A DNA stretch of 64,000 nt, from contig CM007989.1 in assembly GCA_002189035.1 (NCBI GenBank), positions 7,254,001 through 7,318,000 of the forward strand, given 5' to 3'. Source of the DNA: Utricularia gibba (taxonomy: Eukaryota; Plantae; Magnoliophyta). A program made the translations under genes and the position numbers. Below the pieces are notes generated by a model. That model was not told the origin of the DNA, did no database searches, and saw nothing but the letters and a program-made list of their open reading frames with translations. Numbering within the stretch: position 1 is the first letter of the stretch; every line of letters begins with the position of its first letter. Shown piece after piece: positions 1 through 64,000 of this stretch.

Positions 1-3000
1 GATTAGCAGCAAGCAGAAGTGTCGACTTGTAACGTTCATTTTTATCTGCTTCAGATTCAGCACCCTCCTGTGCCACAAGTGGAGAGGTCTGGTTTGATTT
101 TGTAATGTTTTCAGAGTACAGCGGGGTATACTGCTGTGGCAATGAAATGCCTCCACTAACAGGAGCTTGATTTGACAATCCCATAGGATACGCAGGCTGT
201 TGAGTATAGGATGAGTTATACAATATTTGAGCATCCGTTCGATCATCTTGAGCTGCAGGGACAGAACCAATATGTAATGGATTTGAAGCTGGCTGAGAAA
301 TAGACGATGCTACGCTATGCGTCAAGGCCGTGGAGCGCTCATCAATTTGGTTATATGAATACATAGGCATGTTGAGCTGGTTGGCAGAACTTGAAACCGC
401 AGGAGCCTGGGCAACTTGCAGATGTTGAAACTGCGAGCCAAACTGCTGTTCATGATGCCAATGGCCTGTATTAGGCTCAACTCCAGAGGCAGCATTTGGT
501 GTTGCAACAGGCACTGAGGAATTATGCTGCAAACTGGAAGTGTTTTTAACTGGCAGCAAGGAAGATAATGTGGCAATGAGCTCAGGCGTCAGTGATATGC
601 CAACTTGGGATCCTGCTGTAGTTGTGGAGACTGGTTGTGCAGGTAACAATCCAGAGACAGGAAGAGGAGCCCTTGGAGGGACTGTGGCCTCCTCTACCGG
701 AGCCTGAATAGAATTGAAGGATACAGGCCTTTCTTCAGAAGGAAAATTGGCATAACCCCTTTGCAGCTTTGTCATGTTACGTGGATCAGACTGTGAAAGA
801 CGGAAAGGTTGCGGGTTTACGGACATAACATCAGGCACCGCCGGAGGGAACTTTAAAACAACCCCATACAGGCGTTCAGGGCCAGAAACCTTGAGCACCT
901 TCGACAGAAAAGTAGATGGAGGTACCAAGAAAAGTGTGGTGCCATCATCAAACTTAGCAACTCCAGCCCGATCATTTGAGCCAAGATATCTCAGGAACTC
1001 TGTATATGAGGCGAAGTCGTCCTCACTGTCAGGCAGGAAGAAAACAACGTCGAATCCTATTGCATCCTCATAATGCTTGGCGAGTAGATCCAAACCAGTT
1101 CGTGCAGAGCAGTTAACCATCTTTGGACTGAAATACAAAAGAGGTTCATAGGTCATACGAGCATACACAATAAAATATTGAGGCGGGACAGGTTAAAGGA
1201 AGCTTTTTCTGTGGGGGCAGATACCATCTGCTATAAAAGAAAATCGTGTGGTGTGCCGGGGCTTGGGGAAGAGTTGAGAAAACTGCATAACCATGTGATA
1301 AGCCCAACTACGGATAACTAGACATCTTCTCTGACAAGTTTTGCTTGCCAGAAAGGGAAAAAAAAGAGTAAATAAAGTATAAAGACAGCAGCTGTAGTAC
1401 TTACATATCAGAATCCAGCCCTTCTCCAATGGCAACACATCTAGCATGGCAAACAGGTGTACCACCCTTCGCAATTAGACCACGCCATATGCAATCACCA
1501 TCAGAGTGGCGTCTTCTAGGTGCAACCATAGAACTTAGAGATTCGATATTATTTGGTGGATAAGAGCCATATTCCCCATCCACAGCTCCAGGAGAGGCAG
1601 CTTCAACCCTAACCCTTTTAGGATCCCTGCTGAGCAGGTTAGCCTCATGGACATCCCATAACCAGATGCAGGTCTTTTTGACACGTTAAACCCGAGTTTT
1701 GCAGAGCCAGCTATTCCATTAGTGGGAGAAGCTCTCCAGTTTGCTTCCCCCATTAGCAACTGGGGCCCACCGTTTTGCAATTTATGAGCAGCTGCTAAAT
1801 CGAGAAATTCCTGACCATGAAGGGGAGGTTTAAAGGCCCCTGGGACATCAAAGTTGACTGCACATACACATCAGGCTCATGGATCCCAAGGGGTAGAAGA
1901 CCAGGGTTGTTTCCCTGGGGAATAATTCGATTGAGAGCAAAAAGATCAACCTGGCCTGGTTGAATTGGATATTCACTAATTGGACCCCTTGCAAAAGGCT
2001 GCTCAGGAGCAAAAAAATCAATTGAAATCTGAGGATCACTAAAGGGCTTTTTTGCTTGCAAGCCTTCTTTTGCACGCCTGGCTTCCTCAGCGCTTCTGAA
2101 CTCAACAAGCGCACAATTTCTGTCACTAAATATTCTTATATTCTCAATTTCCCCAAACAAAATCATAGCATTGTGAAGCATATCTTCTGTAAAGACAACA
2201 GATGGAGGATGCTGGATCAACAACACATTGCTAACAGATAAATATCCTTGTTGTGGCCCGACAGGGAGTAATGGCAGCTGAGGACAAGGAAGATTATGAA
2301 CATATGAGCAAGAACTTATCATAGAAAATTTGAAACGTTATAAACCATCATAAAAAACTCATTATCTTACTTTGATGAAAGGATTACTCTCCGCACACTA
2401 GATATGAAATAGTTTAGCCAAGAAATGAAATGAGCCAAACAAAAATTAGAGCACATTAATCAGAAACCACCATTATTTAACCCAAGCTTATAAACCGCTG
2501 TATGCATGAATGGCACACTTAGCTCAATTGTGGTTATAGCTTCAGAATAACTACACTTACTCTTTTAGCAGATTGAGATCTAAGATAATCGACACGAAAC
2601 TGCGAGTTACCAAATCTCTTTCCATTCAAATTCTTTAGTGCCTCTATCGCATCTTCCAGTTGAACATAATCAACAAAAGCAGTGGTGCCATCTTTGAGGA
2701 ACCTAAATTCCTGGATTCTTCCGTGTTTTAGGAAAATTTTCTCCAACTCATCCCTTGGGTCTGAAGGGCTGATACCACTTACCCATAAACTTTTACATGG
2801 TTTAGTCTGCAAGTAAAACTTAAAGCATTTCAGGTTGGGAACAGTAAATGAAAGAAGAAGGCATTACTAAATTTGCAATGATCCTTCTCACTCAACAATT
2901 TTTTCAGTTTGAGGCATGCAAAAATAAGATGCCAATTGAAGTTGGCATACGAAGGTATGCCGAACGCCCAAAAAGAGTTGATCGAGCACAGATATCAAAA

Positions 3001-4298
3001 TTGTCATATAACATACACAAATTTTGGACGTGTTGAAGAGCTAATAGTCATCTTAATATGCCATATGCCTATCAATCTAACCAAGACATGCTGATGTACG
3101 AGCAAAATAACAGAGATAAAAATGATGATACGAACATGAAGATCCAAATCATTAAATAAGTGAAGCACAAATGGTTCTTGCATAACTCATGCACGGAAAC
3201 CTCAAATTGGAAATACTGATTACCAAAGCAAAATGTTCATGCTGCTGATTTAGAAAATACACACATTTTAATATAAAGCGCTTGTACTCATAAGTCATAA
3301 CGATAACCACATAAAACTGTCAATTATTGTTGAAGGGCGCCCATTCCTTGGTGGTATCAGTAACTCTGAAGATGTTAATCGCATCTAGAGTTTCCAGTCC
3401 ACACAAACTGACCCCAAAACATAAAACATATAAACTCGGGTTTGAAAAATAGCATGATCACCACAACCCATTTATCCACCTGTTTAACACCGCAGAATGA
3501 GAAAAGGAAAAAAGATTGGAAAGGTTTCGTGCTGTTTAACAAGCACCAACACCCGAATTCTACGCATCACGGAATGCAACTTGTCAATTCTTTCCACATC
3601 GTGAGGTAGGTTAACGTCAGCAATCTTATGGCAAAACTCAGGACCCTCAAATCGCGCATGATTAGGATCAAAAAAAATCGATCAGGACCCGATATCCCTG
3701 ACGTTACAGGCAACTGTCTATACGTCGATCCAAGAACGATTAGCTATTGCACGAAACTGATGTTTCAAGACGCACGAAAATAACCATAGGAGTCGCTTGA
3801 AATGGATTTCGGGGCTTCACTTTGGAGCTTTTGTTTCACTTTACTCTTGAGATCTATCGCATACAGAACCTAGAGACTTTCACACAAAAAAAAAGATGGG
3901 TTGGGAGAAAGACCATCGAAAATCCCGTTTCACGTCACAAGGGAAAAGAAACTCAGCAAATCATTCAAATTAAGCAAGAGCAAGAGAGTCGAAGGTAAGA
4001 AAAAGACAAAATGCATGAGAAAAAGGGAAGTTTCATAAACCGGTCTCGCAAATTCGATTTTCAAATGTTTCCCACGGAGTGCGAATCCCTGGAGCCCCTC
4101 CTTCGCAGATTTCGCATCCTCAACTTTGGTAAAGTACACGAATGCGTAGTTCCGCGACGCATGTGCGCTGACGCTTTCAACCTCGCCGTACTTCTCTAAC
4201 AGCGCTTTCAATTCCGCTTCACTCACTTCCGGCGACAGATTCCCAATCCATAAGTTTACAGAAGGCGGATTCCCTCCGACGATACCCTCCGCCGCCAT
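1..4298 (-). CDS. FPA: Flowering time control protein FPA (3 RRMs + SPOC domain); 3' end runs off the left edge
   Basis: RRM1 [22 protein letters not shown] (exon 4298-4041), RRM2 [14 protein letters not shown] (exon 2806-2561), RRM3 [52 protein letters not shown] / [36 protein letters not shown]-terminal [15 protein letters not shown] at the edge. Two -1 frameshifts in G/C runs (~1822-1840 and 1655-1657). Confidence 0.93.
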
Positions 4299-5016
4299 AG
4301 AAGACGAGATTTCCTATCCGCAAGCAGCACAAATTGGATGAATGCCGATCCCCCACGGAAACACCAATTAGGGCGGACAAATTCCGGGTACCGCTGTATA
4401 AATATATTCAATTCCACTGTCGTAACGGGTCGGGTTTAACATCCGCACCGAACTCGTGAAAGTACTACAAAACAATGCCCGCACTCCTCCCATATCCAAA
4501 TTTCAAAATGAAAAAATTAGCAGTGCAAGGGGAATACTATTTGCATTTGAATGAAAGTTCAAATGATTTAACACTTCATGGGTGAAATAAAATATAGATT
4601 ATTAAAATAATTTAATTTAAATTTATATAATATTAATAATTAAGTATAATTAATCATTCCATCATTCTTGAAGCATGGGATGACGATGAGGAGGTTCTAA
4701 GACAGTTCGGCATGAACGTGGCATGGGAGCCGTGGATAGGAATGAGCAGACTCTGCGAAGGCTATAAAAGGCCTTCTCTGCCTTGGGGAAGGCCGAGTCA
4801 CTAAGTTTTGTTCACTTGCAGATTCATGGCTGCTGCTTAAGCCTTAAGGTGTGGATATCTATGGAATGTATGGCTCCGCATGCAGTTTTTGCCTTCTGTG
4901 TCAACTAACTGGCGGTGGAGTCCGGTCGCAAAATCTTCTTGATTTCCTGTACATGATCGGGGCGTCTCTCCAGTATATGTACATAGAAGAAGAAAACCTT
5001 TCAAGGCCCCGGTGGG

Positions 5017-7150
5017 TCAATGTTTCACCAACATTGCATCTGATCTTCTCTTCCTGGCAGCATGCTTTAGTTTCTCCATGGCAACGAGCCCAACTTGCCT
5101 GACCCTCTCCCTTGATAAACCCATCCTAAAAACACAGATAGAGAATTGACTCTAGTGAATTTTGTGCTTGTTTAAGGTGTGCGGTGCCTACCGTCTGCTG
5201 ATATCTTCCCATGTGAGGCATTCATGGTCAATGCCATAGTACAGACGGATGATCTCCCTTTCCCGCTCTCTTAGTGTGGACGTGATGAGTTTATCCACTT
5301 CATCCTGTAAAAGGAAAAAGCAGAAAACATCAATAAGTGGATACACCAAACACGCCATGGGAAGACTGATAATTTGCTTATATTTAAATACCTTGAGTGC
5401 CCAGTTATCAAATCCGTGCCAAGGATTGTTGTTCATTTGGGTATCCGCAATATACTGACAACATGAAAGGAGATAGGATTAGAGGTGGCTTATTGAAGGG
5501 GTAGGTCATTCGAGTACTAGTACTCCTTTATTCACTCACACTGTGATGAGTTTCTCCTGGAAGGCCATTCTGCGAGGGAACGCTTCCGGTCGAGAGAGAA
5601 AACTTTGTTGATCGCCTGAAGACATGGCAGTCACAGATTAGGTATCTGTGTCTAAAATATGACCGATTTTGATCCATCTCCTACATGAATCTTAAAATAT
5701 AATTACCTCTGTTGCATTCCTGATCTTCTTTTCTGTCATTTTTAGGCATTCTGCAATTTTCTGAAGTATCATATGGGTTAGACCCTATAAATTACAAAGG
5801 TCTACATAGCATGAAATGAAGAAAAGGAAGCCAAGCTTTACCGGAATGGTCGGAGATATTCCTTTTTCTGCTAGTCTCGCTTTTGCACTTCTAATCAAAC
5901 TTAGTCTCTCGTGCACATGAGTCGGTAACCTTAAGGTTTTAGAATTCTCCATCAAAGATCTTGAAACACCCTGGAAGGCAGTTACCTCAGTCATCATTTA
6001 CACAGAAAGGAAGAGAGCTTGTATTCAAGGCTGTGCATTTTTTATGATCTGATCTCTCACCTGGCGAATCCACCAATAAACATATGTTGATATCTTGAAG
6101 CCCTTCGAGGAATCAAACTTCTCAATTCCTCGGAGTAACCCAATCAAACCACCCTGCAGAATTGTCAACGATCAATCTCTCATTGTTATCGGAACCGGAG
6201 TATCAACTCGTTACCTGAACCAGATCTGCCATTTCAACGCCCATATGATCATATTTCTGGGCTATTGACATTACTAAACGAACATTGCTCCTAGCAAGCT
6301 TCTCTATCGCCAGCGTACTCTCGGTCAGTTTCGTGTATAAATCAGCTCTGCTGATTCTCAACGAACAAGCTAGCTGTTCGTCTGAAGGATCACATCCGAG
6401 TCTCTCCTTCAGCCTGTAAATTTACATCTTTAGTATAAGCAAAGTGCCAGAGCCGATACCATTGAAGCAAAGCCCGTGACTTTTCCCATACCTAGACCTG
6501 TGTTTTTCAATCATGAGCCCCGTCTTTATAGTGTGAGAAAGATGAACGACTTGAGAATGAGTGAGTAGCTGTTCACTCACGACCCCCTTCATGTATCCTC
6601 CTCGCGGACGATTGTAAAGCAAGCCTGGATTTATGCCCAATCTCCCTTGTTTTCTCACCTTTACTTGGGAACTTGGAATGCTTCTGCCCACTTGCCGTTT
6701 CATCGAATCCAATCTCCGCCGACGGGCCGACGTTCTGGAGCCGGTGACTACTGCTTTAGACTGATCCACCTCATTAGTGGTGTTCCATCTCGTCTCCATA
6801 GACAGATTCCACTGCTTCTCGAGCAAAGATTTCTGCAAAAGAAGTATAGAATCTACGGAACAGTCCGATTCTGATTCAGCTGTAAATTGATCCATCCACG
6901 ATTCCGATGTACACGTCTTAGTCGGACTAGCTTCCACATGTTCTCGCAAAGCCGTAGCCAACTGCGGTCGTCGCCGCCTCCTTCCTCGATTCGCTCCTAC
7001 CTCCGACGATTTGGAGCAGACGGAATGGAAGGCCGGCGGATCAACCGAGGAAACAAATTTATCCACTGAATCGGAGTAGAATAAAACGGAACCGAAGAAG
7101 AGGCGCTTGCTGGTACTCAGGCCGAGCACGGCGGTGGCAGCCATGATCAT
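5017..7150 (-). CDS. SIG1: Plastid RNA polymerase sigma factor 1 (SigA)
   Basis: N-terminus MIMAATAVLGLSTSKRLF; sigma70 regions SNVRLVMSIAQKY, GGLIGLLRGIEKFDSSKGFKISTYVYWWIRQ and MGLSRERVRQVGLVAMEKLKHAARK; stop TGA at 5017-5019. The exon near 5540-5615 is 2 nt short because of two single-base deletions (5576-5578 and 5586-5587). Confidence 0.92.
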
Positions 7151-7656
7151 GAGCTCGGAAACAACACTCGAAATGCCGCGAATTGGTTGCAGGGACAAGC
7201 GTTTGAAACCATTGATGAAGTCTGGAAGATCTCCAAATGATCCTGAATGATCCTCGTGGCGCGGGGATTATCGATAACCATTGGACGGTGTAGATATCGT
7301 GATGGGCCCCGGCTATCCAACTCCACACGATATGCCACCTCGGAATTTTATCAAAAAAAAAAATCAATAGAAATTATTTTGAAGCTGTCGTCCAGTGGAC
7401 GTGAACGCACGGAATAAACCCCCGGACGAAGCCATAGCCTCTTCATCTCCAAGCCCCATATTGCCGAAGCAAGTACAAGAATCGAATACAAGAGCTTGCA
7501 CAAGAGAATGGAGAGAAAGGAGCATCCGTACGAAGCACAAGAATCTGACTATGGAACACAGGGGGGCAGTCTGGAAGCTTCCACAGTAGTCTAGAAATCC
7601 TTTGTACAGAGAAGGAACATTCACATGAAAGCAGCCACTCCAATTATACTGCATAC

Positions 7657-10091
7657 TTAGGAGATGAATGCTTTCACCAAATCAGAGTAGTTGCAAATGA
7701 AACCAGTTCTTGGGCATGTAATCGTTCCGTTATTTTGTTTCGACATTTCGTCGAGTGCCTGCAGATTAAAAAGAGTGAGGATTACTAAGAAGCTGGATTT
7801 TGAACCAGTGGCGTGGGAGGCTGTGGTACCTTGGTGCTATACACGTAGCCATTTGGCAGAACAAGAGGGGGTTCTCGGTGTCCATCACTTGCTTGCTGAT
7901 GTAGCAGACGAGCTTGGAGTGATGCTGCTTTGAATAAGGAAGTGGTGCAGCTAGTTGCCGGAAGCCCTCCTGCGATAGAGGATCCTCTTTTGTGCATTCT
8001 CCTTCATAACAGAAGCTAAGTTATGTCAAGGGAAAACTGGGAGGGTAAGGATGTATGCTGTAAAAATTGCTGAGAGGAGAGCATCCGGTGACTCTCTAAA
8101 CACACAAGATGATGAACAGAGTTATCAATGCTAGCACTACGTGAAGTTAAGGATACGGTGTTTTTAGTGCCGATAAGCCTGCTTGCAGAAAAATATTCAA
8201 CAATGGCTCAACAGTCATCCCATACAATCTGCAGAACTCTTGCTTAAATTGGTCAACAACGAAATCCCATTGCTTCACATCAAACAAAACCTGCACGATA
8301 AATCACAATTGGGTTGCATATTTATAAAAGCTTTGTACCGTGAATAAAAGCTTAGAGAAACTTGATGGAATGAAAAGAAGATGACTTCAGACCTTGTAAG
8401 TTGGACATTCGGAGTTACTTCTAAAAGCAACTGTTGCAAAGACACGCTGAAATTCTTTCATGTGGGTAGCTGCCCAAGGTGCAAGATGCCTTCGAGCATA
8501 AAGTATAGCTCCCATGCTGTCTTCAGCTCTTACCAACTCAATGTATTCTTGCAATCTTAAATGGAACTCGAGTTTGCTCTGCACCAGTTTACAACATCAG
8601 CAAAGCTTGACAGTCGCTTAAAAAATTTAGCAATGAAATTCGTGGATCCATAATAATAAAGACAGGAAAAGTAGCCAGTTATTAACAGAGAGACTATGGT
8701 TCAAAGGTTTAAAAGATATGCAAACATGGCAGCGCATATCAACTTATCTAAAAAGGTTTTCAAATGCTTTCAGTGTAACTAAACAATAACATAAAACAAA
8801 CAGATATCTTCCATCACAAACAGATACAACGCACAAAGCATAAAAATGAAGCTGGAAAGGGTATAAAATGTATTTGCCTTGGACTTCTTTAATTTGGATT
8901 TATTATCGGCGCACCACAATAGAGCAGGGGCCAATTCCTTCTTTTGAAGAGCATCAATCACTTTTTTAGCTTCTTGAAACACTTCTATATCAACAAGATC
9001 CTGCCAAGACAAATGACATGAAATGTGGATCACAGCACGCACAAACAAGAACAAAATTTTTCCTGCCATAGCAAATGCAAAAATGAATTGAAGAAAGAGA
9101 AAACCTTTGACATAAAATGGACAGGAAAACACTTCGCAAGTTAGAATGATAGAGAAATCTTTTAATAACCTCAATGCCACTGCTCTCTGCGAGCTTGGAA
9201 GCAGAGTTATAATAAGACATCCTTAGCATGTAATCAACAAGTATCCTATTCAAGCGTTTGGTGTTCCACATGAACAAATTGTCAACTTCTGCAGATTCTA
9301 AGTGGGCCAGCCTCGTTCGACACTTTGTTGCTTGCAAATGCTCTACTCGATTCCCCGCTTCCAACTGAAACGAATAAACGCAAAGCTTAATCTTTCAAGA
9401 AAAATAACCCCTGAAAGCTTTGTATTTGAACTGATCCTATAAGTTAACAAGAGCAAAAATACAACCCTCCAAAGAAGAGGTATCTTCACTGAACAAATGA
9501 TGGGCATTCAAGAAGCCACCAAGGGTCAAATCATAAACTCTCGATGAAAAATTTACGTAGTGATAACATCTTTGACAATAAAAAGCCCAATCGGGCCAGT
9601 GACAAGAAAATTGTGTAGAATTCCATTCGAAATATACCACCGCAAATCCCTATCCCAGAACACTAAAAGAAACTGTCCATCATGACAAAAAATCGGAGGC
9701 AAGGCATGGATACCAAGGGAACGAACTAAATTTCCAATTCCGATAAGAATCATCAAGAAACATAAACATCGCCACAAACCTTTCTCTTGAGACCCTGCAG
9801 TCGGAAGACGAGGGAATTGAGCTTTTGAACAGCTTCATCGCGTGATATTTGCGAATTAGACACCTCTGAAACTCCAGAAATGATAGCGGACGCTTCCTTC
9901 TCGACCGTACGGTGATTTGCGCGGATGATCTTCTTGTAGTTCTCGAAGGGGACGCGAACCAGCTGGTGCTCTAATTTCAGGCACTCCGCTAGACTCCCCA
10001 ATTTAGAAGGAGTTGCCGTTGCCGCGGAGACCGCGGGCGCCGGCGGTTCGCCGTTCAGGTGTTCGGCGTCCATTTCCATTGGAGCCGACAT
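7657..10091 (-). CDS. MAEA: MAEA/GID9 homolog (CTLH E3 ligase subunit; LisH/CTLH/RING-like)
   Basis: LKLEHQLVRVPFENYKK, WNTKRLNRILVDYMLRMSYY, SKLEFHLRLQEYIELVR, LPYSKQHHSKLVCYI..ENP(P)LVLPNGYVYSTK, ITCPRTGFICNYSDLVKAFIS*. One -1 frameshift in the 5-G run at 7867-7871. Confidence 0.92.
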
Positions 10092-10354
10092 TTTTCACCT
10101 CTGCCTCGCTGGAACGAAAAAAACTGTTAGAGAAAATCGGCATCGACAATTTGTATTTATAGAATATAAAATCTTACTTAAAAAATATCTTAATTCCCAT
10201 CGTGCAAAAAGTAAAAATAAGAGGTAACTTTGGGGCTGAAATCATATTTTCTAAATATGATGGTTGAAATACAGTAAGCAGTCAAACTAGAGGATTTTCC
10301 CTTCTTTGTGTTCTAGTTCGTATGCGTATTTTTTTTTTTTTTTAGATGTTAGGG

Positions 10355-12213
10355 ATGGATGCATCAAAAGTGGAACTGGTTTTGATGGCTTTAGACGCTG
10401 CTTTATCCCAAATCAAATGGAGGCTGAAGCCTTCATCGAAAAGGCGTCTTCAAATAGGTGATTATCCTACTTTAGTTGTCCTTGTTCTGAATTTCCTTCA
10501 TATGGGCAAAATATTTAAATGGTGTCATTCTTTATCTGTTATCCTAGTTTTGTTATTTGGGAGTTGAGAAATATTGGAGTTTTAGTCACTGGTTGTTGAT
10601 TTCTTTTCACAGATATATTGGCTCTATGTTCTAGAATGAGGCCTTGTGTCATGGTGGATTATGGTGGGAAGATGCCTGAATTGCAGGATCGTCTCTGTGC
10701 ACTTATTAGCTGTTGCCAGAAGGTTAGTATAGGGACGCCAGTTTTGCGGGTTTTCGAAAGAATGGTCTGAATTGAACATGCTTTCAATGTGAAGACAATG
10801 AATTTGTTCGGTTGCTCTAATGAATTTGTTTGGTTGCTATAAATGAATTTGTTTAGTTGCTTTTTTCAATCACTTATCCAGTATCCTCATTAGCTGCACA
10901 TGCCACCTAATCTTCCCTCAGGAGTCCCCAGTTTTTGGGCTTTTAAATGTGATGATCATAGGCGATATGGTTTACCTCATTCATGTCCAAGAGCTGAGAG
11001 ATTTTGTCACACTGAGTTTAGAAATGGAAACTTCTGTGCTGCTTGCGGATTTGGAACATGATCCCCCGAAGGTTCACACAGCATTTTTTTTTTTCATCCT
11101 CAAGATATCCTTCGGCATGTTTTGACCGGATTCCCTTGATTAGTGTGGTAATCTGCATTTCTTACAGTACTTTCATTATTCCAGATGATTACACCTGCTG
11201 AGAAGAACCATGCTGCTGAGCAACTTTTATCAGCACAGAAGTTGTTTATCTCTTTTTTTCAGCGAGATGGGGCGAACCATGATTACGTCATCACAACCCA
11301 ATCTTTAAAGTTCATTGATCTTAGTTGCTTCCTTGAGGAAAGTCAGGTCACGATCCCAACCCTCAACGGGTAAATCAACGTCTCTCATGTCATGTTGTTC
11401 CTGGAAGAGACTGACGTTTAGGCTAGAACCAGTACGTCTCTCGTTGCATTTTCATTTCAAGCATCCATTCTTTGTTTCTTTAACCTGACGCGATCTGAAA
11501 CCTTCGCGTGTGTATTCCTTCCTCCCATAGACGAGATTAGTAAAAAAAAAAGAACCTTTATTGCCTCGTAAGTTAGATGCAACCTTAGCTGGGTGTATGC
11601 TGTTTCTCTTATTGGATACATTTGATGTGGGTGTTTCATAATCGCATAGGTGGCTTCTCGGTTACCCCATCATTTACTTGTTCTCAAAGGATCACATTGA
11701 TGATGCTGTATATAACCTTTCGACCAAGTCTCTTCACATCTACCAGATTTTTGTTTCCAGGTTAGTTCGGACATTATGCTGCTATGTTTCGAAATGGATC
11801 ATAGCAGACAAATAGTTTCACCCGTTTTGTCTATCATGGCATAGGGTGAATGCATCAGGGAAAGGATATGTGAAGGAAGAATTACTGAGGTAAGAATTTA
11901 CACATTTTCCGTTCACTTTCACCAGTAAATGCTAACTGCCTCCTCTTGAACACTTAAAATCAACACCGTTGATCTTCTTTGGAATGCAGTGCCGACTATG
12001 AACATCTGAAGTCTTTCAGTTTTGTTTGACTCGATTCATCTTTTGTGTGATAGCTTTACTGTGCCCCATGAGTTGAGCAAGGGAGGAGCAGATGAAGCAT
12101 GGGCTAAGTCATTTTTGAAGAATATAAAAGTGAAGTGGGAGAGGTGCAATGAGGTATGGGGTTCCTTGGATATGGAGGTCACCTATTGTAATCCACAGGC
12201 TATTGCTCTTTGA
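10355..12213 (+). CDS. Conserved uncharacterised protein, DUF4504/UPF0739 (C1orf74-like)
   Basis: Seven exons splice into an intact frame with GT/AG sites: MDASKVELVLMALDAALSQIKWRLKPSSKRRLQID-ILALCSRMRPCVMVDYGGKMPELQ ... TIPTLNGWLLGYPIIYLF ... EELLSFTVPHELS ... NPQAIAL*. The family label comes from recall of the LLGYP motif. Confidence 0.7.
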
Positions 12214-12483
12214 CAAGCGCACATTTATGATGCATAGGCTGTGACATTTAAATCTCTCATACTTGAAATAAAACAAAGTCATCAAATTTGTTCCTTAAGT
12301 ATGCTCTCTAGTTTCCACCAAGGATCATCAGTTTGCATGTTCTAAAGATTATTCTCAAAGTAGCCTCTATATGTTGGTCTCATAATAGATAAGATGGAAC
12401 CATGAGCATCCATGGGCCATCCAACTTCTCCAACGGAATTTATACAGTCACACGAGAGAGAAGAGTCTGTACATATAACCTGC

Positions 12484-15400
12484 TCAGTAGCGACGCCCAC
12501 CTGCGGTCGAAAGCAAGATTCTAGTTGTCTTTTTCCCTTTTTTCACTGCATCATTTGTCCTGGGAGCGTCCACCACTTGATCCTGCTTTGCATTAGAAGA
12601 TATTATGCTGGCAAAGGAGGATGCGGATGCCGTACCTCTGCTGCTGGACCCTGAAACTGATCAACAAAAAATCTAGCTTCCATTCATTTCAAGAGGTTCA
12701 GAAGAAGTGGTTAAAAACCAGTAAAACCGTGAGAAGGATTACTCTTTGCACCAGTTTGGCTTTCTTCATTCTTCAGGGCAGGAGAATCACATGCTGCTGC
12801 AAAACCAAGCCTCGTCACGGCTGAAAATGACTGACACTGCCCAGTCATAGGAGGTGGCCTTGGGGTGCATCTATGGAGCTTCCCAATGCTTATGATCATA
12901 ACAAAATTCGTCAGCTCAAAGCAGTTTTATAGTGAGACAAATCTACCCATAGAATCAAGATTCTATCGACTACTTTAACATTTAATTACAAAGTATGACA
13001 CTCGAATATGCACTGAAAGGTGGTTTTAAGTGACATTTGAGGTTCCAATGACAAGCAGCAGCCTATTGTTTTTTATTAGCATGGGTGGCATAATATTAAT
13101 GCTATGTTCTTGTATAGTCATAATCCTTATTTCTTCATGAAACAATGGAGGAGGGTAGACACACCTTCAAAGTCGTCCATGGAAAAGCTAGGAGTCTCAT
13201 ATGAATAATGTGGTTCTGCAAAAAACTGGCTGGCTGCAGCTTCAGCCTTAATTTTCTCCTTCATTTCCTTAAATGAGAAACATATGGCTGTTAAGAATCA
13301 TGAATCCCTACTGCATTATTAGCCATATCTTGCAACTTGTAAAACTCAAAATTTGAAGTATAATGGTTAACCTTCCTAGCAAGTCGTTTTCTCTGCTTCT
13401 CTCTATCCTTAATTTCACCCATAAATGGAGAAAGTGCTTCGGCAGGTAACAAATCAGCAAGATTGATTTCACAGAGCTGTTAAAGAACATACCAGTCATG
13501 AAATTGAATGATGCAGTTCAAACGATTGACAAGTAAACAGCATCTACCGATTGAGTTCACCTGAAATGTTGTAGTCAGTGGCAAATGGCTCAAAAAGCGG
13601 TAACGCCGCCTCATAACCTCTGATTGAGATACTGTCTCCAAATCCACGATATTTCCTGTGATTCTGAAACAAATAATTCCATAAAATAATTTTGAAGGTG
13701 AAATTATGCTTTCATTAATGATTCCGGAGACAATGGAATATGATCGCACAAAACTAAGTTTCAGCCATTTCTTACTTTGTATTCATGCATTTCTTGGTCA
13801 GTAAAAAAATGAACATGAAAACAAATACCTATCAGGAAGCTGATCAGAGCTTCCAAAATGTTGCAGAAGGCATTTCATATTAAATGGAGTAAGTATAATA
13901 TGCTGACCATCAACCGCCTGGAATACCCAGTTGACATAATTAGAACATCTTCTTATGCATAAAGCAGTCCTAAGAAAATAAATGGACTCAACTTGAACAT
14001 TTTTAATTTGTTTCAGACACTGACCTGATAGAAATTGTATGACATCTTCTCATTTATGTAAGAGGAATTTGGCCAAAAACCTTTATTACCCTCATATGAT
14101 GAAGATGGAGATTTCTCCTGAATCTCAGATAAATGACTTGATCCTTCAGCTGGGGACGAGGAGAGTTGTCCAACCTCCTTTTCTTGGGAAGACTTTCCTG
14201 ACCTATCTGACTTAGTATTCATAGAAGAAGCACTTAAACTAGGATTAGCAGGTGATATCAGGGGCGGTGATAGTGAAATTTCACTTTCATCGGCAGCATT
14301 GAGAGAATGCCGCTTGTCCCAATAGATTTTCCTTTTTTCTAACTGTTCCACTGCAGCACACACATATGGAAGCATTTCAATGTCATCAACAAGCCCTGAT
14401 TGGGCTTTTGCTATCCAACTATCCAGGTCTGCCATAGCTTCTCGCACAGAAAGATCAACATCTGAAGTCAAAATAAACTTTGAAAATGAATTTATCATCT
14501 CATCTTCCACATTAGTGGTCTCACAGTTCCTTACAGAGGAACTAAATGATCCCTTCTGGCGGGTTAATAACACAAAATCTATTTTGTCACCAATGTGGTA
14601 TTGCTTCACTATCTCTAGTTGAACAGTGTAGAGATCTTTTGAAGATATCATGGTGAAACACATGGGGCATTTCTTCCAGCAATCCTCTTTGGTGCCATCT
14701 TTGTCTATGTAAAAGTAACGCAATATGCATGGGAAACAGAAGATGTGGCCACATGATGTTATTTGAGGACACAAAGGATCATCCAAACATATGGGACATA
14801 GGACTGGAACTGGAGTGGAGTGCTTTAAGCAAATTATATCCTCCCACGAGAGCATACTATCCGGATCCAGTGAGTGAACTGAATAGTTTCCGGTGTCCAG
14901 AATGACAAACCTGTAGTTAGCTTGAAAAAACAGGTCCTTGTTGTAGTGCTTTTGGGTTTTTTGTCTCCTTGAAGGCACCCTTGGCTGTGGACGGGAAGCA
15001 GGAATAGGCTCATACTGAAAATTCAACAAGCCATTACCACTCACCGTTCGGGCTTTTCTTCCAACCACATGCCTAGAACCTGGGAGACCAGCAGAAGGTG
15101 CAGCACCCTCTTGACCTCTAGGGGAAACAAAACTTCCACGAGGTTTTTCCTGCTCCGCTGATGATCCATCCACCAAACTGGCAACACCTTCCAGATGCAA
15201 GATGGCATCAGGATGCTGCGAAATTGAATTTACAGATTGATTTTGCTGCCCACTTTTTATCTAGAGAAGACAAATAAAAAAAATGTTCCATTATAATGGA
15301 AAAGATGCGATCACTCAACTAAACCAGAACGGAAAAGGCCCTCCGCTGGTCACCAAACTGATAATTATGTCTGCATCTTTAGTTACAATGTCTAAATTTG

Positions 15401-15839
15401 ATATTCATCATTTAAAACTCAAATGCATATCTACAGCTTTTCAGCCATCGGGAATACAGATTAAGAATCTAGAAGATCATTCTGGCAAAAAAATGGATTA
15501 TGAAGCCACCAACAAGAAAAAAATACCTCTACGGAAGCTTCTCCGGAATTGAGAGCAGCAGAAACCACCTCTCCTGAAATCACAGTCCATTGAAAAGCAA
15601 CAAACTTTAAGAAACCCAGAACAAAATAAAAGAAACCCACAACAGATTACACTAACAAAAACAGAAGACATACCAGAGAGCGGCGGCGACGGGGAACTAG
15701 AGTCTCCGGTACCCCCAAGAGGGTCATTCGAAGGGGGGCGAAAACTTTTTCCATTATCAAGGGAGGACGATTGAGTTGTATGTCCAGTAAGAGAGGAAGA
15801 TGACGCAGAAACTTGACTTCTGTTCGGCGAGATGGACAT
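12484..15839 (-). CDS. RNF10: RING finger protein 10-like C3HC4 E3 ligase
   Basis: FFQANYRFVILDTG, CPICLDDPLCPQITSCGHIFCFPCILRY..WKKCPMC, DGQHIILTPFNMKCLL, RRRYRFLSHLPLTTTFQLCE, C-terminal LLSTAGGRRY*. One -1 frameshift at 12862-12865. Confidence 0.86.
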
Positions 15840-16170
15840 CAAATTTGGCTCCAAGCTTCGGTAGATCGCCGGGCGAGTTAACTTCGACCTCCTCCTCCCC
15901 CAATTTTCTTCATATAATTTTAAGACACGATTTTTATGAATTTATTTATTTACCTATTTTTCTAAATACATTTTCACCAAATCCCAGATTTGCTTAGAGT
16001 ATGACGGACGCGTATTTTGACCGAGGCTGGACCGGAATCTGCGGTTGGCTGCCTAAACCGCTAAGAAACCGGTTCAATTCGTTTCATGAAAAAAGCTAAC
16101 TTTCCCGTTTGTTGCCTTGGTTCTTACACTGAAGGGCATAGCGTTGGCAACCACTTCATGATCTTGTAAT

Positions 16171-16191
16171 AGCAAGAGCAAGAGCAAGAGC
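16171..16191. repeat. (AGCAAG)3.5 hexanucleotide microsatellite
   Basis: agcaagagcaagagcaagagc read directly. Confidence 0.7.
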
Positions 16192-16734
16192 TAAAGAGCA
16201 GCCAGTGCATTAAACAGCAGCAAGCAGATGGATAGAAAAATGCAACATGGAATCAATCTCTCTTGGGCAACAACTCATCCACCATACATACATCCACTCA
16301 TTTCTACTCCCATGAGCAGGTACCATTATCGAGTTTCGAACCTCCAACGGCCTGAATTGAGCTAAGAACATATCTTTATCAAGACCAATGGACTGGTAAC
16401 ATTGAGGAGATAATGAAACTATGGGGCGTAGGCTCATTATGCAGAATCTTTGCTTCGTATTGACAGACACTAATTTCAAGATTTTGGTAAAAAATGCAAG
16501 AACTTTGATGATTCAAGGATTGGAAACAAGTCAAGAGTTAACTGCACATTACTACTTCTATCCAAGGTCAAGTATTGTTGTAACATACTGATTTCACAAA
16601 TCAAGCTTGAGCTCCCCTTAACTACATATAAATCACATACATCATCTCCAAGAATTATGGAAACTTTGAACGCTCAGCGCTAAGGAAACCTGAGTTGGGA
16701 GCAAAAATACCTCCTAAGATTGAGACAAAGGCCA

Positions 16735-17621
16735 CTAGGCCTGAGTGCCAGTAATGGTCTTCAGCTGAATGTGGCTTGAATCCAGCGTGTTGGGCAAGAA
16801 TTCATAAGATCCAAACCTGCTTCGGACACCCACAAACTTGGCAACGACATAGTACACTATGAAGAAGATCAGCAGCGCGAAAAGGACATACAGAACAAAG
16901 AGCAGATCAAGAAGTGCACCAGCCCTGAGCTTGAAGTCATCTAGTTCACACTTGGTTGAACCCTCGACGCCGCTCACTACGCCCAAAAGCCTGTGGCAAC
17001 CTGCAGGAACAAATGCGTCTACATAGAGAGTGAGCCCCGTTTGCAAAGCCCAAAATCCCTGCAAGCAGAAAGAAATCCCAAGGGCGGCATCCGCTATGAA
17101 TAGCCGTGGCTGAAAGGCGAGGACCAAACACATTGATGAAGAGAGAGCGGCGATGCGGCCCGAGATGGAATCCAATGCCGACTGGAGATCTGATATCTGG
17201 GTAACTGAGGAGGAGGAGGAAGAATATTGGAGAAAGAAAAGGGCAGACGCTACCCCGAAGAAAAGATCCGCAGGCACGGGGAGGAAGGAGGTGGCGTCCG
17301 ATAGAAGAAGGGTGATAGCCAGAACAAGAAAGGAAAAAACAACGGCGGCATTCTGAAGAGAGTTGAAGCGATGAACGGTAGCGTGACCCGCGAGGGGATC
17401 GGAGTACGAGGCGATGGTAAGCTGATACACTAAGGCAGCGAAGAGACAGAGAATGGCGATGTACAGCTGCAAACGGCGAAAGCGGGCGCCGATGGGGTGG
17501 AAGGGCTTAGCTGAGTAATCACGGGGGATTTTAATTGATTTTTCGTGGCGCAAATCAGGTGGAAGAGCCCCTGCGAAAAAAGCGCCGATGAGGAGAATAA
17601 CTGGTAAACCAAGGCTGCCAT
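16735..17621 (-). CDS. Intronless multi-pass membrane protein, DUF716/TMEM45-like
   Basis: MAALVYQLFSSSALFSQGLFHLICATKNQLKSP joins RDYSAKPFHP...FLQGFWALQTGLTLYVDAFVPAGCH...STKCELDDFKLRA across a -1 frameshift in the 5-G run at 17523-17527. Confidence 0.78.
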
Positions 17622-18043
17622 GCTTTTCCGATGGAATCGCCGGTGATTCGATTAGACTCCGGCCGCGCCGTGAGCAACGAACCCTTTGCCCTGAATCTCA
17701 GAAATGAATTTCAACGTGAAATGAGATGCCAATTATTAGAATTTTTTTAAGAAAATAATGAAAATAATGTGGCGATAGTTTGACCGGACTACCAGTAAAT
17801 ATTAAAAGGCCCATATAAATAATTCCTATTTAAAAAAGATATATATAATTATGGATGAAATTTATTTAAAAAACTAAAAAGATTAATTAGATATGATTGC
17901 AACCGTAACCTCAAACCCTAAATATTCCTCTTTCCTTGTACACGCCGCCGCGTATAGCCTAAAAGTAGAAAGAATTCCCCAACTGCAGGGCCGGAGCTCG
18001 GAGGCGGTGACTCTCCGGCCTCAAAGTTGCCTCCTTGAGAGCT

Positions 18044-20974
18044 ATGGATATAACATTACGGCTTTTCGCTGCAAAGACTCCGTCTCTGTGTTCTCCGAAA
18101 AGAGGTATCTTCATTCAATCGTGGAAACAACAGAGTGCTCATTTCGCAGCGTCGGCTTCGGGTGCATGTCGAAGGAGGCGGCTTGAGGTAGCTCATCGAG
18201 TCGGATATGTGAACTGTAAGATTGATGTTGTTGAGAGGAATGATGCCAGATCCGAAAATGTTAGCCCAATGCAAGATAATTTTACTTGCGTGATGAAATT
18301 TGGTGGTTCGTCTGTTGCTTCTGCATCGCGAATTAGAGAAGTTGCTGACCTCATTCTTAGCTTTCCTGAGGAAAGGCCCATTATTGTTCTATCTGCTATG
18401 GGGAAGACAACTAACCATCTTCTTCTGGTATTATCCTTACAGCTTTGTTCTTCCATTTCAACTGTTCTGTTTCGTTTTTCTGTCCGTAATCGTAACGAGG
18501 GTCTGATGTGGGATCCCTGCTTTTTAACCAGGCTGGAGAGAAAGCGGTGAGTTGTGGCGTTTCAAACGTATCTGATATTAGGGAATTGGATCTTATCAAG
18601 GATTTGCATTCAAGGTTGCTACTTTCTCGTTTTTATTATTTTCTTAATTGGTTTTATATTTATTTTGGAAAGTACGTTATTCTTAGGACCGAAGCTGAGC
18701 TTGGATTGGAAAGTTCAGTTGTATCAAGTAAGTTGCACTACTTCATAGAAAATTGTTTTTCTTGATGTATATATGTACTAAATATATAAATAATGTATTC
18801 AACATCTTAGGATTTCCTTTCAAAAAAAAATTTCTGAGTTGTGATTCTACAGAGCACCTCTCTGAGCTGGAACAACTTCTGAATGGAATAGCCATGATGA
18901 AGGAGATGACTCCAAGGACGAAGGATTACCTAGTTTCTTTCGGGGAATGCATGTCTACAAGGATTTTTGCCGCATATTTGAATAAGATTGGTGTAAAAGC
19001 TCGTCAGGTAGTTTAAAGCCCAATCATCAATCTTTCAAGTCCTAGAATTTTTTGCAGAGTATTGTAGAAAATAACAAATAGTGTGACTTTGCTGATTTGT
19101 TTTGCTGTTAATGTTGCTGTGACTGCTCCTGTGTTAATATTTCTATCACAATAGAGACAACATTAGATTTTATGACAATTTTTTATATCTTTTGCAGTAT
19201 GATGCTTTTGATTTAGGTTTTATAACCACAGATGATTTTACTAATGCTGATATCCTGGAAGCAACATATCCAGCAGTTGCTAAGAGATTGCACGGAGATT
19301 GGAATAGTGATCCTGCAATTCCTGTCGTGACTGGCTTCCTTGGGAAGGTTGTAACTTTTCTTACATGGAATACTCGTATTCTTTATTGATGAACTCCACT
19401 TAAACTGATGATCCTTACAAATCTTCTCTTATAGGGTTGCAAAAGTTGTGCGGTTACTACGCTCGGGAGAGGTGGCAGTGACTTGACAGCAACGGCGATT
19501 GGTAAAGCTTTAGGATTGAGAGAAATCCAGGTGGGACTAACTTTATAACTATCCATCAGTGGTTGATGCACATCCAAAAATCCGTTTCTGTTTTATCTGA
19601 TATTCTTGGAGTTTCATCTTCTTATATGCATATTTTTCAGGATATTCTATCTAATTTGGATGCATATGATTGTTCGTTGATGATTGCTGCCTTTGCATTG
19701 CAGGTGTGGAAAGATGTGGACGGTGTTTTAACCTGTGACCCGAATATCTGCCCTACTGCAACACCGGTGCCTGTTCTAACCTTTGAAGAGGCAGCTGAAC
19801 TGGCTTATTTTGGCAGCCAGGTATCGACTCGATTTTGATTCAGGTTCCATTTTTTTATGTGGCTTAATAATGAAGGAATTCTAGTTTTAGGCCAGAACAG
19901 TTCAAGACAAGCTAGACGAATCTACTTAGTTGGATTTTCTTCCTTATTTTGATATATCAAAGTTAACTGTATTCCTTGGCTTTGCCAGGTTCTCCATCCT
20001 CAATCCATGAGACCTGCCAGGGAGGGTGATGTTCCAGTTCGAGTGAAAAATTCTTACAATCCTAAAGCTCCGGGAACTCTAATCATCAGAGAAAGGGACA
20101 TTAGTGAGGTAAGCTGTTGTCATAGGCTCTGAAAGACGCCTTGGTCACACATAGTGAGCACGCCTTGTTCTTCTCTCTGCTTCCCAGGCTGTACTTACTA
20201 GCATAGTGCTCAAAAGAAACGTGACAATGCTGGACATAGTGAGTACTAGAATGCTCGGTCAAGTTGGATTCCTAGCCAAGGTGAGGAGCCTAGTTAAATA
20301 TGCGTTGAACTTCCAGCCTCCTAATGAAGCTATTCATTCAATGGACTCTTGTATTGGATCAGGTGTTCTCAATCTTCGAGGATCTCGGCATCTCTGTTGA
20401 TGTTGTTGCCACAAGTGAAGTGAGCATATCCTTGACGCTGGATCCTTCCAAGCTTTGGAGTCGAGAGCTGATTCAACAGGCAAGTGTACTACAACAGAAA
20501 ACCACAGCCCCAGTGTCTTCATCCCTTCCACAGGATCTCTCTCTTCTTGCAGTCACACCCTCCTTAGCTTTTCTCAGTTCAACCCTTTTGATCAGGAACT
20601 GGATCATGTGAAGGAGGAGCTAAAAAAGGTTGCTGATGTGAAACTCAAGCAGCAGATGTCCATCATCTCACTTATTGGAAACGTTGATAGATCTTCGCTC
20701 ATACTAGAAAAGGTGCGAGCTTTTCTCATTTCCATCAACTGCTTTGTGATTGATATTCTCCGGTTTTGTCGACGAGCAGGCGTTTCATGTCTTCCGGATG
20801 ATCGGAGTCAATGTTCAGATGATCTCCCAGGGCGCCTCCAAGGTGAACATTTCCCTGATAGTGGAGGATAAAGAAGCAGAAAACTGTGTTAGAGCATTGC
20901 ATTCAGCCTTCTTTGAGAGCACTCTTCCAGAGCTTGTGGAGTCACTGGGAAACCGCAATGGCTCCTTGAGCTAA
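18044..20974 (+). CDS. Monofunctional aspartokinase (lysine-sensitive type) with plastid transit peptide
   Basis: [63 protein letters not shown], two ACT domains ([16 protein letters not shown]; [17 protein letters not shown]). The splice chain is intact. Confidence 0.95.
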
Positions 20975-21468
20975 GCAAAATGCACACCAGAAGTCCCATT
21001 TGTCGAGCTCAAATGCCGTACAGAGTTTTCATTCACTAATCCTTTCCTGGTTCATCAGTTCAATGAAGATTCTTGGAATGCAGTCAAGTCTCATGAAACT
21101 TCTGTTGTGGGATGTAGTGTTTTGAATAAATTTTTTTGGGGTTGATTTTAATAATTTTTAAAAACATTTTAAAGTATTAAATTAATATAAATATTTTGTT
21201 TTGGAATTGAAACATTGTAATCTGACTAATTAATTCACTAATTACGATTACGTAATGATTAGAGAATTAGTTATGTTTTAAACCAAACAATTTGGGAAAA
21301 TTACAAAAAAGCTTTATGGGTTGTGTGTCGACACGTGTCGGTTCGCGCAAATAATTGGAGATACCATGACCAGGTGTGACGCTCACCTGCCAGTCAACTA
21401 ACCCTACCCCTTTAAACGTTAATTCCCAACGCAGCATTCCCTTGGGTTTGTTACAAGTTCCGTATCTG

Positions 21469-22777
21469 ATGGCGATCGCCGCCGGAATCCGGGCAGCCGT
21501 CGCCGACGGGATCCTCACATTCTTGTGGATTTTCTGTGCGTCTTCTCTAGGCGCCTTGACCTTCATCATCTCCACGGCTCTAGGCGTTGCTCCGGGACTC
21601 CCTACGCTCTTCGTCACCACATTTCTCGTTTTCTCGCTTTTGTTCATATTTGGTTACATCGGCGATCTTTTAGGCGGAGCAACCTTCAATCCTACAGCTA
21701 CCGCAGCCTTCTACGCCGCAGGAATTGGTGGCGCCCATTCCCTCTTTGAGGCCGCACTCCGATTTCCCGCTCAGGTTTCCGATTGTGACATTTGTGGTTG
21801 AATTTCCACTGGTATCCGCGTAAGAGCTGCTTAAGTTCGTTTCAACAGGCTGCTGGCGCGGTGGGTGGCGTGCTTGCGATAAAGGAGGTTATGCCAATCC
21901 AGTATAAGCACTTACTTGGAGGTCCATATCTGAAGGTTGATCCCCACACTGGCGCCGTCGCGGAGGGGCTTCTGACTTTCATCATCACCTTTGCTGTTCT
22001 TCTCATCGTCATCAAGGGCCCCCGTAACCCGGTTATAAAGAACTGGCTGCTCGCCATGTCGACTGTCACGCTGATCGTTTCTGGTTCCAAGTATACTGGG
22101 CCTTCCATGAATCCTGCAAACGTAAGCCATATATCCCTTTTCTTTTTTAGGCTTCCACTTTTTCTTTGCCTTGCTCCTCCTGATATACTTTCTGGTTGCC
22201 TTTATTCTCTTTTCGATTTGGTTAGAAAGGAACCCTGCGTTCTCTGTACCAATGCATATTTTGATGAATCTGAAACGGCACAAGGGTGCATTTTCAACTC
22301 GTTAGTATGCTACTTGAGTTAACTTCTTTGAAAGAAGAATCAACCTTTGTTGGGATTTCCAGTAAGGTTGTCATTTGAAACTGGGAATTTGATTCCTCCT
22401 CGGATTCTTTCTCAAACATTCTTGCTGTTGACACTTGCTTCTTGTTGCCCAACACCGAATCTTCTCCTCTGGAGCTGTTTTTCAGTCTGTAACTTTGAGT
22501 CTTCTCTGGTTCTGTGTGTTCCACCAGAGTAGTATGAATGAAAAGCCACTTGATTTTAGCAGAAAAGTTGCTTCTGAAAGTGCTCTTTCCCTTTAGCCTT
22601 AACATACATTCAAATGTGCGCATGCAGGCGTTCGGCTGGGCATACATCAACAACGCCCACGCTTCATGGGACCATTTCTATGTGTACTGGATTTGCCCCT
22701 TCATCGGAGCAGTGCTTGCTGCCTGGGTCTTCCGATTCCTATTCCCTCCACAACCAAAGAAACAGAAGAAGGCCTAA
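21469..22777 (+). CDS. SIP1: Small basic intrinsic protein aquaporin, SIP1 type
   Basis: Three exons; first loop motif NPT (GATFNPT), second NPA (GPSMNPANAFGWAY), Lys-rich C-terminus PQPKKQKKA*. Confidence 0.92.
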
Positions 22778-22992
22778 GAGTCCGATGCAACTTCGAAACT
22801 GCACAATAAAGCACATTTGGTCTTGGATCTCCAATTGGGTACTTGTTGTACGTCTCATCCGCGATTCATTATGCACAATCTTTCATAGTAGTTCGCATTC
22901 CTCTGTAGAACAATGAAGAATTCCACAAGCGAAATGTCAACCAGAATGGTGCATGCTGTATGATAAAATTTTAACAGGAAGTAGGCAAGTCC

Positions 22993-25905
22993 TCAAGCTC
23001 TCCCATCCTGAACCTTGAGCTCCTCCCTGATTGCAAACGCCCTAAGCAGTTCATTTTACAGAAGCGCATTAGCAATGATGGCATTGTGTTATAAGAAGTT
23101 GAGATCATGTTTACCTTAGTGCGAGATCAATGGATTGGTTGTCCAAGAGGCCAACTACCTTGCCCCTATTGTCGCCAGTCTCCAAGGCAACAGGAAGGTG
23201 GCTTAAACTCTGCCTTTTCATCATATTCATTGCTGTAAGGAGGCTTGCTTCTGGACTCACAGCAGAGCAAACTCCACGAGCTTTTCCATTTTGTGAACAC
23301 ACGTCGGAAACTGTGAGCTCCTGTGGGACATGAAATCAAATGCACGTTGCATGACTGGAATGAAACATGCTGGGGAACAATGTGAAGTGTGGAGGGAGAT
23401 ACCTGAGGTTTTGTCTTCTGTGACATGGAAAAGTTTAAGAATTGCTGAATTTCTTGAAGGGTTACTTGGCCACAAAAACGATGATTATCATCGACTATCA
23501 CAGCACAAGACTGCTTCTCCTCCAACATGAGCACTACAACATCGAATAAAGAACTTGTCATCACTGTTGTGACGTATCTTGTTCTCATAGCCTGTGAAAC
23601 TAGAATTTCACTCGCCAACAAGATGTCTGCATCATCATCCGAACCATCATCTAGACAAAGTGAACCCTCAATTTCACAAATGCTATTTCCATTTAATTCC
23701 TTGACACTGGCAGAAGTCGCACCACTGTAATTGTAAGAACGACTATTTTGTGAATCTTCATCGTTTCTAGATTTTGATGGTCTCAAATTATCTGCCCTAG
23801 TCCCTTTGTTCCTTTCTCTGTAAGATGCGACCCATGAAGAGAGCCCAACAGCTCCGAGAAGCGGTAGAACTATTCTATAATCCTGAGTCAGTTCAAAAAG
23901 AAGCAAAACCGCAGTAAGGGTACCTCGCACACCCCTGCAAGTGTAGCTGCCATACCAACCTGTGATCATACTCACAAATTTATATATTTCCTTCGAAAAA
24001 ATGAGAATTCCCATACAGCTTCTACAGAACTGAATCTTGAGGTTCACTGCTACATAACAATAAATAGCAACTTTAGGAACTCTGCAAGTATTTAGCAAAT
24101 AGAATTACCAGTCCGTATGCCTGAGGTGAAGCCACTTCCAAGAATGATGTTTGCAATATGGGGTCAGATATGTGACTCAGAGAACTGACTATTTTTCCAT
24201 AAGCCATTCCTGTAGCCGCGCCAATGAATAAAGAAGGGGCATAGTAGCCACCAACTAGTCCAGAAGCCCTGCATAAAGAACTTGCTACAATTTTTGCGGC
24301 CACCAGCTGAAGCAACAAACTAGGAGAAAGACTGTTTGCAGTAAGTCGTGATTCAAGCAAAGTATCAACATTCTCGAATCCCCAGTATAGAATCTCAGGA
24401 TATGCTAACGCTATAAGGCCAACAGCAACGCCACCGGCAATAGGGAATGCAGATTTTGGTATGCCAAAACTCCTTTGAACAGTAGCACAGCCAATCAGCA
24501 TAAGAGATGTGAACTTAGAAAAGACCAGGGAAATCAGTCCACAAAGTATGCCGAGCAAAAGATAGAGAGGCAGTTCTGAACTGACAGGCATAAAGATTCC
24601 AAATTAAAACATGAAACAACAACAGAGAAAAACTCATTAACAGGAGACAGGTACATTGTTAAATGCCTGGAACTCAGCTCTTTAAAGTCATATAACGGTG
24701 ACAAAAACAGGAGGAGAATTCAAAGAATTACCACTAGGAGAAAGGAACTCATATATCGGAACCGAAAATGTTGGCTCCGAACCTAAACCAACTTCTGATA
24801 CAACAGATGCAATTACGGCACTCAGGATGACCATTGATGTTGCATTGGTAAGAGATACGGAAGACTCTGATGGTGACGGCCATAAGACTGATTCCACGGC
24901 AAAGAAACAACCAGCAACAGAAGCACCGAATCCTACAAATCACTCAAAAGGTTTATTGATCATGGTTTATATGTAAAATTTGCTGACTTGATGAAAGAAT
25001 AGTAGATGCAATATGAAAAATGGCTGACCAGAAGACAGTCCAGCTGCTGACCCTGCAGCCCTAAGAGCTAGCTTCTTTGGAAGGCCCTTATTAAAAAATG
25101 TGCCTATCCCTTTGGCTACAGAGTTGCCAATTTCAACACTTGGCCCCTCTGGTCCCAATGAGTTCCCTGTTCCTAAAGTGACACAAGCCGCCACGGTTTT
25201 TAGAATTGGTTTCAGCGTCAACATGATTCTTGAATCAGCACCATCTTTTGAATCCTCCATTGCAGCACGAACCGCATTCAACAAACTTACTAGAAAACCT
25301 CCAGAAGCAGGGATCAATATCACACGTGTCCATTTCAATTCAAATGGCTCCGCTCTCAACCAAGACGCGCCTCTATCTGGAATTTCTCCCCAGCAAAAAT
25401 CACGTATTTCATGTACCTACTATGCAAGTTTTGTAAAGCAAAAATGACGTGCTAGACATTTTGTCGAACAGTTGCAATCAGAAGACGAGAAAATTACCCC
25501 ATAATTGAAGAGGACAACAGCAAGGCCAGTTAGGAGACCAACCGCACAAGCGGATAGAATAGCAGAATCTTCGGACTGCAGCAGCTTCCGCGGTTGATCA
25601 TCAGGGGTAACGGTAACTAAAACTTCCTCTTCCTCGACAACACGAAGGATAAAAGAATCGAGTAACATAACATCTCTAGGGTCTGTAGGAGTGCCCAGAA
25701 ACCGATGGTGCTTACTGTCAACACTATCACATAAATACCTGCGGAAAAATCTCCGACGCCGGAAAATTCTAGATGCAGACGAATGAATCGAAGCTCTTAT
25801 TGCATGAACAGACGAAACTCCAATCACACGCCGACAGTTCCTAATACATGAAGAAGCCTCGAACAATGCATTAGCAGTATCGAGTACTGTAGCTGCAAAA
25901 TGCAT
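22993..25905 (-). CDS. CLC-E: Chloride channel CLC-e (thylakoid type) with CBS domains
   Basis: TLGTGNSLGPEGPSVEIG, ELPLYLLLG, GLVGGYYAPSLFIG, VASPQAYGLVGMAATLAGVCEVP(L)TAVLLLFELTQDYRIVLPLLGAVG, CBS region AMRTRY..EKQSCAVIVD. One -1 frameshift at 23918-23920. Confidence 0.9.
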
Positions 25906-26376
25906 TGTAACCGCCTACTTCCTCGCCCATAAACCTGAGAATTTTCAGTTTATATCCTGCAGTGCCACACTTCGGTCGGTGTCGACAGCGACGTGATGGT
26001 GCAAATGACCGGAAAACGGCGAGCTCCTTTGCTACAAGGGAAACTTGTGGAGAAGGAAAGGCGCGTAGTCCATACCTACCTTATCAGTTTTTTTTTTTTT
26101 CTAAACGTATTTCTAATCTAAAAAAAAAACAATTAAAGGAAAAAATATAATTATCTTTTAATATAAATAAAATATTTTATAAATTATCAAGAAAATATAT
26201 TTCATCTCAAACATTTTCTAATACATTTAAATTTCACAAGAAAATACGTCCATTGCACCAACAACGACATATGTCAGAAATGAAGGGTTTTAATTAACCT
26301 GGTACTGCAATACAAATGAATGTGTAAAGAAACTCGCAAGCATTCAAATGATTCAGGGCAAAAAGACTTTATATGG

Positions 26377-27703
26377 TTATGATATGTTTGCATTTGCCAG
26401 AGATTCAGATACTATGAGGCCACCTGAAGTTCGCATTGGATGCGTACCGAGAGCAGCAACACACGATTCATCGGTCTTGAGATGGGGTTGAACAGATTCC
26501 CAAATCTTTTTCTTTTGAACCTGCAACGCATGCAAATATGAAAATGGTAAGGCCCCAAGGCTGCAAGTGAAGGTTGATTCATATGTAGATAACAGGCTCG
26601 ATTATATGTGGAGGTTTTCCATTTTGATCTATTGTAACTGAGAGATTTTTGGTTTACTGCCCTGAGAGTAACAAACAAGGGAGCCATTAGTAGAACAGGG
26701 TAGTCTCTTCAAGGGAGTTTAAGCTAGAGCTCATGGTCTAAGACTATTCATTATACTGAATGAGTGGGAAAAAGAAACGCATCAGCATAGCAGTGATTAA
26801 CCTGGTTTGGTGTTGCAACTTCAGGTAGGCTGTCTTTCTCATCGGCAGAACCGAACCACACTCTTTCTCCAGGGACAGCACCTTCCGGTGGTGCAAGGAG
26901 CTCAACATTCTCATGTGAGGCATCTGAAGCTGCCATTAGCATCCCAGAGGATTTTACACCACGCATATTTCTTGGCTTTAGATTTGCAAGGACAATTACG
27001 TTCCGATCCTGCAATGAACTGGTTCAGAACCTCAAATAGCATGTTCTATCATTCCTGATCAGCTTTTCCCTTATCGGGAATAAACATAATTCCGATAGGC
27101 TGTGTACTGATGCATGCCATCTCAGTTGCAGTAAAGGGCACATGCGAAGAGCAAACAGTAAACTTGGTAACAGACAAGTTGCCATGCGTTAAATTTCACA
27201 GACTGTACACATTTAGCGCAGAAATCAGTTTCCTTTCAGGTCCCACAGTAAGATGCTCGCAATTATGCTGAGAAGTAAACCTGGAGAAGGTGAAGAGGAG
27301 CATATTTGACAAGGCCGCTGCAAATAATTCTCGGCTCAGGTTCACCAACGTCCACCTCCTCCACGTACAGCGATTCCGCCTCTTCATGCCTCCACGCCTT
27401 GAGAATTCTCCCGACTCTGATGTCCAGACTATTGGCTGCCTCCTTTACGCTGTTCTCTCCCGATTCCAAGCTCGTCGGCGCAGGCGCAGCCGTACTCTGG
27501 GTGCAATAACAAGGAAAGTTTCTTCCCAATCTACTCCCGCATTGAGCACTTTTCTCCGAAAAAACGGCTAATCGCCGGTGATATTTTACCGCATTTGAAG
27601 CAAGCAAAACGCAGCGATCGGGAAAAGAAGTGAGTGATGTGCCGCGGCGGAAGAAACGAGTTGTCGAAGAACAAGCGGTTAGGGCGTTGGCAGCAGACGC
27701 CAT
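26377..27703 (-). CDS. Organelle-targeted OB-fold tRNA-binding protein (EMAP II/Trbp111/MetRS C-terminal-like)
   Basis: Transit-peptide-like N-terminus, then LDIRVGRILKAWRHEEAESLYVEEVDVGEPEPRIICSGLVKY, VIVLANLKPRNMRGVKSSGMLMAAS, KKKIWESVQPHLKT, SESLANANIS*. Confidence 0.85.
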
Positions 27704-28598
27704 CTGCAACACCATATCAAAGAATCTGTTATCCCCGCTATTTTGCTGTTATACATAAGCACCTCACTACTTTTCAATATTTCACTTTTAATCCATCATA
27801 TTTGAATATTTTCATAATTCGAGGGGTAAATGGTAAAACATTAAAATTTTCGAGGTAGAAATGAAGAATTTTGAAACAATTGACGGGAGATTTGCAAAAA
27901 GACCACAGTTTTGTTAAGGGAGCAATTGAGTTCACTGTGGAGCGTCTGCCTTCCCGCTCATTGTGTTGTTTTAGCTCTCCGCTCTTTTAAGCAAGGACGC
28001 CGTGGAGAGGAGGGTGATAAAGGTAAGGGTTTTCTGAGCACCGTGGTTGCCTGACAACCTGAATTTGGTGGAAATAGAACTAGGATGTTTCCTTATTCAA
28101 TTTCTGTAGCAACGTGGAGAGTTGTGTTCGTTTCTTCTTGGTCTGCTAGTCGACGCGTGAACCGAAATTCACGAAATAAGAGGCTGGAATCCTACAAAAC
28201 CGACAAGTGAATATTGCTCCAAGTATTTGATGCAATGGGTGTGTGATTTGATGAATGAGTCATCCAAAAATTTTCTTTGGAGCTGAAATCGAAACATGTT
28301 GTTGGTTTCACTATTCCCATATCATTCGATCCAGAATGATCGTTTGAGTATGGTAAAAGTAGAAAGAAGAGGAGAAAATTGTACAATTACGTGGAAATAA
28401 CTCCTTGTTTAGTTCTGAGGTCGAATGTGTTTTCTATTTTAATGAATTTTTAAAGTAATATCAAGTGTATAAGTTGTGGCATGATAATCTAAATGCACTT
28501 CTAAACTCTGGTTGAGATAGGGCGGAATTGCAAACTTGGCTTCCTGCATTCAAGATTGAAGCTTCCATATTGTCCAACTGTATTCAGTTGCATCGGTT

Positions 28599-31330
28599 AT
28601 GGAGGCAGTTGTGGTGGACACTGGATCTAAGATACTTAAAGCTGGATTTGCTGTGCCTGATCAGCCTCCTTCTCTGGTATGGGGTTAAAATCTCTTTTAA
28701 TTGGACAACAGTTTTTACGTTCTGTTTCCACCAAAATTTAGCTTGCAGTTACATCTTTTGTAGTGTGTGCAGTTGGATTGGCCTTATTTTTGGCTTGGTT
28801 ATCTAGGATCTCGTATACTCATTGTAGGGATTCTTTTAGCAGCTGCGGTTATCCTCTATGTTCTTTTTGTAAATGATGTTATTAGTAGTGCTATCCTTAT
28901 AGTAAATGCATTGATACGTGCTCCACATAATTTCAGAAACACTCTTACAAAGATGAACGGTTTAACTATCATTGCCTGCCCTATTTAAGAAAAATTCTGT
29001 TTTGGCTTCCCTACTTTTCTTTTTGTTCTTCGAATTCGTTCTCCTATTCATCTGTCTCTTGTGTCAAAACTGCTACTATTAGATCCAGAGATGGAACCAA
29101 CTGTAGTTTGCGCTGGTTCTAGAGTTCTTAAATTTAATTATGCCCTTCCAGAATTTGGTCCTATGGTAATCTATTTTATCTTGCAAACTTCACAGACTGA
29201 TTGGTGTTTTGGAAGGATCATTAAAAACCATTTTGAGAAGCTTTTAATATGAAATTCAGTTTAATCAATTGGTTTGTAAGCGTTCGATTTGACCTTTAAT
29301 GAAGTTATTTCGACTCTTTGAAGCCATAACTTCAGCTGCATTAGTTTTGTTTAATCAATTGGTTTTGTGTCCAGAATATTTCAATGATTTCATGGAGTTA
29401 GTCAAGAGATAGTAAATTGCTTTTATTTTACGGGATTTATTTGAAAGATCCAAGTTTACGTTCTGATGCTTACCTTTTTTCCATTCAAAATTTTTTTTTT
29501 TGGCATATAATTCTGATTTTTTCTCCAGGGGCAAATGATAATCTATGAATTACTTCATATGTCTTAATGGTCCTTCCGTTATTATTCTGCTTTTTGTTTG
29601 CCCATCGAGATTCTCAAATTTTCAGGTCTTGTGTTCTAGGTTATACCTTCACAGATGAAACGAGTTCCAGAAGATGATTCTTTAACAGATACTTCTTTGC
29701 AAGAGGATGTGTTCGTTGATCCAGTTCTTAGAGGATTTATCACCGACTGGGATGCTATGGAAGATCTTCTGAATCATGTGTTATACACTGGTTTGGGTTG
29801 GGAGATTGGAAATGAAGGCCAGATTTTATTTACAGATCCACTTGCAACTCCCAAGGTTGTCACTATGATGCTTCTCAGAGCTTGATATTTGATTTACTTA
29901 AGCATTTCCCATGTCATATTCCATGTGGCTATGTCTTGTTAAACTTCAAGCTTTGTTAGCCATTTCTCATATGAGTGACCTTCCTGTGAATCATTCTAGA
30001 ATCTAATGATCTAAAATTGTGTGACAGGCTATTAGAGAGCGTTTGGTGCAATTGATGTTCGAAAACTTCAATGTCTCAGGTTTTTTTGCGTGTGAGCAAG
30101 CAGTGCTATCGCTTTATGCCGTAGGTCGTATCTCAGGTTGCACCATTGACATTGGCCATGGCAAGATGGGTATGCTCATCTGGATTCACTCTAAGCTGTA
30201 ATGTTGATTTTCAGATTGTATGTAGACATTTGTTCACGTAAAAAGCTGCTCTGATGAACCATTTCAGCATTGTTTTTACAAGCCTTGATATTGTATGCAA
30301 TTCATTTCCTACATAAGATGCGGAGCATCTATTTGAAACATTTCCCTTTATCTTCAGATATTGCAGCTGTGATTGAAGGAGCTGTTCAACATATATCTTC
30401 AAGAAGACTTGAAATAGGGGGTTTTGATTTAACCAACCTGCTTGCTCGAGAACTCTTAAGATCCAATAAGCATGTAAATCTTAACTTATCTGATGTCGAA
30501 AAATTGAAGGAGCAATATGCATGTTGTGCTGAGAGTGATACAGTTTACCAAAAATTCCAGCAAGAATGTCCTGAAGAACAACATACTCTACCCGATGGAC
30601 AGGTGTGGTTGCTATCCGTATCATTCTATATTACGTATGTTTTAAGACTTGCTTTGTTTATCCCTTGGGATCTTGTATTGTGGAGCTTTTTTGCATCCCT
30701 TTCAGGTTATCAGAATTGGAAGGGAAAGGTACACTGTTGGCGAAGCCTTATTTCAACCATCCATCTTAGGTTTAGAGATGCATGGAATAGTTGAGCAACT
30801 TGTTCGGTGCATTTCAACTGTTTCAACTGAGAATCATCGCCAGCTTCTCGAAAATACTGTACTTTGTGGTGGAACTGCTTCTATGAGTGGTAATATTTAA
30901 ATTGGTTCAGCAGTTGCAACATTGTGATCTCCAGCAATACTTCTCCTGCGCTAGAATCACTCAGTATCTATGGCTTTTTATGCAGGCTTTGAGGATAGGT
31001 TTCAGAAAGAAGCTGGCCTTTCATCCTCAGCAATCCGTCCTTGTTTAGTGAAGGTAATATACCATGATAAGCTGCCATTATTTATTTACCTGTTTTATTC
31101 TGTTTAATCATCTGCGCTATATACATGTGGACTGTGCACATGTAATGCAAACGAGCATTCTATCCTTTTTGATGCAGCCTCCAGAATACATGCCGGATAA
31201 CTTGGGGAAGTTCTCAGCATGGACTGGAGGTGCCATCCTAGCCAAAGGGGTGTTTCCTCAGAATCAGCATGTTACCAAGGCTGAATATGATGAAACTGGA
31301 CCTTCAATTGTTCATCGTAAATGCTTCTGA
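28599..31330 (+). CDS. ARP7: Actin-related protein 7
   Basis: [100 protein letters not shown]. Splice chain intact. Confidence 0.95.
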
Positions 31331-31673
31331 GAAGACGAATCTATCCCTTTTCTTGCGTTCGTTCCTCAAGGTTAGTTCAAGACTACAATAGCAGTGTTAT
31401 AAGTTGATATAAATCTTGGCCTGAGAAACATTCGAGAGATTCAGTTAAATCCTGCTTCTGAATGGTTGTTGTGTCAGTAGGTAGGTAGTTTAGGGATACT
31501 TTGCACCAGTCCACTAATCTCCTTATTTGCAATTTGAACTGGCGGGCACCATATTTGCAACAAAGTCTCTCGCTGTATTGCAAAAATTGTTTGGTACTTT
31601 TATCCAAAACCAACCTCAATGTAAATTCAAAACCAGAACCCACAGTTGATTTCCAGACCACACAATAGCCATT

Positions 31674-34600
31674 TTACTTGGTTTTTGGATGCTTTAAATC
31701 TTCCAACTTCTCTTCTACAAGTTCGATACAGCGATACAGGACTAACTCAACAGGGTTGAAGGCACATACTACACCTAATGAAAGCTCATCCAGACTCATC
31801 CGATGTTGCGCCATCATTCCGGTCACCAATGTCCGCAATGGCAGTAGCCACTCTCTGTAGGCTTTTTCCAGCACCTCCCTGCGGAGTATCTCAGTGAAGT
31901 TTGTGTTCCCTGGTTCACATAGCACATTTTTGAGATAAAATAACAGACAGAATTGCCCTGCAACTATAGATGGGGTTGGTCCTATTTAAAAGTGAAGCAG
32001 GCACTTATGAATTTCTTTCACCTGTTGATTCTGTGATGAGTATAAATCTGAAGAGATTAAGTGCTGACAAGACCTGCAGATCACAACAAAAGGGTGCACA
32101 AATGACTTCTTTTTGCGGAGTTTTACAACAAGCACCAAGTTCCATATCAGGTAATGCATTATGTGATGATGATAACAGAAAAGAGGCAAATAACCACATT
32201 GTGCAGTCTTTCAAGGTGTGTTGGTGTATTACTGTGTCTAGACATGTTTCTGTGTGTGCCAAGGTAAAGATTTACGCGCATTCTTGAAAGTTGGAGATAC
32301 TTACGGCATCGCTGTATTCAGGAAGAGATGGTGGTCTACCATCAGGTCTGAGAACTAGTTCCACAAATTGAAGCACAGATGGTTTCCAGAGTGTTACTAC
32401 ATCCTGATCAGGTGAACCACCTTTGATTCGGTTCTTGTGCATCTCCGCTTTGACACAATCAAGATGAATTGCGATCTACAGTACGGAGGTTCCAAACGTC
32501 TGCCACAAGGTTTAAACATCTTATCAGAATCCAAAAGATCTTACCATGGGAGAAACGCCACTATTCATCAGCAAAGCCTTCAAGACATCAAATCTCACAA
32601 AAGTTGGAATGTCACCAAGAAGCTACATATCAAATATGGCTTATCAGCAAAAGGTGTTCCATCGAATAAATGACAATGTTGAAAGAGCTAAACGATTACT
32701 GTTGTTTAGTTGCTATGGGAATGAATGGAAAGCTTTCAAGATAGAAAACAACAAAACTTACACCTTTTTGAATGCACTGAATGCTTGCTTTCGTAAGTCG
32801 GATTCAGAACTCATGATGACTTTTTCAATGGCCTAAGCATAAAAAACATGCATTTGATTTGGGAGCATGCTGCATTGAAGATATTTAGAGGTAGCAACCC
32901 ATTACATTCAAACTTGAGTATAAATTCGATATATCCATGCCAGCATCCACATATTGATCATCCAACTGTGATAGTTTGCCATCCATGATGCAAAGAAGAA
33001 AGCTCATGCTTTTCTTCTTCAATTCCAACGATAAACCAGAAGATGAAAAGATGTACTTCAGCATGCCTATTGCTTCCCATCTTGCAGTCCAATTCCCTGT
33101 AAGTTCCTCTATGACACCAGCAAAATCATCTTCACTAGCATTATAATGCCAAATCACTGGACCAAGCCAACATTAAAAACGTGATTTGTAAATAATTGAG
33201 TGACATAGCAAACCAAAAAAGCAGCACAATGTTCAAGTAGAAACCTGCGATTGCTGCCCCAAGCTTGACATCAGAAAAGCAATTGGAACACTCATCACTG
33301 TTATCTGTGTAGACACACAGGCAATCATTTAAAATATTAATAACAATAATACGCAGTCTCCTGTAAATAATGATGAAAGTAAATCCATCCCTCATCACAA
33401 AAGGTAGCGACCCAATAGAACTGGAAACTTGGGTTTCAAAGATTACCATCAACAACTAGATTGTATATCAAATCAACTTCACATCCCGTGCTCAAACCAA
33501 TATACGACAGTTGACAGTGTTGGAGGAAGTCAGAATAATCTGATACATTTGGAGTCATTGTATATGCAGAAAGAGCCTGCATAGGGAAGGTGTTTTTCAT
33601 GATGAATAACAGCATCGACATAGTTTAAAATATAGTTGGACAAGCATCCTTGAAAATTTCACATTGAAAAGAAGTCCACCGTGATTTCCAAGACAAAAAG
33701 ACCTAATAATGCCTGCAGCTTCCTCTTGGCCTCACCCTCCTAATATATGATGAAATTGCAACACAGATTAAGATCAGCTATTTTAAAAATATACTAAGAG
33801 AGAGAAGACTGACCGATTTTGCACTAGCTGCTCTTATAGAACGAGCAATCTGAAATGCAGTAAGGACTAAGTTCTCATAAATGTCATCCGCAATATCTGA
33901 ATTGAATTGAAAATCCCTTAAAATATTGATACTGGGATGAACAATGGACTTCATATTCTCATAGGGTCGCCTTTTTATCAAAAGGAGTACTGCAACCAGA
34001 AAATAAAATACTGAATATCAACGACAGTAAGACTTTGATGATAACCAGATTCTGCCATTTTATGCTAAACAAGCATTTAACACATCAATAAAATGTAAGC
34101 TAATACCTTTCGCCAGCGCACCCAAAAGAGGCATAAAATAGCCAGGAACCGCATACGGCAAGCCAGTCACTGAGATTGCCTGAGACATTTCGAAGTTCAT
34201 GTACAGTTCAAACAAAAACCCAGTCCACAACACATAAAGTAATGACAGGACTCTATGTTATGTTCATTGCTTATTTTTAAAAGAGACAACTAACCTCCAT
34301 ACTTTTGCAAGATATAGGGGAAAACACACAATTTACTAATTTTCAACCCACCAACCTTGCGACTGGTTCTTGTTTTTATTCCGAACTTTTCTTATCTTTT
34401 TACCTCAGATAGAATGGAAAGCATCTCGTTCGCACTGCATCTCCGTATAAACAGATCGAGTACATTTTCAACAACCTTCAAACATCGTTCTGAGACACAA
34501 GAAAACTTTGCCACAGCCTTTGGCAACTCAAATGCCATCATATCACTGATATCCTGAAAAGAAGTTAGAAAACGAATGAAAATCCATTTCTTTAAAAGAA

Positions 34601-34956
34601 AGAAGAAGAATGCAATCTCCACTTACCTGATCTAGAGTTGGCGAGCACAAGTATTCATGAATCCGATTGAGGATTTCAAAAGAAACCACTTCGGAATTCA
34701 GAAGCCCCTGTTCTTCATTGGTTAGAAGAGAAGACATTGAATCGAGAAACTTAACAAGTTCTGCTAAATCTTTCTCCGTCTTTCCAAAATCTCCTGATTT
34801 CATCGACTTTTTTAGGTCGGAACACGAAAGAAAAACAGGGCATCAGCAACCTGTTTATCTATATGAATTCGCCATTACTTTCGCAAGCAATACCTCAGAG
34901 CAGGAATCTAGGTATCGATTGAGAATCACGAGCTCAGCATTCCCATCCGCGGACAT
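31674..34956 (-). CDS. ALF4: Aberrant lateral root formation 4 (glomulin-like)
   Basis: FELPKAVAKFSCVSERCL, FDVLKALLMNS, RPPSLPEYSDAVLSALNLFRFILITEST, AYREWLLPLRTLVTG, FNPVELVLYRCIELVEE. All exons traced in frame. Confidence 0.9.
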
Positions 34957-35178
34957 GTTGAAACCTTTTGCCAACAAGCAATTCCGCCAACTTCACTCAT
35001 TCATTCCCAGTTCACAGCCTGCTTCCGCGCCGTTCTTCAAGGAAAAAGAAAAATCCTGTACGGGTTTATCGGATTCGGGTTTCCCCGAACACCGGATCCG
35101 ACCCTTTGACCTTCATATAAGCTTAATTTTCTATAGAAGATTCGGAAATGATGACTCTTGAAAGAAGTCAGAACCGCC

Positions 35179-36720
35179 ATGCTTCGATTTTCCCCCTTTC
35201 ATTTGCTCACTTCAACTAACCTCCCGATTCTCGCAGTTCGTAGTCAATCACTGCGTTTCCAAAGGATGGAGACCCAAAATCCCGATCGGCCATGCAAGCA
35301 CCCCTATTATCAAAATCCGAAGGTTAACGAATTTCAGAAAGTAATGCGCTCAGAATCCATTGGTGAGTCGGAATGCTATTCGGGGGTCTGGAAATGTGGG
35401 TTTTCTTTGTCCATTGCAAGGAAGTGAATTTTGCGGTTGGAGTGCAGATGGTTGGGACAAGTGCTGGGAACAAGGGGTCACGCCTTGGGATTTGGGAGGC
35501 CCGACGCCAGTGCTTGTTCACCTTCACAACGTAGGATCACTTCCCACAGGCGCAGCCCTTATCCCTGGGTGTGGAAGTGTGAGTTTACGTCAATTCGCTA
35601 CAGTGACTTATGCTCCAAAGCAACAGCTTCCGTGTTCTTTGTTTGATTTTTCTGATTGTTCTTCCACTGGACTAGTCTTTTTTTTTTTTTTTTTTGTCAT
35701 CCTAATCATTATGTAAATTTTTTTCAAATTGATAATCTCCACCTTTGAACACACCATTCGTTGCTGCAGGGGTATGATGTTGCGGCAATTGCATGTGCTG
35801 AGCGCCATGTTATAGGTTTAGAAATTTCAGAGAATGCTTTGCAAAAGGCTTCAGAAGTAAGAGAATAGTTTCCCCTCCAGTTTATATAGCTGAAGTTATA
35901 CCTGGTTCTCTCTTTTGTTCATATCTATCCGGATTGTGTTTGGGAAATAAATTTGGTGATCTTTGATATGTAGTTGCACTCTAGGTCTCCAAAGGCCAAG
36001 AATTTCTCGTTCATGAAGGCAGATTTCTTCACTTGGGATTCAGCTGAATTGTTTGACCTTATTTTTGACTACACGTAAGTTTTCCACACAAACTCCAAAA
36101 TCAGCTTCCTGAATTGTCATCAGCATGCAAGATTACAGTAGAGATCCGCAGGTTTTTCTGTGCTATCGAACCAGAGCTAAGATCACTATGGGCAGCAAAA
36201 ATGCGTGATCTTCTAAAGCCAAATGGAGAACTCATTACATTAATGTTTCCGGTTCAGCAAGACTTATATATAATTGTGTCTCTAACATGCGATTTTGTAT
36301 CTTTGGGTTACCTTATGCTCATGTTCTTTTCTTGCAGATAGATGATCATGAGGGCGGGCCCCCATACAAAGTATCTGTTGCCGAGTAATGTCTACGTTTG
36401 CCTCAGTGCATTCATCTTTTAAAGATCTTACCTTTTTTTTCACATATTTGTGGAACTGCTAAATGTTTACTCCCTTCATGCGTAGTTATGAAGAAGTGTT
36501 ACATCCCCTGGGTTTTAAAGCAACCCTTATTGCAGATAACGAGTTGGCTGTTGCTCCTCGACTGGTTAGCTCCTTAGTGCTATAAATTTGGCATATTCAT
36601 GAAGTCCCTCAGAGAACTTGTTATGAACCAGACCCATGAATGGACCTTTTTTTATCAATGAAACAGGGCAAAGAGAAGTTGGGACGATGGAGACGAGACT
36701 TTGTCCAGTCTTTGATGTGA
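35179..36720 (+). CDS. SAM-dependent thiol/halide methyltransferase (HOL family)
   Basis: [95 protein letters not shown]. In-frame ATGs at 35179 and 35266. Confidence 0.92.
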
Positions 36721-36975
36721 TCAGTGATCAATACTGTGGTGAGATCAACACTTCAAGGATAGAACTTGTTGTGAACCAAATAAATCGTGGGAACAAGTGA
36801 AACACTTGAATGCTCATTGCCCGATGCCTAAAAGATAAGAGTGCATTCGAATAACTTGTTTTTGTAATACCACATTTTCTGGAATACATAAGCGTTCCAA
36901 ATTAAAGGATGGAGAATAGTGATCTCCACATAAGCACAAAATCACGCTTGAAAGCTGAAAAGGCATCACATGAAT

Positions 36976-38568
36976 CTATTGGTAAGATGGTGTTGTAGCC
37001 TTTGTCATCGGCAGTGATAGGAAGGAATCAAAGCTCATATCTCCAACTGATTTCCGGTGCAGAAGCTTCTCTGGCCTCCTGTTTTGTGTTTCTCGAAAAG
37101 AGAATCTGTTCTTCTCCATATCAGCCTCCTCATTATGACCATTCTCTCTTGCTTTAGCCCGAGATGAGGCCGTATGTATCATGTAACTCGGTGTTAAAGA
37201 CACTGGACAACTTGAGAAACTCTCATCATCTCTCAATGAGGGATTGTTCCTCGCACTGCCAATCGTGCTTCTTCTGTGCTGTGAGGTATCTTGATTAGGT
37301 GTCTTCCTTGAGATCAGTGACTCATTTTGTGGACAGTTTTTTGGAAAACTTGATGATACATTTCTTGTTATCGTGGCAGCAGATGAAGGTAAATGTGACT
37401 CGAGCCAATTCCACCACTTGGGATATCCATTAGATTTAAGCTTCTGATGACCTCGTATACATGCTTGATTAGCCTGGACATGGATAGCTAGTTGCTCTAA
37501 ATTTTCGGGTTTATGAGTTTAAATCCCCGAGCTAATTCTGAGGCACGGCTCAGTTGAGGAACATGGAAGTTTCAAGAGATGAGCTTACCTTGTGGGATTG
37601 TGAATATGCAATGGCTCTTTCTCTTTTCACTGTGGCCTCCTTTTTTCTCCATGATCTCAGTTCTTTTTCTTCTTTGGACAACAGGCTATCATCCCAGTCC
37701 CCCTGCTGGTCATAATTTGAAGGAAATATTTAGTTAGGAATACGTTTTCTTGCACTCAAAAGGAAATGCAGAAGACTTACCAGTCTCCTTAAGCTCCATC
37801 TGCCGAGTTTACTACAACTCTCAACTTCCTTGTCATTGTGACTTGGAGGTCGATGACCTTTCTGCTTCCGAACCCTCATCGAATAAATTTGTAGTTGTAT
37901 CCGAATCAAGGTCTGCATTTGCTTCATTGCACTAGCAGCTTGCACCCCAACATTCTGCCCTCTAACAACCCTCTGTAACCTCATCACGGCTCTCATAGAT
38001 CTGGTATTCTTCCTCACCTGCAGCACTGGCATTTTAGTTGTAATCTGCTTAAGGCTTTACTGAACTCCCTGGAAGCTTTCACTTTGTTATGATCTTACCC
38101 TGTAGCCTCTGAACGCAGCCTGGATGTTAGTGGCACAGATGAATCTGGTTCTTGAGCTTGGATCTGTTCCATCAAAAGATGCAGCAGTTTTCACCGGAGA
38201 ACAAGTTGATGAAGGAGCATAGACTCCTTGAGTCGAAAAAGCAGATTCATCTAATGACTCCAGCAGAGAGTCTTTCCTTCTGTTCTTTTCATAAGATTTG
38301 GGAGGCCATATCGACAGCTTATCTGCTTCACCGAATATTTCCTCTATGCCACTCTGCTCTACAGATCCAGGGATCAGTGATCTGGAATTCCCAAAGCCCC
38401 TGATCCCACGGCTGCCTTTCTGGCATGATCCCTGAAGTGAAAAAGATGAACAAAGAATGAACTGAAAGATGTGCATGAGATTTGAAGCACACGTACATCA
38501 GATGTCTTGTTCCTTGAGCCGAAAATGGCACTCCTGAGAGCAGAAAACCACCCTTTTCTTCTTCCCAT
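36976..38568 (-). CDS. IQ67-domain calmodulin-binding protein (IQD13/14-like)
   Basis: MGRRKGWFSALRSAIFG, ATNIQAAFRGYRVRKNTRSMRAVMRLQRVVRGQNV, DWDDSLLSKEE, KRERAIAY, WWNWLE, DDESFSSCP..PSYM..TASSRAK. Five exons. Confidence 0.88.
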
Positions 38569-39646
38569 TCCTTCAGCATTGAGGCTCAGAAAAAGCAGCA
38601 ACTGCAGTCCACTCACTCCATCCCTGCTTCATCACACCAACCAGACCTCATAATAAGCCTGTAACACAGCAGCTTCATGGTGAATATGAACGCGAAGGCA
38701 CCCCGAGATTGAGAAATGCTCCCCCCGTTCAACCAGAACATGAAGCCAGGCATTATTATAGCTCCCTTGCCAATGAAATGGATGAACCTTGGGAGTGCAG
38801 ATTCGCAGGCCATGATGGCTGCTTGCTTCCTACTTCACTGCCAACTTCACATCCTGTTCATTGAGCTAATCCCATTTTGATACACTGTCACCATTTGCGT
38901 CTCTTTTTGTATATATTGTTGGTTTCATACATTCATTTTATGTTTATCCATCTTTGATCAGGAGACTCCCAAATGATCATCCATTCCGAAATTACCCCAA
39001 ATCATGTTCGATAAAAAGATTTCGTATAAGATTTGCAAAATCATTTTATTTAATCTCATACTTTCCCCTATCTATAATTGATATGGGATTCGCTTAAATT
39101 TGTTTGTCATCCTTCCTTGGATGAGGCCTGACATACACCACTCAATGTATCTTGATCTTGAATCCTGAAGTTTCAACAGTCGGCAGTTGAAAAACGACGT
39201 TGCTCTCATGAAATACTATCTTAGAAGCCACTCTCTGCTTATTCAAGATTGATGACGTGAAAAGGTGATGGATAAGCCTTTCTTCTTCACGTAGAAATTT
39301 AAATAAATGAGTATTTTAGTATAGAAAAAATTAAATTTAAGTTAAATTATCAATTTCATTTATGCAAATGACCTCCGTGTAATGGACCGGCCGACCGGAG
39401 AATGGGGAAGCTTGGAAGCACCACCGCGGCGGTGCTGGCTTCCGCCCACGCAACCGGATGAGGAGGTTGTTGGGTCCGTACTACTTATGAACAAACAAAC
39501 GCAACGAAAGAAAGACGATAATGCAATTGAAAAACTCATGTTTTTGCAGCTTGTCTTAATGACAAAATCTTACGCTTGTATCTAGCGTTTCCAGATCATG
39601 GTGTGTGCATTCGCACCAGCGCCGGCGGCGTTTCTCGGCCACCTCC

Positions 39647-41219
39647 TCATTCTCCCCACATACCTGAGAACTCATCAACCTGAAGAGGATTCGCGAGTTC
39701 ATGCATCTTCCTCCTTGTTTTGGCCTTGACTTTCTTCACATATTTTCCAGCCTTCTTCCTTTTATTCATTGCACGAATCTGTCAAGGAATGAAGTTAGAG
39801 GCCGACTCGCGACAGAATACACATCAGGAGGAAACAAGAGCGCTACTGAACCTGGTTGGGAGACACAAAGAACGGATTCTCGTACAGCGTAGGGCCTCCA
39901 AAGCTTCCACCGAGTATCTTGATGGGGTTCAAACAGAATCTTGGCCCAACCTACAGGAGCCATAAAGAAGACATGGATGCATTGCCTCATTCGTGTAGTT
40001 GTGGGGGATGGTGCACGAAGTGTAGGACAACAAACCTCAACAAGTGTCATCTTCTCCAAATCCATGCGGTCTAGTTTTTGGTCTCCACTAGTAGGGCAGG
40101 ATATCTGTTTCACAGAAATCAGAGTTTCAATGCGTTGAATCTATCTGAGTAAGCGGTGTCGTAAAAACTATCTTTCACCTGGTAGTTTCGAAACCATATG
40201 TGATCATCAGCAATCGAAAAGACAAATACGTGATCATGGTAAGGCTTAGACTTCCTGTGTTCCTTTGGGGTGCCGAAGATCTACACGGTGATAACTTTCA
40301 GCAATGAGAATATGAAAAAAAAAAAAGAATTTAAGGAATGTTCAGTTGATACTCGAAAAGGATTCCTGGAAAACCTGCGTAATCATTTCCTTTAGAACTT
40401 GCCAGTGAGGTTTCTGGTCAAAAGTGGACGAGAAGGTAAGGATCGGACGAGAACCCTTCAGGTGATTCCCAGTAAGTTTCAGTTCTTCCATGGTGTGAAC
40501 TACGACCAAAGAACATCATCCAGTGAGCAGAGTATGGCAGATAGAAAATGAATGAGAAAGCATAATAGAATGAAAAGGAGTACCCGCATTAACCAAAAAC
40601 TTGACCGAGGGGCCACCTGGATTCTTCACCATCCATAAATAGAGATCCTTACCCTTCCTACACTGTTGAATGATAACATTGGTCACTTAAAGATATCATC
40701 CATAAGACTAACATGAAAAGAAAACTTGGGAAAGATCTTAGGCACTGACCTCAAAAAATAAACATGAAGATGCACCACTAAGCTCCACAAGTTCATTTAA
40801 AGCAGCGCCTTTACTCTCCTTTGATTCAACCTTGTTGTCCTTCTTACAGTGAGGAATAAGGCTGATCATATTCAACATCAAATGCCGGTACCTACATGCA
40901 TTTGAAGGAAACAGAACATGATGAAAACTGGGCACATGTAAAAGCTATTATACAAGGCATCTCAAAGTCAAAATTACACCTAATTAAAAGCAACTATTAG
41001 CACAAGAAGGTCGAACCTGAAAGATATGCGTCGGGAACAAGTGATCAAGACTTTCTCCTTGTTCCGAAACCCAGATGGCGATGCAACTTGCTGTTCAGAA
41101 TTTTCATCGTCCTTTTTGAATCCAAGTAAAGTCCTCTTGGGTCTCTCTGGAGCATTATCCTCCTTATTCACAGTAGCAGCAGCAGGCACCACTTCACTGT
41201 GCTTTCTCTTTTTACCCAT
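39647..41219 (-). CDS. BRX1: Ribosome biogenesis protein BRX1 (Brix domain)
   Basis: MGKKRKH, FRNKEKVLITCSRRISFRYRHLM, HTMEELKLTGNHLKGSRP, EVGPRFCLNPIKILGGSFGGPTLYENPFFVSPNQIR. Intact. Confidence 0.95.
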
Positions 41220-41725
41220 CCTAGCAACTACATCGGAAACTAAAATTCAAAACAGCAGAAAGGAAAACAACAAAAAAACAAGACAAGACCCCGATCAGTT
41301 GGGTTATGAGAGAAGCCATGTAAACAGGCATCCCAGATACCAAATTCCGATGACTTTATTTCCCCCCGGAACAACAAATAATCCAAAACATAAAGCATCA
41401 CCATGTGCAAAACTCGTAAGGAAAAAAGAAGCTTCAAATGCTTGAAAATATTTTGAAGTCAAAACATCCATGACCATTATCACGAATAATTTACGCATAT
41501 TCCATTGTTTTGAATCGAGGCAAGTACCCAGCATATCTTCTGTTTACCAATTCCTCGAAAAAAAACAAGAAAAGAAAAACATTTGACGAAAGTTCTTACT
41601 TCTATTCCTGGGATTCCGGGATCCGACTGAAAGACCTAAACTCAATCGAGAGTTCCTCCTTTCAAAACCCTTCCTACTTCCGACAGCGCGACATAAACCC
41701 AAAGGAGATAGATGTCCTCCCTCCA

Positions 41726-41733
41726 AAACCCTA
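41726..41733. promoter_or_regulatory. Telo-box (AAACCCTA) at the 5' end of BRX1
   Basis: Exact AAACCCTA upstream of a ribosome-biogenesis gene, a class known to carry telo-boxes. Confidence 0.55.
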
Positions 41734-42457
41734 ATCCCAATCTATTTTATACCTTTGTACAATTTACACATCTACCCTACATTTGTTGTAATATTCGATT
41801 TTGGACCCCAACTGTTTGTAACCCTTACTTCCAAGTTCCACCCCCATCCGCCATATCGAAATCCATTATCTACTATTTTTATGATATTCTAGATTCATTA
41901 AATAAAAAATATTTTTTATCCTCATTTTACTAGATTGAATATTACGAAAAGATTATCCTAACACATAGTTGTTACATCGAATGAGTAAATATAAATAGCT
42001 ATATTCATCTTCGTTTATTTAAATTTATAAACCAGTAAATTTATTCGTATTTGAATAAAAATTTGTCCAAATTTTATTATGAGTGATTTATAGATTTATT
42101 TATTTGATCGAATTTATTTATGTTCATTTTATTTATATTATTTAAATAAAATAAATGATTTTAATCGGGCAACGGTCGTCCGCGTCGGGACAAAAGATGT
42201 TGCCAATGGGCTGAGCCCAAATAGTTTCAAAAGCGTACATCTCATTTCCACATTGGCGGAACGCAATGGCCCACAATCGGCTGTTGTGTCTTATTCGCAC
42301 GTTGCCAGAACACAATGGTTCGCAATCGGGTGGTTCTGAATAGAACACGTGTACGGCCATCTTGAAGCCCATTTTGTTGTGTGTCCGTTGAGCGTCGTCT
42401 ATAAGAAGAGAATCGTAGAATGAACACGCAGCAATCAGGAAGACCGGAGGTTCAATA

Positions 42458-43880
42458 ATGGAGGCAACGCCTCACGTATTCGCCGTCCCTTTTCCTCTGC
42501 AAGGCCACCTGAACCCCATGATTCACCTCTGCCGACTGCTAGTTTCCCGGGGAATCCGTGTAACTCTCCTCGTAACCAGCCTCGTGAAGGTGCCATCGGA
42601 AGGAGTTGTCAATCAGATCGAAATCGAAACCATCCCTGACGTCGAATTGACACCGGATGAAGATTCAGATCCGCTCGAGATGTTCTTCAAGTCCTACGAG
42701 GCTTCAATTAGAAGAAGCTTTCCGAGAATCCTCGATAAGTACAGAGACACCGGTGTGAAGGCGGTTATCTACGATTCGGTGAGTTCGTGGGTCCTGGAAT
42801 TGGGTCATGATGAAGGAATTAAAGGTGCGATACTCTTTACTCAGCCGTGTGCAGTTTGCGCTGTATACTACCATGCCTTACACCGGAATTTGGAGACTCC
42901 GGTGGATGGCGCCGCAGTGGTTAGGTTACCCTCGCTGCCGGAACTACGAGGCTCGGAGTTGCCGTCGTTCGTGTACGATACGACGACGTATCCGATTCTC
43001 TTCAAGTGTCTCGTGGAACAATTTTCCAACTATGAGAAGGCGGACTGGCGCCTGTTCAACACTTTTGATGAGTTCGAGCAAGAGGTGAGTTCTTCTTCAA
43101 TACCACTGTTAAGTTAGAACGGCCTTTGACTGTATTCTGCTTGTCGTCTGTCGCAGATATTACAGTGGCTGTCTACCAAAGGGCGCATCCACGCCGTCGG
43201 CCCGACGGTTCCGTGTCTCTACGAAGACAAGCCATCACAGTGGAAGAGTGACCACGGCCTGACCCTTGCTTTCATCCCCTCTTCCGATGACTCCTGCATC
43301 AAATGGCTCGACCAACAGCAGGATAACTCGGTCGTCTATGTCTCCTTCGGAAGCTTGTCGCAAGTATCGGAAAAACAGATCCAGGAAGTTGCTCAAGGGC
43401 TTGCCATGTCCGGTGTCACTTTCTTGTGGGCGGTAAGGGACAGCGAGCAAGGAAAGCTCCCTCCTGATTTCAGACCGGATAACGATCGCGGTCTCATCGT
43501 GAACTGGTGTCCGCAAGCCAGAGTACTTGCGCACCGCGCGGTGGCTTGCTTTGTTACCCACGGTGGATGGAATTCGATTCTCGAGGCGGTTTCTGTTGCG
43601 GTGCCGATGGTGGTACTTCCGCAATGGGCCGATCAGACGATGAACGGGAAACTGATCGCGGATGTTTGGGGGTTGGAGTTCGCGGCAATGGTGATATGAA
43701 CAGTGTTACTGATGCAGAGGAGGTGGCTGCTCTGATCGGAGATGTTCTGCACGGGATAGAGCAGCAGAGATGCGAAAGAATGCCCATAGATGGAAGAAGG
43801 CTGCATCGGAAGCGGTTGCTCCCGGAGGGAGCTCCGAGTTGAACCTGACTCACTTCGTTAATGGCCTCCGAACCTCATGA
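42458..43880 (+). CDS. UDP-glycosyltransferase, UGT74 family
   Basis: HVFAVPFPLQGHLNPM, single intron after NTFDEFEQE, PSPG box WCPQARVLAHRAVACFVTHGGWNSILEAVSVAVPMVVLPQWADQ. The C-terminus (GVGVR...EMRKNAHRWKKAASEAVAPGGSSELNL) is recovered only across two -1 frameshifts in G runs (43668-43672 and 43753-43755). Confidence 0.88.
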
Positions 43881-44304
43881 TCCACATTCCATCGACACTC
43901 TTAGCTACCATTCATCATAATTTATGGATCGCTATGATTCTAAGAGATCCATCAAAAATACAATATCAATATTTAAAAGTCAATTATGTTGATATATGAA
44001 CATCTAATCTTAATGTCATAGGTTCGATCTGCTCACATGTGAGCAACTAGAACCTTTGGGGATTCGATTTGCATCTTTCGAATATTCAATTCGATATAAT
44101 AAATTATACAATATATGTATTCATATTTCAATTAGTATCATTTCATATAAACTAATTAAAATAGATTTCATCTATTATTCCACATCTCTTATACAACACT
44201 AAATTTCCAACAATTCATCACTACCGTAATAACAACAAATCTTTTATTTCATCAATGGCGTTGGCGTGGCACAGAATCGAACAAGTGTCTGTAGAGCGAG
44301 CACT

Positions 44305-45194
44305 CTAGCATCGGAGATTCGTTCCCGGGTCGACTTGAAGGTAATTGCAGTACTGCGTGTAATACTCCACTCGGGAAGTCACGGTGGCCGGATTAGCGCC
44401 GTCGCACTCCAGCTGGCCGTTAATCGCCCGGATCGTAGCTCCGAAGCCTCGCCCGGAGACGATTGGCTGATGGCAGTTGTTCATCCAGTACCACAACGCC
44501 GTTCGGAAAGAGACGACGTTGTTGGTAGCCACGGTCTCCGGCTCGTTGAGCCCATCGAACCCGATGCTCTGCCCCGCCGGCCCGTAGTTGAAGTTCCACG
44601 ACAACTGTATCGGCCCCCTCCCGTAGTACCCCTTGCCGGGGTTGCAGGGGTACTGCGTGTTCGTCTCGTCGCAGTAGTCGCGTGATGGCCCATTGATCTC
44701 CTCTATGTAGCAGAAATCTGCCCCAATAAATGCAAATCATCAGCAAAAATAGAGACAATAATATATTTTGTGCTTGAAGGGTGAAGGAACTCACGTCCAG
44801 TCTCGTGGGTGACCTGCGCGAAGAAGGCGGCGATCTCGCGCCTCGAGTCGTCCGCCGATCCAACGGTTCCGAACTGCGGATAATAGTTAACCGCCTGAAG
44901 AAACGCCTCTCGGGTGTAAAACCCCCGCCCGACGCAGCTCTGATCCGCCTGGTTCAGAATACTGTTGAAGAAATCGTTGGTGACGATGTCCGCCACGACG
45001 ACGCCGTTGGACGCGGGCGGCGCATTGCAGGGACCGCTCTGGCATCCTTGGCCGCAGTACTCGTCGGTGGTTCCGCAGTAGCCCCAGCGGCTGCAGCACG
45101 CGTCGGAGGAGCAGCCGCAGTTCTGGGCGACGGCAGCGAGCAGTAGCGCGGAGAAGACGAGCACGAGGAAGGCTGGAACCTGCGCAGCCGCCAT
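44305..45194 (-). CDS. Class IV chitinase A (signal peptide + 1 hevein domain + GH19)
   Basis: [18 protein letters not shown]...[14 protein letters not shown]|[38 protein letters not shown]. One intron. Confidence 0.95.
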
Positions 45195-45232
45195 TTGAAT
45201 CCTGAGGAACCGGAAGACGAAAACACGGCATC

Positions 45233-45501
45233 ATTTATAGGTACCCACTGAGAATAGAATAGTCAACGACGGTAGATGAAAAGTAGAAGCGCGTATTAGT
45301 CGCCGTCCGCCGTGTGCAACCCGTTCTCCTCCAACTTTCTCTCCTCCACAGGAGCAGTTGAACTTCTTTTTCTTTGCATTCATGGAGCAATTACCGGATA
45401 TGCCCATCAAACATGCGACACTTGTACGCCCTACCAAGAGAATTAATTTAATGCGTTCCAATCTGCCCCTGTGATTAAATATTTTGACCAGGTAAAGTCA
45501 A
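45233..45501 (-). promoter_or_regulatory. Chitinase A promoter: TATA box and three W-boxes
   Basis: TATAAAT at 45233-45239; TTGACT on the minus strand at 45261-45266 and 45496-45501; TTGACC on the plus strand at 45484-45489. Confidence 0.55.
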
Positions 45502-46413
45502 AGTATAATTGAATGGGTTTGAGATGTATATTTTAGTATATGTTTTATAGTATAATATAATTAATAATGTATTTAAATTATTATATTTATATACACGTAT
45601 TCTGTAGTCAAGTTTAAAGTTAGTATAATACACATATTTTAAACATATGTGTTTAAAATAATATTATATTTTATAAATTTATTTAAAATAAATACTTTAT
45701 AAATTAGGTTGTTTAACAAAACGTATCTAGAAGATAGTTTTGAAATACCTAGTTTCAAATATTTTACAATACTTTTGTAAAACTCTCGCATATTGATAAA
45801 TTAGTCTACCAAACATATATTATTATTAATATATGAATATTTAAATAATTAAATCAATTTACAAAATATCCCCTTAATTGATTCAAATCAAGTTTGTACT
45901 AGTATGTGTTCGTAAAAGTTTTCATAAATAATTTTGTTGTCAAATGCTAGTAACTTTAATTTCAAAAATTCAAAAAAATAGAATTATTTTTTTTTAATAA
46001 ACTATGTAATTCTAATTTCTGCTTTATTAAAATCACCTTTTAATAAAAAAAAAACTCATCTTAAACTATATAATTCTAATTTCTACTTTATTAAAGATTA
46101 AAAATATAAACAAGAAGATGTTTATCAAGCAACTAGAAATTGAATTGAGTAAAAATTAGAGTTCGAAGTGGGGATCAATTTTACATGATGAAAATTGACT
46201 TTATTCAATTTTTTAAAAAAATAGAGATAAATTATGCATAATTTTCAAATAATAAATATAAAATTAATTGTTTTTGAAAACTAATTATACTAAACACAAA
46301 AACAACACATAGATAGTATTCCATTGATGATCATTAAAAGGAAGGTTACATGTGAAGCGCAAATGCGAATTATTGAAACCAGGGAGCTTGCACTACAATC
46401 AGACCCTGCAAGT

Positions 46414-47357
46414 TTAGCATCGGAGATTGGTTCCGGGATCCACTCCCAACTGCCTGCAGTACTTCAGGTAGTTGTTCACCCTCACCGTCACTGCGTTGCT
46501 GTTCCCGCCGTTGCACTCACCGCCGTTGATCGCCCTGATCGTGGAACCGAAGCCCCGGCCGGAGGTTATGCGAGCATGGCAGTTCCCCATCCAGAACCAA
46601 AGGGCAGCCTTCCACGCAACCACGTTGTCTTGGGCGACTCTTTCGGGATTGCCGAGTCCGTTGAATCCGATGCTCCGACCTGCCGCGCCGTAGTTGTAGT
46701 TCCATGTCAGCTGAAGCGGGCCGCGACCGTAGTAGCGTTTGCCGGCGACGCATGGCCACTGCTTGTTGGTGGCGTCGCAGTATCTCCGTGTTGCCCCCAC
46801 GATCTCCTCTACGTAGCACAGAGCTGCAATGCATGGAATTAACACTATTGACCAAGATGATCAATCTATTTTACCATCTTTGTTGATGTGTGTTTGGAAT
46901 AAGACTTACAGCCAGTTTCACGAGTGACATGAGCGAAGAAGGCTGCAATCTCGCGCTTGGCATCGGCGACTGACCCCGTTGCCCCGAAAGCAGGGTAGGA
47001 GCTCGCAGCATTCAGAAAAGAAGCCCTGGTGTAGAATCTCCGGCCCGCGCAGGACGTCGAGGCCCGACTTAGGATGCTATTGAAGAACGCATCAGTCACA
47101 CTATCCGAGACACGAACGCTGACCGATGATGCCTGGTGGAAGGATAATAAAGGCGTTGAAATTTAGGATTGGATGAATGGAAGGATTATATGTTATATAA
47201 GTACGCAATAAACGCAAACTTCAATTCTTAACACCTCTAGAGATGATGAAGAGGTTGACGACTCCTCATTGCAGGGACCGGCTCCGCAGCTATTCTCGCC
47301 GGAAACCACCGCGAGCATGAACAAGAGAGACGACAGCAATAGCACAGACTTGCCCAT
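46414..47357 (-). CDS. Class IV-type chitinase B with the hevein domain almost fully deleted and an extra hinge intron
   Basis: Exons 47357-47235 ([41 protein letters not shown]), 47132-46910 (..[11 protein letters not shown]) and 46823-46414 ([30 protein letters not shown]). Confidence 0.88.
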
Positions 47358-48190
47358 TGATGCAGAAGGATTCCTTAAAACTTGCACACAAGTGATTCTT
47401 CAGCACAAGGCCAACTAAAGTAGTTGTATGTCCGAAACCAAGTGCATTAGACAAAGAAAGAAACTCAACTCAGTAGCTGAAGTAGATGAAGACCCAACTG
47501 TTATTGCTCAAATTCCTTCCAATTGCGAAAAACCGCCGCCGCTCCACCATGTCTCCCTTTTTGACCTAAGTCTCCAAAATGGGCTACATGGCAGCATTTG
47601 GGCCGCTTACTTGGAATGGGTCATAAGCCCATTAATCACAACCCAATCACCTATTCTGTTGGCAATGAACCCCTTCCTGGATATTGCATTCTATTTATAG
47701 GACGAAAGTGGTTAAATACGACATTCCCATTAAAATAACCTTGAAAATCCAAGTTGGTTTACTTTCCAAATTGAAATATTTTTTGATAAAATAGAAGCTA
47801 AAATTATCAACTTATTAAAAATAATAAGTACTTTTAAAATTCTATACAAAATATGATCTTAACTTTTTATTTCTATTATTAGAAAAAAAGGCTAAAAACG
47901 GGAAATGCACGTGTGTTTCTTTAATTTGGTAAGTCAAATGTGTCCACAAATGTAGATAAAATGTACACGTTTTTAAGACGTTTCCAGAAAGAAACGGGTC
48001 TTTCTCATTTACGTTTTCTGATAAAAGTATAAACAAGTTTACTTATTTTCAGAAAACTTACCTTATTTCAAGAAATGCAACATTTCCGAAAATGAATAAA
48101 GATGCTCTTAGTATTGACATAGAAAAGGAATCTAATCCTCTTGATCCTAATACTCCATTGAATTCCATCTCTTGAACTAGCTTTGATAGC

Positions 48191-48343
48191 AATTTGTTGT
48201 GCAGTGTCAGGATCACTGGAAATCACCACACGCGTGAACCCAACAGAGAACGCCATCAAACCACCTCCAAATGTCTTGGACATCCTTCCCAGCACCCGAT
48301 GCGCTGCCGCGTCAGCCAATACCAACGCGGAACCCAGAACCGG
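48191..48343 (-). pseudogene. Isolated cytochrome P450 CYP78A gene fragment (51 codons)
   Basis: PVLGSALVLADAAAHRVLGRMSKTFGGGLMAFSVGFTRVVISSDPDTAQQI matches the N-terminal CYP78A signature (P-V-L-G...H-R-x-L...LMAFSVGFTRxxISSxPxTAxxI). No flanking P450 sequence. Confidence 0.75.
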
Positions 48344-48599
48344 AATTGAAGTTTGAAAATTTCAACATATTTTACACTGCATGAATGAAAATGAAGAAGG
48401 GAGTAGACAATTTGCAAACTGCTGACTTTCATTCATCTAAATGTCTCAACTTTTCAGACATACAAACCATATATTTATTCAAGCAATTATCATATTACTA
48501 AAACATGAAATGACATAATGCTTAATGTTCTTCAGCCAAAAAAGCTTCCTCCACTCAGTAGTAGTGTTCTTCACTTTAACCATCACCAAGCTTTTCAGA

Positions 48600-50944
48600 T
48601 CATCCTCTAATAGATGGGGCTTTCTAAGTGCAGTGGAGACAAAAGAATAAGCAGCAAAGACTTTTTTGAATCAAAGCGAAATTGAAATGGGAATTTTTAA
48701 TACCTTAGGTGGTGGTGGTGGTGGAGATTTCTGATAATAGAGACCAGGAAACCATAATAAGAGAGGATTAGAAAAGATTAGTACATATTTTGGTATGAAA
48801 AGTGTGTGATACTTTATTAGATAACATAGAAATAAATTAAAATTATTAATGGACTTCTAATAATGGAGATCAAAGGCCAATAAAAAAGAGAGGATTAGCC
48901 AAGAGTAATTCACATTATGGAAAGGAAAGTGCACTTATTTTTAGAGTATGGTAGACATAAATATAAGAATTATTAATACCTTTTGTGGAGATGACTTCTA
49001 ACAATGAGAAGAAAATACCCCCAAGAAGAGAAGATTAGCAAAGACTTGTCCATGTTTTGGATTGAAATAAAATTTAGATTATATTTCTTGATACCTTTGG
49101 CGGTGGTGGTGACTTTTGATAGCATGCAAATAAGATGAAATATAGAAAGAATTAGTAAATACTTCAAATTACACCCTCAATTTGGATGGAGAGTATGCTT
49201 TTTTTTTTTTGAATAAATGAAAAAATATAAGTTGAAATTTTTAATACCTTTGGTGAAGGTGACTTCTAAGAGTAGAAGCAAATACCCAAAAAGAAAAGAT
49301 TAGCAAATATATGTCTATGTTTTGGATTGAAAGTAAATTTAGAATAACATACATTTAGTGTTGGTATTGTCTTTCGATAACATACAAATAAGATCACAAA
49401 TACAGAAGATTAGTAAAAAGTTCAAATAACATCCATATTTTTAAATAAATGAAAAATATAAATTGAAATTTTTAATACCTTAGGGGGTGATGGCCGCTGT
49501 GAATCCTAAAAATGAGTATAAAACACCAAATGAAGAGGGAATTTGCTTTCAAAATGTAGATTGTATCATATTTCATAATATGAAACAAGATTTAGATGAA
49601 AATTTCATAATACCTTTTTTGTTAAAGATGGTGGCCTTGGTGGAGGTGACTTCCAAAAATAGAAAACAAGTACCCCAAGAATAGAAACATCAGCAAATAT
49701 TTGTCCATGTTTTGGATTGAATGCAAATTTAGAATGCATTTCTTGATACCTTTAGTATTGGTGTCGACTATTGATAACATGCAAATAAGATCACAAATAC
49801 AGTAGATTAACAAACAATTCAAATAACACCCATATTTTTGAATAAATGAAAAAATATAAATTGAAATTTTTAATACCTTAGGGGGTGATGGCCGCAGTGA
49901 AACCTAAAAATGAGCATAAAACACCATATGAAGAGGGGATTAACGGATATTTATTCAGATTTTAGTATGGAAAGTGCATGATATTTCACAATATGAAATA
50001 AGAATACCTTTTTAGGTGATGGTGGTGGTCGGGGTGAATGCGACTTCTAATAATAGGAAGAAAATACTCCAAGAAGAGAAGATTAGTACAGATTTATCAA
50101 TGTTTTGGATTGAAAAGAAATTTAAATTGAATTTCTTGATACCTTTGGCCGTGGTGGTGACTTTTGATAGCATGCAAATAAGATGAAAAATAGAAAGAAT
50201 TAGTAAATACTTCAAATCTCACCATATTTTGGATGGAGATTATGTATTTTTTGAATAAATGAAAAAATATAAGTTGAAATTTTTAGTACCTTTAGTGGAG
50301 GCGACTTCTATTGATAGCAAGCAATACCCCAAGAAGAGAAGATTAGCGAAGACTTGTCCATGTTTTGGATTGAAAGAAAATTTAGATTGCATTTTTTGAT
50401 ACCTTTGGTGGTGGTGGAGACTTTTGATAACACGCAAACAAGTTCACAAAATAAAGAAAGAATTAGTATAGACTTCAAATGCGGAATATTCTATATTTTT
50501 GAATAAATGAAAAAATATAAATTGAAATTTCTAATACCTTTGGCGGTGATGGCCGTGGCGAACCCTAAAAATGAGCATGAAACACCACATGAAGAGAGGA
50601 TTATTTTATATTTATTTAGATTTTATGGAAAGTGAACGATATTTTAGTACCTTTTCCGATGGCGGTGGCGGTCGTGGTGATGACTTCTAACATGAGAAAT
50701 CGAATATGTCGAACAAATGGATATCAATATTTTGAAATTAAGGAAACGAAAACCGCACCTCCAGAGATGATGAAGACGACTTCCGGTAGCAGGGACCGGC
50801 TTGGCAGCCATCACCGCAGTAGTCGTTTCCGGCGCCGCATTCGCCCCACTTGCAGCACAAGTCCGGCGGACAGTCGCAGTCCTGGCCGGAAACCACCGCG
50901 AGCATGAACAAGAGAGACGACAGCAATAGCACGGACTTGCCCAT
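48600..50944 (-). CDS. Secreted hevein-extensin chimera encoded by 17 exons, 15 of them micro-exons (predicted 190 aa)
   Basis: Exon 1 50944-50759 (signal peptide + hevein + SSSSSLE), 15 phase-0 micro-exons of 18-39 nt bounded by AG and GT, terminal exon 48623-48600 (KAPSIRG*), AATAAA at 48479-48474. No stop codon in the spliced frame. Structure inferred from sequence only. Confidence 0.78.
48704..50686 (-). repeat. Degenerate tandem array of exon+intron units (about 105-155 bp) with higher-order periodicity
   Basis: Recurrent plus-strand motifs (a/g)taccttt..ggtggtg..gactt(c/t)t, catgttttggattgaaa and gaataaatgaaaaaatataa.ttgaaattt across about 16 units. Confidence 0.92.
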
Positions 50945-52256
50945 TCTATTGGTAATGAATGAGCCCCTCCCTCGATATTGCATTATATTTATTGGACGAA
51001 AGAGAGCTTTCCATTAAAATAATCTTGAGAATCTAAAACTATGTTTGTACACAGTAGATGTATAGAAAAAAATGTTCAAATTAATTTTATTATGAAATAC
51101 GATCGAATTTTATTTTAAAAATACCAGAATTTTAAAATCATTTATTATTTTTAATAAACTAACTTCTATTTTATTAGAAATATTTATCGAAATATTTTTT
51201 GATAATTAGAAACTAGACTCTTTAGTTTAGTTTGACATTTTCTTAATATATTATTTGGTATGTCAAAGGTGTCTGGTTAATGCAGATCAAATGAGCAAGT
51301 ACAATAATACAAAGTTGTCCAATCTCCTTATGCATAAGGCTGTTCACCCATTATGCATTTTTAATTTTAATTAAAATTTAAATAAATATTCTCAAAAAAT
51401 TACAAGAATTAATAATCATCGACCAAATTTAACAAAAGGAAGAAGAGAAACCCTTTGTAAATTAGACATTAACTTCCCTAACACACACAAAAAAAAGCAG
51501 ATGCAGACGCCATTAAGGTGACAGTATACTGACAAGGAAAATACATTATTAGATTAGGCAGCGGAAATTGTTAAGTCAAGGTTTTTATCCATTGCACCAT
51601 TTAGAGGAGTGGACATGGTGTGTTAGAAAAATGATTATTTTTATTGTTAAATTTTGTGTAAGAAAAGAGAAATGATGCATGATGAATTTTGTTAAAGATG
51701 CTTTATTCATTACATAGATTTTTTTTTTGCGTGGTGTTGAAATTGAGGATTATATAAATCGAACACATGTGAAGTATTGGTGGTTTTAAAATAATGAATT
51801 CAATTGAGGTTAGATCATTCAGCCCAAACTCGTAACTAAATCGAAATCATTTCAAATGCATGAGAGCTGAAATTAATATTTTGACGGATTGAGCAAGTAC
51901 ATGTAAAATTCAAGTATATAATAAATGTAAATTATGTTAAAAATTATATCTAATTAATTACTAATGACTTGCAATTTATGTTATTAGTTTACATTTATGA
52001 ACATTTTTACCAAAAATTCATTTGTTTTAATCCCAAATAATTAATTATAAATCATTTATCAAACGATGGATCACAAATAAAATAAATAATTATTTTACAA
52101 TATAATAATTGTAACCCCTCTAACGAAAAGGTGTTATTCGTGACCCATTTGAATTGCTTTCCGGGGTCATGCAAAGCAGAAAGCAAGAGGATGCAAAGAC
52201 TAACTTATTGAAAGCAGGAGGATGACACGACGGAGGAACGAGCAAATACCATTTGC

Positions 52257-53016
52257 CTAGCAACGCAGGTTGGTCCACGGATCCACTCCGAACTGGCTGC
52301 AGTAGTTCAGGTAGTTGTTCACCCTCGACGTCACCGCCGCGGTATTGCCGCCGCCGCACTCCATGCCGTTGATCGCCCTAATCGTTGCGCCGAACCCTTG
52401 CCCGGAGATTATAAGATTGTGGCACTTCCCCATCCAGAACCAGAGCGCGGTTTTCCATGCAACCTGGTTGTCTTGGGCGACTCGTTCGGGATTATTGAGT
52501 CCATTGAACCCGATGCTCTGACCCGCCGGACCGTAGTTGTAGTTCCATGATATCTGAAGCGGGCCGCGGCCGTAGTACCCTTTCCCGGGGACGCACGGCC
52601 ACTGCGTGTTGGAAGCGTTACAGTAGTTTCTCGTCGCTCCGTTGATCTCCTCTATGTAGCATAGAGCTGCAAATTACAAAAATCGGTCACGCATTTAGCA
52701 AATCTTCAAAACCCTAGCTAGAGAGGCGACACTCACACCCAGTTTCGTGAGTGACATGAGCGAAGAAGGCAGCGATCTCCCGCTTATCAGCAACAGTCCC
52801 TGTAGTGCCGAAGGCAGGATATGCAGTAGCAGCAAGAAGAAAGGATGCCCTGGTGTAAAATCCCCGGCCCGGGCACCCGCTCCCGGCCTGGTTTACAATG
52901 CTATTGAAGAACGCATCAGACACAATATCCGCCACAGTTCCGCCGCCGGAGCTCTGCGCGTAAGCCGCCAGAAGGATGGACAAGAATGAAGAAAGGATCA
53001 CCGGAGACATGCCCAT
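52257..53016 (-). CDS. Chitinase D: GH19 with no hevein domain, near-twin of chitinase G
   Basis: [45 protein letters not shown]|[23 protein letters not shown]. 70-nt intron at 52667-52736. Confidence 0.92.
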
Positions 53017-53061
53017 CCTTCCTGGCACAGAAACCCGATCCTGTCGAGTGAGTGCGCAATC

Positions 53062-53228
53062 TTTATACAATAAAAGTCAAACTCAAAGATGCTTTGATTG
53101 CCTCTTCGTTACACTGCAGAGCCATTTTCTAACATTCAAAAAAGGAAAGATTACTGTCCAGATTAATTGCGTTTATTCAACGAGAAATGGACAAGCAGTG
53201 GCTTTGTGCATTTAATGCGAATACGTCA
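53062..53228 (-). promoter_or_regulatory. Chitinase D promoter: TATA box + adjacent W-box + TGACG motif
   Basis: TATAAA at 53062-53067, TTGACT at 53075-53080, TGACGTA at 53222-53228. Homologous to the chitinase E and G upstream regions. Confidence 0.55.
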
Positions 53229-53480
53229 GATGTTTATGGACTTCGCCTTGTACGAAAGGTCACCTATTAGGTTAATTTAGATAAAAGAAGCCAATAAAAT
53301 AAATGAAAGACTATATTTATTTATTTATTTAGTTTTGCTTTGTTATAAGCAAAAGTTTTTTTTGTGATTATTTATAAAAAATATTGTAGAATTTAAAGCT
53401 ATATGATTTTTTTTTTTGGTGAAATTGTAAAATAATTACATTTATATAATTTATCTTTTAAAATTCTAAAGTACCCATAT

Positions 53481-53501
53481 AATAATAATAATAATAATAA
53501 T
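53481..53501. repeat. (AAT)7 microsatellite
   Basis: Read directly. Confidence 0.85.
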
Positions 53502-53789
53502 ATGAGTTCTTTTTTAAATTACAGTTTGTATACAGAGTAGATTTCTACAGGGCCTTATGTATTAAAAGTTTGAATTGAATAAGATATATATATATTATTA
53601 AAACATAAGCATAAAAATTTAGATGAATTCGGTATTTTAAAGGATCGTTTGCACAAAAAATTTACATTTCAATTAAAATTTTAAAAAATGCAAAGAAATA
53701 TATATATTTGTTCTTTTAAAAATTTTAATAGAAGTAAGATAAAACAGGAACCAAATTTTAAAGTTAGGGTATTTACCCTATTTTTTCCC

Positions 53790-53900
53790 ACAGTTGCTCC
53801 ACTTGGTGCAACAAGACCCGCACCACAGCCGCAGTTCTGTGCGTAAGCCACCAGGAGAGTTGATAAGAATGAAGACAAGATCACTAGAGAAAATGCCCAT
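53790..53900 (-). pseudogene. Chitinase E relic: promoter + signal peptide + partial hevein domain
   Basis: Homologous to the chitinase G 5' end ([27 protein letters not shown]) but with a frameshift right after ATG GGC ATT and a second shift in the hevein part; truncated, with no catalytic exon. Confidence 0.8.
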
Positions 53901-54599
53901 TTTTCCTGGTGCGGAGATCCTGCGTGCGCGCGATATTTATAGCGCAAAAGTCAAAACACAAATACTATTAGATTGACTGTTTTCGTGCACTGCTTAGTCC
54001 TATTCGGACAATAAAAAAGGGAAGATTAATGTTCGGATTCGATGCTAAGACAGCGGAGGTAATTGCGTTTATTTAACGAGAAATGGTCATGTGATGGCTT
54101 TGTGCATGCATTTGTTTTTGAAATTCAGGATTTTATGAGTCAAATAAGTATATATAAAGATTAAATACATAAAAAACGTGAATCATATTTAAAAAGATTA
54201 AATCCAAAAAAGTACTAATTATCTATAATTTTTTATATACGTGATTATTTTATTTTCAAATATTGATATTGAATTGTTTGTTTTAATATTTGATAAATTT
54301 GTATTACTTTTTTTTATAAATTTTTGTTTCTAAACATTACTAAATAATTGTAAACCATTTAACGAACGTACGATCAAGAACAAAACATTATTTCATAGTT
54401 TATATAAAATGATAATTTAAATTCTGATCTGCCTAACAAAGGATTTGTCAGGCGTTATTGGTATTAAGGAAACACGTTTGCATGGCTTTTCGGGGCCATG
54501 CAAAGCATAAAAGCAAGTAGAGTGGACACCATGGCTAACTTATTGAAAGCAGGAGGATGACACGACGGAGGAACGAGGAAATATCGTGCAAGCGTCTGT

Positions 54600-55894
54600 C
54601 TAGCAACGCTGGTTCGTCCCCGGATCGACTCCGAACTGGTTGCAGTAGTTCAGGTAGTTGTTCACCCTCGATGTCACCGCCGCGGAATTGCCGCCGTTGC
54701 ATTCCATGCCGTTGATCGCCCTAATCGTTGCGCCGAACCCTTGCCCGGAGATTATAAGATTGTGGCAGTTCCCCATCCAGAACCAGAACGCGGTTTTCCA
54801 TGCAACCTGGTTGTCCTGGGCGACTCGTTCGGGATTATTGAGTCCGTTGAAGCCGATGCTCTGACCCGCCGGGCCGTAGTTGTAGTTCCAGGAAATCTGA
54901 AGCGGGCCGCGGCCGTAGTACCCTTTCCCGGGGACGCACGGCCACTGCGTGTTGGAAGCGTCACAGTAGTTTCTTGTTGCCCCGTTGATCTCCTCTATGT
55001 AGCATAGAGCTGCAAATTTCAAAATTCAGTCCTGCATTTTGCTAATCTTCAAAACCCTAGCTAGAGAGGCGACACTCACACCCAGTTTCGTGAGTGACAT
55101 GAGCGAAGAAGGCAGCGATCTCGCGCTTCTTATCGGCGACAGTCCCTGTAGTGCCGAAGGCAGGGTATGCAGTAGCAGCAAGAAGGAAGGATGCCCTGGT
55201 GTAAAATCCACGGCCTGGGCACCCGCTCCCTGCCTGGTTTACAATGCTATTGAAGAACGCATCAGTCACAATATCCCCAACACCACCGCCGCCGGACGGC
55301 GGCGTGTTGTAGCAGGGACCGGCTTGGCAGCCGTCACCGCAATAATCTGCTCCCGTGCCACAGTATCCCCACTTGCTGCAGCACTGGCCCGAAGGACAGT
55401 TGCAGCTCTGTCACAAAAACAACAAATCGTATGAGACAAGAGACTTATTATCAGGTACTTATGATGCAGGATCTGCAAATAAAAATTTAGATTAGATTTC
55501 TGAATACCGCCGATGGTGGCGGCGGCGAGCTATAGCAGGGGCCGGATTTGCAGCCATCTCCACAATAGTCTTGCCCAGTGCCACAGTAGCCCCACTTGCT
55601 GCAGCACATTCCCGAAGGACAGTTGCAGCTCTGTCAAGAAAACCACAAATCGCATCAGACGAGAGACTCACCATCTGGAAATAAAATTTAGATTAGATTT
55701 CTGAATACCGTCGACGGTGGCGGCGGCGAGCTATAGCAGGGGCCGCCTTTGCAGCCGTCACCGCAATAATCTGCTCCCGTGCCACAGTATCCCCACTTGC
55801 TGCAGCACAGGTTCGCACTACAGCCGCAGTTCTGCGCGTACGCCACTAGAAGAATGGATAAGAATGAAGACAGGATCATCAGAAACTTTCCCAT
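54600..55894 (-). CDS. Chitinase G: class IV chitinase with three tandem hevein domains
   Basis: Exons 55894-55709 (signal peptide + hevein 1 + SSPPPPST), 55630-55508 (hevein 2 + SSPPPPSA), 55407-55080 (hevein 3 + GH19 N-terminal part to HETG), 55009-54600. The first two introns are phase 0 with canonical GT/AG. Confidence 0.9.
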
Positions 55895-55933
55895 GTTTGC
55901 TGGTCTGGAAATACTACCTCGTAAGTGCACGAT

Positions 55934-56096
55934 ATTTATAACACACAAAGTCAAACTAAAATACGCTTTTCTTACCACCACAATAAAAAAGGACGATTAA
56001 TGTTCAGATTCGATGGTAACACAGTAGAGGTTATTGTTTTTTATTGGACAGGAAATGGTCAAGTGTTGGCTTTGTGCATGCACTTTGAATACGTCA
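55934..56096 (-). promoter_or_regulatory. Chitinase G promoter: TATA box + W-boxes + TGACG motif
   Basis: TATAAAT at 55934-55940, TTGACT at 55949-55954, TTGACC near 56057-56062, TGACGTA at 56090-56096. Confidence 0.55.
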
Positions 56097-57077
56097 AATG
56101 CTCATGCACTTCGCCTTGTGCCTAAGGGCGCTTACCCATTCAACCGCGCACTAGAAAATATTTATTCGAGATCGCATTTGTGATACTATTAATGATTAAT
56201 TAAGAGTTTGATAAATATTGATATTATAAGATATGTTTTATCCAAACAAAACATTTCACATTTGAATAAATATTAAAACCTTCTTTTATTAAAAATTTCT
56301 TTTTTCTTATAATTAAAACTAATTATGTAATTTAAAGATATATTTTTTCGGAAATTGCGTAATTTGCAAAAACAAATTACGGATTTTCGGTGAAATTTAA
56401 ATCTTTTAGGATTCTAAAGTCATATAATATTTGTACAGGGAGTTGATTTCTAAATAACCTTATTTATTAACAGTTTGACTTTCATGTGTATATATATTAA
56501 AGTCAATATTTATTTTAAATAATATGGGTACTTTATTAAAGTTTATTTATTTTAAAGCCATTTAAATATATATACATATATATTGTTAAAAGATAATAAA
56601 ACGAAAAGATGAATGTAGTATTTTAAATGTCCAAAAATATCATGAATCACTTGCACTATGATAAATGGTTTGGATGATTCGATAATTGTTCAAATCATGA
56701 TTAAATCATTCGTTTATTTAAACTTTTTTGATGTTTTACTTATAAAAAACAAGATTGTGATTGAATTGTGATTGCGTCACAATTCTTTTTTTCCTCTATT
56801 CTAGAAAAGTTTAAATTTAACTCATTCTTTATCATAAGCGATTTGTGGTCCAAAACAATTTAATCCTGATTTTTTTAAATATTGAGAATTTTTTATGTGA
56901 ATTTTAATAAAATGATTGTTCTAGTAATTTTTTATTATTTATTTATTCATTTGTTAAGAAAAATAAAAAAAAGAAATTAGAAAATAACCTAGGATGAATA
57001 TTTAAATCAGGAGCTGATTTTATTGAGTATTAGATCTCATTTCACACATCTCATGCGTTTTCAAGCATCCGAGGTTT

Positions 57078-57964
57078 CTAGCAACGCTGATTGCTCCCCG
57101 GATCGACGCCGAACTGGCTGCAGTAGTTCACATAGTTATTCACTCTGGACGTCACCGTCGCAGCGTTGGCGCCGTTGCATTCCAATTGCCCGTTGATCGC
57201 CCTAATCGTCGCGCCGAATCCCTGGCCGGAAGTTATCGGACTATGGCAGTTCGCCATCCAAAACCAGAGGGCTGTCCGCCACGCGATCACACTGTTCCGG
57301 GCCACCGTGTCGGGATTATTGAGTCCGTCGAAACCGATGCTCCGACCCGCGGGGCCGTAATTGTAGTTCCACGATAGCTGAAGGGGGCCGCGGCCGTAGT
57401 AGCCTCTGCCGGAGGCGCATGGCCACTGCGTGTTGGTAGCATCGCAGTAGTTCCTCGTTGCCCCATTGATCTCTTCTATGTAGCACAGAGCTGCACATTT
57501 TCACCCATTTTCAACAAATAAGATAATTTCAAGCTCTTCATGTTAAGAAGTGAACAAAAAAAGGAAAACCCACATCCAGTTTCATGGGTGACATGAGCGA
57601 AGAACGCCGCGATCTCGCGCCTGGAATCAGCAGCCGACCCGGTGGCTCCAAACGCAGGGTAGTAGCTAGCCGCCTGCAGAAACGAAGCCCGGGTGTAAAA
57701 TCCCCGACCCGCGCAGCTCGCCGGAGCCCGGTTTACAATGCTATTGAAGAATGCATCGGTGACAATATCGGAAACCCGGACTCCATTAGACGGCGGCTGA
57801 GTACAGGGGCCTGATTGGCAGCCATTCCCGCAGTAATCCACCCCAGTTCCACAGTATCCCCACCGGCTGCAGCACAAGTCTGATGCACAGCCGCAGTTCT
57901 GCGCCGAAACCGCCAGGAGAACGGATAAGAGTGAAGAGACGAATAGCAGCACAGAATTGCCCAT
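57078..57964 (-). CDS. Class IV chitinase H (canonical, 1 hevein domain)
   Basis: [32 protein letters not shown]|[23 protein letters not shown]. Confidence 0.95.
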
Positions 57965-58651
57965 GCTTCGGTGTGGAATCATTAACTAGGGAACGCTTGG
58001 TACTTATAAGCAGGCAAAAATAGTATACCATTATACAGGAAACCATCTTTTCTTACTGCAGATCTCGTCGGTACGGACACGGGAAGCTGGCCCCCAATGT
58101 GGACTGGCGACTCGGTCGTCGTTGCGGTCAACACAGACTTGTTCAATTCCAAACCCCTGTTTGAAAAACTGACAAATACCTACTGATTTACAGTGTAAAA
58201 GGAAGAATATGTGATGCCATTGATTTTGAAACATGGTATATCTTTAAAAAATTTCATATTTTATTAAAATGATGTATTTAATCTCTATTATTTTTCTAAA
58301 ATGATATTTTAAATCTTTATATTATTTATATTAGAACAACATTATCATATTAAAATAATCAAATATATAAAAAATTATAAATTACTAATAATTTATTTAA
58401 TTTAATTTTTTTAATATGATTCAATTTTTTTTATGTATTTTAGGTTCATATGAAATCATTCGATTTATCGAATCATGAATTTCAATAATGAAAAAGTATA
58501 TTTAATATTTAAAAATTGAAATTATTTAGTTCTCACTGTCACTAGTCCCCCAGTGTTTTGTGAAAGCAGAAATTATTTTAAATATATATTCAAATATTGA
58601 TTTTTATTGCATTTATTTTATTCCTATTACATCGCATGCACCAGAGCGCCT

Positions 58652-59588
58652 CTAGCAACGCTGATTGTTGCCGGGAGCAACCCCGATTTGACGGCATAAG
58701 GTTATAAAGATGTTCACTCTCGCCGTCACGATGGAAGGGTTGGCGCCGTCGCATTCGAGTCGGCCGTTGATCGCTCTGATCGTGGCCCCGAAGCCCTGCC
58801 CTGAAGTAATAGGGCCGTGGCAACTCTGCATCCAGAACCAAAGAGCAGTTCTCCAGGAGATCACACTGTTCTGGGCCACTATGTTGGGGTTGTCGAGACC
58901 GTTGAATCCGATGCTACGGCCGGCGGCGCCGTAGTTGCGGTTCCCGGTGAGCTGAAGAGGGCCGCGCCCGTAGTAGCTTCTGTTGGGCGAGCATGGAAAT
59001 TCCCTGTCCGCCGGGTCGCAGTAGGAGTTCCCTCTGCTGTTCTCCTCGATGAAGCACAGATCTGCAACCCGTCAAATTGGAGTAAATTGGTGAATCTTTT
59101 TAACCCATAACCTCTAGAATTCGCACACGCCATGAACAATCATCTGGAAGCGCTTGGAATCCAATTCTAAGTAACTGAGAAGGTATAAAATTGTGGGGTT
59201 TAACGAGAGTAGTCTGTGTTTTTGAACTTACATCCAGTTTCATGAGTTACGTGAGCGAAGAAGGCAGCAATCTCGCGCCTGGAATCATCACCAGACCCCT
59301 GGTGCCAAACTCAGGGTAAAAGCTGAGAGCCTGGAGAAACGAATCCCTGGTATAAAATCCCCGTCCGGCGCACCCCGCGGGAGCTTGGTTCCTTATACCA
59401 TCAAGAAACGCATCGGTCACAATATCCGCAACCCGCACACCGCTTCCCGGCAACCCGCAATAGTCCGGTCCGGTGCCGCAGAAGCCGAAGCGGCTGCAGC
59501 ACAAGCCGGGAGCGCAGTTGCAGTTCTGGCCACAGACTGCGAGGAAACCCGATAGAAGGGAGAAAGCAAGAAGCAGACACGTGTTCAT
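58652..59588 (-). CDS. Divergent class IV chitinase I (6-Cys hevein; altered QLTGNRNY motif)
   Basis: QNCNCAPGLCCSRFGFCGTGPDYCGLPGSGVRV; [15 protein letters not shown] is reached across a -1 frameshift at 59296-59299; exon 2 reads [29 protein letters not shown]. Confidence 0.85.
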
Positions 59589-59727
59589 CTTTGCAATAGA
59601 TCACAGAAGCCGGGGAATGATGGGTGTCTATAAAGAACCATCGCCCTCGGAGAAGGTCCAAAACATGGTGGAATAAACGAAAAAGCAATTGCATTTTTCC
59701 AAAGGAACCTGCATTTTGGCTTACTAG

Positions 59728-59738
59728 TTGACTTGACC
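59728..59738 (+). promoter_or_regulatory. Overlapping tandem W-boxes upstream of chitinase I
   Basis: TTGACTTGACC read directly about 140 bp upstream of the ATG. Confidence 0.5.
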
Positions 59739-61196
59739 GACTTCGCGACTATTCGTTCCACATGACTCATGTGATTCAATAAACAGAAATTTAGTGTATT
59801 AAACATATAACCTAACGTTTGAAAATCAGAATCAATTAATCTTTCTAACATATATAAAATTCTATTTTACGAAAATTAAACAACAAATTATTTCTATTAG
59901 AATATGTAAATTTTTTATTAGAAAAGATTTTCGATAATTATTTTTAAAATTAAAATTACAGTTATATCAGTTTTATAAATAATTTAATTATCTTAATTCT
60001 TAAATTATTTCTAATGTAAATATATTTTAGTAAATAATAATTTAAATTATAATTAAAAATTAAATAATATTTTTATAATATAAATATATACAAAATATTT
60101 TTAAATTATAAATTTTTAAATTAAAATTATTAATAAATATGGATAAATATGTTATTAAGTTATTAAAATCAATTATTAATTTTTATATTACAAACATAAA
60201 TTATTTTATATATTGTATCATTTTATGAAAATTTTCAATTATGTAAAATCAATTTTGAAGTGATTTTTTGAAATGTAACTATAATATCATACAATAGAAT
60301 AATAAATCATAACAAAGAATCAAATTGGGAATTAATTATTTTTAAATAGGAACATTCCTATATTATTTCTTAAATACTTAATTAAAATTATTTTGTATGA
60401 AATAATTTAAAATATAATGTACACTAAAAAATTGACCAATTTCAATATAATTTTTTCATCGAGATAAAATTTATAAATGACCTCACAAATATGTTTCAAT
60501 TTATCATAGTTTTTAAATTAAAAAAACCAATGACTAATAATACTATTATTAAGACACGTGTTGTAACGCGGCACTGGTCAAGTTTTTGCCTTTTCTTAGG
60601 GCCCATATTTTCATATTTTTTTTCTAATACTTTAAGAATTTTAATAATTATATTATACCAAACTTCTTGGGGCATTTGTTCTCTTGTGTCTTGCTAAAGG
60701 AAAAAAAGGTACGCAAATGTGAGTATTTTTTAAAATATTTTACTATGGAAAATAAAAATAAGAAAAAAAGAAACGCAATAGAAACTCTATTTTAATATTT
60801 AAATGTTTTTGTTCATTTAATTTTTGAATAATTACATGTCGAATGTATAAATATATTTAATTATTTAATTAATAGGAATAAATGAATGTATATTCAATGA
60901 TTTATATAATTATATGAATAAATATTATTAAATTTTTGTAGGTATTTCTATTGTGAAAAATTTTAAAAATATATTCTTGAATGGAAAAAAAACGTTTTTT
61001 GTTGCATTGAAAAAAGAATGGAAAAAATAAATTTTCTTTGTGGTCAAATGGATAAAGGAGGTGAGGTTGAATGTTTGACCTGAAAAGTCGTAGGGCGGCG
61101 TGTACGAACTGCATTTGGCCACAGTGATCTTCTGCAATCCAATTCGCTAAATTCAAGAGCTGATCTCGCGTTTGCTCACCAGTGCGCCGGCGAATC

Positions 61197-64000
61197 ATGA
61201 TCGACTATGAGCGTAAACCGATCGAGCTGCGGGCTACTGAGGCCTTGGGCCAGGGATTTGATCTTGCGAGCGATTTCAAGCTCGATTACGTTAAGAGATG
61301 CCCTATCGGAACGCGGTTAGTTGTTCTGGACAAGACGAAGAACAGAGATGTGATTGTGCCTGGAGTGGGAACTATCAAGGATGTGCCTGAATGCATTCGT
61401 ATTGACAAGGGAGATCATACTCGGTTTAGTTCCGATATCCTCCTGTTCAACCAGGTATTCTTGATTTTTTTTCTTGTTTTTCCTGGTTTTTGGGAGCATT
61501 GCATAATTGTGATATTTGGCTATCCTATTCGTGGGTACAATTTTTGTTTTCTGGGAGAATATTGGTCTTAATTATTGGGGTTGATATGAATAATTGATTA
61601 GATTCAGAAAAAACTCATACTATATGTGTAAAAGGTGGTTTTTTAGCGCAATTTTCTGGGAGAAAAAAATCTTGTGACGTAACAAGTTCATTATTAGGAA
61701 CTAAACTTACTGTTGTACCCTGGCATCATGGTTTGCAAATTGAGAATTTATGCATAATCTAAAATGAAAGCAGGCGAATGACACATTCTTCACTCTTTCC
61801 GTATTTTGCTATCGCTGCTGGTTGCCTCCTTACCTATTTGACCGCATGTATTCATATCTGCATCAAGTAGAGAATGATCATAAGAGTTGAACTAATGAAA
61901 GGTTCAATTTTCAGATGTCAGAGTTGATTAATCAAAGATCATCAGTGCAAGGGAAAGTTCCATCCGGGTACCTTAATACCGTTTTTGATTTAAGTGGCTT
62001 TTGGTTGAAGGATGCTGAAGAGGCGAAGTATTTAGCATTCGACGGCTCTTTTGTTTCACTTTATTATCTGCACTTGACCACTTCACCTGTGGTGCTTAGT
62101 GACCATGTAAAGAAGGCGGTGCCTCGCCTATGGGATCCTGCTTCACTTTCCAGGTAATCTGTTCCACCTTGTTCTTACTGTCATTACAGCATGTCAATGT
62201 GACATTTTTAGGTTTTTAAATATTTTGCTCGGTGCCCTGAGATTGGGATGCTCTGATTACTTTCACTTTTGTACTATTTTAGGTGTTTCATGTAATCTAT
62301 CTGCTGAGTGATAATTGCAAACTCTGATTTATTTCTTATCAATTGAACCTCTTTTTTCATGATATTAACCCAGATTCATCAAGACTTTTGGAACACACAT
62401 AGTAACGGGAATGGCAATTGGAGGACATCATTTAATTTGTGCTAAACAGAGATCTTCTTCTCCAATCTCACCTGCTGAACTTAAGGGATATCTGGAGGAA
62501 GTTGGCGATCGCTTGTTTTCTGATGCTGCTAGTCACATATTCGATAGTACAGCCAAATACAATGATAAAAGAGTAGGGCTTTTGTTACATCTTATTGCTA
62601 ACTGTATGAATAATTTAAACTGCTGTCGTGATCATACTCCATTCTTTTTGCAGCTTCCGAATGTACTTAGTGATGTTCTTCAGCCACGCCACTCGGAGTT
62701 AATCAGCAAGACAGTAAGTTATCCTTATGATCTATTTTGGAAGATGAGGTGTTTTCTCGGATTTATTAGTGTACTTTTGACTGTAATAAGATGAGGTCTT
62801 GTAAGGCGTCCCCTGTTGATACATGTGCAACTTTGCAGGGTCTTACGGTTTTTTGTTCAAAGAGAGGAGGTGATGTTTTTGCACAAAATCACTCCAGTTG
62901 GCTGCAGTCGGTGCCAGCCAATCCAGAGGCTATACTTTTTAAGTTTGTTCCAATAACCTCTCTTCTAAACGGGATTCCAGGAAGTGGGTTCCTTAGCCAT
63001 GCGATTAATCTCTATCTCAGATGTGGGTTTCTACTTTCTGCCTCGTAAGCTCTCCCACTTTTTTCTGTTGTACAATTATATATAATCAATCCTTTTTGCG
63101 GACTTTCTTCAGATAAACCATCATTGGAGGATTTGCCCTACTTCCTAGAATTCCAAGTTCCTCTACAGTGGGCTCCTTTATTTTGCGAGTTGCCTCTAAG
63201 ACATCAGAGAAGGAAAACTGCAGTTCCTCATTTGCAGTTTCGCTTCCTAGCTCCTAAAATTTTTGTCAGTCTTTCCCAGGTGTGTGCTCGGATTTCAACC
63301 CTGTTGTGGGGATAGTTTTTGAAGTTTCATACGTATTGGCACATTCTGCATGGTCACCATTTGGAAAAGCCTGTATTCACGTGATTGATCCTCATTTCTT
63401 GGATTGATTGTGTTTTCCTTGTCTAAATTTATCATCATGATGTAGGTCAGCAGCGATGCGAAACCGGTCACTGGTTTGCGTCTGTTTCTTGAAGGAAAGA
63501 GAAGCAATCGCCTGGCAATACACGTCCAGCATCTGTCGAATCTACCACATATCATGACTTCTTCCAAATCAACAATACAACCCAGATGGCGAGGCTCTAA
63601 TGATTACGAGTCACACAACCAGTTCCTGGAACCAGTGGGTTGGAAGAGATACGCAAATGTTTGCGCTTCTGTCGTCCAGCATGATCCTCAATGGCTGCAA
63701 GAATCATCTGCATCTCCTGGTGTTTTCATAGTAACTGGTGCCCAACTAGTCATCCAGGGAAGATGGCCGACCAAGGTTCTTCACCTCCGTTTGTGTTTTA
63801 CCCACATTCCAGACTGCAGCATCCGGAAGACAGAATGGGCATCTACCCCTGAAGCCTCTGGAAAATCAAGCTTCTTCACAAATCTAAGCACCACTTTCAC
63901 ATTCTCCCAGAGAGGAGCACCCGCAGCCGGTGACAATAAGAAGCAACCCAAGACCCTCAACTCTGGGGTGTTTCCAGACGGCCCACCAGTCCCTGTTCGG
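61197..64000 (+). CDS. MACPF domain-containing protein (NSL1/CAD1 family, At1g14780-like); 3' end runs off the right edge
   Basis: EALGQGFDLASDFKL, KGDHTRFSSDILLFNQMSELINQ, FIKTFGTHIVTGMAIGG, FKFVPITSLLNGIPGSGFLSHAINLYLR, FLEFQVP, NSGVFPDGPPVPV. Splice chain intact. Confidence 0.9.

Follow-up and report, generated by a model that had tools for sequence, protein, structure and literature searches.

On the minus strand of a 64,000-nucleotide stretch of Utricularia gibba DNA (the window), between positions 50944 and 48600, a run of 15 micro-exons follows an exon for a signal peptide and a hevein-type domain. With moderate confidence, we regard it as a real, weakly expressed, lineage-specific gene, which grew by cassette amplification out of the 5' portion of a class IV chitinase gene within a tandem cluster. 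On this reading, exon 1 would carry the chitinase signal peptide, the hevein-type domain and the start of the hinge, and the hinge end would have been amplified, along with the hinge intron, as exon-plus-intron cassettes of three types, with the outcome of 15 phase-0 micro-exons between short, AT-rich and U-rich introns. The plant spliceosome would remove the array introns by intron definition, and the product would be a putatively secreted protein of 190 aa, in which a disulfide-knotted acidic head is joined to a polycationic tail of 128 aa.

Architecture and transcripts of the gene

The 17 exons that an earlier sequence-only reading had proposed were all re-derived from the window at the same coordinates, with the AG and GT flanks and the phase 0 claimed there (Table 1). 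The AAG|GT end of 14 of the 15 micro-exons, the intron lengths of 72-249 nt and the AATAAA after the terminal exon were likewise seen. The micro-exons, of 18, 27, 36 or 39 nt, lie between an upstream AG and a downstream GT; every one is in phase 0, has a length divisible by three and is free of stops. The donor of exon 1 is GAG|GT. The spliced coding sequence of 573 nt forms an open frame of 190 aa, and retention would bring an in-frame stop for 15 of the 16 introns. Exon 1 has a GC content of 61%, the micro-exons 52% and the introns 26% (with 44% T); the introns also contain CTAAT branch-point-like motifs. The GT donor of the terminal exon is mutated (GGTATTA to GGATGA), so that translation runs into TGA, and the longest intron (249 nt) owes its length to the dead type-A unit inside it. 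The reading had also held that an ORF finder cannot see the gene; this applies to the micro-exons, but exon 1 is present in the ORF listing, as an ORF of 81 aa and as the only part of the gene.

Table 1. Features of the micro-exon gene, in order of transcription (positions are those of the window)
Feature	Position	Strand	Type	Length (nt)	Peptide or motif	Basis and remarks
TATA-like element	50982..50993	-			AATAAATATAAT	~40-50 nt upstream of ATG; read in sequence
Exon 1	50759..50944	-		186	signal peptide (~20 aa), 8-Cys hevein-type domain, Ser-rich hinge start SSSSSLE	donor RNA-confirmed
Micro-exon 2	50651..50686	-	A	36	KSSPRPPPPSEK	both junctions in RNA contigs
Micro-exon 3	50538..50564	-	B	27	GSPRPSPPK	acceptor RNA-confirmed; donor backed by 9-nt exon-4 overhang
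Micro-exon 4	50403..50420	-	C	18	SPPPPK	first 9 nt (TCTCCACCA) after exon 3 in RNA contigs
Micro-exon 5	50290..50307	-	A	18	KSPPLK	sequence
Micro-exon 6	50143..50160	-	C	18	SPPRPK	sequence, alignment
Micro-exon 7	50008..50046	-	A	39	KSHSPRPPPSPKK	sequence
Micro-exon 8	49877..49903	-	B	27	VSLRPSPPK	sequence, alignment
Micro-exon 9	49750..49767	-	C	18	STPILK	sequence, alignment; some prolines lost
Micro-exon 10	49614..49649	-	A	36	SPPPRPPSLTKK	tandem acceptor without upstream AG; AAG acceptor predicted
Micro-exon 11	49479..49505	-	B	27	DSQRPSPPK	sequence, alignment
Micro-exon 12	49353..49370	-	C	18	TIPTLN	sole micro-exon ending AAT|GT
Micro-exon 13	49248..49265	-	A	18	KSPSPK	sequence
Micro-exon 14	49095..49112	-	C	18	SPPPPK	homologous, with intron start, to chitinase hinge end/intron
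Micro-exon 15	48980..48997	-	A	18	KSSPQK	sequence
Dead unit remnant	48851..48858	-	A		acceptor TAG + AAGTCC	alignment; no coding part, no donor; inside 249-nt intron
Micro-exon 16	48704..48730	-	A	27	KSPPPPPPK	sequence
Terminal coding exon (predicted)	48600..48623	-	A		KAPSIRG + TGA stop	sequence, alignment
Candidate polyadenylation signal	48474..48479	-			AATAAA	~120 nt past stop; sequence

The micro-exon pattern is not a product of chance. When both strands of the whole 64-kb window were scanned for Pro-rich segments with AG in front, a length of 3n and GT behind, 11 of the 15 micro-exons were recovered at the coordinates of the reading, within ~2 kb, and two more were recovered with a more internal acceptor; the remainder of the window gave 10 scattered matches of 12-27 nt. 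The same scan of 19 unrelated hevein loci found no micro-exon cluster.

Exons 1 to 3 are spliced together in RNA of the same organism. Two contigs of ~106 nt (depth ~3, both from run X11) join 50792..50759 to 50686..50650 and to 50563..50538, followed by TCTCCACCA, the start of exon 4. Introns 1 and 2 are thereby exactly confirmed, the segments spliced out have GT..AG ends, and the overhang into exon 4 is 9 nt. At the TAGAAG acceptor of exon 2, the upstream AG is used. The second contig represents a variant that has 3 nt more in exon 2 and an exon 3 starting with GAG rather than GGT, with identical splice sites; as for variation in exon use, these two short contigs have the same junctions. The claim of a spliced transcript across the array is thus borne out for the exon 1/2/3 joins and 9 nt of exon 4, where the contigs end, and the inclusion of exons 5-17 is inferred. 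In four RNA runs, no contig of the gene lies anywhere between exon 5 and the 3' end. Other candidates for further transcripts were rejected: an RNA piece of run X19 at 48710-48729 belongs to an unrelated extensin transcript; an abundant 795-nt contig with matches in exons 4 and 16, considered as an isoform, is an unrelated classical extensin transcript; and contigs that share just 50885-50945, considered as alternative splicing of exon 1, come from the downstream chitinase, which has a near-identical signal peptide.

Derivation from a chitinase and amplification of cassettes

Tandem-expanded chitinase clusters have been reported for Utricularia gibba, and the window holds at least seven copies of class IV (EP3-type) GH19 chitinases. 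By homology to these neighbours, the micro-exon gene is shown to have arisen by partial duplication of a class IV chitinase, in line with the chitinase derivation supposed in the sequence-only reading. The signal-peptide region is identical at 60 of 61 nt to that of the adjacent GH19 gene, a stretch that RNA contigs share with both genes, and the ~110 nt of proximal promoter have a homologous counterpart at 47650-47745, in front of the next chitinase gene. Within the array, 49064-49109 matches the end of the hinge and its intron in a neighbouring triple-hevein chitinase, at 55678-55723 (blastn, 85% over 46 nt, E 3.6e-8). The description of the gene as catalytically empty also agrees with the data: when 48560-50760 was compared by blastn with the rest of the window, which includes those GH19 genes, only hinge and intron matches were returned and no GH19, and the spliced product leaves no room for such a domain.

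A repeat search and MAFFT alignments reveal that the array consists of exon-plus-intron units of three types in the order ABC/AC/ABC/ABC/AC/A/(dead A)/A. Tandem Repeats Finder reported no repeat in the array, because the units carry indels and a higher-order structure. In the alignments of the B and C cassettes the splice-site columns are invariant (8/8). All cassettes are symmetric, so that gain, loss or skipping of an exon would alter the length of the tail and leave the frame intact. The 3n lengths could come in part from triplet (CCA)n slippage rather than from selection.

It is possible, though rather unlikely, that the locus is a young relic without selected function, in which the hinge and intron repeats expanded neutrally by unequal crossing-over and the product is irrelevant or unstable. 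The chitinase duplicate would have retained the promoter, the signal peptide and the signals for splicing, and the array would still be spliced because the copied splice sites are intact. Such a relic would account for the equal variability of exon and intron columns (33% and 32% variable, respectively) and for the ratio of 0.89 between pN (0.22) and pS (0.25) among paralogous micro-exons, the flanking introns having p 0.12. Neither the dN/dS test nor the column-variability test on the paralogous micro-exons gave a signal of selection; the copies diverge at least as fast as the introns. Prolines have gone from two C-type exons (STPILK and TIPTLN), one cassette is dead, the chitin-binding site is degraded, expression is very low with the 3' part lacking a contig, and no relatives were found with exon 1 as the query. 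On the other hand, 15 of 15 cassettes retain a usable AG, a usable GT and the frame despite pairwise differences of 12-25%, the dead cassette has been absorbed cleanly into an intron with the frame unbroken, and the indel that sets the second expressed variant apart is of 3 nt and in frame. The hevein exon, compared with five paralogous hevein domains, has pN/pS of 0.25-0.55 and keeps all eight cysteines.

The search for relatives used exon 1 as the query. With phmmer, 1.84 billion representatives gave only chitinases and lectins of at most 69% identity, none with a Pro-rich tail. A word-indexed search with exon 1 alone gave no candidate, a profile to which an unrelated ORF was appended, so as to admit a wider range of lengths, gave no scoring match, an uninformative outcome, and a profile with a paralog as its first row gave EP3-type chitinases only, with no protein of the source genome. 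Exact look-ups of the exon-1 ORFs returned no record, and the 19 distant hevein loci that came out of a metagenome scan all lack a micro-exon array. A relative of the same architecture was thus absent from the databases searched in this way.

The predicted protein

The head is acidic (pI 4.2). Its eight cysteines have the canonical spacing, with conserved glycines, and are all in register with the domains of WGA; it also aligns with the five paralogous hevein domains of the window, which upholds the earlier assignment of a signal peptide and hevein-type exon. The term lectin fares less well. The score against PF00187 (CBM18) is 21.3 bits (E 3.3e-4), below the Pfam gathering score of 27.8. The residues that bind chitin in such domains are Ser19, the aromatic residues 21 and 23, and Tyr30 (PMC5478723). 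The corresponding motif of the head is CC-KWGECG...DYC, in which Trp and Tyr are retained, the Ser is missing through a deletion, and the second aromatic residue has given way to Glu. The loss of two of the four canonical residues is the sole such case among the six hevein domains in the window.

The tail contains 39% Pro and 18% Lys, has a net charge of +29 and lacks Tyr. A content of at least 45% P+V+K+C+Y+T defines the PRP class, and the tail passes this rule with ~61% (P 39%, K 18%, T 3%, V 0.8%). Four SP3+ motifs (SPPPP twice, SPPP and SPPPPPP) are spread sparsely over its 128 aa. The earlier name of an extensin-like tail is apt for these motifs, but the lack of Tyr means that the cross-link motifs of classical extensin (YXY, VYK) are missing; judged by its composition, the tail is a polycationic Pro/Ser/Lys segment of HRGP/PRP type, not a classical extensin. 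A classical extensin (SPPPPPYVYKSPPPP) is expressed in the same organism from another genomic locus.

For the gene product, secretion, glycosylation and any role in binding or defence are inferred. The tail would probably be hydroxylated and arabinosylated at the four SP3+ motifs and probably assume an extended polyproline-II rod, which would bind ionically to acidic polymers of the wall or surface and so probably display the head outside the cell. A more speculative extension, which we hold to be unlikely, is that exon skipping and NAGNAG acceptors allow combinatorial use of the 15 symmetric micro-exons and so give a secreted family of polycationic, Hyp-glycosylated proteins with a hevein-type head and a tail of variable length, serving in plant-surface defence or maybe in bladderwort traps.

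It appears improbable that the gene encodes the precursor of a released hevein-like peptide, in which the 8-Cys head would be cut off to act as an antimicrobial or signalling peptide and the tail would be a pro-domain or a remnant of the hinge. The order of signal peptide, 8-Cys domain and C-terminal part fits the three-domain precursors known for such peptides (PMC5478723), and a basic YRK stands directly after the last Cys; yet the amplified tail of 128 aa far exceeds the remnants of 16-34 aa in known 8C peptides, and the residues that confer antifungal activity on these peptides are partly lost. It is highly improbable that the array serves, in some transcripts or in an ancestral state, as the very long hinge of a full chitinase, with the terminal exon skipped and the exon-16 donor (48704) spliced to a GH19 exon of the downstream gene that starts at ~47134. 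Both junctions are in phase 0 and would join in frame, the two genes are complementary halves in that most of the hevein domain is gone from the downstream one and the GH19 domain from the micro-exon gene, and proline-rich long-hinge chitinases exist in sugar beet, but RNA contigs of ~1 kb from four runs give the downstream GH19 gene a 5'UTR, an ATG and a signal peptide of its own, the two genes are separated by a P450 gene fragment and a copy of the promoter, the required intron of ~1.57 kb compares with 72-249 nt elsewhere in the gene, and no loose RNA end is found at 48704.

Comparison with known systems

Hevein-HRGP chimeras and micro-exon genes are each already known. In the literature and protein databases searched, we found neither an HRGP-like tail in which each repeat is its own phase-0 micro-exon nor a run of 15 exons from an amplified chitinase hinge and intron. 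If the full transcript is confirmed, the gene would show that intron-definition splicing in plants copes with long runs of 18-nt exons, would provide a dated, stepwise case of a secreted protein born from a linker and an intron, and would mark a blind spot of annotation, in which ORF- and homology-based finders see exon 1 only. Should the combinatorial reading be true, the product would be the first micro-exon-array HRGP known to us, and the gene would let the birth of a modular secreted protein be watched as it happens. The gene also bears on how tandem-expanded chitinase clusters, as in Utricularia gibba, yield new architectures.

Class IV chitinases share with the gene the signal peptide, the 8-Cys hevein domain, the beginning of the hinge and the site of the first intron. 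They possess a GH19 domain, which the gene lacks; the 128-aa tail takes the place of their hinge, and the chitin-binding motif of the gene is altered. Solanaceous lectins (potato, tomato) combine hevein domains with a glycosylated extensin-like region (PMC8012813). Like the predicted product, they are secreted and pair a Cys-rich module of chitin-binding type with a Ser-Pro-rich, HRGP-like region. Their several hevein domains are interspersed with classical Ser-Hyp4 blocks, in contrast to the single head with a degraded site, the Lys-rich tail with few SP4 motifs and the independent chitinase-hinge origin seen here. To our knowledge, a micro-exon gene structure has not been reported for them. 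The precursors of hevein-like peptides have three domains with C-terminal domains of 13-254 aa, and for the cargo-free 8C precursors, whose remnants are 16-34 aa, an origin from a chitinase hinge was suggested (PMC5478723). The three-part layout with a C-terminal part thought to be hinge-derived is shared, whereas the tail of 128 aa is repetitive and split into micro-exons, and Ser19 is deleted and the second aromatic residue replaced by Glu.

The MEGs of Schistosoma contain 10-20 very short exons, mostly of 3n length, after a signal-peptide exon, with introns of 100-5000 bp; their products are secreted and disordered, and automatic annotation misses them (PMC10526429). The MEG-like architecture that the sequence-only reading recognized stands, in that at least 10 short symmetric exons (here 15, of 18-39 nt, 3n and phase 0) lie behind a signal-peptide exon. 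There is no homology and no common descent with the trematode genes, which belong to another kingdom: a plant chitinase hinge is the source of the gene, its introns are 72-249 nt and its cassettes are recent duplicates of one another. Conserved plant micro-exons are coding, accurately spliced and often absent from annotation (PMC8831610); the run of 15 described here (18-39 nt) is, in contrast, lineage-specific and stems from cassette amplification. A further likeness is offered by the fibrillar collagen genes, in which a repetitive, extended polypeptide is also encoded by many short, amplified phase-0 exons. The collagen exons are 54 or 45 nt long and begin with complete Gly codons; they are found in animals, encode another repeat chemistry and form a far older and larger family.

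Exon architecture and cassettes of the micro-exon gene

The predicted model of the micro-exon gene comprises exon 1, 15 internal micro-exons (exons 2-16) and terminal exon 17, all of which were re-derived from the window (Table). Exon 1 starts with ATG and ends in GAG|GT, and the terminal exon reaches TGA. The micro-exons are 18, 27, 36 or 39 nt in length, each a stop-free multiple of three, with AG before and GT after all 15 and an AAG|GT end in 14. The introns measure 72-249 nt, and the predicted CDS after splicing is 573 nt, corresponding to 190 aa. The exon coordinates and lengths, the flanking dinucleotides, the intron range, the 190-aa product and the AATAAA had been claimed by an earlier, sequence-only reading and were reproduced in full. 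The ORF listing of the locus contains exon 1 alone, as an 81-aa ORF; ORF finders therefore overlook the gene, as was also claimed. A pattern scan (AG, then a Pro/Ser/Lys-rich open frame of 3n nt, then GT) recovered 11 of the 15 micro-exons within ~2 kb at the positions that the sequence-only reading had assigned to them, and two further ones with the acceptor set further in. The remainder of the window gave 10 scattered matches of 12-27 nt, and the same scan found no micro-exon cluster in 19 unrelated hevein loci. The micro-exon pattern is not a product of chance. The earlier observation is confirmed, and its interpretation as a chitinase-derived lectin-HRGP with MEG-like architecture is partly supported.

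The micro-exons sort into three types of cassette, i.e. duplicated units of exon and intron. The acceptor of type A is TAGAAGTC. In type B, TTTTTAG precedes a ..RPSPPK exon, and in type C an SPPPPK exon comes after ATCAAAAG. The order is ABC, AC, ABC, ABC, AC, A, dead A, A, with the terminal exon last; exons and introns were duplicated jointly, with higher-order periods of ~260 and 395 nt. Within the 249-nt intron sits the dead A unit, which has kept its acceptor and lost its coding part and donor. An A unit with a mutated GT donor forms the terminal exon, and translation therefore enters the stop.

GC content is 26% in the introns (44% T), 52% in the micro-exons and 61% in exon 1. The donor consensus is AAG|GTAT(T/C)A, and the acceptors are preceded by U-rich tracts; in many cases CTAAT is present 30-40 nt ahead of the acceptor. 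AT- and U-rich introns with such donors and acceptors are a requirement for efficient intron-definition splicing in dicots. Retention would bring an in-frame stop for 15 of the 16 introns. We also note a low-GC region (0.28) with positive GC skew elsewhere in the window, similar in composition to the array, and an 18-nt exact match to the array at 60117-60134.

Table. Positions of the features in the window
Feature	Position	Strand	Remark
Exon 1	50944-50759	minus	186 nt
Terminal exon	48623-48600	minus	
AATAAA	48479-48474		
Dead A unit	48851-48858		
C exon end and beginning of its intron	49064-49109		
Chitinase gene cluster	44.3-59.6 kb	minus	class IV (EP3-type) GH19
Downstream GH19 gene	ATG 47357, stop 46414	minus	
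Promoter homologue	47650-47745		upstream of the downstream GH19 gene
Cytochrome P450 fragment	48068-48345	minus	N-terminus, 5'-truncated
Probable frameshifted hevein exon	53681-53947	minus	
Triple-hevein chitinase	54600-55903	minus	class IV
First hevein exon end and hinge intron	55678-55723		in the triple-hevein chitinase
Low-GC region	60001-62000		
18-nt exact match	60117-60134		identical to 48833-48850

Transcription and splicing

Four public RNA runs of the same organism were compared with 48300-51100. Two contigs of the micro-exon gene, only 106 and 109 nt long and at depth ~3, come from run X11. In both, the segments 50792..50759, 50686..50650 and 50563..50538 are spliced together in this order. 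The two gaps, 72 and 86 nt long, begin with GT and end with AG at the predicted sites, and introns 1 and 2 are therefore exactly confirmed. After exon 3, both contigs read TCTCCACCA, the start of exon 4, which is distinct from the starts of all other C-type exons; intron 3 is supported through this 9-nt overhang. At the exon 2 acceptor, TAGAAG, the upstream AG is used in the RNA contigs. The second contig (record 3, mapping to 50538-50792) has 3 additional nt in exon 2 and an exon 3 that begins with GAG instead of GGT, with splice positions unchanged and the frame kept. Because the window has just one array, this contig stems from another allele or from a paralog at a second locus. Both transcription of the gene and splicing at its first micro-exons are shown. 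The contigs bear out the model as far as the first 9 nt of exon 4. In none of the four runs does a contig of the gene cover any part of exon 5 to the 3' end, where the model is a prediction.

Two groups of contigs were rejected. Those matching 50885-50945 only, present in all four runs, belong to the downstream chitinase and continue into the sequence of 47268-47297; the signal-peptide region of that gene is identical to the micro-exon gene at 60 of 61 nt over this stretch. An abundant 795-nt contig touching exons 4 and 16 is a classical extensin transcript of another locus, reading SPPPPPYVYKSPPPP. This Tyr-containing extensin is expressed at a depth of ~65 (run X19, record 9) and cross-matches the Pro codon runs in the two exons.

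Predicted protein and constraint

Residues 1-20 of the predicted protein look like a signal peptide common to secreted chitinases, and are followed by an 8-Cys hevein-type head, encoded by exon 1, and a tail of 128 aa. All cysteines of the head are in register with wheat-germ agglutinin domains, and the head also aligns with the window's other five hevein domains. Its Pfam score of 21.3 bits is below the gathering score of 27.8, and it alone among the six domains reads CC-KWGECG where the others have CCS(K/R)WGYCG. Ser is deleted and the second aromatic is replaced by Glu; these are two of the four chitin-binding residues named in PMC5478723. The earlier claim of a hevein lectin domain holds for the eight cysteines, but is weakened by the score and the two lost residues. 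Comparison of the head with its paralogs gave pN/pS of 0.25-0.55 at pS of 0.45-0.69, which indicates that the head has not been free to drift for long, although these ratios do not distinguish between the branches.

The tail contains 39% Pro, 19.5% Ser, 18% Lys and 6% Arg, with a net charge of +29, a pI of 12 (4.2 for the head) and four SP3+ motifs. Its composition and SP3+ repeats therefore place it under both a loose extensin rule and a PRP-type composition rule. The claimed extensin likeness stands for these motifs, but not for the Tyr cross-linking motifs typical of classical extensins, as Tyr is absent. A full 17-exon mRNA would encode a protein that is secreted and carries its Cys-knot head on an extended tail. 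This tail would be polycationic, is probably Hyp-arabinosylated, and would attach through ionic contacts to acidic polymers of the wall or surface, and the symmetric cassettes would make its length changeable via duplication, loss or skipping.

The gene could also be a young relic without function, carrying a neutral array. Such a relic is consistent with pS of 0.25 and pN of 0.22 (ratio 0.89) among paralogous micro-exons, with similar proportions of variable columns in exons and introns (33% vs 32% with wider flanks, Fisher p 0.86), with the loss of most prolines in two C exons, and with 3n lengths that could in part reflect triplet slippage in CCA runs. The 40-nt intron flanks on each side of the micro-exons differ by only 0.12. 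Internal comparisons between cassettes say little on selection. Usable AG, GT and frame are kept in 15 of 15 cassettes despite a pairwise copy difference of 12-25%, the sole dead cassette is absorbed into an intron, and the indel of the second expressed variant is in frame; these points argue against a relic, which we regard as unlikely. Splice-site columns are invariant (8 of 8) in the alignments of B and C cassettes. Splicing and frame are read as constrained, and the constraint on the tail as at most compositional. That the gene is the precursor of a released hevein-like peptide is distinctly more doubtful; known cargo-free precursors of this kind have short remnants, thought to be derived from a chitinase hinge (PMC5478723).

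Origin from a chitinase cluster and comparison with known systems

The micro-exon gene lies within a cluster of chitinase genes. Lamiales chitinases (68-75% identity) are the closest database relatives of one paralog, and the tandem duplicates of Utricularia gibba show an enrichment of chitinases (PMC6982007). The genes are compact, the database has no annotated self-hit, and the locus is present in a 2016 'plant metagenome' run, with DNA runs dating from 2013; taken together, these points make a bladderwort a plausible source. The gene that follows downstream has an intact GH19 domain, the same signal peptide as the micro-exon gene, a hevein domain reduced to a remnant, and a Ser-rich hinge ending SSSSLE|GT, as in exon 1. 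The ~110-nt proximal promoter of the micro-exon gene has a homologue upstream of this gene, separated from the present ATG by an insertion of ~290 nt. In the homologue, part of the upstream region 47360-47745 on the minus strand, the former ATG is now ATAGG. The insert supplies at least 155 nt of the 5'UTR in RNA contigs, and the gene itself has lost ~66 nt of the hevein core. A long-hinge chitinase formed by read-through splicing to 47134, which would be in frame, is highly improbable since the downstream gene has its own transcription, the P450 fragment and the promoter copy lie between the two genes, and the join has no RNA support in the four runs.

The end of a C exon and the beginning of its intron are homologous (85% over 46 nt, E 3.6e-8, blastn) to the part of the neighbouring triple-hevein chitinase where the first hevein exon ends (..SPPPPST) and passes into the hinge intron. 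Another blastn match follows the second hevein exon of that chitinase. The end of a chitinase hinge, together with the hinge intron, was therefore the material from which the array arose. This homology, the near-identical signal peptide and the promoter homology uphold the proposed chitinase derivation.

Other units of the locus were also observed. Hevein domains 1 and 3 of the triple-hevein chitinase differ by pS 0.05 and pN 0.13 (pN/pS ~2.5 over 31 codons), which suggests recent exon duplication or conversion and subsequent amino-acid divergence. At 53681-53947 a signal-peptide exon continues into QNCGCGAGL.. before the hevein frame is lost (..VAPSGATVGKNRV); it probably comes from another chitinase-derived unit. 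The P450 copy (..PVLGSALVLADAAAHRVLG..LMAFSVGFTRVVISSDPDTAQQI) is a recent fragment that separates the micro-exon gene from the next chitinase. Its expressed parent gene must lie outside the window, because abundant RNA contigs, at depths of up to 110, follow 48300-48345 but depart from it at 48345 to read AIPGPSGF.., a sequence that the window does not contain.

Schistosome MEGs consist of a signal-peptide exon and 10-20 symmetric micro-exons (PMC10526429). The micro-exon gene as predicted has this layout, in agreement with the MEG-like architecture claimed for it, although the two are unrelated and MEG introns are long. The micro-exons known from plants occur singly, are ancient and belong to conserved genes (PMC8831610). 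Hevein-extensin chimeras are known from Solanaceae (PMC8012813); they possess several hevein domains along with Ser-Hyp4 blocks of the classical type, in contrast to the one hevein-type head observed here. No report or database protein combining these features was found, with exon 1 as the protein query and a database without the annotation of this genome.

Follow-up and report, generated by a model that had tools for sequence, protein, structure and literature searches.

Introduction

Proven recent gains of spliceosomal introns are usually single events. Such introns are few, and their gain by tandem duplication has been documented in plants (PMC4974935). In the potato case of intron gain by tandem duplication, the introns derive from duplicated gene sequence, inherit donor and acceptor from the parental structure and are missing from paralogues and related species, and the locus described here resembles it in each of these respects. 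It differs in that the intronised material appears to be a gene start (5′UTR, ATG and signal peptide), and in the number of rounds, about 16 in a predicted micro-exon gene (MEG) and two in its neighbour chitinase G (ChiG), each adding an in-frame exon; moreover, whereas splicing was verified in potato, the introns here are predicted from sequence.

Duplicated hevein domains occur in the nettle agglutinin precursor and in Brassica juncea BjCHI1. Multi-hevein chitinases and lectins, including the two-hevein class IV proteins P0205 and P0209, share with chitinase G a tandem repeat of hevein plus linker ahead of the GH19 domain, and a signal-peptide-like stretch between the heveins of P0205 suggests that a like duplication, gene start included, took place elsewhere. 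Unlike these proteins, chitinase G has three heveins with introns between them, and in the literature searched we found no multi-hevein protein described as sharing a linker-intron cassette with a hevein-less micro-exon array. Like the hevein-extensin chimeric lectin, the predicted secreted product of MEG joins a hevein-type domain to Ser-Pro(n) and Lys-rich repeats, but its hevein is degenerate (a Ser and one aromatic contact are lost) and its tail lies on separate exons of 18–39 nt; no sequence relationship of MEG to these lectins was found. In coding for a secreted protein mostly through a run of very short symmetric exons, MEG also recalls the micro-exon genes of Schistosoma as one study presents them (10.1101/2023.06.21.545858). 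The likeness is one of architecture only, the genes being unrelated in sequence and lineage, and the Schistosoma introns described there are long (up to 5 kb; 10.1101/2023.06.21.545858), against 72–135 nt, plus a single intron of 249 nt, in MEG.

Gene layout of the chitinase cluster

The window, by which we mean the whole 64-kb stretch of DNA analysed, comes from a fast-evolving member of the plant order Lamiales and carries class IV (GH19) chitinase genes arranged in tandem; further dead chitinase fragments lie within the same cluster. Chitinase G, and the hinge intron of chitinase B with which its introns were compared, are laid out as follows.

54600–55894, minus strand: chitinase G, 348 aa, with three hevein domains between a signal peptide and a GH19 catalytic domain
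55894–55709, 55630–55508, 55407–55080 and 55009–54600, minus strand: exons of the chitinase G gene model
55631–55708, minus strand: hinge intron 1 of chitinase G (G1), 78 nt, with the shared start at 55708–55678
55408–55507, minus strand: hinge intron 2 of chitinase G (G2), 100 nt, with the shared start carrying one extra T
47133–47234, minus strand: hinge intron of chitinase B, compared with the MEG (M) and chitinase G (G) intron families, no detectable membership

The catalytic domain of chitinase G is recognised as Glyco_hydro_19 (PF00182) on exon 4 (E 3.7e-34) and exon 3 (E 3.6e-14), and its three Chitin_bind_1 domains score 35.4–38.5 bits (cutoff 27.8), a combination of GH19 and N-terminal hevein domains that identifies the protein as class IV. 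Its nearest homologues, with exon 3 as query, are EP3-type chitinases of Lamiales, at no more than 72% identity. Hinge introns are absent from the single-hevein chitinases A, H and I of the window and from the Handroanthus and Sesamum homologues, and are therefore regarded as gains. Intermediate states, which the original prediction proposed to look for in related genomes, did not appear in the Handroanthus and Sesamum loci: these hold single-hevein genes with no hinge intron, and profiles of the micro-exon units matched nothing significant in their 32 kb.

The predicted micro-exon gene neighbours chitinase G on the minus strand.

48600–50944, minus strand: predicted MEG (gene model and translation), 17 exons, 16 GT-AG introns, 190 aa
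About 50993, minus strand: TATA-like box of MEG, located in sequence
About 48479, minus strand: AATAAA of MEG, located in sequence
50759–50944, minus strand: MEG exon 1, 186 nt, equal to chitinase G exon 1 in length and phase (phase 0 in both)
50687–50758, minus strand: MEG intron 1, compared with the M and G families
49112–49095, minus strand: MEG micro-exon SPPPPK, 18 nt, directly before intron M14

All 16 predicted introns are in phase 0. The predicted product consists, in order, of a signal peptide, a degenerate hevein domain, a Ser-rich hinge and a Lys/Ser/Pro-rich tail; after the signal-peptide exon, most of the coding sequence falls on 15 symmetric micro-exons of 18–39 nt, each flanked by AG and GT, which with a 24-nt terminal exon code for the tail. 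Ser-Pro(3–6) repeats thus follow a signal-peptide-like N-terminus, with tail motifs that include SPPPP three times (SPPPPK twice, once inside KSPPPPPPK) as well as RPPPPS, SPPPR and similar. In the signal-peptide region, chitinase B is identical to MEG exon 1 at 59 of the first 60 nt. The hevein domain retains all 8 Cys and reaches 21.3 bits against Chitin_bind_1, under the Pfam cutoff of 27.8; its CCSKWGYC motif has become CCKWGEC (Ser lost, Tyr to Glu), with the loss of two chitin-contact positions. Searched against 1.84 billion representative proteins, a set from which the species' own proteins are absent, MEG exon 1 returned no orthologue (best identity 62%) and no hevein-plus-Pro-rich relative, and no MEG orthologue was found in the two Lamiales chitinase loci (Handroanthus and Sesamum).

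The micro-exon array and the fossil gene start in its introns

The M introns are mutually related along their full length, as seen in profile cross-matches and repeat families. Within the array, repeat search gave periods of about 260, 395 and 655 nt; Tandem Repeats Finder reported nothing in MEG or chitinase G because the units are too diverged. The copies called type A, and two features associated with the array, are located as follows.

48998–49094, minus strand: type A intron M14, the best-preserved copy, sharing 28/31 positions with the starts of the chitinase G hinge introns
49024–49070, minus strand: fossil gene start in M14, aligning in chitinases G and H to the 5′UTR (from about −19), the ATG and the initial ~36 nt that code for the signal peptide
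50308–50402, minus strand: type A intron M4, sharing 25/31 positions with the G1 start and holding a fossil gene start at 50378–50332
50047–50142, minus strand: type A intron M6, sharing 24/31 positions with the G1 start
49650–49749, minus strand: type A intron M9, sharing 23/31 positions with the G1 start, original acceptor mutated to GG
49266–49352, minus strand: type A intron M12, with a 7-nt deletion close to the donor
48852–48856, minus strand: dead micro-exon, reduced to AAGTC, donor deleted

M14 is the copy nearest the family consensus. Because the donor of the dead micro-exon is deleted, intron 15 (48979–48731), the one of 249 nt, consists of two fused M-family units.

In the best-kept type A introns, a decayed copy of a chitinase gene start (5′UTR, ATG and signal peptide; E ~1e-4) occupies positions ~25–73, a feature that the original prediction did not include. 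A profile of six gene starts matches M14 at 49060–49024 with E 1.5e-4 (2.7e-4 with a longer profile) and M4 with E 2.5e-4, so that both introns are homologous to 5′ gene sequence; its matches are confined to true gene starts and these two introns. In an empirical scan of real sequence, the best non-self matches of the M14 tail were the starts of ChiG and ChiH, and a reciprocal type A profile matched weakly at five chitinase ATGs, best at ChiH (E 0.035) and ChiG (E 0.094). From the fossil ATG to the acceptor the M introns measure ~57 nt, against 63–66 nt in real signal peptides, a length suggesting that the M acceptors may lie where the old signal peptide ended. A search for hevein remnants within the micro-exon array found none, and together with the fossil 5′UTR, ATG and signal peptide of the type A introns this indicates that the copied unit is a decayed 5′ gene end.

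The array is predicted to be spliced into a 190-aa secreted Lys/Ser/Pro-rich protein. MEG might instead be no functional spliced gene at all, but a set of truncated chitinase 5′ ends decaying in tandem, whose ORF across the putative exons was kept by chance, in which case the intron homology would hold and there would be no new gene architecture. We regard this as unlikely, though of the alternatives it fares best. The less conserved micro-exons (75% between sister units, against 86.5% for introns, so that exons diverge faster), the degenerate hevein and the one dead unit are compatible with a decaying array, which would also account for the shifted acceptor of M9, the dead chitinase fragments elsewhere in the cluster and the lack of a homologous protein among the public data searched; moreover, by our own rough arithmetic, neither stop-codon nor splice-site survival was significant under neutrality. 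Yet the 16 exons downstream of exon 1 hold no stop codon and, although they vary in length (18, 24, 27, 36 and 39), are all divisible by 3 nt, which the introns are not; all 16 introns of the model are GT-AG, with 30 of the 32 splice dinucleotides of the units intact; the acceptor lost from M9 is replaced by an AG exactly 3 nt downstream, which keeps the frame; a GC contrast between exons (52%) and introns (26%) is maintained; and a TATA-like box, signal peptide and AATAAA are all present.

A shared intron start in chitinase G and the micro-exon gene

The original prediction started from a match between the first 31 nt of M14 (49094–49064, minus strand) and those of G1 (55708–55678, minus strand). 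Recomputed, these are identical at 28 of 31 positions, with coordinates and bases as given, and both open at a GT donor right after a Ser-Pro4-coding exon end, SPPPPK in one gene and SSPPPPST (55894–55709) in the other; the like start claimed for G2 is present from 55507, with one extra T. This shared start reflects real homology of a whole intron family rather than one lucky pair. In a scan of all 6,219 GT-anchored 31-mers on both strands of the window, the ranking below G1 itself runs G2 (28), M14 (28), M4 (25), M6 (24) and M9 (23), with the top unrelated site at 20 and MEG intron types B and C more weakly similar to the G1 start (19–20/31). Outside the MEG array, an nhmmer profile of five type A units finds only 55724–55678 (E 2.1e-5) and 55521–55478 (E 9.1e-4). 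Smith-Waterman z-scores of G1 are 11.3 with M14, 6.2 with M4, 3.8 with M9, 3.4 with M10, 2.9 with M6 and 2.8 with M3, compared with −0.7 to 1.1 for six catalytic-domain introns. In the intron tree that had been proposed as a check, G1 and G2 join among the introns of type A, types B and C forming derived clades. The hinge intron of chitinase B, also named for that comparison, is not detectably related to either the M or the G family.

Past position ~31 there is no detectable similarity between G and M introns. The claim that the introns are homologous thus stands for the exon end and the first ~31 nt and is limited to this 5′ part, because the remaining 47–69 nt of the G introns align with no M intron. 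These G tails gave nothing significant against M tails, nor against gene starts by profile, by empirical scan or by shuffles, a test not relied on as one negative control also reached z 4.5. With no G/M alignment past ~31 nt and tails not significantly similar to any gene start, a full-length common origin is unsupported for chitinase G. Several details nevertheless suggest that the G tails may be of signal-peptide origin: right after the shared leader, G1 positions 25–34 read TATTTCCAGA, an exact 10-mer of ChiG's own 5′UTR (55913–55904); after its shared start, G2 equals the ChiG 5′UTR in 15 of 17 aligned columns (one gap); the acceptor AG of the ChiG introns falls exactly where exon 1 has the Gln (CAG) codon at the end of its signal peptide; and the starts of ChiG exons 2 and 3, a single codon ahead of the first Cys, line up with the CAG|AAC boundary in exon 1.

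The leader itself (the first ~24 nt) has no significant match to promoters or to the chitinase B hinge intron. Its derivation from a promoter or TATA copy was considered and rejected: with −70 to +65 profiles, alignments never extend upstream of about −13, and a by-eye resemblance to the MEG TATA was dropped. MEG intron 1 is not significantly related overall to the chitinase B hinge intron or to the M and G families, the exceptions being a weak match to M6 (p 0.02) and a short 3′-end match to M14.

Gene conversion or unequal crossing-over might have moved a ~50-nt tract, hinge tip plus intron start, between MEG and chitinase G, leaving intron families that are otherwise unrelated and share no amplified module. 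The cluster is mosaic (the hevein units of ChiG have different segments in common, and MEG agrees with ChiB in the 59/60 region), so that short-tract conversion could have moved the cassette; the G/M similarity ends abruptly near intron position 31, and in the leader G1 and M14 agree as closely (90%) as the M introns do among themselves (79–90%), next to tails that look random. We nonetheless hold such a transfer to be improbable: each of the five type A introns has the leader (23–28/31), as more weakly do types B and C, and it is therefore older than the array expansion; M14 stands out simply as the copy nearest the consensus; and for the exon part of the tract our own count gives an identity of only about 73%, unlike a recent conversion. 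That the 28/31 match is a chance product of AT-rich introns or a convergent splice signal is extremely improbable, and chance is refuted within the 64-kb window, since, although these introns have an AT content of 74% and plant sequence close to donors is rich in U, 31-mers with at most three mismatches occur three times in the window and in none of 100 dinucleotide shuffles, the match lies 5.8 sd above the mean of the 884 GT-anchored 31-mers with AT ≥ 70% (mean 12.1, sd 2.75) with four family members in the next ranks, and neither the 64 kb nor the 32 kb of related loci contain a further intron that fits the profile.

Proposed origin of the introns and micro-exons

The combination of Ser-Pro4 hinge tip and this intron start is confined to chitinase G (hevein units 1 and 2) and MEG, and is absent from the single-hevein paralogues. 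Given this distribution and the homology of the whole family, the simplest reading would be a shared module amplified along with the hevein domain in chitinase G but without it in MEG. A common module amplified in two ways is what the original prediction had proposed, and to that extent it is retained; the shared tract is short, however, and the copied unit is a decayed 5′ gene end rather than just hinge and intron.

Taken as a whole, the introns of MEG and chitinase G are probably best explained by a tandem-duplicated cassette from one ancestral junction. In this short, derived cassette the GT donor and about 31 nt of intron would follow the Ser-Pro4 tip of the linker between hevein and catalytic domain, and both genes would have inherited it from a single ancestral duplication junction. 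From about position 25, the MEG intron would continue as a decayed gene start (about 19 nt of 5′UTR, the ATG and the signal-peptide coding region) and close at an AG in the place expected for the end of the signal peptide. The ~115-nt repeat unit would then be a fossil 5′ gene end without its hevein domain, presumably lost before the array expanded; everything from the linker donor to the old signal-peptide end would be spliced out, only the 18-nt linker tip remaining as exon, so that every tandem duplication would add one intron and one in-frame micro-exon. The units may have diverged into intron types A, B and C and then been re-amplified in blocks of 2, 3 and 5. In chitinase G, the unit would have retained its hevein domain, copying of which would have produced the three heveins.

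More tentatively, and with somewhat less than even confidence, we propose the full course of events: that tandem copying of the ~115-nt cassette, its fossil gene start spliced out and its 18-nt linker tip kept, has given rise within one cluster to at least 16–18 new spliceosomal introns and to a new secreted Lys/Ser/Pro-rich protein, whose micro-exons diverge faster than its introns.

Discussion

In the best-kept copies the raw material of the introns is still legible, as a duplicated 5′UTR, start codon and signal peptide, and the splice sites appear traceable to the end of the linker and the end of the signal peptide. A multi-domain enzyme and a series of symmetric micro-exons both seem to have arisen from one cassette. 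If this is true, the locus could show tandem duplication making introns and exons together, and would bear both on how domain linkers turn into new repetitive proteins and on how far the plant spliceosome tolerates consecutive 18-nt exons. If transcribed, MEG would be an unusually clear plant case of the birth of many introns together with a micro-exon gene, with parental and intermediate forms side by side.

Organization of the chitinase cluster and its predicted micro-exon gene

GH19 chitinase genes and fragments form a tandem array on the minus strand at ~44.3-59.6 kb of the window, with GC-rich coding parts as against AT-rich introns and spacers; the closest protein matches come from Lamiales, at an identity of only 63-72%, which marks the source as a divergent member of that order.

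Members of the chitinase cluster (window coordinates)
45194-44305, minus strand: chitinase A, one hevein domain
47357-46414, minus strand: chitinase B, hevein with an internal deletion, only the last third kept (47299-47254); hinge intron
50944-48600, minus strand: predicted micro-exon gene (MEG)
53016-52260, minus strand: chitinase D, without hevein
53900-53770, minus strand: truncated chitinase 5' fragment; promoter, ATG and signal peptide present
55894-54600, minus strand: chitinase G, three heveins
57964-57080, minus strand: chitinase H, one hevein
59588-58655, minus strand: chitinase I, truncated hevein

Chitinases D and B each show hevein loss independently. The signal peptide of chitinase D is joined straight to the Gly-rich hinge and its catalytic intron is near-identical to that of chitinase G, so that it resembles a recent copy from which the hevein block was removed. 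Chitinase B reads TRETG beside the catalytic Glu (~46930, minus strand), versus THETG in its paralogues; upstream lie a MEG-type promoter and 5'UTR (47710-47647, minus strand), separated from the ATG region (47366-47293, minus strand) by ~280 nt, perhaps through an insertion or an intron within the 5'UTR. Chitinase I, whose hevein lacks the C-terminal third and whose exon 1 is frameshifted between the GFYT and FFAHV motifs, looks like a pseudogene, and the hevein of the 5' fragment is broken after ~70 nt by a frameshift and a stop, followed by AT-rich spacer. A GC-rich open frame of 85 codons between MEG and chitinase B (48071-48325, minus strand), for which no Pfam match was found, may be similar to the N-terminal part of a CYP78A-type P450.

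The MEG model consists of 17 exons and 16 GT-AG introns (72-249 nt; numbered with the prefix M), in phase 0 throughout. Exon 1 (186 nt) codes for a signal peptide, a hevein-like domain and a Ser-rich hinge, and is followed by a Lys/Ser/Pro-rich tail (with motifs including SPPPPK, KSPPLK, GSPRPSPPK and KSPPPPPPK) encoded by 15 micro-exons of 18-39 nt and a 24-nt terminal exon. The predicted protein of 190 aa has no internal stops; one unit is dead through a donor deletion at 48856, and one acceptor has shifted by exactly 3 nt, to 49649. The MEG hevein, whose 3' end is common with hevein unit 3 of chitinase G, falls under the Pfam cutoff, and its CCSxWGYC motif is without the Ser and one aromatic residue. 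Over the first 60 coding nucleotides, MEG (50944-50885) and chitinase B (47357-47298; both minus strand) are identical at 59 positions, with the remainder far less alike, indicative of a recent duplication or a gene conversion event.

The MEG introns fall into three types that are related to one another over their full length, as judged by profile cross-matches.

Intron types of the MEG array
Type A: M4, M6, M9, M12, M14
Type B: M3, M5, M8, M11, M13
Type C: M2, M7, M10, two halves of M15

These follow the order C-B-A-B-A, C-B-A, C-B-A-B-A, with repeat periods of ~260, 395 and 655 nt. Within the array (48704-50686, minus strand; GC 52% in exons, 26% in introns), sister units are 75% identical in their micro-exons versus 86.5% in their introns, a difference compatible with diversification as well as with neutral decay, mutation biased towards AT eroding the GC-rich exons. 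The in-frame lengths of the predicted exons and their intact splice sites argue only marginally for constraint, and searches of protein databases (1.84 billion representative proteins) found no MEG orthologue or transcript-derived protein.

MEG and chitinase G share an exon tip and an intron start

Chitinase G (348 aa, four exons) contains three hevein domains and a GH19 domain by Pfam. Like that of MEG, its exon 1 is 186 nt long and in phase 0; exon 2 (123 nt) corresponds to one complete hevein plus SSPPPPSA. Its hinge introns measure 78 nt after SSPPPPST (G1, 55708-55631) and 100 nt after SSPPPPSA (G2, 55507-55408). Exons 2 and 3 start one codon ahead of the first Cys and align with the end of the signal peptide in exon 1 (CAG|AAC), which places the acceptor AG at the position of the Gln codon. 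The hevein units (55834-55288, minus strand) are mosaic: the central segment is identical in units 1 and 3, the 5' end is common to units 2 and 3, and the 3' end with the SPPPP hinge to units 1 and 2.

As originally predicted, the first 31 nt of M14 (49094-49064) and of G1 (55708-55678) are identical at 28 positions. At up to three mismatches, this 31-mer occurs at three sites in the window (G1, G2 and M14) versus none in 100 shuffles, and Smith-Waterman z-scores against G1 reach 11.3 for M14, 6.2 for M4 and 2.8-3.8 for M9, M10, M6 and M3, versus ~0 for the catalytic-domain introns of six chitinases. The most direct check on AT composition ranked every GT-anchored 31-mer of the window (n=6,219) against G1: the best scores belong to G2 (28), M14 (28), M4 (25), M6 (24) and M9 (23), with the top unrelated site at 20 and AT-rich 31-mers averaging 12.1 (sd 2.75). 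Moreover, a profile built from the five type A units only (18-nt exon plus intron) matches just two intron junctions outside the array, those of the two chitinase G hinges (E 2.1e-5 and 9.1e-4); the same profiles gave no significant match across 32 kb of chitinase loci from Handroanthus and Sesamum. Shuffles, ranking and profile together thus confirm the shared start and rule out a composition artefact within the window. M14 is the best match to chitinase G because it is the type A copy nearest to the others.

The similarity behind the proposal that a single hinge-plus-intron module underlies both genes spans the end of the Ser-Pro exon (~15 nt) and the start of the intron (~31 nt), the rest of the introns being unalignable: with these 31 nt excluded, no G-M intron pair stands clearly above its own shuffles. 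A maximum-likelihood tree of the introns places G1 and G2 among type A, with types B and C as derived clades and weak support near the G attachment. The abrupt end of the similarity at ~31 nt leaves room for a short tract, comprising hinge tip and intron start, having been moved by gene conversion, as does the mosaic character of the cluster, seen in the hevein units of chitinase G and the signal-peptide sequence of MEG and chitinase B; a recent transfer is opposed by the recurrence of this intron start in every type A copy and, less clearly, in types B and C.

A putative fossil gene start inside type A introns

The type A profile also weakly matches five chitinase ATGs, each time in the same region of the profile. 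Reciprocally, a profile built from the starts of six chitinase genes (-25 to +66) detects, besides gene starts, only M14 (49060-49024, E 1.5e-4) and M4 (50368-50332, E 2.5e-4), and a longer version (-70 to +65) recovers the same two introns. When every 90-nt window on both strands was scanned empirically, the M14 tail, self-matches aside, scored best at the chitinase G and H starts; for the M4 tail, the chitinase H start and one unrelated site tie, ahead of the starts of MEG and G. The more diverged M6, M9 and M12 stay below significance against gene starts by both profile and scan. The alignments cover the 5'UTR from ~-19, the ATG and the signal-peptide coding sequence up to ~+36, and the distance from fossil ATG to acceptor is ~57 nt versus 63-66 nt in real signal peptides. 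This apparent fossil gene start inside micro-exon introns is a new finding.

At intron positions 25-34, directly after a ~24-nt leader shared with the MEG introns, G1 carries TATTTCCAGA, an exact match to the chitinase G 5'UTR (55913-55904), and G2 matches that stretch at 15 of 17 aligned columns, one column being a gap. Since the remaining G intron tails have no significant similarity to chitinase gene starts (profile and empirical scan of the window), derivation of the G introns from a gene start is suggested rather than established.

Proposed history

The simplest history compatible with these sequences would involve three steps: a junction, intronisation and copying. A tandem duplication would have fused the linker end plus ~24 nt to a site lying ~19 nt ahead of the ATG of a chitinase gene; the copied stretch of 5'UTR, start codon and signal peptide would then have been spliced out, using the GT after the linker as donor and the AG at the end of the signal peptide as acceptor. 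Copied together with hevein, this unit would have given rise to chitinase G; copied many times after loss of hevein, a remnant of which was found nowhere inside the array, it would have produced MEG. The polarity could also be reversed, the hevein-bearing unit being made by recombination of the fossil start with a live gene start.

The first of the three steps may not be confined to this locus. In P0205, a class IV chitinase encoded in a different genome (GCA_019776745.2), the two heveins are separated by an in-frame hydrophobic stretch resembling a signal peptide, suggesting that its duplication took in the gene start and hinting that the joining of a linker end to a gene start recurs elsewhere.

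In summary, the observation behind the original prediction is confirmed, and its interpretation is partly supported and refined. Intron gain by tandem duplication is a documented process (PMC4974935), with which the proposed history is consistent and which it would extend. As read from its sequence, the locus would show a new form of what is already known, exon duplication and the gain of introns by tandem duplication, repeated many times here and unusually easy to read.
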